DNA of 63,402 bases, the filler included, from Octopus bimaculoides (taxonomy: Eukaryota), in assembly GCF_001194135.2 (NCBI RefSeq). It is 6 parts of 6 records of this genome, joined end to end, with 100 filler letters (N's around TTAATTAATTAA, not from the genome) between each part and the next. Parts side by side here need not be neighbours in the genome. Positions count along the whole stretch, not along the records: positions 18,607 to 50,295 come from NC_068993.1; 5 more parts are not named here. One strand, given 5' to 3'. Made by a program: the position numbers and the translations under genes. How positions within the stretch are numbered: position 1 is the stretch's first letter; each line of letters starts with the position of its first letter. Shown here piece after piece: positions 1 through 63,402 of the stretch. Below the pieces are notes generated by a model. The model did not search any database, was not told the origin of the DNA, and was given only the letters and a program-made list of their open reading frames with translations.

Positions 1-49
1 ACAAACAATATATGAGTATATGCATATATATGTACATGTATGTACATAC

Positions 50-167
50 CTTCATCTACATGTACATATAGATACATAACTGGGTACATGACGTAACAAA
101 AGAACATGGACAAAATGATAAACAAGGTACAACAAACAAGCAAGCCACATAGAAACATCTCCTTCAT
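50..167 (-). CDS. Candidate first coding exon of a type II membrane / signal-anchor protein (gene continues left of the window)
   Basis: Minus-strand ATG at 167 follows an in-frame TAA and reads MKEMFLCGLLVCCTLFIILSMFFCYVMYPVMYLYVHVDE. It ends at a strong donor AAG|GTATGT (50/49, phase 1). A possible acceptor TTTACGCAG|G lies at 411/410. No homology recognised. Confidence 0.4.
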
Positions 168-581
168 CAGCTGCCACCATTAAAACACCGGCGTTTCGAA
201 GAATTAAGGCAGTACGCATCGTTGAAATGGTTCTTCCCACGAACACAAATTAAATTATTTTCGTGGAGGATAGTGGCGGACGAAAAACGAGACAGGAAAA
301 CGAAACGGTGAATGAACAACAGAACGCACGCGCAAGAGTCTATGTGGCCACTGAGTGGAATTTGACGGTATTGTTGGAGATTTATCTGTTCTTTATGGAC
401 TACTACTCTCCTGCGTAAACAAACATCCAGCCTTCTTCTTGAACAAAACATTACACTGAAACACATGCATCCTACTCCTTGAAACAAGTCTTTCCATGGA
501 ATACTATTGAACTTTAAAAGCTTAAAGACACTATGATGTATTGGTATATCTATTTATTTANNNNNNNNNNGCATTCTGCCT

Positions 582-653
<72 letters not shown>

Positions 654-1793
654 GCACATAATAAATACTTACGTACGTGCACATATACATAACTTTACAT
701 AGATTGTAGTAAAGTGTGCGCATATATATTTGTTCTGATACTCCAGGGAGAAATTTTAATCCAAACCACACTTTTAATGAACGAATCATAATTTTATCAA
801 AGGAGGAGAGACAGCCACTTCCTAACCTAAATTAATAGTAGAATTCACTCATACACATTCATATACGTATATAGGCGCATCAATTTTCTTGGCTTGGTTC
901 GAACTCAAGTTTAACGCAGGTTTATCAGTTTCTTTTTCAATTTGCACCTGAAGGTGATTTACAAATGGATCGATCAAAATTAGAGTTTAAAAAATATAAA
1001 ACAATAGGAACGAGGTTAAAAAGGAACTGAAATTTCAGTTCTTAATGGTATTTTTGATATTGTATGTATTAATATCGAAAAGATTTGATAATGTTATTGG
1101 CAGTAAAAGTGAATGCGGGCGCACGCGCATTTGTGAGTGTTTGCGTATGTACGTGTGTGTGTGTGTGTGTGTGTCTGTATGTGCGCGTGTATTTGGAATA
1201 GCCGTCAAGTACAGGGCAGCTGGCGTTACTATGATTGATTGCTTGATAGTTTTTCAGAGAAGCTTTGATATGGATGGCGAACGATTGTTTGATTAAAAAT
1301 GCCGAAAGCAGAAATCATGCTTTTATTCCATAACCCAGCATTCTCTACCCCCTACCCCCACCCCACACCTAAACACACACAAATACTTCCTAATGTGATT
1401 TCCTGGTCCTACTTGAAGATGAATGTAAAGAGAGATCTAGTTGTCTTGCAGCAGGATTTTATAACTGTTGAGTGAAGAATATGGCTTTATTCGAAATGGG
1501 TGTGAGTTGGGGTGGTTGGGTAAAAGGATTGGTGGAAGAAAGAAGCACTTAACTCAAGTGGAAGAGTCGAAAAGACTTTTGCCTCGAAGACATCTGCGAT
1601 ATCATTTTGTTCATTGATTTATTCTCTTTCATCTTTTCCCTTTGTTTCCTCTTTTAATTTCTTGTTAATTTTGTTAATTTAGTTTGTACGTGTCTCTGTG
1701 TTAGTGTTTTTGAGTGTCTGTACGTATATGCGTGTATATAAATAAAGATATTAAGAAAGAGAAAGTGTAAGACACACACACATGTATATATAT

Positions 1794-1844
<51 letters not shown>

Positions 1845-2710
1845 ATCCTTAATGGGAAAAATACGTTCTTACAAACAGAAAAGTAATAACTAGTGGTTTA
1901 TTGACTTATTAAAACATGGCCAGATGTTACGACTCATGTCTCTTCTGTGCAGACTAGTAAACATGTGAAAAGGTGATCGATATTTATTATAAATTTTGAG
2001 GTGATTTGGCTCAGTGACCAATACAATGATAGTGGTAATAATAACAGCAACAATATCAGAAATAGTACTTTTATGCTTATTCTTATTAAGTATCTGTCAC
2101 CAAGAGAAATAACCAATCATATCGCTGCCACCAGATAATACTCCCTTTAAGTGAACTTCAATCATTTGATTCCTGATAACCAAAATATTCCACTTTAGAC
2201 CAAGCTGGTTCACACATATTGGAAGGGCGTGCAAAAAAAAAAAAAATCCTGCTGGGATTACAACCAACTCATATTGATCACGCAAATTCAATTTTAACTT
2301 AATATCAAATCGGTTACACTAAACGTGGTTATTGTTGTTACTAAAATACCGCACTCTACATAAAGATAACTAACTGACACCTACCAGGCACAATGTCCAA
2401 TGTAATGAACTAGTGTTGCTGAATATATCCTGCAGACTACTGACAAATTAACTGTAATATCCTATTTGCTACTCCTGTTAGTCCTAACAATAAATGATGT
2501 TGGTAAGATAAGCAAAAACAACCTTGGAGTCTGAAGTGACCAATAGAGGCTTAACCACATAGAAATCGTTTTGAATCCTTTTTAATTCTCTGCGCAGTTT
2601 GTCTGAACACCTGCCACGAAACTCAGTCAAGCTATTACTAAATACATATAATTCCAATTAAATGTGTTGGGTAATACTTTTTCTCATTTGGTTTGTCTCT
2701 CTCCTCTTAA

Positions 2711-2775
<65 letters not shown>

Positions 2776-3699
2776 NNNNNNNNNNNNNNNNNNNNNNNNN
2801 NNNNNNNNNNNNNNNNNNNNNNNNNNNNNNNNNNNNNNNNNNNNNNNNNNNNNNNNNNNNNNNNNNNNNNNNNNNNNNNNNNNNNNNNNNNNNNNNNNNN
2901 NNNNNNNNNNNNNNNNNNNNNNNNNNNNNNNNNNNNNNNNNNNNNNNNNNNNNNNNNNNNNNNNNNNNNNNNNNNNNNNNNNNNNNNNNNNNNNNNNNNN
3001 NNNNNNNNNNNNNNNNNNNNNNNNNNNNNNNNNNNNNNNNNNNNNNNNNNNNNNNNNNNNNNNNNNNNNNNNNNNNNNNNNNNNNNNNNNNNNNNNNNNN
3101 NNNNNNNNNNNNNNNNNNNNNNNNNNNNNNNTATATATATATATATATATATATCATCAAAATAAGCAACAAAAATATTCAGAGGTAATGCAGTACGATC
3201 TTTTCAGGCAACTCCATTTAATTGAAGAATGCAATAATTACATCAATTTAAAATGCAGTGCAATCCTCAGCTGCACAAAGACATAGAATTTAATTAAATT
3301 AGAACAGATGGACGCATTAGTATAATTATGTATCAAATTTCCAAGAAGTTAAGGAGATAGACAAAGAACATGTCTCCACTTCAGCATAGAAGTTACTAAA
3401 TTATCAAGAAGACTCTTCCTGTCACTGATTTTTTGGTTTTTATGGGGTCAGTTTTAATTTATAGACTAGTTTATCAAATCCTTGTATATCTAAGACTGAG
3501 AGAATAAAGGGCAATATCTGTTAGGGGTAGGGCTGAGGGAGCAGACAAAAATCATAGTTGGTATAGTCATAAAAATCAATATTTATTAGAAGCAATATCA
3601 TGAGGTTTGGTAAAGGAAAACTTAAAACGAGATGTTAGCTGACAATTAAGGGGGTTGCCCACTAGCAAACGTTTGATAAAAAACAAAAAAAACAAAAAA

Positions 3700-4985
3700 A
3701 ACAGGAAATCTTATCATGTAGTACTATAGATGAATATTTTAAACAATGTTGCTACATTGTATACACGTAAAAGAACATGCTAATTATATATTAATAAAAT
3801 TATAATCCAAGCAGTTATTAATAAGTAGTGAATATACTAGTATAGTTTTATATAAGCTAAGTATGAATTTATAGAGATGCAAAGATTAGCCTAATTTTAT
3901 GAATAAATAAAGGCTAATTATAAAATAATTAAGAAATAAAATAATGAAGTAGGGCAGAACACCATAGAAGAGAAATAAAATAGCTTAATTACTACTAGTA
4001 TAGTAAAGTATATGTAGCTTATTAACATCAATAGAGAAGATTTATAGAAAAAAGTATGATTCAAAATATATTAGACTAAAAATTATATAGCAATAAGAAA
4101 ATGGAGGGGAATATGTGGTACTCATTAACTTGCAGACATTGTATTGTGTCAATTTACCTGTTTATTTTTCAACAAGAGGACAATAAAAACAATATACAAA
4201 CACATATGACATATTGTGTCATATCAGTAATTAAAAATTAAAAAGGACATCTAGTGACCGAAGAAGGGACTAAAAATTATATATTTACTTATTTAGCTGA
4301 TATCAATAAAAGACTGATGTCTGGTATCAATTAAAGGAATATATAAGTTATGGAACATTCAAATTTTACACTTAACTTTTTAAATTTTCTTTAAAAACTA
4401 AGGGTTATATTATAGGTTTAAGAAGTTATTATTGTTACTCCCTACATGATATTTATAGTTTCTTAGTGGTACTTGTTTAGAAGGGTTATTTATATAAAGG
4501 CCCTTATAAAATTATAAGATCCGGAGGGTAGAGCCATTTAAGAAAGAGATAAATCAAGTAATCTCTAAAGATAATTTCAAACGATATTGTCTCATTGTAT
4601 AAAGTTAAAATTTAGGGCAATCAAGAAGATTATTAAGAATGATATTATAACAAAAGGATAAAACTTCTTTGAATATTTTGAGTATATACCAAATTGTTAC
4701 CACAATAGAGCGAGGAAAAGAAAATTGCAAAGAAAATAGTTTAATATTTATTTACTTATTACTTATCTCAATATTAACTTATAATATGGTTTCTATAGAG
4801 ATTGATCAATTGGATTTACCTGGTATTTAATAAGGGAGCAAACTGAGGTTAAAGAACATGTTAACTATATACTAATTTGATTAAATTGAACTATTTTAAG
4901 CTGTCGAGATACAGGTATTTCCTTATATAAGCTGAGTATGAATTAATAGGGGTACAAAGGTTAGATTGAATTAATGCTACTATAA

Positions 4986-5059
<74 letters not shown>

Positions 5060-5960
5060 TAATAAAATGATCAGTTAGGGTAGAACATCATAGAAAAGGA
5101 ATAAAGACAGTCTAATCACTAAAAACCATAATAAAATATCCATACCTTATTAACTTCAACAGCAAATATTTATTGAAAATGTATAATTTAAGTATTATGA
5201 GCTAAAAATTGTTAATTAACTTATTTAGCTTATTATAATCAGGACTGATTGTTTAAAAGAATAATTGTTGTTAAAAAAGGACAAGCTAATTATATACTAA
5301 TTTTAAATTAAGAGGTATAATATAGATTTCAAAAGTTATTTGTGTTAATCCATAAATGATATTACAGTTTCTTATGGGTACTTAATTAGAAGGGATGTTT
5401 GTATAAAGCCAATATAAATACCAAAATTAGGAGGATGGAACACTTTAAGAAAAGGATAAAAAAACTTAGTCACTAAAACTATTTTAAACAATATGTCATT
5501 ATTGTATCAAGTTAAAATTTAGGGTTATCAGGAAGAGTTATCATTGACGTGAGAGAACAAATTTACTATAAATTAGTTAAATTATAATCTAAGCAGTTTA
5601 ATTTTAAGTTATGAAGATACCCATATTGTTTCTTATAAGCTAAGTATGAATTTATAGGGGTACAAAAATTTAGGCTTGTCCAAAGTATTAAAATCGTCAG
5701 GTAGGGTAGAAACAGCGTAGAAAAGGATATAAAATAGCTTAATCACTAAAATCCTGATAAAGTATATATACAACTTAGTAACTTCAATAGAGAAAATTTA
5801 TAGAAAATATGTAATAATTCAAGTAATTAAAACTAAAAAAAGTTTATTTACTTAATTAGCATGTATCTATAATGACTGATAGCCAGTATTAACTAAAGGA
5901 AAATTAATGCTGTAGGGCATGCTACCTATGCACTGATTTTAAAACTAAGAGGTACATTAT
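3700..5960. repeat. Ancient diverged tandem array: 2.5-3 copies of a 0.7-1.1 kb unit built from two related ~300-350 nt halves
   Basis: TATAAGCT(A/G)AGTATGAATT recurs near 3850, 4925 and 5635. AGAAGGG...TATAAAG...GTTAAAATTTAGGG recurs near 4480-4620 and 5390-5525. The block GAAC...AGAAAAGGA(A)TAAA...TCACTAAAA is present in both halves. Confidence 0.85.
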
Positions 5961-6866
5961 AGGATTTAAATCAGAAGATCGATAAAGTGCTACTTTCTAA
6001 AATATTTGAAGGTACGGGTGGCACTATGTACACATGATCACGTTCATAATAATTTTTCTATCGTCTTGGCTTAACAGCCCTCACTGTTTGTTTTACTGTC
6101 TTGTTCTCACTGTCCTGTTTTTGTTAACACTTTCACACTCCGCAAAAAATCCCAAATATTATTTAATTTGCTTCGCGGGAAGGACTGTTCCAGCGAAGTC
6201 GCCTATTGTCCTTGCCTTCGAAACGCGGAGTAGATGGAACAGGGACAAATGAAGATGGGTTATACTCTTTACGTTGCATGTCTCGTTTCGCTGATTTTTC
6301 GTTGTTCGAAAAAAGTTCATTTTCTGTTTTCGTCTTTATGTTTTCGTTTCTCATTGTGTTTAACGTTTTTTTTGTGACGTCCTGTACCCATATATGCATG
6401 TATGTATACATATAGATGTAGGTATGCANNNNNNNNNNNNNNNNNNNNNNNNNNNNNNNNNNNNNNNNNNNNNNNNNNNNNNNNNNNNNNNNNNNNNNNN
6501 NNNNNNNNNNNNNNNNNNNNNNNNNNNNNNNNNNNNNNNNNNNNNNNNNNNNNNNNNNNNNNNNNNNNNNNNNNNNNNNNNNNNNNNNNNNNNNNNNNNN
6601 NNNNNNNNNNNNNNNNNNNNNNNNNNNNNNNNNNNNNNNNNNNNNNNNNNNNNNNNNNNNNNNNNNNNNNNNNNNNNNNNNNNNNNNNNNNNNNNNNNNN
6701 NNNNNNNNNNNNNNNNNNNNNNNNNNNNNNNNNNNNNNNNNNNNNNNNNNNNNNNNNNNNNNNNNNNNNNNNNNNNNNNNNNNNNNNNNNNNNNNNNNNN
6801 NNNNNNNNNNNNNNNNNNNNNNNNNNNNNNNNNNNNNNNNNNNNNNNNNNNNNNNNNNNNNNNNNN

Positions 6867-7188
6867 AAGCTTACAAGGACGCTGCCATAATCAAAACCCA
6901 AGTTTACGGGTGCTTTTCACGCTTTACGAATGGTCACTTGTCGCTTGAGGATCAACTTCGTTCAGGGCAACCATCGACCTCCCGAACAAATGAAATCATT
7001 ACGAAAACTCATGAACTGATCGTGGAGGACCGTCACCGAACAATTGATGAACTTGGTGGTATGACTGGTATATCCTGAACCTCCTGCCAACGAATTCGGA
7101 GCGAGGAATTGCGAATGAAAAGAGTTACAGCAAAATTTGGCGTCGCTTGCTCACGGAAGATCAAAATCAGTCACGACTGAATGCGTGT
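6867..7188 (+). mobile_element. Mariner transposase N-terminal (DNA-binding) fragment, inactive
   Basis: Reads AYKDAAIIKTQVYGCFSRFTNGHLSLEDQLRSGQPSTSRTNE...EDRHRTIDEL...S*TSCQRIRSEELRMKRVTAKF..RLLTEDQNQSRL, typical mariner HTH region. One stop and a frameshift; cut off by a SINE. Confidence 0.85.
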
Positions 7189-7330
7189 CTTTCAGTTTCT
7201 GACTACCAAATCTACCCATAAGGCTTTCGTCGGCTATAGTAGAAGACACTTACCCAAGGTGTCACGCAGTGGGACGGAACCCGGAACCATGTGGTTAGGA
7301 AGCAAGATACTTACCACACAGCCACGCCTC
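7189..7330 (-). mobile_element. tRNA-derived SINE family A, 5' half
   Basis: Reverse complement matches the copies at 40951 and 53019 (GTGGCTGTGTGGTAAG...GGTTCCGGGTTC...CACCTTGGGTAAGTGTCTTCTACTATAGCC). Confidence 0.8.
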
Positions 7331-7454
7331 CGCATTTATTCGTTTGCTTGTTTCACTCACTTGTCTGCGGCGATTCTGGAGAACGCTTGGAACGTTTTTA
7401 GTCGAAAAGATAGAAACCAGGACTTATTTCTTAAGCCTAGTACTTATTCTATCG

Positions 7455-7560
7455 AACTTTTTGCCGAACCTCTAGGGAGTTGGAAACACACGAACACCGG
7501 TTGTCAAGTGTTAATGGGGGGGGGGCAAATACAGGCGCAAAGACACACACATAGATACAT
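7455..7560 (-). mobile_element. SINE family A, internal/3' fragment
   Basis: CTTTTGCCGAACC...CACCGGTTGTCAAG matches the reverse complement of 41180-41245 and 53275-53335. Confidence 0.6.
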
Positions 7561-7594
7561 ATATACATACACACAGAGACATACAGACCCCACC

Positions 7595-7627
<33 letters not shown>

Positions 7628-7671
7628 NNNNNNNNNNNNNNNNNNNNNNNNNNNNNNNNNNNNNNNNNNNN

Positions 7672-7683
7672 TTAATTAATTAA
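7672..7683. other. Assembly linker TTAATTAATTAA inside a 100-nt gap (also 18551-18562, 50340-50351, 52693-52704, 60164-60175)
   Basis: Each has 44 N + 12-mer + 44 N, with stops in all six frames; an artefact marking scaffold joins. Confidence 0.95.
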
Positions 7684-7742
7684 NNNNNNNNNNNNNNNNN
7701 NNNNNNNNNNNNNNNNNNNNNNNNNNNATGATGATGATGATA

Positions 7743-7782
<40 letters not shown>

Positions 7783-7809
7783 ATGATAATGATGATGATG
7801 ATGATGATA

Positions 7810-7841
<32 letters not shown>

Positions 7842-8712
7842 AGACTTATCGCAAAAGTGTTTTTGAAATAGAAAAATTTTAAATGCTATACATATCTTCA
7901 GGGGCAATACGTTTTTATGTATGTATGTATGTATATATGCATGTATGTATGTATGTATGTATGTATGTATGTATGCATGTATATTTTTCTTTGGGAGTTT
8001 CGAAAGTGTTCTTTTCTTTTTTTCCCTCTTTGCAGAATTCAACCCAGGTCACTAACAAAGGATTTTTTGTTTAAGTCACCTCTTGGCGTTTCTGATTAAG
8101 AATTGGTTGGTATGTGCATACATGTGCCACATATATATNNNNNNNNNNNNNNNNNNNNNNNNNNNNNNNNNNNNNNNNNNNNNNNNNNNNNNNNNNNNNN
8201 NNNNNNNNNNNNNNNNNNNNNNNNNNNNNNNNNNNNNNNNNNNNNNNNNNNNNNNNNNNNNNNNNNNNNNNNNNNNNNNNNNNNNNNNNNNNNNNNNNNN
8301 NNNNNNNNNNNNNNNNNNNNNNNNNNNNNNNNNNNNNNNNNNNNNNNNNNNNNNNNNNNNNNNNNNNNNNNNNNNNNNNNNNNNNNNNNNNNNNNNNNNN
8401 NNNNNNNNNNNNNNNNNNNNNNNNNNNNNNNNNNNNNNNNNNNNNNNNNNNNNNNNNNNNNNNNNNNNNNNNNNNNNNNNNNNNNNNNNNNNNNNNNNNN
8501 NNNNNNNNNNNNNNNNNNNNNNNNNNNNNNNNNNNNNNNNNNNNNNNNNNNNNNNNNNNNNNNNNNNNNNNNNNNNNNNNNNNNNNNNNNNNNNNNNNNN
8601 NNNNNNNNNNNNNNNNNNNNNNNNNNNNNNNNNNNNNNNNNNNNNNNNNNNNNNNNNNNNNNNNNNNNNNNNNNNNNNNNNNNNNNNNNNNNNNNNNNNN
8701 NNNNNNNNNNNN

Positions 8713-8778
<66 letters not shown>

Positions 8779-8825
8779 CTATATATACGTAATTATATAT
8801 ATATATTTCTACATATACGTAATTA

Positions 8826-8856
<31 letters not shown>

Positions 8857-8940
8857 GTGTGTGCGTATACATACACGTACATATATACTACATCCACCTA
8901 TTCATCCATCCATCCATTCATACACCTATATATATATATA

Positions 8941-9006
8941 TTCTTTTGTTCTTTTATTCTTTTCCTTGTTTTAGTCGTTTGACTGCGCCCGTGCTGGAGC
9001 ACCACC
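8941..9006 (-). mobile_element. SINE family A / CR1-type 3' tail fragment
   Basis: Reverse complement GGTGGTGCTCCAGCACGGGCGCAGTCAAACGACTAAAAACAAGGAAAAGAATAAAAGAA matches the SINE A tail. Confidence 0.6.
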
Positions 9007-9593
9007 CTGGGTGTGTGTGATTCTATGCATGTTTTCGGGCCAGGTTCCTCAAACAAAGAATCCATGGAATGTTTCACAAATTCTCACCGATCCTCTCACC
9101 GATTATTTTTAGAGAATACGAATCAGTCTGCGTTGGTTTTTATTTTATTCCCCGGAGAAACCTACCGTTTCTAGGTTTTATGTAGATCTGTCGTTACGAA
9201 GCGCAGAACACCTATGATAATAGGTATTAATGTCTGTATGAAGATATGCAGGTAAGTTTGTATGTACGTATGTATGTATGCACACGTAGAAATACTCGGG
9301 TAGATGTATGAGGACGCAGTAAGGTCAGAAAGAATGGCCGCACTTAACTTAAGACCGTTGCAGGGGTATTATTGACACTACCCTGTCAGCGATGGGTAAT
9401 AGACAGCCATCATGAATGTATGAATGTATCTTTGTCTGTATAGATAGATAAATTAAATATATTTATCTTAGCATTTCGGCTTTTGGTTTGTGAACGTACC
9501 GTACCGTGTTTGTAAGTATATATATATATATATACAGATATGGAAAAAAAAAAAAAGCCAAGGTAGAAAATGCTAAAATACTTTTATAAAAAA

Positions 9594-9640
9594 CATTTCA
9601 GTACCGGTTTCGATCCTTGAGATCTTTTCAACTGTAAATA
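9594..9640 (-). ncRNA. Minimal type I hammerhead ribozyme, U3-A8 core variant
   Basis: Minus strand: UAUUUACAG-UUGAAAA-GAUC(UCAAG)GAUC-GAA-ACCGGU-A-CUGAAAUG. Stem II is 4 bp, stem III is the palindrome ACCGGU, the triplet is GUA, and stem I is CAG/CUG plus UAUUU/AAAUG around an A bulge. Confidence 0.7.
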
Positions 9641-10067
9641 TGGATAACAAATTTTGGCAAATTTAAATGAAAAGTCTTTTAAAAACATATTTGTATAGTA
9701 TTCAAATACAAGGGACATTTTCCTTGTTTCTGTCTGTGTCAATTTTTCTTGTTAACTATTGTGGGTTCGAGGTCGTTGTGNNNNNNNNNNNNNNNNNNNN
9801 NNNNNNNNNNNNNNNNNNNNNNNNNNNNNNNNNNNNNNNNNNNNNNNNNNNNNNNNNNNNNNNNNNNNNNNNNNNNNNNNNNNNNNNNNNNNNNNNNNNN
9901 NNNNNNNNNNNNNNNNNNNNNNNNNNNNNNNNNNNNNNNNNNNNNNNNNNNNNNNNNNNNNNNNNNNNNNNNNNNNNNNNNNNNNNNNNNNNNNNNNNNN
10001 NNNNNNNNNNNNNNNNNNNNNNNNNNNNNNNNNNNNNNNNNNNNNNNNNNNNNNNNNNNNNNNNNNN

Positions 10068-10905
10068 CAAGAGCTGCTGTTAAGTTCTGATCTTTGTGGA
10101 TCTTAAAATGTCTTTTGATTCCTCCGTTAGATTTGCAGACCTTATGGCGTACGCGGTATTGAAATGGCGGTTCGTTTTTCATGGGTCCACAAATGAGATT
10201 TGAGCCCAGCAAAAAGAAAGGCATGGTCCGTCATAAACTGTGCACTCAGAATTATCACTAAAATTTACCTTCTCGATCGTAACATTCTTTAAATCTCTCT
10301 TGAGTTTTCATGTGTCACCCTGGCCTTCTAAAAAGCTTTCACTCCACTCTACACTTGTTCGCCATCCAGCTCGATCCGAAGCAAAGATTTCTATGGCCCT
10401 TGGATCCATTCCAAGTGACTTCATGGTCGTCGTTATGACACCCTTAAACCTCTTTTTAGGTTTACACCGATTGTGTTTCCCCACTGCAAGCTTGCCATAA
10501 AACAGCTGTTTGCGTTGCGTTCATCCGGCATTCGAACAATGTAGCCAGACCAACTCATTTGGTTTTTCAGAATCATTGATTTAATTGATTTAATCTGTGT
10601 CTGGAATAAAAAAAGCCCCATTTAATATGCGGCGAGGGCATTTTTGGTGGAATCGTTCTAACAGTTTGAAATGTCTTTCATAACACGTCCACATTTCAGA
10701 AGAATACAACAGGAATGGTAAGGCAAACGATCTGTAAAGAGCCAATTTGGTGTTGTTATTTATGTCGTTGGCGCCAAACGCGTGATTACAAACCACCAAA
10801 TACCTGTGCTACCCTTTGAATTCGCAGATGTATTTCTGTGTCCAGATTTCCATCATTTTGTACAGAGCTTCCGAAGTAGATGAAAGAGTCAATAACTTCA
10901 AGTAA
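10068..10905 (-). mobile_element. RTE-clade LINE 3' fragment (post-RT region) with two degenerate C-terminal C2H2-like fingers
   Basis: LEVIDSFIYFGSSVQNDGNLDTEIHLRIQR...TKLALYRSFALPFLLYSSEMWTCYERHFKLLERFHQKCPRRIL...IKSMILKNQMSWSGYIVRMPDER; stops and frameshifts present. Confidence 0.85.
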
Positions 10906-11124
10906 CTTACCCTTAAAGAAAATTTTAGAGGGGTTGCAAACAGCACCAAGTGCAGATTGCTATATTAAAACTGTTTTTTTTTCAAGTTGATGGTCAAGCA
11001 AAAATCATCATAAGCTGAGTAAAATGCAGATACAACTTTTGAGGATGTAGCGGTAGTATTAAATAGAGAGGAGAGAAAAGATGTGTGTGTTAAAATGAGG
11101 AGAATGGTCAAAAGGAATAGGTGA

Positions 11125-11248
11125 GTCGAGTTAATTCGTTCCTGGAGAACGCTCGTAAAGCAAAACTAGTAAACAGAAAATAAAACTCGTAAAAGCTCGT
11201 AGACACGAGGTCTCGCAAAACGGGCCCTCGTAAAATGAGGTATCACTG
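11125..11248. mobile_element. Possible pogo/Tigger-type terminal inverted repeat end
   Basis: Ends ...CTCGTAAAATGAGGTATCACTG|TA (reverse: TA|CAGTGATACCTCATTTTACGAG), resembling Tigger-like termini with repeated TACGAG motifs. No partner end found. Confidence 0.35.
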
Positions 11249-13429
11249 TATATGTATGTATATATGTATGTATGTAAGTATGTATGTATATATGCATGTA
11301 TGTAAGTATGTATGTATATATGAATGTTTATAGCTGCTACATGCATACATATACACTATATGTAATAATTGAATTATTCTTATAAAAAGAGGATTTTTCT
11401 AAGTAAAGAACAACGCTCCATTATTGGAATTTAAAAATAAAAATACAAAAGAGTAATGAATTACACCTTGAATTTTAGAAAAAGCCTTACATATTCGAAC
11501 TGTTCTTATCAAAAAATGAATTTGTCCGATACGTGTTAGATAATGTGTTTCTTAACCGAAAACTTCACCTTTTGTCGACTGTTAGTTAAACACTAAATAA
11601 CACAGCCAAGTACATCAATAATTATAGGCACAATTGGAAGTGTATAATCTGTTTATAAATACAGCTTAAAGCCGTTTACTATAGCGTTCTCTTTCTCATT
11701 AGTTTTGAATGAAATAGATTATGTTAGGCCGTTGACTTCCACAAGAGTACATGTTTTGTTTTCTGTCTCAAACATTCAGGACTTGTTTGTATCTAGTGGA
11801 AGTTTAGACTGAAATTCACTACCAATATTTCTTACAGTAGAATATATAAATTTATACAAATCAGGAATGTTTTGTATATTTGTTCCATTGTGCTCTTTTT
11901 AAAAAATGCCGTTGCGCATTGTTTTGACAACAACGCCAAGCCACATGTTTGCTGATATAATTTTGGTCAATTGCTGATTACTGGTGATGTGTAAATGACT
12001 TCTAGAAAAATATTACGTGATCGATATTTTCGTATCTACATGGTTTAAGGATTTCGTGTTTCTAGCATTCAACAGGTATTTAGTAGCTATGTCATGCACT
12101 TGGATTACAAAAGCACAACCTTCGAAATTCAGTGAAGTGAGTGCTAACACTTCTTGATCGTGTTAGTATCATTGTGAAGCTTTCAGAAAACACACTCGTC
12201 TATATTTTCTCGATGGTTTCAAGAATGTTTCTGTTTCAGATCTTTGTTGAAGTACGTTCGTTCACCAGTTTCGAGGTCGCATGAAACATCGCCGGGAACC
12301 GATGCTGTCTCTGGACTGACCTTAAGCCTCTTATTTTTTTTTTTTTTCATAGAGTCAATCGATGTCACTATTTCTATGGAAGTTGTCACGATGTTGCGAA
12401 TCTTAAGTTGATGGAATGGATATCTTATGAAGTCAAATATCCCAAATATTGCCACCAGTTTCTGCAAATGCAATATGAGAGATTGTTTTGCAAGAGGAAA
12501 GCTTTTACTGCCATAGTTTTAAAGGTTAGCTCTATGGTCTCTATCATTGTTTGCGATATGTATGTATAAAACATTTTAGTAGATACTTAGGCGAGTAGAT
12601 ACTTGCGTGTATTTAGTACTCCCTGCTTGAAACAGAAGGTATAGAAAGGCAATAGTCAACGTTTTGCGTTCATAAAGCAGTTTCCCTGACATTCAGCTAT
12701 TAATTTCCTTGGCCAAGTACTATCGCTATACCAGCTGAAAATATTGTTATTAATCTAACGGTTTCTCTGCATTGTAGTTATTTCCGGTGTAGATCTTTAG
12801 ATAATCAACAAAAGAATTGTAAATTACATTCGCATCTTAGCTACTAAGGCAAGCCAGATAGTATATATTGTTTTATTTTTTTCTGAGATGGTCTTTCCTT
12901 TTATCTTCCAGCTTGAGGGTAAGTAGAAAAATTTATGGTTAATGATACTTTGTTAATGTAGTTGGCTTCACTAACGTAGTTTCTCTTTTGACTCCATTAC
13001 CAAAAAATGACTATACCAATGGATCATCATGATCATCATTATTCATAAAGTTTGCTACAAGCTTATGAAAGTAGTGGAGATTTTTATTATTCCAAATATG
13101 GTATATAGCGACTACTAGAATGAATTGCATACATCCTGGTATACCAAAAATGCTATTATGTCACACATCAATGGTCTTTCCTGCATGAGAAATTCGGCAA
13201 AAGCAGCATTATTTTCATTACCTCTTTTTCATTGGTATGGACTGGAGGATGGGACTGTGCTCATTGCATTTGTAGGGCCTCCTATGTCGATGAGACGGAC
13301 GAGGTTAATTTTCCACTTGAAAGTTTCAAAATGAAGATTTCAGCTAAAAAAAACAACCCCAAACAAAATAACACAACCAAACAGGGGTGGAACGGGAATT
13401 TCAGACAGCCGACTTTCTGAGGATAAAGA

Positions 13430-14120
13430 TTAGGTATAGCGATTAGTCCTGATTCTGGTAGTGGTTGGATTCGATATGGGTAGCAAGAGCCGGTGAGACA
13501 AGTGAGTGTAGTGTATCTGAGCGAAGGTGGTATGCAACCAGCCAGCTCCTAAGAGAGGAGATAATTTGAGCTGTGGTTGGAAAATAGACGAGAGATGTGT
13601 ACTATAGGTTGATGTGTGTTCGTGTGCTGCTTAATGCTCGCCATTTAGTTGAATCACTTTTATTGGATTCGTTTCAGGACATCTGGTTGTGTAGTAACAG
13701 CTCATTCCCAAATATGAGAATAATATATTGCAGGTGTGACAAGATGTCTAGATGTAGAGGGATGAAATATTTCCTGGTCCTTTATTTTATTGTCGAACGT
13801 TTTCTAGATCACTGTTTATAGAATCATGGCGGGTTTAGCACAAGGTGGAGTAGAAAGGGGATAATTTTGGATGAGATTTACGGAGTGTGTGCAGTATGGA
13901 ATTGGGTGCACAGCGGAAAGTAAAAGCAGAGACTTCTTATTTGGAGAAGACTTTGCTGGATCCCACAAGCAATCTTGCTTCAGTTAAATTTATTGTTCTT
14001 AGGATAGGATTCTCAACTTATCTCTTGGATTGGAATATTCTTTTTTGTCAGATAGCTAAATCGAAGCTTGCCTTGACAGGAAGCACGCTGGCTCACTTTC
14101 TACGAACTTCGCGGTAAATC
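13430..14120 (-). mobile_element. Decayed L2/CR1-group LINE, C-terminal RT region
   Basis: RKYFIP...PAIYYSHIWE*AVTTQPDVLKRIQ*K...HQPIVH...ELAGCIPP resembles the YxSHIW...RIQxKA...QPLxHRR...ELAxxIPP pattern; many stops. Confidence 0.55.
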
Positions 14121-14722
14121 AGGGGCCGATTATATCTCTCAAGTCCTTTTCTCTTGACTTAATTAGTTCCTTGCTGTTTTTTCTAACCACACCTATTCTT
14201 ATGTACAACTAAGTAATACCGCATTAGACCTGCACTTCTCCCAAAGTACATACAACAACGCAGTCTCATTTAACAACACCTAACACAATGGCCACACACC
14301 CTGGATGTGCTGCTGGACAAAAGGGTGGGAGAGATAGATGGTGTCTATATCTGTTCGCGACTGCATAGGCACCTAAAATAATTAGCGAAAGTATGGTACA
14401 TGTTGCCAAGCTGTTCTCATTTGCGGGTGATGGTGACTCCCTATCCTTTAACATTTATGCATATGGCTCCTTACTCAACACACCTAACCTTTCAAAGTAG
14501 CTTCAAATATTAGGCTTCATAAACTTTAGTAATCTCTCACGGTGACTGGTGTATATTACTGTTGCCAACATTTCAGAGCTAGTTGACAGTTCAGTTTGAT
14601 TTCTTGCATCATTGCTTCATGACTTAAAAGTAGTAGACAGCAACTGATCAGACTTAGGTGCGACTCATATCAAAATATTGATTACATATTTATGATGTTG
14701 CTACTGATGCTACACAACCTGC

Positions 14723-14782
<60 letters not shown>

Positions 14783-14789
14783 AAGCAAA

Positions 14790-15150
14790 AAAACAATCCA
14801 GGTGACTGGCAAAAACCGAAACCCCCCAGTATGATAGTCACAACTCCAGAGACACTCTATCGTCTCTCTCTGTCTTCTCTATAGTTACTGTAAGGGTCAT
14901 TGTTCCTCTGAACTAGCAAAGTGTGCTTCATCTCAGTTGGAAGTCCTACTGTGTTAGCCACCTCTCTTCTTTTAGTCATCTTCACTGAATCTACATTAAC
15001 CAGATCACTTTTAGATCTTACACTATACACCGTATTGAACCATTCCTCCATAGAACTACAATCTTTAGAATTTCCTCTTGGTTCACATTTTATCCCAGCA
15101 TGCATCAAAGGAAGGATCTTCAATCAGGATCTCAACTGCATTGATTCGCT
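14790..15150 (+). mobile_element. Decayed L2/CR1-group LINE 3' end (opposite orientation to the 13.4-14.1 kb copy)
   Basis: VSLCLLYSYCKGHCSSELAKC...FLHRTTIFRISS matches the CLFYRYxxGxCSxELA...FFPRTxxLWNSLP pattern. Confidence 0.5.
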
Positions 15151-15179
15151 ATAGGTCCTGCTTGGTGTTTAGCCTCGAA

Positions 15180-15237
15180 TCATCCCTGACGAGTAAAACT
15201 TAAGATCTATGATCGAAAGTACTCCAAGCATGACCAC
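15180..15237 (+). ncRNA. Degenerate hammerhead-like motif
   Basis: CUGACGA-G...C-GAA-AGUACU-C has a canonical core, palindromic stem III and CUC triplet, but stems I and II pair poorly. Confidence 0.3.
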
Positions 15238-16496
15238 TCTCCTTCTCTCGGACATTGAGTGTCTGGGATTATTCCCTTAACAAGACTGGGGAATGTGACT
15301 GTTATTGTTAGTGAGCTAAGTAACAAACTAGTAACTCCTTCTTTGGTTGGTCAAGTTATAAATAAATATAGTAATGTGCACTATGCTTTTCTAACTACAA
15401 GAAGAAGTACACGAATGGATTCGTCTATAACCACGAACTCGCAGATTTAAATGATTAATTTATAGAATATTTCACAAATAGAAGGCAGACAGAAGAATTT
15501 TAATTTCGGTTGACTTGTCTTCTCTCCAGGGAGTTTTTCCCGTCGTTCGTATACTTAAAAACCACTGAAATCGGATATCGTCGCTAGTATTTTGAGGTGG
15601 TACTGTCTCCTTCGTGACTTTTGAGGCTTTTGTAGATATTAGTGTGTTTGTGAGCTAAGTTCTAATGTGAGAAAGATTTAGTAGTAAAATTAGCTACTAA
15701 GATTTCGTTAACAGATCTCTTTTTTAATGTGAAGAAAAAAAAAAGAACCTCAGAACAAATAAGAAACTGTTTATTGCTATATAAAATAATTTTACTACCA
15801 AGGATATTTCAAAAATTTAAAATAACTATACGAAATAATGAATAAATAAATATATAACATTATTCACATACGAAATGATAAATCTATTGCTAAGTTAGTT
15901 AATACATGCACACAACAAATGTAGACAGAAAGTATTGTCATCACAGAATAGAACCACAAGGATAGAGCAAATAAAAACGACACTGTAGATGTATGGAGAT
16001 CATGCTTTGTTTTATTTATTTATTTATTGTCTAGTGAGTGCATGTGTGTATATTTTTTGTTGATGGTGCTAACTATTTCTACAGAGTTTCTCATGCTGAG
16101 TTTCATGAACTAATTTGAACATGACTTGAAGCAAATTGTCATTAATTTTATTACAAAATAACGTCAGAATGTGACAGTCGTACTACTGCAAAGCTGGGAT
16201 AATTTGTTCAACAAGGATGAATATGGAGAGAAAATAGTCAGTTATCTACAGATATAGGCATCTGGAGAAACAATAACGAAGAGACACAAAATGTAAGTGA
16301 TGAGTAAGTAGGCTAATAGAACCCAATGATGGCAATATCAGTTTGCTGAAATCATATTTGCTAAATGAAACGCGTTACTGTTTTCTCTTCATTTAAACAC
16401 CGTGTGGTACAGAGGTGCGTTTATCACAACACGCCTCCATACTACACAAAAACCATGTTGCTCTCGAAATCATAACATTTCAACCCTAAAACCCAC

Positions 16497-16826
16497 TTGT
16501 TGTTGGCACTCCGTCGCTTACGACGTCGAGGGTTCCAGTTGATCCTATCAACGGAACAGCCTGCTCGTGAAATTAACGTGCAAGTGGCTGAGCACTCCAC
16601 AGACACGTGTACCCTCAACGTAGTTCTCAGGGGTATTCAGCGTGACACAGTGTGACAAGGCTGACCCTTTGAATTACAGGCTCAACAGAAACAGGATGTA
16701 AGAGTGAGTGAAAGTTGTGGTGGAAGAGTACAGCAGGGTTCGCCACCATCCCCTGCCGGAGCCTCGTGGAGCTTTAGGTGTTTTCGCTCAATAAACACTC
16801 ACAACGCCCGGTCTGGGAATCAAAAC
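16497..16826 (-). mobile_element. SINE family C variant (shares its 3' half with the 28.4 kb copy)
   Basis: GTTGATCC.ATC.ACGGAACAG.CTGCTCGTGAAA...CAGACAC.TGT...GACAAGGCTG is shared with 28460-28600; the middle region differs. Confidence 0.7.
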
Positions 16827-17379
16827 TCACTTATATAAAACCCAGTAAATCTTTAAACAGATTAATGTCATTTGTCCCTTAGAAAATTAGCTTTGGATTT
16901 CGTGGGCTTCTTTGCACCTGGTAATGCCTTTTCAGCTAATTTACTCTTTACTTTTTCATTGAAATACTCTAAAAAGAATTAAGATGTAATTTCTGAAATG
17001 TATAAAAATAATTATAATACATTTTCATCGAAAGAAAAAATGCTTTGTTTCCACGACAAGAACCATCTCCACTCTATGTAAGATGTACTTTATTACCTGG
17101 GCACTTTACTTCAATTCTAGAGGTTAATACTCTTAATTAATACGTACCGGAGTCATAGAAGTGTATAGATCAAGATAGGCAACCCATTGTACATGTACCA
17201 AAAGTATTTTTCCCTTGTTGGTAACAAATAGTACATGAAACATTCGTCTATAATTGATCAATGCACGTTTGATACTTTAAAGTGATGGTAAGTGTTAATT
17301 CAATGAAAAAATGGAGAAATAAGTTCTTATATAAAGAGGGTCCCTCAGGAAAACCGTTGTTCATTGTTTGTGAAAATTA

Positions 17380-17800
17380 TTTTATCACAGAACATAAGAC
17401 ATCATCTTAATAGATACACCAAAATGCAACACTGAAAGTAATGTATGAGTTTGAGAGGCGGAAATAACATGTAATTGAAAGGAAGAAATCAATAGAAGGA
17501 AGTTGTGAATGTCTTTCGTCGAAAGAAACGTCCCATGAAATTACTTTAGCGCTACCAAAAAGTGGAAGCCTTTCTTTCTGATAGAAAAATAATTGTTTCC
17601 AAATATTTGAGATAAAAATATTGAAAAGAATGTAGATAAAATTGCTCTTTCAAATAAAGCAGTTATGAGACTCACTGAACAATTCTCTCACGATGTATTT
17701 ATGAAACTAGCAAGTGGAAGGTTATTTTTTCTATGCTCGTACTTTATTTTCTGCAGTTTTAGACGAAGTTATCAACATTTGTGATTAGCATTTTTCTAAC
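17380..17800 (+). mobile_element. Highly decayed hAT (Charlie/GTF2IRD2-like) transposase remnant
   Basis: ATKKWKPF...KIALSNKAVMRLTEQFSHDVFMKL...FSAVLDEVINICD resembles AKKxKPF...ISLSxxTVxRRIxxxSxD...FSxxLDESTD; several frameshifts are needed. Confidence 0.4.
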
Positions 17801-18134
17801 AAGAATCAATGTCAATTTAGAGTTGGTCATATATCACATATGGGTAAAACAAACAAGAGGATCAGATATATTTAACAAAGTAAAGTCGTGCTTGTAAAAC
17901 TTACAAATAAATTTTAGTAGAAGTATTCTTAAGTATTCTTAATCAGTATTCTTAAGGACGGAGCTCTATCAATGATCATTCAGACCAGTGGATCTCTAAA
18001 ATAGCATTGCATCATACACCAAAAAACGTTGTGTGGAAAAACACACTGAACTTGCAGCATGTTATGTTAACAGTTGCAAAATGCATGAATAACGAGCAAG
18101 AGCATTAAACAGACAAACATTATTATCATTATTA

Positions 18135-18169
<35 letters not shown>

Positions 18170-18193
18170 CCGTCCATACCGTCCAACAGTGAC

Positions 18194-18506
18194 TCCGTAG
18201 TGGGACGCTGGACGGACGGACCGGTTAAACTGCTCGGGGTCTGGTTCAGTCCGGACCTCCAAATGGATAAGAACTGGGACGAGATTACCAGTAGAGTGAT
18301 CAAACTCAGCCAAACATGGGCTGAGAGAAAGTTATCTCTAAAAGGCCGGGCGGAGGTGGCTAATGTGTATATCGCATCAGTCATCGATTACCGCCTGACC
18401 GTCGTGCCTTGTCCCGATGCCACCATCACGAAACTAGAACGCATACTTTTCCGCTTTCTGTGGAAGGGTGGCGTTCCGATGGTGAGGCGATCCATTTGCT
18501 GTCAGC
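18194..18506 (+). mobile_element. L1-clade (Tx1-like) LINE ORF2 fragment, uninterrupted and GC-rich
   Basis: WTDGPVKLLGVWFSPDLQMDKNWDEITSRV...WAERKLSLKGRAEVANVYIASVIDYRLTVVPCP...LERILFRFLWKG...VRRSICCQ has no stops; 5' truncated, runs into a gap. Confidence 0.85.
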
Positions 18507-18606
18507 NNNNNNNNNNNNNNNNNNNNNNNNNNNNNNNNNNNNNNNNNNNNTTAATTAATTAANNNNNNNNNNNNNNNNNNNNNNNNNNNNNNNNNNNNNN
18601 NNNNNN

Positions 18607-19222
18607 ACTGTGATGGTTAATTTAGTGGTGGTTGTGGTTGTGCTAGTGGTGTTAACAATGATGCTAGTGGCGATGGTGTAGGTGAGAGAAATAATGGTTC
18701 TGGTATTGGCGCTGACGGTCATGGTGGTTGTGGTGGTGGTGGTGATGGCGGTGGTGGTATCATGGTCGTATTAATGATGTCATTGATAAGTTATTGTTGT
18801 TCTTGTTAGGCATGTTGCTGCTGGATGTGGCGGTTTTATATTCATTTAGAGTTGTTCTTGTAGCTGCTACTGTGGTTCATAATTTTAGAGTCGTTTTTAT
18901 TTCTGTTATTGTCGTTGTTGTTGTGCCACTAATCTTGCAAAGCGTTTGTAATCGAATGCTAATGACATCAAATCTGAAATTGATTTATATATTTATTTCA
19001 TCAGCAACAAGCACAACAACGTCTTTGTCATCATCACTCTCCTCTTCCTCTTAGTCGTCGTCACGTCGTCGTCGTCATCGTCATCGTCGTCGTCGTCGTC
19101 ATCATCATCACCATCATCAACATCATCAACACCATGATTACCGCTTACGCCACCACCGCCAAATTACACAAACATCACCATCATCATCATCATCATCTTC
19201 ATCACCTTCATCATCTTCGTCG

Positions 19223-19275
<53 letters not shown>

Positions 19276-19530
19276 TTCATCACCACCACCATCATCACAT
19301 TTATCATCAACTTCCTCCTGGTCGTCATCGTTGTTACCCTTATCCACATCCTCGCCCCCCCCCGTCTGAACTGCTACACGCCCTCTGCCAACAATAACAC
19401 TTCTACTACAACCATCTGGAATACCTCCAGCTTCACCACCACAAACATTGTTACCCACACCCGCCTCCGCCTCCACCTTCACCTACTCCTTTATCATCAC
19501 TATACTACTTCATCATCATCATCATCACCG

Positions 19531-19569
<39 letters not shown>

Positions 19570-19868
19570 CCATCATCGACAACAACCTTCCCCCTCCCTC
19601 CTTCTTAACGTCTACCGCATTCTCGTCCTCCTCCTCCTTTCTCTTTATCTCCATCTTCCCATCTTTCTCCTATCCACCATATCTGATCTTTCTTACACAA
19701 TTTATTTTCCCGCCCACACCCCTCCTCTCTCTTATTCCTCCTGTGTTCTCTACCCTCACCCTCATTTGTCACATCTCTTTCTTTTCCATTCTGTACTGTT
19801 TTTTTTTTCTTCTTCACTCATTTACTTGTGCTCTTAAGTCGATACACGATGTTGTTGTTAGTGATGAC

Positions 19869-19900
<32 letters not shown>

Positions 19901-19908
19901 CGACGATG
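18607..19908. repeat. Compound trinucleotide low-complexity block (GTG/GTT, CAT/CGT, CCT, GAC)
   Basis: Directly visible; it generates the spurious poly-His/Asp/Met ORFs. Confidence 0.95.
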
Positions 19909-20049
19909 NNNNNNNNNNNNNNNNNNNNNNNNNNNNNNNNNNNNNNNNNNNNNNNNNNNNNNNNNNNNNNNNNNNNNNNNNNNNNNNNNNNNNNNNNNNN
20001 NNNNNNNNNNNNNNNNNNNNNNNNNNNAACACACGAGTGCGACGCATTT

Positions 20050-20310
20050 GTTGAATCGCAAGAATATCGGAAAATTGACTTGCGGTAGTTGTTCTTACTC
20101 TACGTTCTGAGATCAATTTCCTCAATGGCCAACTTTGAAACACCTTTCTTTGGGACGATAATATAAGAATTACTTGGATTATAAATGAAATAGCTCTGAA
20201 GATGCATTTTGAATTTGCTAAGTTGTTTTCGATAAAAAAGCTAAATTTGAACAATTTAGAAATTTCTCTCAAAATTACTGGCCTTGTACCTAAGTTAGAA
20301 ATCATTATCT
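20050..20310 (+). mobile_element. SINE family B, decayed
   Basis: CTACGTTCTGAGATCAATTTC...GGGACGATAAT...CTGGCCTTGTACC matches the reverse complement of the 62545-62777 copy. Confidence 0.5.
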
Positions 20311-21069
20311 TTTTAACATTTTTATGTCATATTCCGCTGCACCGTCGCATTTTTCACTCTCCTATACCTGATAAATGCAGGCAGTATTGACATCAAGTAC
20401 GCCTATTATTTTATTGTAGGCTTTATTTATTTCATTCTGGTGTTCCTTTAGTGATTCGTCATTTTGTGTTGTGTATCATATATTTTGATATCTTAGGTAA
20501 GATATTTTGTTGAACGTGGATTTTCGTTTCCACGTGTTGCATATATTCTTTAAAATTGTTTGATGTTGACTGTGCAGAGCATATATTGTATGACGTTTGT
20601 TATAACTATTTTGTGGCGACTGTGAAAATAAGTGTTCTGTTTGAGTTGTGATATTAGTTTAAAATTGTCTTGAGTAAGACATGGTTGTGCCTAAGAAAAC
20701 TTTGATCTTACTCTCTACAGTTGTAATCCACCGTATTTTTCTTGATATTTTTTTTATTATACGTGATATTCTTTATTATATCAAATGCTTTCCCTTTTGT
20801 ACCCCGTATAGGCTTATTAAAATTTGTTTGCTAGTTTATCGACAGTTTCAAGAAGAAAGTTTCGATATTATATCGGAAACCTTTGCCTTAACTGTCCTCT
20901 CCCTCAACAGGGATTTCTTGGATCAACGTAACCAGATACGTGAAAGTTTAATGTACTGTAAATTAGTTTACCGTCGGGTAATGTCACAAGAGACGCAACG
21001 GATGAATCGATGCTGCATGTATATATAAATTAACATTGTAGTGACTTGGTGACATGCAGAAGATACGGT

Positions 21070-21300
21070 CGGTTGTTTCTCGTTGTTAATAGCACACGCA
21101 GAACGTGATTAATTATATTGCATTTATAGTATTTTTTGTAGGAGCCGTTGATCTCGTATAGCTAAATTTTGTTTTCTGTTGTTAGACTTGGGCATTCAAC
21201 AATTGTCGCCTTTCAATTCCACATGTCCTAACATATGAAACTTACTGGCTTGCACTCCATTTTACTTTTGTATATTTAGGAATTCCATTCTAAATTTATT
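21070..21300 (-). mobile_element. Possible R4/Dong-type LINE remnant
   Basis: LTTENK..LAIRDQRL resembles LKxETEG..AIQDQxL; very decayed. Confidence 0.25.
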
Positions 21301-22737
21301 TTTTGGGTCCTCTGCACTTTTTATTTGCTTTGACCTCATCTAAAAGTCTCTATTTATTGCAATTACCTTCCTGTCTGTAATTTTATAGTTTCTTAATATA
21401 CAAAACTAAAGGTTCTTTATATTTCTACAGATTTCCTTATTACATTAATCTATTCCCCTTCACTTCTCTAAACAAATGTTGTCAGGTTCCTATTTGTATC
21501 AAGCAGTGTCATTCCAATGTGCAGGGTATTCCTACCTTATCTCTAAATCTCTTGACTGATGTTTTCAGATCGCTGTAGCAATCTTTCTAATTTTCACGTC
21601 AGATCTCTCCAAATTGTATTAAAAGAAATGAATGTTGTTTATAACTTGGATGGCGTCTGAAAATATCCAAACGTCTGTTAAGTTGCGTCAAGAAAAAGGA
21701 TAGGTTGTTTTTTTGAAAACATCCAGCTGCACGCAACATGTTATATATTTGGAGCGAAGGGAATTTACGGACAACATACCACTAATTACACTGATTAAAT
21801 AAATGTATATAATAAAGAAACATGCAATAACTAAAAATATTTATATATTTACTGGTTGATAAATTAAACATTGAAGATCCGGACAGGATCTTTGCTATTT
21901 ACAAAAGCAAAACCCGTTTGCTTGCGTGTGCTTGTGTATGTTCAAGGGGTAGGTGTAGGGGCAGGCAAAGAAAGTACACTGGTTGGGGACATGCTTCGGG
22001 TTGCGATTATTTTCTTATGGTCATTATATTTTCGCCAACACAGTTGCTAGTGATGACGAATTTATTGATATCGTTGGTGCTACAGCTGTTGCTATTTCAA
22101 TAGATTCTGCTACAGTTCTAGGTCTTTTCGTCGTCGCTGCTGTTGTTACTATAGTTAGCCTTGGTCCAGATGCTGTTAATGTAGCTCGTTGTCAAACATG
22201 CTGCTTCTACTTCTGTAGTTGCACATACAGTGTTTGTTCTTGCAGCGATAGTGTCGTCAACCGTGGGTATCAGCTTTTCTATTTTCTATTACAGTTACTG
22301 GGACAGAAGGCTCTTAAGTGCTTTGTTGTTCCTTAGACGTACCATCTCGTCTGCAAAAGTACTCTTTGTTCATCACCGTTCGGCATGGAGATGAGGTCTG
22401 AGAAGCTTTCTAAGTACCCAGGATTCACATGGACATTAAACGTGTAGTTAAAACAGGTTCTCTCATCTCTTTCTGTTCACATTTGTAACCTTTCGCCGCT
22501 CTCCATAACGAAACGGGGTGATAATATCCACTAGAACTCCGATTTTCGGAGACCCCTAGTATTGTCATCTTCATTAATATTTGTATGAGAGAGCAAAATC
22601 CTCGCTACGGAGTATAAACACTGACTATTCGTAGGCCTTCTTCTTGGCTATTCGTAGGTCAATGGGCGTGCAACATCAACTAATATAACATATGTTGCGC
22701 ACCCAAATTTGAGGCCTTGCGCTTCCAGCAGAAAAAA

Positions 22738-22796
<59 letters not shown>

Positions 22797-22814
22797 TATT
22801 ATTATTATTATTAT

Positions 22815-22965
22815 ACGATTGCGTTCTGAGTTCAAACTCTGTCATCGATGCGGACATTGAATTTCTTACATCGAGAGTCGATAATTTAATTACTAATTAA
22901 TCACTGGGGTCGATATAATCGACTAGCTCACTTCGTTCCCGAAAAAAGTCAGGCCCTGTACCTAT
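22815..22965 (+). mobile_element. SINE family B, decayed, between (TAT)n tracts
   Basis: GCGTTCTGAGTTCAAACTC...GTCGATAA...CACTGGGGTCGATATAATCGACT...GGCCCTGTACC. Confidence 0.55.
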
Positions 22966-22993
22966 AATTGATTATGATTATTATTATTATTAC

Positions 22994-23051
<58 letters not shown>

Positions 23052-23088
23052 ATTATTATTATTATCATCACAATCATCATCATCATCA

Positions 23089-23142
<54 letters not shown>

Positions 23143-23566
23143 GTTGAAATAATATCACCGTTACCGACACTATCACCCACTCCAACATCACCACCGCCAG
23201 TGCAGATCCTAACCCCCACAAACTCAACTATCATTATCACCGTCATCACCATCATTATCATCATCATTATCATCATCATCATCATGACCAGTATACTGAT
23301 GGTCATGTCTAACACTGTCTGCCCGGCTCTCTTCAACCACTCACTGCTGACTTACCGCCGGTAGCAACAACAGACCATTTTAATTGGTCAGTCTCTCAGA
23401 CAGCTCTTCAATGAAGAACAAAACTGATTACTGATTAAAATGGTTTTAACGATCTATTTCTCACTGATTGGAAGTAATTAATTCTTGCGTGTGCTTGTGC
23501 GTGTGTATATCTCTGTCAATGTGAATATCTTTCCATGAATATATACATGTGTAAGTATATATATGC

Positions 23567-23615
<49 letters not shown>

Positions 23616-24446
23616 TATCTACATATCTACATATATATATATATATCCATCTGTATAGAAGCGCAAATTCAACAAAGTAGACATAGGTAGGCGGTGCACG
23701 CTCGCAAATGAAGTTTTGACCTTTTGTTAAAGAATTATCTTCGATATTCCCGTATTTCCAGTTATATTAACAAAGATAATAGCAACACGCTGTCTTGGTT
23801 CTTTAGAAAAATGATGGAAGTACAGTGTGAAAATATCTTGGATAGAAATTAGGAATATAAGAGTCTTTCTCGGAATGTTCGTCTACATAGCTTAAATAAA
23901 TAAATATATATAAACAATTTTGGAATACGTGTGTATTTACATATACATATTAACCGATATACATACATATTTACACAGATAAATGCACACAAGCATACAT
24001 ACACATATACAAATATATGTAGAAGTATTTTTGCATTTTTACATGTATATATTAATATGTAATATATATTTTACCGAAACGTTTTGAATATGCAAGTAAG
24101 GATCCTGTTCTATCATGCCGACCACAATATACTGTTGCTCACTGGTGAACCAGTTTTTCGGGGTAGCATCGAGCTGTACTGAATAATGTAAGATAAACAT
24201 AAAATAACAATAATCGCTCAAACTTCATACTGGTAAAAGTGGATAAGCATTTTTCTGTAGCACATTCATTAATGTTATGTCACCTGAAGAAATGAATCCA
24301 TGTAGATGATCTAACCGATACCCAGAGTTAGAAAGAACTACATTGTAATCATCCCGGGAATACAGACTGTGATTGTAAGAGACATGTGATTTGTAGAAAC
24401 GCGTTTAGCGATCCATTAAATGTTTATAAATTCCATGTTTATAGAT

Positions 24447-25100
24447 CTGTCCTTGAGTGATTTAGAAATAATAACGTTTCTATTTATTAGATCAGTAACT
24501 GTGTGTCCCTTTGAAAATTATATATTTTCGAACGGGAATTCAGCGGCGCCGTCTAGCTGAGCAGCTACTTTGTGTTGATAAAGTGCAATAACTAAGAAAT
24601 CGGTCGACAGGTGTTGCTTTGTGCTGGATGGAGGTGCTGAGCTTTCCACTTCGAAAATACAAGGAAACAGGTATTGTGTCGTATAGCTATCTGGAAACGA
24701 CGTTCCCTGGGGCTAAAGAACAGTAACATTCGACTCATCCCGGACAGCAACATTATTTTATCAAATTGTCTTTACTTTAAAGTACTGGTACTGAATATCT
24801 TTCTTTGAGAGATTTCAAAAATAATACTGTTTCTAAATATTAGATCATTGTATGTGTATCCTGTTGAAAATTTTATACTTTCGAACGGGAATTCAAAAGT
24901 ACCTTCTAGCCGAGCAGCTACTTTATGCTGATAAAGGGCAAGAACCCAAGAATCGGTCTACAAATGTTGCTTTGTGCTGGATGGGAGTGCTAAGCTCTCC
25001 TGTTTGAAAATATAAGGACACAGATATTTTGTCGTATAGCGAGGTGGAAACGCCGTTTCCTGTGATTAAACAACAGCAACATTCGTCCCATCAATGACTG
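24447..25100 (+). repeat. Tandem pair of 353-nt units, each with a decayed hammerhead; homologous to the 32.2 kb element
   Basis: TTCGAACGGGAATTCA, GAGCAGCTACTTT, ATCGGTC, TGTTGCTTTGTGCTGGATGG and GTCGTATAGC each occur twice, about 353 nt apart. Cores are TTGATAA (24575) and CTGATAA (24928). Confidence 0.85.
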
Positions 25101-25122
25101 CCGCATTATGCTGGCAAATAGT

Positions 25123-25163
<41 letters not shown>

Positions 25164-25927
25164 GAATGTGTGTTCAAATACATACACACGCACATGCACA
25201 CACATAAACGCACACACACATAAGCGCACACACACATATACATGCTTGTGGGCGGGTGTATTTATAAGTATATTTATACGTACTTGCAAAATCGTTTACA
25301 AAACAATAATAGATCGAAGTGCACATTTACTCACTGTCGTGCATGCGCAGCGCTGAGATTTAGAAATGTAATGCATCTGTATACAATAGGTTGATGCATA
25401 TGGTCTCTTATGTAAATAATGTTCATCAGAATATATTTGCAAACAGAATATTAGCTGAAAGAACGCAAGATGTCTTGTGTTTGTTTTGTTAGTATATTAA
25501 CTTATAACAAAATCTTTATTTCCATAAAACGTCGATGTTTTACAGTTCATATACGTGCGTATACATACAAGGATACAAACATTTATACACATCTATACAT
25601 ATATAAGTGTGTGGGAGTAAATGTAATAAATCCCATCGCGCAGCGTATACAAGGCTATGTTTTCTTAATACGTCAATAACAATTTTAAGACAGATGTAAT
25701 TAGAATATGTGTACGTTTAGTCGTTTAATATTCTGCAAACAACGTAATATAGGAGGACGGTATGCAGATAATATATCTGTACGAAGAGATACACACACAT
25801 AAATTCATGCACATGCGAATGTATGCACGCATGCAGGTTCGTATGTTTACATGCGTGTACACGTGTATGCATGGATGTATATACACATATATACATGTAT
25901 GTATGTTTGTATGTATGAATGTATGTA

Positions 25928-25962
<35 letters not shown>

Positions 25963-25999
25963 ATATCAACCAATCTCTCTCCCCCTCTCTCTCTTTATT

Positions 26000-26051
<52 letters not shown>

Positions 26052-26483
26052 NNNNNNNNNNNNNNNNNNNNNNNNNNNNNNNNNNNNNNNNNNNNNNNNN
26101 NNNNNNNNNNNNNNNNNNNNNNNNNNNNNNNNNNNNNNNNNNNNNNNNNNNNNNNNNNNNNNNNNNNNNNNNNNNNNNNNNNNNNNNNNNNNNNNNNNNN
26201 NNNNNNNNNNNNNNNNNNNNNNNNNNNNNNNNNNNNNNNNNNNNNNNNNNNNNNNNNNNNNNNNNNNNNNNNNNNNNNNNNNNNNNNNNNNNNNNNNNNN
26301 NNNNNNNNNNNNNNNNNNNNNNNNNNNNNNNNNNNNNNNNNNNNNNNNNNNNNNNNNNNNNNNNNNNNNNNNNNNNNNNNNNNNNNNNNNNNNNNNNNNN
26401 NNNNNNNNNNNNNNNNNNNNNNNNNNNNNNNNNNNNNNNNNNNNNNNNNNNNNNNNNNNNNNNNNNNNNNNNNNNNNNNNNNN

Positions 26484-26519
<36 letters not shown>

Positions 26520-28442
26520 TCTTAACGGGTACCGAGATCGCTCTTATCGATTGCGTGTATGCCAATATAGAATTGTATCTCTCTATATATGTGTGTGCGT
26601 GTGTACACACACACACAGACACACACAGACACACACACGCACACACATATATTAAAAAGCCTTCAGAGAAATTACTCAGAGTGGAATGCATATGAATTCA
26701 TAAACAGACAAATGCTGGTATATAGAATACCACAGAGTATGTATTAATGATTTATTAAAATTATCTCCGCCCAACGTGGATGCGTCACGTCAGGAACAAA
26801 GAATTTGTTAAAAAGTTGGCATGCCATTAATGAAAGGGTCAGGTTTTGTCTGGAGATACGAGGACAGTTGTCTACTCATTCTTCTCCCTTAATAAGACTC
26901 ATTACCACAGCAATTGTCTTACCTTATCTCTAAGCAAGCAATGAATATAGATACAGATTGGTATATAGAATGAGTATAGAACACTTTTATAGCGTATGTA
27001 ATTTGTTTAGATTGAACATAAACGATGTGCTAGCGCAGGTTAGGTCTGATTTTACTGAGAATGTCCAATAACTATAAAAAATTAGCAATAAACGAAGCGC
27101 AACCTAGTGCAAAGATAATATGAGTATAATTTTACCAAGAACAGGAACTGAATGTCTAGAATACTGAAGGCCCGCACGAAATTTTTTTTAGATAAAGTTG
27201 GGAATTATTTTCTTTACGTTTATGAATTTATTTCAGAAAACCTTAAAAAAAATTCTCTTATCGGTGGTCATTTGTAATTTTGACATATATTTCCCCAAAT
27301 GAATTTATAATATATTTTCAATTCATTTTTAACTCCCGAATATTCCTAGAAATATGGCACTGTCTTTCCTTTGTGTAACTCCTCTCAAATTAGGGAATAT
27401 TTTCGACTAGTTGTTTAAAATATTACATGCAACGATTTCATTTTAATATCCGTTGCAGGATTCTATGGAAACATCAAAGAATTGATTTTATTTTTCTGTT
27501 TCCAGTATATTTCGATAATCCGTATAATTATTATCGGAACGTTTAAGTTTTCGATAAGACTTAATTATGAAGGGCGAAACACTATAATGCGAAAGTACGT
27601 GAAATGCATGTGTTGTACTAAACTGACGATTACCGATGAACTACATAGCTATACCGAGATAGAAATGGAATAATTTGTTGTTAATATAGTAAACTTAAAA
27701 GAATATTCTTGGTAATAATACTGAACACTGCTATGTTAGAATCGATACATCTGTCTAATTTACGTAGTCAATTTAACGTTTGAGATACTAAGTGAACTTT
27801 CGTTACCTTAAAGAGTAATTTATTGAGTTGTTGTTATTAAATATTGGAATCTGTTGAGCTTATGGTAGCGAAATGTATTTGGCATACGTGTTTATGATGT
27901 TATATGCGTTGGTAAACATTCGTCTTTGAAAAATATGACTAAGGTTAATGTATCATAATCGGTGACTGTGCTTCTGTCAACATAAAAACATATTGTGTCA
28001 TCTCGATTAATTTTCTCGTCATGTAAAATTCTTCATTAAAATATCTTTTGCAAAGTGATACGTACTTTCTTTTCCACAATTCGAAAATATTTGCTTCGAA
28101 TGGTTCGAGATCGTAGACTCTAGAGGTTCATTTCTTTGTTCGTAATCCCAAATTGTTTTCTGGGTGAGATTTATTTTCTCTAACTGTATACATGCTATTT
28201 CAATTTTCTTCAAAACTTCAATCATCTAAAAATTGTGTAACCACCCATCGATAAAGTACTTTTTAGATCGAACGGAGCTATATTTGGTTGAAAAACGCAA
28301 AGAACACGCGTACATATTTAGCTGTTTATTTATCGTCACTTGTACACGATGAGCAATAGATAGTTTTAAACATATTAGTGTAAATAGGTGGAAGAAAAAG
28401 AATAATGTATAATGAATGTAGAGTGATAGACAAACCAAATCA

Positions 28443-28748
28443 TGCACTCGATCGGTTACAACGACAAAATCTCAGTTGATCCGATCCACGGAACAGGCTG
28501 CTCGTGAAACTGGTTGAACACACCTCAGACACATGTAGCCTTAATGTACTTCTCAGAGATATTCAGTGTAACACAAAGTGGGACAAGGCTGGCCCTTTTC
28601 AAATACAGGAACTACTCATTTTTGCCAGCGGAGTGGAGTAACATGAAATAAAGTAACTTGCTCAAGGACACACTACGTCGCCAGGAATCGAACTCCCGAC
28701 CTTATATTCGTGAGCCGTAAAACCTAACCACTAAGCCACACGCCTTCA
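28443..28748 (-). mobile_element. tRNA-derived SINE family C, near full length
   Basis: Reverse strand starts GTGAAGGCGTGTGGCTTAGTGGTTAGG (A box)...GAGTTCGATTCC (B box)...GTGTCCTTGAGCAAG (CORE-like motif). Confidence 0.8.
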
Positions 28749-29454
28749 CGTAGAGTGATATATTTTATTTAGCCGTAAAAAGAAACTTTACAAAGAGTTA
28801 CATCGGAGCATTAGGAAGAATAAAACATAGAGTATTGCATAATCGAAACATATAGCAAGACTTGATTATTATAGCAAAAGATAGCGTGTAATAACTGAAT
28901 GTTTCGGGGAAAAATATACACTGGGGAAAATATAAACTGTTAGAGTAGTTAAATAAATTACACAAGCATAGAATTGTGTGTAAAATGATATGTATACCAT
29001 AGCGATACTATAGTCTTATAAACATTGAGAGAGATCCTTGAACTCGTTGTTGTGTTCAGTTGATTGTCTCGCTTGAGCAACGTTTATTACGTAAATTTGA
29101 ACAAAAAAAAACTAGGTGATACATATGAGCCAAAGTGACCTAATAATACATAAATATCTGTGTGTGTATTTGAAGTGTGTGTGTGTGCATGTGCTTATGC
29201 GCGCGCGCATGTGTTGCAGTCTCCGTTAAAAGAAAATTCCGCTAATAGGATATTGTCCAGCCGGAAACAAGGGGAAGAGATATTTGCTTACATTTCTATC
29301 AGAAGGATCGAACATGAAACTGTGAGATGGTGAAAACAACTCGTTAACTACAAAAGCTTTTGACATTAAATTGTAAGAAACAAAAGAGTAAAAAAGAAAA
29401 AAAGAAATAACAGAGCGAGTAAACTAAAATATGAAGTAAGAAATACACAAAATC

Positions 29455-29497
<43 letters not shown>

Positions 29498-30132
29498 NNN
29501 NNNNNNNNNNNNNNNNNNNNNNNNNNNNNNNNNNNNNNNNNNNNNNNNNNNNNNNNNNNNNNNNNNNNNNNNNNNNNNNNNNNNNNNNNNNNNNNNNNNN
29601 NNNNNNNNNNNNNNNNNNNNNNNNNNNNNNNNNNNNNNNNNNNNNNNNNNNNNNNNNNNNNNNNNNNNNNNNNNNNNNNNNNNNNNNNNNNNNNNNNNNN
29701 NNNNNNNNNNNNNNNNNNNNNNNNNNNNNNNNNNNNNNNNNNNNNNNNNNNNNNNNNNNNNNNNNNNNNNNNNNNNNNNNNNNNNNNNNNNNNNNNNNNN
29801 NNNNNNNNNNNNNNNNNNNNNNNNNNNNNNNNNNNNNNNNNNNNNNNNNNNNNNNNNNNNNNNNNNNNNNNNNNNNNNNNNNNNNNNNNNNNNNNNNNNN
29901 NNNNNNNNNNNNNNNNNNNNNNNNNNNNNNNNNNNNNNNNNNNNNNNNNNNNNNNNNNNNNNNNNNNNNNNNNNNNNNNNNNNNNNNNNNNNNNNNNNNN
30001 NNNNNNNNNNNNNNNNNNNNNNNNNNNNNNNNNNNNNNNNNNNNNNNNNNNNNNNNNNNNNNNNNNNNNNNNNNNNNNNNNNNNNNNNNNNNNNNNNNNN
30101 NNNNNNNNNNNNNNNNNNNNNNNNNNNNNNNN

Positions 30133-30165
<33 letters not shown>

Positions 30166-31283
30166 TATATTCATACACAGCAACAAAGAGTGAGAGAGAG
30201 AAGGACAGAGATAGGGGTAGATAGAGTGAGAGAGAATGAAACAGATAGAAAGGGAGTTCAGAGTAAAGGGATAGAGGAACGCATTGATGAAATAGATAAA
30301 ATTGTCACTGACCTGTAAGCGATATATTGATAAAGCAGTTGATATATTCCTGTGTTCTATGAAAAATATTAATGCTGCATACATTGTATTGCAGTACTTT
30401 CTCTATAATATTAAATAATTACGAAAGTGTACTTATGTCTGTTGTATTATATGCATTTATATACGCACGGAGAGAGAGAGAAGGGGGAGAAAAAAGGGGG
30501 AGAGAAAAGGGAGGAGAGAAATTAGGAGAGAGAATGATGGAGAGAGAGAGAAAGATATGTACGTGTATACATATATATATATATAAATATATATATATAT
30601 ANNNNNNNNNNNNNNNNNNNNNNNNNNNNNNNNNNNNNNNNNNNNNNNNNNNNNNNNNNNNNNNNNNNNNNNNNNNNNNNNNNNNNNNNNNNNNNNNNNN
30701 NNNNNNNNNNNNNNNNNNNNNNNNNNNNNNNNNNNNNNNNNNNNNNNNNNNNNNNNNNNNNNNNNNNNNNNNNNNNNNNNNNNNNNNNNNNNNNNNNNNN
30801 NNNNNNNNNNNNNNNNNNNNNNNNNNNNNNNNNNNNNNNNNNNNNNNNNNNNNNNNNNNNNNNNNNNNNNNNNNNNNNNNNNNNNNNNNNNNNNNNNNNN
30901 NNNNNNNNNNNNNNNNNNNNNNNNNNNNNNNNNNNNNNNNNNNNNNNNNNNNNNNNNNNNNNNNNNNNNNNNNNNNNNNNNNNNNNNNNNNNNNNNNNNN
31001 NNNNNNNNNNNNNNNNNNNNNNNNNNNNNNNNNNNNNNNNNNTATATATATATATATATATATATATATGCATGTATGCATTTAGAACTAAATTATTTTT
31101 GTTCATATTCATGTTCACTTTTATTTATATTTATCTCTTCTTATCATCAGAAATATGTAATAATTTCTCTGGAGAGCAGAGCAGACCGGAAAATACACGC
31201 GCTCACACAGACACACGCACTAACTGACAGCCACACACTCACACAAAACACACATGCACATGACTATATATATATATATATAA

Positions 31284-31331
<48 letters not shown>

Positions 31332-31746
31332 TCACTCATATATATACGTATGCCTTTACATAGACACACGCACTCTTACATACAAATATACATATGTATT
31401 CACCAATAAATACATACATTAATACATTAGCACGCACACACAGTTTCATATTGACTTAAGTTTGTGCAGGATCAATACTTCATGCAGCGGTTCGATATAT
31501 AAAGTGAACTGCTTAAACTATTCCTTATCAAATATTATGTTAATCATTTTATCAGTAATATTGAAATAAACTGGATAGGGAATATTGATGCCTGACTTAA
31601 ATCTGGGAACAGAATAGAACTTTCTATTCGAACAATAACAACAACAACAAATACGACGTTCCTTTTGTTGTTATCGATGGTGTTGATGATGATGATAATA
31701 AAAAGAATAGTAATGGCAATAAAAAACAACAACAACAACAGCAACA

Positions 31747-31815
<69 letters not shown>

Positions 31816-32179
31816 TTTCTCTCACTAAGGATTTACAGGAAGTTCAAGGACGGTACAGGACAATACAATACAGTACAATATGGGTTTATATAAACGTGTT
31901 AAAATATGAAAATAACAGAAACACATAATTTAAACGAGATATAATTTCCTAAAATTGGGTAAAATTCCCAACGCTGCACTTGGGAAACCCGCAACACTGT
32001 CGTAATTCTGACCACTGGTGCAACTGCCACTTCTCTATTGTCCCCACTCAAGTTACAGGCGAGGTCGCATTGCAGGCCCTCCCACTCGGATCATTCTTAC
32101 TGCCCACTTCCACCGTTCAACAAATTTACTGGAAGGTAGCACTTGACTCTTCTCTTACACTGTCCTCACTGGTTTTCAG

Positions 32180-32559
32180 AGAGAGACTTAGAAATATTAA
32201 TATCTCTATTTCTGAAAACCGGGTGATGTATTCCACTGAAATTAGATAAATAATCCTTCGTACAGACGGTCAGTAGCGACGCCTGATGGGTTCGGCTGCT
32301 CTACATTGACAAGGGGCAATACCCCGAAACTAGTCTGTAGATGCCAAACCAGCAAGGGGAAGCTGCTGACCTCCCCTGTTCGAAGGTTATAAAGGACACA
32401 GGTTCGTGTGTCACATAGATAGCTATAGGCGGTGGCCTCTTGGAGTTAATCAACGGCAGCATTCGTCCTATTTTTTGGACTGCCATGTTGGCTTGGCGAT
32501 AACTATTAATATCCAGTACCGCTGCCGTAGTCTCCTTTAGAGAGACTTAGAAATATTAA

Positions 32560-32560
<1 letters not shown>
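32180..32560 (+). mobile_element. Retrozyme-like 359-nt unit with 22-nt terminal redundancy, carrying a hammerhead ribozyme
   Basis: AGAGAGACTTAGAAATATTAAT occurs at 32180-32201 and 32539-32560. An internal hammerhead is present, and the unit is colinear with the 24.4-25.1 kb units. No ORF. Confidence 0.75.
32289..32350 (+). ncRNA. Type I hammerhead ribozyme, apparently intact, U3-A8 core variant
   Basis: GGUUCGGC-UGC-UCUACA-UUGACAA-GGGG(CAAUA)CCCC-GAA-ACUAGU-C-UGUAGA-U-GCCAAACC. Stem Ia is 6/6 bp and stem Ib 7/8 bp with an asymmetric internal loop; stem II is 4/4 GC; stem III is palindromic; triplet GUC. Predicted cleavage is after 32335. Confidence 0.9.
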
Positions 32561-32600
<40 letters not shown>

Positions 32601-32717
32601 NNNNNNNNNNNNNNNNNNNNNNNNNNNNNNNNNNNNNNNNNNNNNNNNNNNNNNNNNNNNNNNNNNNNNNNNNNNNNNNNNNNNNNNNNNNNNNNNNTAT
32701 ATATATATACATATGCA

Positions 32718-33423
32718 ACTTTCCATGTGCACATCGCTCAGATGGCAACACTATGCAGGCGGGTGGTAGGTTGGATCCTTAGATCCTTCAGGACCAGGAA
32801 CAGAGACAGAATGCTTCTGCTTTGGTGAACCTTTGTCCTCAGTAGTCTAGACTAATGCTCCCGACTGTGGTCACCGCAGAGCGTAAAACTAATAGCAGAA
32901 CTACAGGCGATCCAAAGCCACTACACAGAGAAGATAGACTCAGTAAAACACGGGCTACTGGATGAAGTTGAAGGCACTTGGACTCTACTCCTTGGAGAGG
33001 ATACGTGAAAGATATGCAGTGTTATACATATGGAAAATAATGGAGGGTCTAGTTCCAAATTTCGGAATCCTCGATCTGGACGGCACTGCACAGAACCAAA
33101 GGTCTCATCGTCTCCATCGAGGATACGAACCTAATATGTAATAGCTTGGGCTTCAAGGGACCACAATCTTTGAATGCCCTACCACAGAACATGAGGAATC
33201 TGCAAGGTGTAGACATGGATGTCTTGAAAAAACATGTAGACAGTTTTTTTATCTGCAATACAGGATGAACCCACATCGCGGCAGAAGGCACAGAGAAGAG
33301 CAGCAAATTTCAACTCGGGACTTCACCAAAAGCAATACTGGAAAAATCCCCGGATGCAGTAAAGGCGGTGCACCCTCATGGCTTCAGCCTCTGGCTGAAA
33401 CTCATAAAAGAATAAAAGAATAC
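32718..33423 (+). mobile_element. CR1-type LINE, 5'-truncated, with 3' tail
   Basis: WILRSFRTRNRDRMLLLW*TFVLSSLD*CSRLWSPQSVKLIAELQAIQ...LKALGLYSLERIRERYAVLYIWKIMEGLVPN...SLGFKGPQSLNALPQNMRNL; the tail ends (AAAGAATA)2. Confidence 0.9.
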
Positions 33424-33492
33424 ATACATACATACACACACACACATATATATGTATATATATATATATATATATAATATATTTATTTATTT

Positions 33493-33570
33493 ATGGAAAA
33501 AAGTCAAGGTAGAAAATGCTAAAATAATTTTCTTTTTTCGGTTTCTTAATCATCAGAACTATGGTTACGT
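33493..33570 (-). other. Relic of the 9.6 kb hammerhead-bearing repeat (canonical CUGAUGA core, stem II lost)
   Basis: Shares GGAAAAA..G(T/C)CAAGGTAGAAAATGCTAAAATA with 9542-9580; the minus strand reads CTGATGA-TTAA-GAAACCG. Confidence 0.45.
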
Positions 33571-35252
33571 TGAGGTTTTACATTTTAGGAATTTTAGTAA
33601 TTTTCGCTTTTTATCTGGATGCTATTCTGAAGAATCTACTTTACGGTTATTCCTATTCACTTCTCCATATTCTAATCATTATTCTTGCAAATCCTTTGAA
33701 TTTTCTTGTTAATTATCTCAGAAACTATTCTCCATCTTTTTGTAAGTTATCATTAATCACTTTCGTAATATTTTTATTCATGCATAACGTATTTAGTAAT
33801 TCTTTTTCTAGTATAGGTCTTCTTTTTCCTAATACTCTAGCATATTTTTTGTAAGATTTTCCTGCCATTTCCATCAGATCAATCGACCAAGCATAGGCTC
33901 CATATTGACTGAATATGGCAAGGTGAATTATTATTAATGCATGGTACAGGTTATAAATATTTCAGTGATTCCTGTGGACTTTATAAAACACATAACGGTT
34001 ACATTTTGAATATGTTATTGGGTATTGTAATGACGTATGTTCTCCGAACTCTTTGGTCATTTTATGTGTATAATACATTTTCTGTAATGAGGAGGATTAT
34101 CTTTTTGTATGTTATGATATTAATTATTAATCTGTTCAACACCATATTACTTGGCGTCATATATATGCGTAAATCTTTTGTTTTCAGGCTAACGTGCTAT
34201 CAGACATATCTTTAGAAAGCAATTTCATTTTCTGTCACAAGCACAAAGTCTTGTTTTTCGATTATCTCATTTTTAATTGTACAAGTGCAATGTCTGATGA
34301 AGTTAATAATACAGGTACATAGCGGGCGTTATCGCCCCTAATTGCTGAAATTGTTAAAATATCATTACTAATACATTGGAATTGACATAATTTCCTCACT
34401 ACACGAATAATTTCCAGATAACGTTTTATATGTCTACTACATTATAAATGCGAATACTAACATAACTGGTATATAGTGTTATTAGTTAAAGACAAGCTGG
34501 TATTTAACTGAATTGTTACAACCATCACTGTGCTTAGACTATTTCAAAATGAATGTCTCTTGAAATCATTAATTTAATCCCTTCTCTCCATTGCTAAGAT
34601 GGATGAGTTTGAAGGAGATATGTATTGCTATTTCTAGTAGATTGAGTAACTTCGTAGATTTTCCGTGACACACACATACACTCAGATACATGTAGACACA
34701 GACACGCACACATACACATACAAAGACATCCACGCACATACACAAATACACATATACATACACACATAAATTATAATACAGAATTTTTTAATCTAAAGCA
34801 CTACAATTGTTTCTACGCTTTATCATATGCTGTTAATTGCTGATTGTTTTACCTATACATATTATTATATAAATATGCATTATATGCGAAATTCTCAAAA
34901 TTAACGGCGGCTGCTAATGTACCCAATATAGTATCGGGATTTTGATTTAAACCTATTCAGTATATATTCATGCATTATAATTGTTTTATATATATTCTGC
35001 TTACACTAACGATTTCTCAGATTAAGTAAAAGGAGAATTCCGTTGGAGCATAACATCTGATATCCGATACCCGTAGAGGAGATTTGTAAAGCACTTTATA
35101 AAGTTATTACCCAGACGATTATATATACTTATCATCAGTAGATCATACATCCGATAAAGAAGTACACTCTGACAGTGAGAGCAGTAAAGACTCTCTCAAA
35201 CTCAAGACATGAAAGCTATAGTCCCTGCTTACATTCTAAACACTGCTTGCCG

Positions 35253-35314
<62 letters not shown>

Positions 35315-35786
35315 CACACACACACACATACAGGCGTCCCGTTTCAAATTTATGTGAATAATTTTTTTTACTATGGTAATTTAAACTAAAAAAAGAATAT
35401 TTTGTAATGCTCATGGAGTTAAATTAGCTCTTTCATACGTAGAGTAATTATTAAATGTGAGTACTTGACAACTGGGGTACCTCTTAGAACGCCCGAACAA
35501 GCTGAATTTTTAGAATACGGTTTTGACCAATTCGCATGCAAATTAAACATCACGATTTGCCAGGTGCACCGATACTTTGTAATTGGTTTATATTCATATG
35601 TTAGAGATATTTTTTAATCGACATCTTCAACTGGTTTGTTTTATTATTGTTATATCCGTTCAGAACAGGTTAGAACATTTTAATAAACCGTTTTGCTTTT
35701 ATCTTTCTTCCAACCTCACTTGTGTTATGTAGTTTGTAGAAAGGAAAAAACTAGTATGCGAGATTAAGTGTATACAAAGAGTGAGT

Positions 35787-35877
<91 letters not shown>

Positions 35878-36257
35878 AGAAATATATATATAGATAGAAA
35901 TATAGAATTTGTCCCATTAGAAATAATATACATCATGTTATATACGTTAAATCTAAAAAAAACATAGGTAAACGTCAAATCTGTCAATATCAGAATCCCC
36001 AGCATTATCGTAATCACTAGCATCGCCATTCTGGAAGTAATAAAACTTCACTCAACATTGCCGGCCACCCCACCATACGTCTATTACCGATAGTATCAAC
36101 AACGAAAAAAAATATTTGAAGGGAAGTAGTTTATGGGGAAAATACTAATTGGAATAGTACATGTACCGTTGAGTATGTATGCGAAAAGATGTGTGTGTTT
36201 AACATTTGGTACATGTGTATGCGTTAATCTTTGTGAGCAGGTGTATTTGTATATATA

Positions 36258-36301
<44 letters not shown>

Positions 36302-49563: not shown

Positions 49564-50444
49564 CGGCAGTACCAGCAACAAGCCCAGGTAGCAATAATAC
49601 TGCTTTGCTTTCGTTACTGAAATTATAATCATCACCATAATTATATTTGTGTTTTTGTGTTTTTATATATTCGTTCATTTGTTTATTATTATTTTCTTTT
49701 TTCAATGGATGAAATTGAAACAATATTAGTTAAAAAGAGACAAGATAAAGTTACGAAGTAAAAGAAACACACAGTAAATGGAGGGTGATTGGTTAGGTTT
49801 AGGGTAATGGAAGAGAAAACTGCATGGGGAAAAAATAGATAATAAAATAAACTAAATATAAAAAGGGGTCGGTGTCACGAGTCGAGTCCACGTGACCTTT
49901 GCTTAAAGCAATGATGTAGAAAATGAAATAAATAATTGAAATGATGTCGAGAATGGAAATTTGCAAATTAACAAATAATCACTTGGCGTGATAGTTGTTG
50001 ATGGAATCTGTGGAAAAAATAGCAGAGTGAGAGAGGGGGAGTAGGAGAGAAAGATATATGGAAGCAGAGTAAAGAAAAAAGAGTCAGAGGAAAAGATTGA
50101 GAGAGGAGTAAGAGAGAAAGAGACAGGAAGAAGGGAAAACAGGAGAACTAAATTTAAAGCGAGTGAAAGAGAGGACGGCAGGGGTGAGGCGCTATTAAGT
50201 GAGAGAAAAAGCGGGAGAAGATTAAGTTGAAGAGAGAGGGAGAGAGAGCGAGAGAGAGAGAGAGAGAGAGAGATAGAGAGAGAAAGATATATATANNNNN
50301 NNNNNNNNNNNNNNNNNNNNNNNNNNNNNNNNNNNNNNNTTAATTAATTAANNNNNNNNNNNNNNNNNNNNNNNNNNNNNNNNNNNNNNNNNNNNACTTA
50401 TATTATTTTAATTCATTTTGTTTCTTTTCGCTTTTATTTTGCAG

Positions 50445-51385
50445 GTGAGAGCCTTGTTCTACCAGAATTACCGTGAAGTGAAGGGGACTTTTAACCACGA
50501 ACTAGGGAAGAAGGAGAGTCATGCGTTCACGTTGCATCCAGTGAAAAATAACAGTTTCGTAATACGTTTGGCATTGCATTTCAAAGACGATGAAATTAAA
50601 TGGTTGAAAAGAAAAGCAGACAGCTTGAGAAATGAGTTGGAAATGGTCAAGAGGGGAATGGCTACAAAGCAGCTGAAGCGTCTGTCAATGCCTATGATGA
50701 AATATCTTCACAATATTGAATATTTTAATAAGAAACGTGAACCGAAGAAGGCCTCTGTCAAGTTTTGGTATGATACTGGTGATGTTGCAGCACAATGGGA
50801 GAATATTGAAATGGAGTCAATTTATTCCATGGCAAATATTCATCAGGCACCAAAACAGAAGCTGACTGTGAAAAAACATGATGAAACTGTACATAACTCT
50901 GTCAAAAACCTCCTTAACCATTATTGGGAAGGAGTAGATAATATCAAGTTTAAGAAGTTTCTCCGAGCCTATCGTTACATGTCACCTGTCCAAGGGGTAC
51001 AACATCTACTACAAGTCTACTTATTGCAACGAAAAACTCGAAATGGTTATTACAATGGCACATTTATGGCCTCGCAGCGTCTACTGCCTCTGAAGTTTAC
51101 TGAAGAAGAGGACATGTTTAAGCGCCATTTTGATATCAATACCAAATACAATAACAGCAAAGGTGGTGGGCAGATGAAAGAAATCAATCTGATTATGCCA
51201 ATTGCTGGAAAATTAGAAGCATTTGTACGATTTACAGAGACCCTAGAGAAGATCTTCAAAAGAACACTGGAGAACCTCAAAGTGATCCTTGTTATCTACA
51301 AAGATCCAGAAGGAGTCTGGGTCAAACAAATCGCTATGATGAGACGTTTGGAGTCTCGGTACCCTTCCATGAAACTAGAAGTAAC
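50445..51385 (+). CDS. CHSY1: Chondroitin sulfate synthase (CHSY1/3-like), terminal exon, 5' part
   Basis: Polypyrimidine tract and TTTTGCAG|G acceptor at 50444/50445 (phase 0). VRALFYQNY...HAFTLHPVKN aligns by eye to vertebrate CHSY1 QQLFYENY...QAITLHPNKN. Later INLIMPIAGKLEAFVRF...RYP. Open until the N gap. The symbol denotes the family; orthology is untested. Confidence 0.85.
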
Positions 51386-51733
51386 NNNNNNNNNNNNNNN
51401 NNNNNNNNNNNNNNNNNNNNNNNNNNNNNNNNNNNNNNNNNNNNNNNNNNNNNNNNNNNNNNNNNNNNNNNNNNNNNNNNNNNNNNNNNNNNNNNNNNNN
51501 NNNNNNNNNNNNNNNNNNNNNNNNNNNNNNNNNNNNNNNNNNNNNNNNNNNNNNNNNNNNNNNNNNNNNNNNNNNNNNNNNNNNNNNNNNNNNNNNNNNN
51601 NNNNNNNNNNNNNNNNNNNNNNNNNNNNNNNNNNNNNNNNNNNNNNNNNNNNNNNNNNNNNNNNNNNNNNNNNNNNNNNNNNNNNNNNNNNNNNNNNNNN
51701 NNNNNNNNNNNNNNNNNNNNNNNNNNNNNNNNN

Positions 51734-52237
51734 CTTCTCCTTTTTATTGATATCGATATGGCCATCACAGAGACATTTTTACATCGAGTACGAGTGAACA
51801 CGATATATGGCAAGCAAGTGTATTTTCCAATTTATTTCAGCCAGTTTGATCCTGAATCTATTTGCTACAAACCCAATTGTAAGAAGAACCATTATTTATT
51901 TGGCAAAGATGACGGCTTTTGGAGATATTTCGGTTTTGGTATGGTGTCCATCTTTAAAAAAGACTTTCTGGAAGTGGGTGGGTATGACACAAAAATTGAA
52001 GGATGGGGCAAAGAGGACATAGATTTCTATGAACTATGCCTCAGGTCTAACATGACAGCAATTCGGGCCCCTGATTTGTCACTGATACACGTTTACCACC
52101 CAAAATTCTGTTCACATAGTTTGAATAATGAACAGTACCAAATGTGTCTAGATTCAAAAAGTGGGATCTTTGGGTCTCTACATCAAGAAGCTAAGGCTGT
52201 CTACAGATTACCAGAGATATTAAATAAATATAAATAA
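51734..52237 (+). CDS. CHSY1: Chondroitin sulfate synthase (CHSY1/3-like), terminal exon, 3' part (GT7-like GalNAc-transferase domain)
   Basis: LLLFIDID (DxD), NTIYGKQVYFPIYFSQFDP, GFWRYFGFG, GGYDTKIEGWGKEDID, LIHVYHPKFC...QYQMCLDSK; stop TAA at 52235-52237. Confidence 0.92.
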   Translation, partial: LLLFIDIDMAITETFLHRVRVNTIYGKQVYFPIYFSQFDPESICYKPNCKKNHYLFGKDDGFWRYFGFGMVSIFKKDFLEVGGYDTKIEGWGKEDIDFYELCLRSNMTAIRAPDLSLIHVYHPKFCSHSLNNEQYQMCLDSKSGIFGSLHQEAKAVYRLPEILNKYK

Positions 52238-52501
52238 ATAACAAAGACACACAGACAGAAAGGAGAAAGATACAAATAAAAAGAAGTCGTGGGCGAATAA
52301 AAGAGGGCGAGGAAAATGTGGTTATGAGGTATTCGGTAGTAACTCTGTAAACACAAGTATATACCTACATATTTGTGTATAAACATATTGAATTGTTCTA
52401 CAATCATGCATATACATGCATAAATACCGTACACAAACATGTATATAAGCTTGTATATGTGCTTAAATGCATGCATTCCACTTACAGACTCACGTATGCA
52501 G

Positions 52502-52536
<35 letters not shown>

Positions 52537-53018
52537 CTTATGCACACACACTTATATACACATACACACACACGTATTAATATATCTATGCATACATATA
52601 TGCATACACATATGTGTGCATGTAGCACAATATATGGCACACACATTTNNNNNNNNNNNNNNNNNNNNNNNNNNNNNNNNNNNNNNNNNNNNTTAATTAA
52701 TTAANNNNNNNNNNNNNNNNNNNNNNNNNNNNNNNNNNNNNNNNNNNNAGTGGTGAGTGAAATTTGTAATTTTTTTTTAACTAAGTTTTCTGTCCGTTAC
52801 TTAGCCCGCCCATAACACTTTTACGGGATAAGTTGAAAGGAAAGGCGAAGTGCGAGAGAAAAAGGAGAAAGAAAAAGAGGGTAAGGTGAAGAGTGAGAGA
52901 GAGAAAGAAGGAGAGTGCTGTGCATTAAGTCTATAAAATTGTGTATAAAGTATATAAAGTGTATATATAAAGTGCATTAAGTAATCATTGTATTCCAATT
53001 TAAACTAAATATATATAT

Positions 53019-53463
53019 AGGTGCAGGTGTGGCTGTGTGGTAAGTAGCTTGTTTGTCGACCACACGGTTCCGGGTTCAGTCACACTACGTGGCACCTTGG
53101 GTATGTGTCTTCTATTATAGACTCAGGCCGACCAAAGCCTTGTGAATGGATTTTGATTGACGGTAACTGAAAGAAGCCCGTCGTATGTGTGTGTGTTAGT
53201 GTATATGTATGTGTGCGTGTGTATTGTGTGCGTATGTGTGAGTGTGTTTTGTGTCTATGCTTGTCCCCCATCACCGCTTGACAACCGGTGTTGAATGTGT
53301 TTACGTTCCCAAAACTTAGCGGTTCAGCAAAAGAGAGCAATAGAATAAGTACTAGGCTTTAAAAACTAAGCCTTGAGGTCGATTTGCTCGACTAAAATCC
53401 CTCAAAGTGGTGCTCCAACATGGCCGCTGTCAAATGACTGAAATGAATAAAAGAATAAAAGAA
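53019..53463 (+). mobile_element. tRNA-derived SINE family A, full length
   Basis: Colinear with 40951-41366; tail (AAAAGAATA)n. Confidence 0.9.
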
Positions 53464-53504
53464 GATATTGATGTATATATCAAAGGGTATATGTGTGTGT
53501 GGCT

Positions 53505-53542
<38 letters not shown>

Positions 53543-54357
53543 TCTTTTATTCTTTTATCTCTTTCAGTCNNNNNNNNNNNNNNNNNNNNNNNNNNNNNNN
53601 NNNNNNNNNNNNNNNNNNNNNNNNNNNNNNNNNNNNNNNNNNNNNNNNNNNNNNNNNNNNNNNNNNNNNNNNNNNNNNNNNNNNNNNNNNNNNNNNNNNN
53701 NNNNNNNNNNNNNNNNNNNNNNNNNNNNNNNNNNNNNNNNNNNNNNNNNNNNNNNNNNNNNNNNNNNNNNNNNNNNNNNNNNNNNNNNNNNNNNNNNNNN
53801 NNNNNNNNNNNNNNNNNNNNNNNNNNNNNNNNNNNNNNNNNNNNNNNNNNNNNNNNNNNNNNNNNNNNNNNNNNNNNNNNNNNNNNNNNNNNNNNNNNNN
53901 NNNNNNNNNNNNNNNNNNNNNNNNNNNNNNNNNNNNNNNNNNNNNNNNNNNNNNNNNNNNNNNNNNNNNNNNNNNNNNNNNNNNNNNNNNNNNNNNNNNN
54001 NNNNNNNNNNNNNNNNNNNNNNNNNNNNNNNNNNNNNNNNNNNNNNNNNNNNNNNNNNNNNNNNNNNNNNNNNNNNNNNNNNNNNNNNNNNNNNNNNNNN
54101 NNNNNNNNNNNNNNNNNNNNNNNNNNNNNNNNNNNNNNNNNNNNNNNNNNNNNNNNNNNNNNNNNNNNNNNNNNNNNNNNNNNNNNNNNNNNNNNNNNNN
54201 NNNNNNNNNNNNNNNNNNNNNNNNNNNNNNNNNNNNNNNNNNNNNNNNNNNNNNNNNNNNNNNNNNNNNNGGGGGCGGATTTAATAAACACTATCAACCT
54301 CACTCCCCATCAACACTATCTCAGTCATTATCACACCCTAACGCTTCCTCTATCTTG

Positions 54358-54429
<72 letters not shown>

Positions 54430-55051
54430 CCATCAACGCTACCATCATCTCCACCACCATCACAAACTAAGGAAAGGGGTCTCGCTTGCCCGAGAAACAT
54501 TGCAGTCTCTTTACCCTCAATTGACACTCTTCCGGTTTCTAAAACCGGGTAAGTTGTATAAGGTAATGTCGGGTTTCCGGTATATAAGAATACGGATTGA
54601 TGGCCATGGCTGGAACGCCTTTTGAGTTATAGGTTGCTCGGCCAGAGCTGATCTGGAGCTAATCAATAACAACAAAAAGGAAAAGCCAACACATTGCAAC
54701 CAATAAGGGAAGCTTGTATTGGCTCAGTTTTCTTGCTAGAAATAGAAGACAAATGATCCTCAAATCAAATTTTATAGTCTTTTTTAAGTGTTACATTGGT
54801 ACTATATTCCTAGATACACTGTGCCTGAATAACATATGTGATGGTCAAGGTTGACGTGGCTTTCAGCATGACTACCTCGATCAGGGTTGACCTGAGGCTA
54901 AATAATAACAGTAACAAAAATAAAAATAACCTTTCTGCAATTTGTACTCAGCATCATCATCATCATCACCATCATCATCATCCTCATCATTAATTTTCTT
55001 TCGCTCTCTCTTACACTCTCTCCTCTCCCTACCTCCTCCTTCTCCCTCTCT

Positions 55052-55086
<35 letters not shown>

Positions 55087-55176
55087 TGCAAACCGATAAC
55101 GCTGTTTGCTCTAATCCTGCAATTATCTCAGGAGAATAACACACAGATTAAACAGTAACAGGCAGCCGCAGCGCAA

Positions 55177-55198
55177 GTGACGTGACACAGTGACGTCA
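55177..55198. promoter_or_regulatory. Paired CRE/ATF-like sites (GTGACGTG and TGACGTCA)
   Basis: A perfect CRE palindrome at 55191-55198 with a second TGACGT 14 nt upstream, in a small CpG-rich patch beside a gap. Confidence 0.25.
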
Positions 55199-56535
55199 TC
55201 TCTTTAGCTTTNNNNNNNNNNNNNNNNNNNNNNNNNNNNNNNNNNNNNNNNNNNNNNNNNNNNNNNNNNNNNNNNNNNNNNNNNNNNNNNNNNNNNNNNN
55301 NNNNNNNNNNNNNNNNNNNNNNNNNNNNNNNNNNNNNNNNNNNNNNNNNNNNNNNNNNNNNNNNNNNNNNNNNNNNNNNNNNNNNNNNNNNNNNNNNNNN
55401 NNNNNNNNNNNNNNNNNNNNNNNNNNNNNNNNNNNNNNNNNNNNNNNNNNNNNNNNNNNNNNNNNNNNNNNNNNNNNNNNNNNNNNNNNNNNNNNNNNNN
55501 NNNNNNNNNNNNNNNNNNNNNNNNNNNNNNNNNNNNNNNNNNNNNNNNNNNNNNNNNNNNNNNNNNNNNNNNNNNNNNNNNNNNNNNNNNNNNNNNNNNN
55601 NNNNNNNNNNNNNNNNNNNNNNNNNNNNNNNNNNNNNNNNNNNNNNNNNNNNNNNNNNNNNNNNNNNNNNNNNNNNNNNNNNNNNNNNNNNNNNNNNNNN
55701 NNNNNNNNNNNNNNNNNNNNNNNNNNNNNNNNNNNNNNNNNNNNNNNNNNNNNNNNNNNNNNNNNNNNNNNNNNNNNNNNNNNNNNNNNNNNNNNNNNNN
55801 NNNNATATATGCATGTATGTATGCATGTATGTATGTGTGTCTGTGTATATGAATGTATGTATACGCATGAAAGTTGGAGATAGAGAGAAAGAAGGTAAAT
55901 AGAAATTTCTATAAATTTACTAGAAACTTCCATATTTAATTGAAGAATTTTGTAGCAGCTGAAGACAAACACACTTTAACACTCCCATAAAACCAAGCAA
56001 TGCAACATGCAAACTCACACAAACACATACATACATACATACATACATACATACATACATACATAGATACATACATACATGCATGCGTGCATGTACGCAC
56101 ATACACTAGCATGCATACGTTTTAATATATATGTATATATATATCTGTCTTTCTATTAATCGATATCTATATCTATATGAGTAAATATATCTCCCTCTAT
56201 ATCTATATGAGTAAATATTTATTAATGTATCTATTGCAATGCAGTTAACAATATAAGAAAAAAATAATAAAGGTGGGTCAAGGTTGAACAAATACTGTAT
56301 TAGTTTCAGGCTTTTAAGAAAAGAAAACGAGTCGTTACGTTTCGGATGTTAGTTCTTCTTCAGAAAAAAAGAAAGAACTATAGGAAAAAGAAGAAAGAGG
56401 AATAATTAGTGAATAATAAGAATAAACAGCCGGTATGAATTGATAGAGAAATAGATAGATATTTACACACACATAGATATGTATATATAAATATATGTAC
56501 GTATGTGTGTGTGCGTGCTTGCGTGTGTGTATATA

Positions 56536-57088
56536 CACAGACATGCAGGAAGTAAATAGACACCTTTAATTTTCAAAATTTCTGATCTAAGCGTCTTAAT
56601 ATGTTTTCAGCGGTGTAGAATTTACAATGTAATTATTTTTTTCATTCCAGGTGCCATTATATTAAACATTTCCGAAGAGTAACTATGCCACGCACAAAAA
56701 ATTCAGCAGAACTGTCAAAGAGGTCGTATTGTAGGGCAATCTGAGGCTGGTCTTAGCCAGCGAAAAATTGCCGCAAATCTTCAAATTCCTCTTGCTACTG
56801 TTAATAGAATTATAGTGCAATTCAAAAGCCAAGGAAAAGAAACAATCAACAGATTCTCGTCCCGGCCGACCTGGGCCCTCGGAAAGGAAGCTTCGCTGTT
56901 TGAAGAGAATTGTGGAAAACGAACCACGTTCAAAGGCTTCTGACATTGCAAAGAATGTGTGTTACATATCTGCATAAGCTTGGGTATTATGGACGAGCAG
57001 CTAGAAGAAAACCTCTCCTTCAACCAATTAATATCAAATAAAAGATTTTGAAAATTAAAGGTGTCTATTTACTACCTGCATGCCTGTG
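56536..57088 (+). mobile_element. Internally deleted Tc1 element, 553 bp, 44-bp TIRs, TA target
   Basis: TIRs 56536-56579 and 57045-57088 (2 mismatches) with TA on both sides. Interior: [24 protein letters not shown]...RPGRP...LHKLGYYGRAARRKPLL. Confidence 0.92.
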
Positions 57089-57716
57089 TATATATATATG
57101 TGTATGTATGTATGTCTATCTCTACTTCTCTATTTCTCTCTCTCACTTTCTCTTTCGTTCTCTCTCTCTCTCTCTCTCCATATATATTTTTGAAATTGCA
57201 TGATAGTCGTGTTGACGTGTGCGCGTTTTGACCCACACAATCTCACACAATGACAAACATACACAAAAAAAAACTAAAACTAAACAAACACATTCAGACT
57301 CATACATGCGAAACAGAACATAAATGAAATACAAAAACTGCACAAACAACAACAACAGAATAATAATAATAATAACAACACAGGAAACAATAACAACCGC
57401 AACATGAGAACAGCAGCTTAAAAAAGGAATTATAGTTAGGTAGCTACAGGTGTTTATACGACTGGACCCCTAAACAATGATATCCACATCCAACGGAAAC
57501 AGCTCTATCATAGTTAAATACCTTTGACTTTTTTATTGCCTATGTTAATTTTTTTTTTATGTCCAGAAGCTTAAGATCTCCTTAGAAACCGATAGATACA
57601 TGTCTACATATCATTTACATGTCAGCCAAAAAGTACTCAGTACATACACCTACATGCACGCACATGCGCACACGTTATATACAATGAGTTCAACCATGTG
57701 TATGTGTGTGTGTGGG

Positions 57717-57765
<49 letters not shown>

Positions 57766-57954
57766 CATACATACATACACACATAGGTCATTTTTGTTAT
57801 TTTTATCTTTGTTTCTATTGTCTGCTCGTTTTTGCAAGCTTTATTTATTTTCTCTTTATACACATACACACACACACAAGTATATAGACACAGAGACAGA
57901 CAGACAGACAGACAGATTAGACAGACAGACAGATAGACAAGCAGACAGACAGAC

Positions 57955-58077
<123 letters not shown>

Positions 58078-58084
58078 CAGAAAT

Positions 58085-58130
<46 letters not shown>

Positions 58131-58856
58131 GGATAAGTAGATAAGTAGATAGTATCTTCTTAATCTTAGCGACCCTCTTAATACCACGAAGCCGGCAACA
58201 CCTGCACCACGACGTCCACAGCAATNNNNNNNNNNNNNNNNNNNNNNNNNNNNNNNNNNNNNNNNNNNNNNNNNNNNNNNNNNNNNNNNNNNNNNNNNNN
58301 NNNNNNNNNNNNNNNNNNNNNNNNNGAGTACTCGAATACTGAAAGTAGAGTAATATACTTTTGCTAAAGCTGCAAAATTCTTCATAAACCATCACTCAGG
58401 GTTTTACGTTACCGTTCGCCACAATTGCTCGACGAACCGTTACGTGAAATTCTGAGTAACATTTTGTGAAGAATTTTGTGGAGAATTTTGCAGATTTAAT
58501 AAAAGTATACAAACGAATATGGTTTAGATGTCCGTGCAATGCTGTTCCTAATTTCCTAATTATTTTTGTTGCTCGTGTACTTTCAAGAAAATATCGACAC
58601 ACCCTTGCCCACAGCTTACCCTGTACATATATGTATGTGTGTGTGTGTGTGTGTGTACATACATACATACATACACCCAGGGGGTTGAAGTGAGAGAGAG
58701 ATAGAACAAAATATCGATTGATTGATCAATGTATCGATAAACATATATCCAGGCTAACTGATGTTTTTATCGCTAGATTGGTAAATTTATTCACACACAC
58801 ACGCACGCTCACATGCACACACACAAACACACAAACACACAAACACACAAACACAT

Positions 58857-58901
<45 letters not shown>

Positions 58902-58962
58902 CGGTGAAGAGAGAGAAAACAGAGAGAGTAAACTGTGGGCAGCACAGCAGGGATAGATAGAC

Positions 58963-59017
<55 letters not shown>

Positions 59018-59062
59018 GAGACAGAGAGAGAGAGAGAATGACAGACAGACTGACAGACAGGC

Positions 59063-59102
<40 letters not shown>

Positions 59103-59339
59103 AGAGACAGAGAAAACAAGAATAATAACAAAATACGGAATCAAAAAATTATGAAAAACAAATTACGTATAATTTGTATAACACTCCCCCACCACCACAT
59201 CATCACCAGCACCACCACTATTGCCATCACCAAAAAATATAAATTCGGACATAGCCATGAAGGTTTAAATGTTCTCATCGTAGCTACGTGCTCCGAAATT
59301 CGATCCCGCTGCGCAGTTACTTTGGTGTCTTCTACTTTA

Positions 59340-59415
59340 GCTTCGAATTGACCAATATTTTGTGAGTTGTGGAATTTGGTAGATGGAAACCTTGTGGATG
59401 TCCGCTAGCCGCATA

Positions 59416-59447
<32 letters not shown>

Positions 59448-59620
59448 CTCTGTGTGTGTGTCATTTTTTTATCGTGGTCTTTTAAATCCCGTAGTTAGTG
59501 GTTGGATAGAAATCGATGAATTAATTACAAAGCTTTAATAAGTACTGGGATCGATATGAGCGACTAAAATGTTAATTGAGGCGCTCCAGCTTGGTCGCAG
59601 TTCAATAACTAATGAAAAAG
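59340..59620 (+). mobile_element. Decayed SINE family A
   Basis: GACCAA...GATTTGGTAGATGGAAAC-like block and AAGTACTGGGATCGAT...GCGCTCCAGC.TGGTCGCAGT tail. Confidence 0.45.
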
Positions 59621-59957
59621 AACGAATATATATATAGATATAGATATTACACAGATGTAGTGTGTGCGTGTGTGCATGCATATGCATATTTGTGTCTATG
59701 TATAATATACATGTACATACACATGCATATATACACATACATTTATTCATTTCTACATTTGTGTGTGCGTGTGTGTGTGTGTATTCGTGTGTAAATATGT
59801 ATGCTGTGTGCTTTATAGATTTCAGCCATTAGTGTGTGTGTGAGATGGGGGGGATCAACTACATGAATATACGAGAACCCATCAATCCTATAATGTGATG
59901 GCTGGCTGTCCAGACATGGCGGTCCATTGTAATGGTGGAGAATTTTTTCTCATATAC

Positions 59958-60002
<45 letters not shown>

Positions 60003-60086
60003 TGTATGTGTGAGTATAGACATATATGTCTGTGCGTGCATATATATATATGTCTGTGTGTATATATATATATGTGTGTATATATG

Positions 60087-60119
<33 letters not shown>

Positions 60120-61154
60120 NNNNNNNNNNNNNNNNNNNNNNNNNNNNNNNNNNNNNNNNNNNNTTAATTAATTAANNNNNNNNNNNNNNNNNNNNNNNNN
60201 NNNNNNNNNNNNNNNNNNNAAAGGTGGCGAAATCGTCATGTTAGCTTTCTTCTTTGGCAGAGTTTCGGATCAGGACGCCCACATAAGTTGAATTTCCTCC
60301 GTTTTGACGGGGATTTTTATTCATTCTTTTTTTTTCACCGCGGCCCGGCAAATGACAGTGGACATCTTTGACTAAAAAAAAAAAAATTTTGAAAATATAT
60401 TATTTTTGGTAAAAAAAAATTGTAAATATTTTAAGACATAAAGGTGTGTGATTTAAAGGACATTTGGCTGTTGTTTCTGACACATCCCACAGCCACTTTC
60501 TTTGTTTCTTTGTCACTCTCACATGTGTTAATGTTTTTCAATATTTGTGAAATGATGATGCGGAAGTAACACACACGTAATCCATTGTTGGGATATAAGC
60601 AACAATAAAAATTTGTAATTTAAGTTTTATACCCCGCCCCGAACCAAACGAGGACATGAGTGTAAAAAAAACATATTTACTAACAGAAAAACATGTTTCC
60701 TTTCAAACTTTTAACAATAAAATGGACGATATTGAAAGCGAAAGACTAATATGCTTTAATGTTTCATAACATCAACGTGTAAGGGAAAACTTGGATATAG
60801 TGATAACTTTTCTTCTGGGGATTTATGTGGAGATTAAATAATATCTTTCCTAGTATTTTATCATTTGCAGTAGATAATGTTTTGACGGAGAAACGATAGG
60901 TTGCTGGAGGATTGGCAATAAAAAAAGATAACGAAAATATGTCTGGTGATTTCGTTATCGAAAAAAACTGTTAATGAACAAAATAAATGAAAATTAATTT
61001 TTGGTCACAGAATACTGGATTGGATATTTTTGATCCAGTTGATCTTAAAAATTTATTCCCATGTTAAAGGATTCGGGTTCAATTAATGACCTCTTCCCCT
61101 TTTTAATTGTCAGTACAATCAGTAAAATCAAGTGGCAGATCGTTTCGTTATCTA

Positions 61155-61608
61155 CACTGAAACGCAAAATATACGAGCGACGTGTGTTTTAATTTCATTA
61201 TGTCAGAGATAAGTTTTGACAAATCTGATAAAGTCAATTTCTTGGATGCACTTTGACCACAGTCTATGGGTCGTTATTAAGTGTTTTAGTAGTGGGCGGA
61301 TCCAGCACATCGCGATTGTAGGACGTGACATGTTCAATACCGTGTATGCCCTCGCTGGGTGTTCAAAACGGCCATACATCGTCGGTACATGGAGTGCATA
61401 AGGCGGTTCACAAAAGCCATTAGCACCTATATCCACACCCTGATGAAAGCTGCCTCCAGTTCCACACGAGTTGTCGGCCTTGGGACCACCTGGTTCAGCC
61501 GTCTCTGGATTTCATCCCACAGGTGTTCAATTGGATTCCAATCCGGGCTGAGAGCAGGCCACAGCATGGTTCTGATGTTGTGCTGACGCATATTTTACAA
61601 ATTCAGCG
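61155..61608 (-). mobile_element. Internally deleted Tc1 element retaining the transposase C-terminus
   Basis: WPALSPDWNPIEHLWDEIQRRL...SMYRRCMAVLNTQRGHTRY*. The ends are TA|CACTGAAACGCAAAATA and an imperfect inverted copy ...TATTTTACAAATTCAGCG|TA. Confidence 0.8.
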
Positions 61609-61759
61609 TATACATTCTACAATATATACATTTACTTAGATGACGTCTCCATAAACAACATTCCTAGTCAATGTTCAACATTTATCAATATGATGCGTCT
61701 TTCTGGTTGTGCATTTGAATTCTCTTTGATCTGCAAATATTTTCGTGTTTTCTGGTTAT

Positions 61760-62235
61760 GCACGTTTGTGAACATTGAAGTCAGATGGTAAAACCCGCGC
61801 TTCTTTAATCTATGTCGTTGACTCTTATTTATTTACGTAACAAATACGGATCTTATAGAAAACTGAAATCTTTTTAAAGTTGGTAAATTGATGCCAGATG
61901 GTTGAAGGGATATCTGAGGAATCATTGGAACCCTTCCGGCATCAACGCCGCTAAGTTTGCTGACAGTAAATTGTCAACAATGTGGAGGACCATGTATCGT
62001 GTACCATTGCGGTCGCCATTTCTGTGGTCTTAGTTTCAAAGAAGCATTACTAGAGAACATATTTCGATTCTAATGATGTAAGGAGTGAATTTTTTAATTC
62101 CGTGGGATAAAGAACAATTTGGTTTTCTTCTGCCACCATGTCTACGCATCTCAAGTAACCTCGTTTCCAAGAAGTTTATCCATAATTTCGTCATCGTTTG
62201 TTGTTAGAATAGCTCTTAAAAACATTGTTAATTTT
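61760..62235 (-). mobile_element. Second, more decayed Helitron helicase fragment
   Basis: RAILTTND...IMDKLLG...EENQIVLYPTEL.NSL...MLL*N*D..NGDRNGTRY...PQISLQPSG..LPTLKRFQFSIR...INKSQ. Confidence 0.8.
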
Positions 62236-62394
62236 CGTAGTGTTGCATCATAAGTATAGACCAGTTTAATCAAAATTTCCTTGGATTATACTGTTAGGAA
62301 AAGCGGACTGACAACGACGTCTTGGCAAAGGTATCAGTATTAACAATATTTCCTTCACCCAGTTTCAGCAACCACTCGGCATGGTGGCTTCCCC

Positions 62395-62777
62395 AGTGCT
62401 CACCTGGTACTTATTTTATCGACCCCGAGAGGATGAAATGTAAAGTCGACCTCAGCTGAGTTTGAATTCAGAACGTAAGGACGGATGAAATGCTGCTAAG
62501 CATTTTGCTCGACATGCTAACGATTATGCCAGCCCGCCGCCTTAAGTGATTTAATAATATTGGTTACAAATTTTAGCACAAGGCCAGCAGTTTCGGGAGA
62601 GGGGTCAAGTCGATTACATCGACACCAGTCCTCAATTGGTACTTATTTTATCGACCCCGAAAGGATGAAAGGTAAAGTCGGCCTCGGCGGAATTTGAGCT
62701 CAGAACGTAAAGATGGACGAAATGCCGCTAACCATTTTGCCCTGCATGCTAACTTTTCTGCCAGCTCGTCGCCTTAA
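62395..62777 (-). mobile_element. Two head-to-tail SINE family B copies (best-preserved at 62545-62777)
   Basis: Minus-strand head GGCGACGAGCTGGCAGAA (A box)...GTTCTGAGCTCAAATTCC (B box), then CTTTCATCCTTTCGGGGTCGATAAAATAAGTACC. Confidence 0.85.
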
Positions 62778-63159
62778 ATAGTTTAATTATATTGAAAATC
62801 ATGCTTGTTAGTATGGATGTGATATTTCTAGGTTTACTGCGGCGGGCAAAAATTTCCAAAGAAAAAGGTCCCCGGGCGGATCACTTATATTTGTGTAAAT
62901 CTTGTATATATCTATGTATAATTCGATATACATTAATAAAGGTAAGTTTAATACATTAAATTAACGGGTAACATCATTAACGCCGCCACTGAATTTAGGA
63001 CGTTTATATAACTTATGATCGATACTATATTTTTCAAGTAGAGTGTATTTGAGTCTCAAGGGGATGGTACAAAGGTAGCAATGTGTGTCTTATCGTGATA
63101 ACAAAATTTCCAGTCAAATGGCAATTGCCGGACAATTTCTGTTCGAGTGTAACTGTTTT

Positions 63160-63270
63160 AAGTTGTAGTGACGCCTTAATAGCAGTCATTTCCGGAAAGT
63201 TTATCCACGCATGCGCAGGGACTAGTTCCGGAAGGAATACAGGAAGAGTCTCATGCGCATGCGTAGTCAT
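63160..63270. promoter_or_regulatory. TATA-less housekeeping-type promoter motif cluster
   Basis: Two NRF1-like sites (63207-63217, 63253-63264), two TTCCGGAA ETS-like palindromes (63190-63197, 63226-63233) and an ACTACAA-type motif on - (63160-63169), all in CpG-rich context. Confidence 0.6.
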
Positions 63271-63402
63271 CGACATCCAAGCTTTCGCGCTTCTTTTCAG
63301 TCTCTTCGTTCACTGATCTCCGTCGAGCCTAGACGTTCCACAGAGCTCTCTCACAACTCAGCACCAGGGCTACACAAATAACCACGAACTTCATTGAAGG
63401 CG

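What the first reader, a model, noticed from the sequence alone, without database searches (positions are those of the whole stretch)
32289..32350. Apparently intact type I hammerhead ribozyme with a U3-A8 core
Seen: every hammerhead element is present. Stem Ia UCUACA/UGUAGA, core UUGACAA, stem II GGGG/CCCC with loop CAAUA, GAA, stem III ACUAGU, GUC triplet, and distal stem I GGUUCGGC/GCCAAACC with a 3x1 internal loop. Established: C3-G8 is a tertiary Watson-Crick pair, and the U3-A8 double change preserves it. Loop II/stem I bulge contacts accelerate natural type I hammerheads, and short palindromic stem IIIs are typical of dimer-acting animal hammerheads. Inference: this copy is catalytically competent, and searches requiring CUGANGA would miss it.
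Basis: partly seen in the sequence, partly recalled or inferred. Interest (0 to 1): 0.9.

Follow-up and report, generated by a model that had tools for sequence, protein, structure and literature searches.

The report
Hammerhead ribozyme inside a retrozyme-like repeat
The motif is a real, complete animal-type (type I) hammerhead self-cleaving RNA that sits in a ~359-base non-coding mobile repeat of an invertebrate genome; its unusual U3-A8 core pair is a rare natural variant already described, so this is a new example of a known kind.

Summary
Positions 32289-32350 (+) hold every element of an extended type I hammerhead, with predicted cleavage after C32335. My descriptor finds it once in the piece and never in 3000 simulated pieces.

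It is not an isolated motif. It lies in a ~359-nt non-coding unit (32180-32538) whose first 24 nt recur at 32539, followed by (CT)19 and an assembly gap. Two diverged tandem units of the same family lie at ~24447-25115, with decayed hammerheads. All three carry A8, and two carry U3. As a circle the unit folds unusually stably (z = -4.7). Unit size, GC and lack of coding capacity fit metazoan non-LTR retrozymes, which are PLE-related hammerhead repeats.

A lake-metagenome 580-nt tandem repeat carries the same helix II, loop 2 and helix III with the canonical C3-G8.

Helix III is one base pair plus a palindromic CUAG loop, so cleavage probably needs a dimer. No partner is visible at this locus.

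Natural U3-A8 covariation is already published (Perreault 2011; Cervera & de la Peña 2014). Rfam misses this copy, but it also scores the canonical cousin far below threshold.

Catalysis is untested. Verdict: genuine hammerhead, new member of a known kind, modest interest.

The parts
32289..32350 (+). Complete extended type I hammerhead ribozyme motif (copy F)
   Evidence: Sequence read. Unique descriptor hit, with 0 hits in 3000 simulations. 82 bits with family model R1. Helices supported by covariation.
32306..32312 (+). Catalytic core strand UUGACAA, with U3 = 32306 and A8 = 32311 in place of C3/G8
   Evidence: The same 28-nt catalytic centre occurs in L001 with G8, and with C3 just 5' of the aligned block.
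32313..32325 (+). Helix II GGGG/CCCC with loop 2 CAAUA (G10.1-C11.1 kept)
   Evidence: Identical in the lake-metagenome tandem repeat L001.
32326..32335 (+). G12 A13 A14, palindromic helix III ACUAGU, and cleavage-site C17 (predicted scission between 32335 and 32336)
   Evidence: The ACUAGU self-duplex is -4.8 kcal/mol. The double-hammerhead conformation is -45.0 kcal/mol against -42.4 for two monomers.
32180..32538 (+). One full ~359-nt non-coding repeat unit carrying the hammerhead (retrozyme-like unit). The start is approximate, to within about 5 nt.
   Evidence: The direct repeat of the unit start is spaced 359 nt. Colinear homology to units A and B. Folded as a circle: -121.1 kcal/mol, z = -4.7, GC 45.7%. 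No real ORF.
32539..32562 (+). Terminal redundancy: the first ~24 nt of the unit repeated. This is either the start of a second unit or a PLE-type 'tail'. It runs into (CT)19 (32563-32600) and the assembly gap 32601-32697.
   Evidence: Gap coordinates.
24447..24799 (+). Diverged family unit A. Its hammerhead remnant at 24560-24620 has core UUGAUAA (U3-A8), a broken helix II and helix III AUCGGU.
   Evidence: 60.9 bits.
24800..25115 (+). Diverged family unit B, in tandem with A (353-nt spacing), ending at (TA)19. Its hammerhead remnant at 24913-24973 has core CUGAUAA (C3.A8 mismatch) and a disrupted G12 region.
   Evidence: 66.1 bits.

Best explanation
The motif is a genuine type I hammerhead ribozyme of the canonical animal architecture: a 6-bp helix I with a 3x1 internal loop and a distal stem, a 4-bp helix II, and a minimal palindromic helix III. 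It belongs to a ~359-nt non-coding, highly self-paired repeat unit of the metazoan non-LTR retrozyme kind. These are non-autonomous elements related to Penelope-like elements.

Inferred mechanism, by analogy with characterised retrozymes:
1. Multimeric transcripts of tandem units fold so that the palindromic ACUAGU segments of two neighbouring hammerheads pair into one extended helix III (a 'double hammerhead').
2. [quoted passage not shown]
3. A host RtcB-type ligase circularises this RNA.
4. A retroelement reverse transcriptase copies the circle back into short tandem or partial-tandem insertions, often at microsatellites.

The U3-A8 core is an isosteric replacement of the C3-G8 tertiary Watson-Crick pair. 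It was probably already present in the family's master copies. It is expected to permit cleavage, perhaps at a reduced rate.

The copy in this window is a 1.07-unit insertion. Unless a second unit is hidden in the gap, it has no cis partner and is probably a well-preserved product of that life cycle rather than an active source.

Shown here: motif integrity, non-chance status, family membership, helix covariation, a stable fold, and a canonical-core cousin. Inferred: cleavage, dimer dependence, circularisation and mobilisation.
For: - The motif is complete and unique, with 0 hits in 3000 simulations.
- It lies in a 359-nt unit whose start recurs at 32539.
- Two further family units in tandem lie 7.5 kb upstream. 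Their homology to F is colinear and significant: local-alignment z = 6.2 and 12.0, above all 500 shuffles, with matching offsets within the unit.
- The hammerhead fold is kept across F, A, B and L001. 86.8% of cells pair against 71.9% in shuffles (0/500 reach it). Eight pairs have changes on both sides. The slid controls are much lower.
- A8 is present in all three family copies and U3 in F and A, although F is only 55-57% identical to A and B.
- L001, a 580-nt tandem repeat whose units are 99.8% identical, carries UCCUAA CUGACGA GGGG CAAUA CCCC GAA ACUAGU A UUAGGA. Helix II, loop 2 and helix III are identical to F, and within the shared catalytic centre the differences fall at positions 3 and 8.
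- The unit folded as a circle gives -121.1 kcal/mol, z = -4.7, 0/200 shuffles as stable. GC is 45.7% against about 33% around it.
- The double-hammerhead conformation is energetically accessible.
- No coding capacity and no tRNA-like head.
- Literature, retrozymes: animal type I hammerheads sit in 150-450-bp low-GC tandem repeats that are expressed as self-paired circRNAs. Amphibian ones, with a 1-bp helix III plus a palindromic tetraloop, cleave well only as dimers (PMC7229834).
- Literature, U3-A8: it covaries in natural hammerheads, and such variants are active in vitro (PMC3088659, citing Przybilski & Hammann 2007). About 1,300 U3-A8 motifs were found in Schistosoma PLEs (PMC4209133).
- Literature, PLE link: PLE-type insertions have partial tandems, 30-40-bp tails and a microsatellite bias (PMC8557442). 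Retrozymes derive from PLE pLTRs (bioRxiv 10.64898/2026.07.22.740005).
Against: - No cleavage, expression or circRNA data exist for this sequence.
- Only 1.07 units are visible at the locus, so the dimer partner is missing or hidden in the gap at 32601-32697.
- Only three family copies could be examined, and two have decayed hammerheads. Family-wide fixation of U3-A8 therefore rests on a three-copy parsimony argument. Copy B has C3.
- No PLE or other reverse-transcriptase gene of the right kind lies in the 31.7-kb piece.
- Rfam's hammerhead models do not recognise the motif.
- A competing fold that pairs G5-A6-C7 with G16.2-U16.1-C17 is 1.5 kcal/mol more stable than the hammerhead-compatible fold in a monomer.
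- PLE-type minimal hammerheads showed only low activity in vitro (PMC4209133).
- The host species, and hence the genome-wide copy number, could not be determined.
Confidence: 0.75

Rival explanations
1. Inactive relic. The motif descends from a hammerhead, but U3-A8, the 5-nt loop 2 and the near-absent helix III make this copy, and perhaps its whole subfamily, catalytically dead or negligible. It would be a neutrally preserved young insertion.
For: Sister copies A and B are clearly decayed. There is no cis partner at the locus. PLE-type minimal hammerheads cleave poorly in vitro (PMC4209133). A competing inactive fold is slightly more stable.
Against: Every other constrained position and every helix is intact, although the unit is about 45% diverged from A and B. 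The only departures from the canonical core are exactly the two partners of one Watson-Crick pair, and they changed to a complementary pair. By my estimate this is roughly a 1e-4 outcome for two random hits among about 43 constrained positions. 3-8 pair exchanges are reported active in vitro, and U3-A8 occurs in natural hammerheads (PMC3088659). The same loop 2 and helix III occur in a 99.8%-homogeneous, hence recently amplified, tandem repeat.
Confidence: 0.17
2. It is part of the pseudo-LTR of an autonomous Penelope-like element, truncated or hidden by assembly gaps, rather than a free-standing non-autonomous retrozyme.
For: PLE pLTRs carry type I hammerheads with small palindromic helix III (PMC4209133). 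The ~24-nt terminal redundancy and the adjacent microsatellites resemble PLE insertion signatures (PMC8557442). U3-A8 was first seen in bulk in PLE hammerheads (PMC4209133).
Against: No RT or GIY-YIG reading frame lies anywhere in the piece. Units A and B follow each other head to tail with 353-nt spacing and no ORF between them. The motif has the canonical extended architecture (4-bp helix II, no bulge between A9 and 10.1, tertiary-loop layout), not the PLE minimal variant described in PMC4209133. The downstream coding remnant at 32740-33400 gave no Pfam domain and no PLE signature. Its C-terminal motifs look to me like a LINE tail, which is my reading and not a tool result.
Confidence: 0.06
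3. Chance resemblance or assembly/consensus error: either the motif is not hammerhead-derived, or U3/A8 are miscalled bases.
For: This is a draft assembly with many gaps. Rfam gives no hit.
Against: 0 hits in 3000 simulations. Homologous copies with compensatory helix changes. A8 is seen independently in three copies and U3 in two. A near-identical catalytic centre occurs in an unrelated tandem repeat.
Confidence: 0.02

Closest known systems
Metazoan non-LTR retrozymes (Cervera & de la Peña 2020, PMC7229834)
   Same: A type I hammerhead in a non-coding unit of a few hundred bp (359 and 353 nt here; 150-450 bp reported). GC below 50%. Head-to-tail units. A strongly self-paired predicted circle. 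No LTR, PBS or PPT. Dispersed short arrays.
   Different: Only 1.07-unit and 1.9-unit arrays are seen here, against dimers up to large multimers reported. The core is U3-A8 instead of C3-G8. Expression and circRNA are untested. Genome-wide copy number is unknown.
Amphibian satellite 2 / axolotl HHR_Amex1 hammerheads (dimer-acting)
   Same: Helix III is reduced to a single A15.1-U16.1 pair closing a palindromic tetraloop (CUAG here). The helix I / helix II layout is the canonical extended one. Efficient cleavage is expected only as a double hammerhead.
   Different: Invertebrate-like host. Different unit sequence. U3-A8 core. Loop 2 is 5 nt (CAAUA).
Schistosoma Sm-alpha type I hammerhead (the structural model of the extended hammerhead)
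   Same: From my own knowledge of that ribozyme: a 6-bp proximal helix I, a 3-nt x 1-nt internal loop (UAC/U there, UGC/U here), a 4-bp helix II and an A-rich loop 2 (CAAAUA there, CAAUA here). It too sits in a ~330-nt SINE-like repeat.
   Different: The core there is C3-G8. Loop 2 here is one nucleotide shorter. Helix III here is shorter.
U3-A8 natural hammerhead variants (Perreault et al. 2011, PMC3088659; Cercyon PLE min-HHRs of Schistosoma, Cervera & de la Peña 2014, PMC4209133)
   Same: The same double change at the 3-8 tertiary pair. It is missed by CUGANGA descriptors.
   Different: The PLE examples are minimal hammerheads with a long helix II and no tertiary-loop layout. This copy is a full 'canonical' extended type I motif in a retrozyme-like unit.
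L001, a 580-nt tandem repeat from a Trout Bog Lake hypolimnion metagenome contig (found here)
   Same: Identical G-GGGG-CAAUA-CCCC-GAA-ACUAGU catalytic centre. A 6-bp helix I, an internal loop and a distal stem. Tandem non-coding units.
   Different: Canonical C3-G8. A17 instead of C17. 580-nt unit. The rest of the unit is unrelated. Source organism unknown.

Membership tests
Hammerhead ribozyme, type I (Rfam RF00163, clan CL00010) | Invariant core nucleotides U4 G5 A6 A9, G12 A13 A14, A15.1-U16.1, and H17 (not G) at the cleavage site | tested here: met
   All are present at 32307-32309, 32312, 32326-32328, 32329/32334 and C32335.
Hammerhead ribozyme, type I (Rfam RF00163, clan CL00010) | Watson-Crick pair between positions 3 and 8 (C-G in nearly all members; U-A documented in natural members) | tested here: met
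   U32306 and A32311 can pair. The letters differ from the consensus, but the pair is kept. Natural U3-A8 covariation is reported in PMC3088659 and PMC4209133.
Hammerhead ribozyme, type I (Rfam RF00163, clan CL00010) | Three helices around the core, with helix I open (type I), G10.1-C11.1 closing helix II, and helices supported by covariation | tested here: met
   Helix I is 6 bp plus a 7/8 distal stem. Helix II is 4 bp. Across four sequences 86.8% of cells pair and 8 pairs have compensatory changes, with 0/500 shuffles reaching this. Helix III forms only as 1 bp plus a tetraloop, or intermolecularly.
Hammerhead ribozyme, type I (Rfam RF00163, clan CL00010) | Score at or above the Rfam gathering threshold (34 bits) | tested here: not met
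   No hit at gathering, nor at E<=10 in 1.1-kb and 91-nt searches. This is a limit of the model rather than a biological criterion. The canonical-core cousin L001 also scores only 13 bits.
Hammerhead ribozyme, type I (Rfam RF00163, clan CL00010) | Mg2+-dependent site-specific self-cleavage 3' of position 17 | not testable with these tools
   This needs in vitro transcription and cleavage assays.
Metazoan non-LTR retrozyme | Type I hammerhead within head-to-tail repeats of about 150-450 bp | tested here: met
   The unit is 359 nt, with its start repeated at 32539. Units A and B are in tandem at 353-nt spacing. The arrays are short (1.07 and 1.9 units), and the hammerheads of A and B are decayed.
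Metazoan non-LTR retrozyme | Low GC (<50%), non-coding, no LTR/PBS/PPT | tested here: met
   GC is 45.7%. The longest frame is 81 aa, with no homologue and no Pfam hit. No flanking long repeats.
Metazoan non-LTR retrozyme | Unit RNA is highly self-paired | tested here: met
   Circular fold of -121.1 kcal/mol against -93.5 +/- 5.8 for 200 dinucleotide shuffles, z = -4.7.
Metazoan non-LTR retrozyme | Abundant expression as linear and circular unit-length RNA; many genomic copies | not testable with these tools
   No transcriptome or whole genome of the host was reachable. Only three copies are seen in 31.7 kb.
Penelope-like element pLTR hammerhead (min-HHR) | Located in direct repeats flanking an RT + GIY-YIG ORF | tested here: not met
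   No such ORF in six-frame segments of the piece. Of the 10 plausible coding segments scanned against Pfam, only a Helitron Pif1 2B domain was found. Assembly gaps leave some room for doubt.
Penelope-like element pLTR hammerhead (min-HHR) | Minimal architecture: long helix II with an extra nucleotide between A9 and 10.1, and no tertiary-loop layout | tested here: not met
   Helix II is 4 bp and directly follows A9. The helix I internal loop and distal stem are present. Criteria taken from PMC4209133.
Penelope-like element pLTR hammerhead (min-HHR) | PLE-type insertion signature: partial tandem, short tail, microsatellite target | tested here: inconclusive
   A ~24-nt terminal redundancy followed by (CT)19. 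Unit B ends at (TA)19. This is suggestive only. Criteria taken from PMC8557442.

The most novel reading that the evidence does not exclude
A whole retrozyme family whose master copies propagate with a U3-A8 core in a fully extended, tertiary-stabilised type I hammerhead. U3-A8 would then be ancestral to two subfamilies that are now about 45% diverged. Copy B (C3.A8) would be a snapshot of the mismatched state on the path between C3-G8 and U3-A8. That would make this family a natural evolutionary experiment on the C3-G8 tertiary pair in the canonical animal hammerhead, as opposed to the minimal PLE variants where U3-A8 was seen before.
Probability: 0.35. Interest if true: 0.45.

Novelty: new member of a known kind. 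Interest (0 to 1): 0.3.

Why it matters
If the cleavage assays work, this copy would be a natural example of the isosteric U3-A8 replacement in a canonical extended animal hammerhead. It would also add one more retrozyme-like family in an invertebrate genome.

Practically, it shows that standard annotation misses this class. Rfam covariance models and CUGANGA descriptors fail on it. Rfam also scores a canonical-core cousin far below threshold, so hammerhead and retrozyme censuses of animal genomes probably undercount short-helix-III motifs.

It does not open a new question. The pair, its natural covariation, dimer-acting animal hammerheads and retrozymes are all established.

Tried and rejected
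- Rfam at gathering over the whole piece, and at E<=10 over 1.1 kb and 91 nt, gave no hammerhead hit. The weak miRNA, lncRNA and snoRNA hits (E of 1.5-6) were dismissed as chance.
- A protein search with the 61-aa minus-strand ORF across the unit, meant to fish out other copies through spurious gene calls, found nothing.
- I tried to identify the host and fetch same-species DNA. The Helitron fragment gave at best 77-81% identity (Octopus bimaculoides partial proteins; also Limulus, crabs, spiders), with no same-species hit. The contig of P0003 has no hammerhead. An exact look-up of the window's ORF is not on record. The LINE-tail query hit only a 563-nt contig labelled E. coli at 55% identity. 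The host stays unidentified, described only as an AT-rich, microsatellite-rich invertebrate-like genome.
- The pattern scans of IMG/VR and of the GTDB genomes found nothing real. The one IMG/VR hit with a looser pattern is a chance match in an AT-rich giant-virus bin with no helix II.
- The idea of a Pol III B-box or tRNA-derived SINE head (GGTTCGGCTGC) was rejected. It has two mismatches, the match count is at or below chance, and no tRNA-like gene is present.
- The idea that the 22-24-nt direct repeat is a target-site duplication was rejected. The same segment is internal to units A and B at another locus.
- The idea that the downstream LINE tail belongs to the same element was rejected. Units A and B are not followed by it.
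- Przybilski & Hammann 2007 (PMC1986816) is not held. It is cited only through PMC3088659.
- No held paper contains the string GGGGCAAUACCCC.

Full report
**1. What is in the sequence**

Positions 32289-32350 (+) read GGUUCGGC-UGC-UCUACA-UUGACAA-GGGG-CAAUA-CCCC-GAA-ACUAGU-C-UGUAGA-U-GCCAAACC. In hammerhead numbering this gives:
- a 6-bp proximal helix I (32300-32305 with 32336-32341);
- a 3x1 internal loop (UGC / U);
- a distal stem I of 8 positions with one C.A mismatch;
- the core strand U3 U4 G5 A6 C7 A8 A9;
- a 4-bp helix II closed by G10.1-C11.1, with loop CAAUA;
- G12 A13 A14;
- A15.1...U16.1 within the palindrome ACUAGU;
- C17 at 32335.

RNAfold forms stems I and II in the minimum-free-energy structure.

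**2. Is it more than chance?**

I wrote a descriptor with these requirements:
- 6-nt helix I arms with at least 5 pairs;
- YUGANRA with a Watson-Crick 3-8 pair;
- a 4-bp helix II with G10.1-C11.1;
- a loop of 4-8 nt;
- GAA;
- A...U with 15.2/16.2 paired;
- H17.

It hits the 31.7-kb piece exactly once, at this place. It never hits in 3000 second-order Markov simulations, both strands. No other Rfam family is present in the piece.

**3. Context: a repeat family, not a lone motif**

The segment AGAGAGACTTAGAAATATTAAT at 32180 recurs at 32539, a spacing of 359 nt. It is followed by (CT)19 and an assembly gap at 32601-32697.

About 7.5 kb upstream, at ~24447-25115 on the same strand, lie two head-to-tail units, A and B, with 353-nt spacing. 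A and B are 77% identical to each other and 55-57% identical to the unit with the hammerhead, F. The F-A/B homology is significant. Local scores have z = 6.2 and 12.0 and exceed all 500 shuffles. The homology is also colinear at the same offsets within the unit.

The repeated 22-24 nt is part of the element and not a target-site duplication, because A and B contain it too.

A family covariance model run with filters off finds only F (82 bits), B (66) and A (61). The next hit scores 11.7 bits.

The unit has no real reading frame and no protein homologue, and no tRNA-like part. Its GC is 45.7% in a region of about 33%. Folded as a 359-nt circle it reaches -121.1 kcal/mol, against -93.5 +/- 5.8 for dinucleotide shuffles (z = -4.7, 0/200).

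**4. The hammerheads of the relatives**

- A reads ...UUUGUG UUGAUAA AGUGCAAUAACUAA GAA AUCGGU C GACAGG... It has U3-A8, helix II is broken, and helix III AUCGGU is still self-complementary through G.U pairs.
- B reads ...UUUAUG CUGAUAA AGGGCAAGAACCCA AGAAUCGGU C UACAAA... It has a C3.A8 mismatch, A.A at 10.1-11.1, and a disturbed G12 region.

Both are decayed and F is intact. Across F, A, B and the metagenome cousin, 86.8% of cells pair, against 71.9% after shuffling (0/500). Eight of the 20 pairs show changes on both sides. Sliding the partners drops pairing to 34-57%. With four sequences this is supportive, not conclusive.

A8 is shared by all three family copies. U3 is shared by F and A. 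Parsimony therefore places U3-A8 before the split of two subfamilies that are now about 45% diverged. This is an inference from three copies.

**5. A canonical cousin**

A scan of JGI metagenomes for YTGANRAGGGGCAATACCCCGAAA returned one contig, L001, from the Trout Bog Lake hypolimnion (1112 nt). It is a 580-nt tandem repeat whose units are 99.8% identical.

Each unit carries UCCUAA-CUGACGA-GGGG-CAAUA-CCCC-GAA-ACUAGU-A-UUAGGA, with an internal loop and a 7-bp distal stem. Helix II, loop 2 and helix III are letter-for-letter those of F. Within the catalytic centre the differences are positions 3 and 8. Helix I is different but compensated, and position 17 is A. The rest of the unit is unrelated.

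So the F motif is the U3-A8 version of a hammerhead module that occurs with the canonical core in a recently amplified tandem repeat of another organism.

**6. Helix III and dimer dependence**

ACUAGU cannot fold back on itself as 3 bp. A 2-bp stem would leave a forbidden 2-nt loop. A monomer therefore has at most A15.1-U16.1 closing a CUAG tetraloop.

[quoted passage not shown] It also matches the general description of animal type I motifs in PMC4209133.

Two copies can form a 6-bp intermolecular helix III (-4.8 kcal/mol). The nested double-hammerhead conformation of two domains evaluates to -45.0 kcal/mol, against -42.4 for two separate monomers.

At this locus no second hammerhead is visible. 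If the array continued, it would fall at about 32648, inside the gap.

**7. The U3-A8 core**

It is established that C3 and G8 form a Watson-Crick pair in the active structure. The catalytic contribution of residue 8 comes from its 2'-OH (own knowledge, Martick & Scott 2006; see also PMC11300833).

[quoted passage not shown] Cervera & de la Peña found about 1,300 U3-A8 minimal hammerheads in Schistosoma PLEs (PMC4209133).

The feature is therefore rare but known. My estimate, an inference, is that two random hits among about 43 constrained positions would land on exactly this pair, and in complementary form, about once in 10^4. This argues for compensation or inheritance rather than decay.

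**8. Detection by standard tools**

Rfam gives nothing for F, even in a 91-nt search at E<=10. As a control, the canonical L001 motif gets Hammerhead_1 at 13 bits (E = 1.4; gathering threshold 34) in a 91-nt search, and nothing in a 1.1-kb search.

But the short helix III already puts this whole class below threshold, and U3-A8 removes the residual signal.

**9. What it is and how it probably works**

Several features match metazoan non-LTR retrozymes (PMC7229834):
- unit size;
- head-to-tail units;
- GC below 50%;
- no coding capacity;
- a strong self-paired fold;
- the type I hammerhead.

Recent work derives these from Penelope-like element pLTRs (bioRxiv 10.64898/2026.07.22.740005). The ~24-nt terminal redundancy and the microsatellites at the ends of both arrays, (CT)19 and (TA)19, resemble the PLE insertion signatures described in PMC8557442. 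This is suggestive only. No PLE ORF is in the piece.

The inferred life cycle has four steps:
1. Multimeric transcription.
2. Double-hammerhead self-cleavage after C17.
3. RtcB-type circularisation.
4. Reverse transcription by an autonomous element into short tandem insertions.

The F copy is most simply a well-preserved product of that cycle.

**10. Limits**

- The host was not identified. The best named relatives of a Helitron fragment are Octopus bimaculoides partial proteins at 77-81% identity.
- No further family copies could be fetched.
- Catalysis, expression and copy number are untested.

**11. Verdict**

- It is a genuine hammerhead in a retrozyme-like repeat, with a known rare core covariation.
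- It is a new member of a known kind.
- Interest is about 0.3.

Noticed in passing
L001 (JGI contig TBL_comb47_HYPODRAFT_10135176), whole 1112 nt, minus strand: A 580-nt tandem repeat (units 99.8% identical, GC 41.5%) from a freshwater-lake metagenome. It has a canonical type I hammerhead with the same helix II, loop 2 and helix III as the window's motif. It is probably a retrozyme of an unidentified lake animal. Rfam scores it at only 13 bits.
   Followed up: partly
window 32740-33400 (+): The 3' coding remnant of a non-LTR (LINE-like) retrotransposon with frameshifts (…LKALGLYSLERIRERYAVLYIWKIMEGLVPN… then …GPQSLNALPQNMRNL…). It ends in an (ACAT)/(AC)/(AT) microsatellite. No Pfam domain was found. 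Its only database relative (55% identity) is a 563-nt contig labelled Escherichia coli, probably contamination of that assembly.
   Followed up: partly
window 48063-48506 (-): A Helitron-type Pif1 helicase fragment (Pfam Pif1_2B_dom, E = 3e-15). The best named relatives are partial Octopus bimaculoides proteins (77-81%), then Limulus, crabs and spiders.
   Followed up: partly
window 39079-39516 (+): A reading frame that looks like a LINE reverse-transcriptase fragment (…GVIQGDSVSS… / …FGLETCAKI…YKYLGV), cut by the assembly gap at 39519-39716. Pfam gave no hit, so the call rests on motif resemblance only.
   Followed up: no
window 32171-32220 (+): An imperfect ~16-bp hairpin (GGUUUUCAGAGAGAGA … UCUCUAUUUCUGAAAACC) spans the 5' boundary of the repeat unit. 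It gives weak, non-significant Rfam miRNA hits on both strands (mir-5615, E of 2.6-3.5).
   Followed up: no
window 18722-19906: A GC-richer stretch (43%) made of many trinucleotide arrays (TGG, GTC, CAT, TCA, GAC). These give long poly-Asp and poly-His frames. It may be a low-complexity exon or just microsatellite.
   Followed up: no
window 18607-50295 overall: Extremely microsatellite-rich DNA: 58 TRF rows, including a 265-nt (AC)n at 44754-45018. There are eight internal assembly gaps, most of them flanked by (TA)n or (CT)n. This explains why repeat arrays such as the hammerhead units are truncated in the assembly.
   Followed up: no
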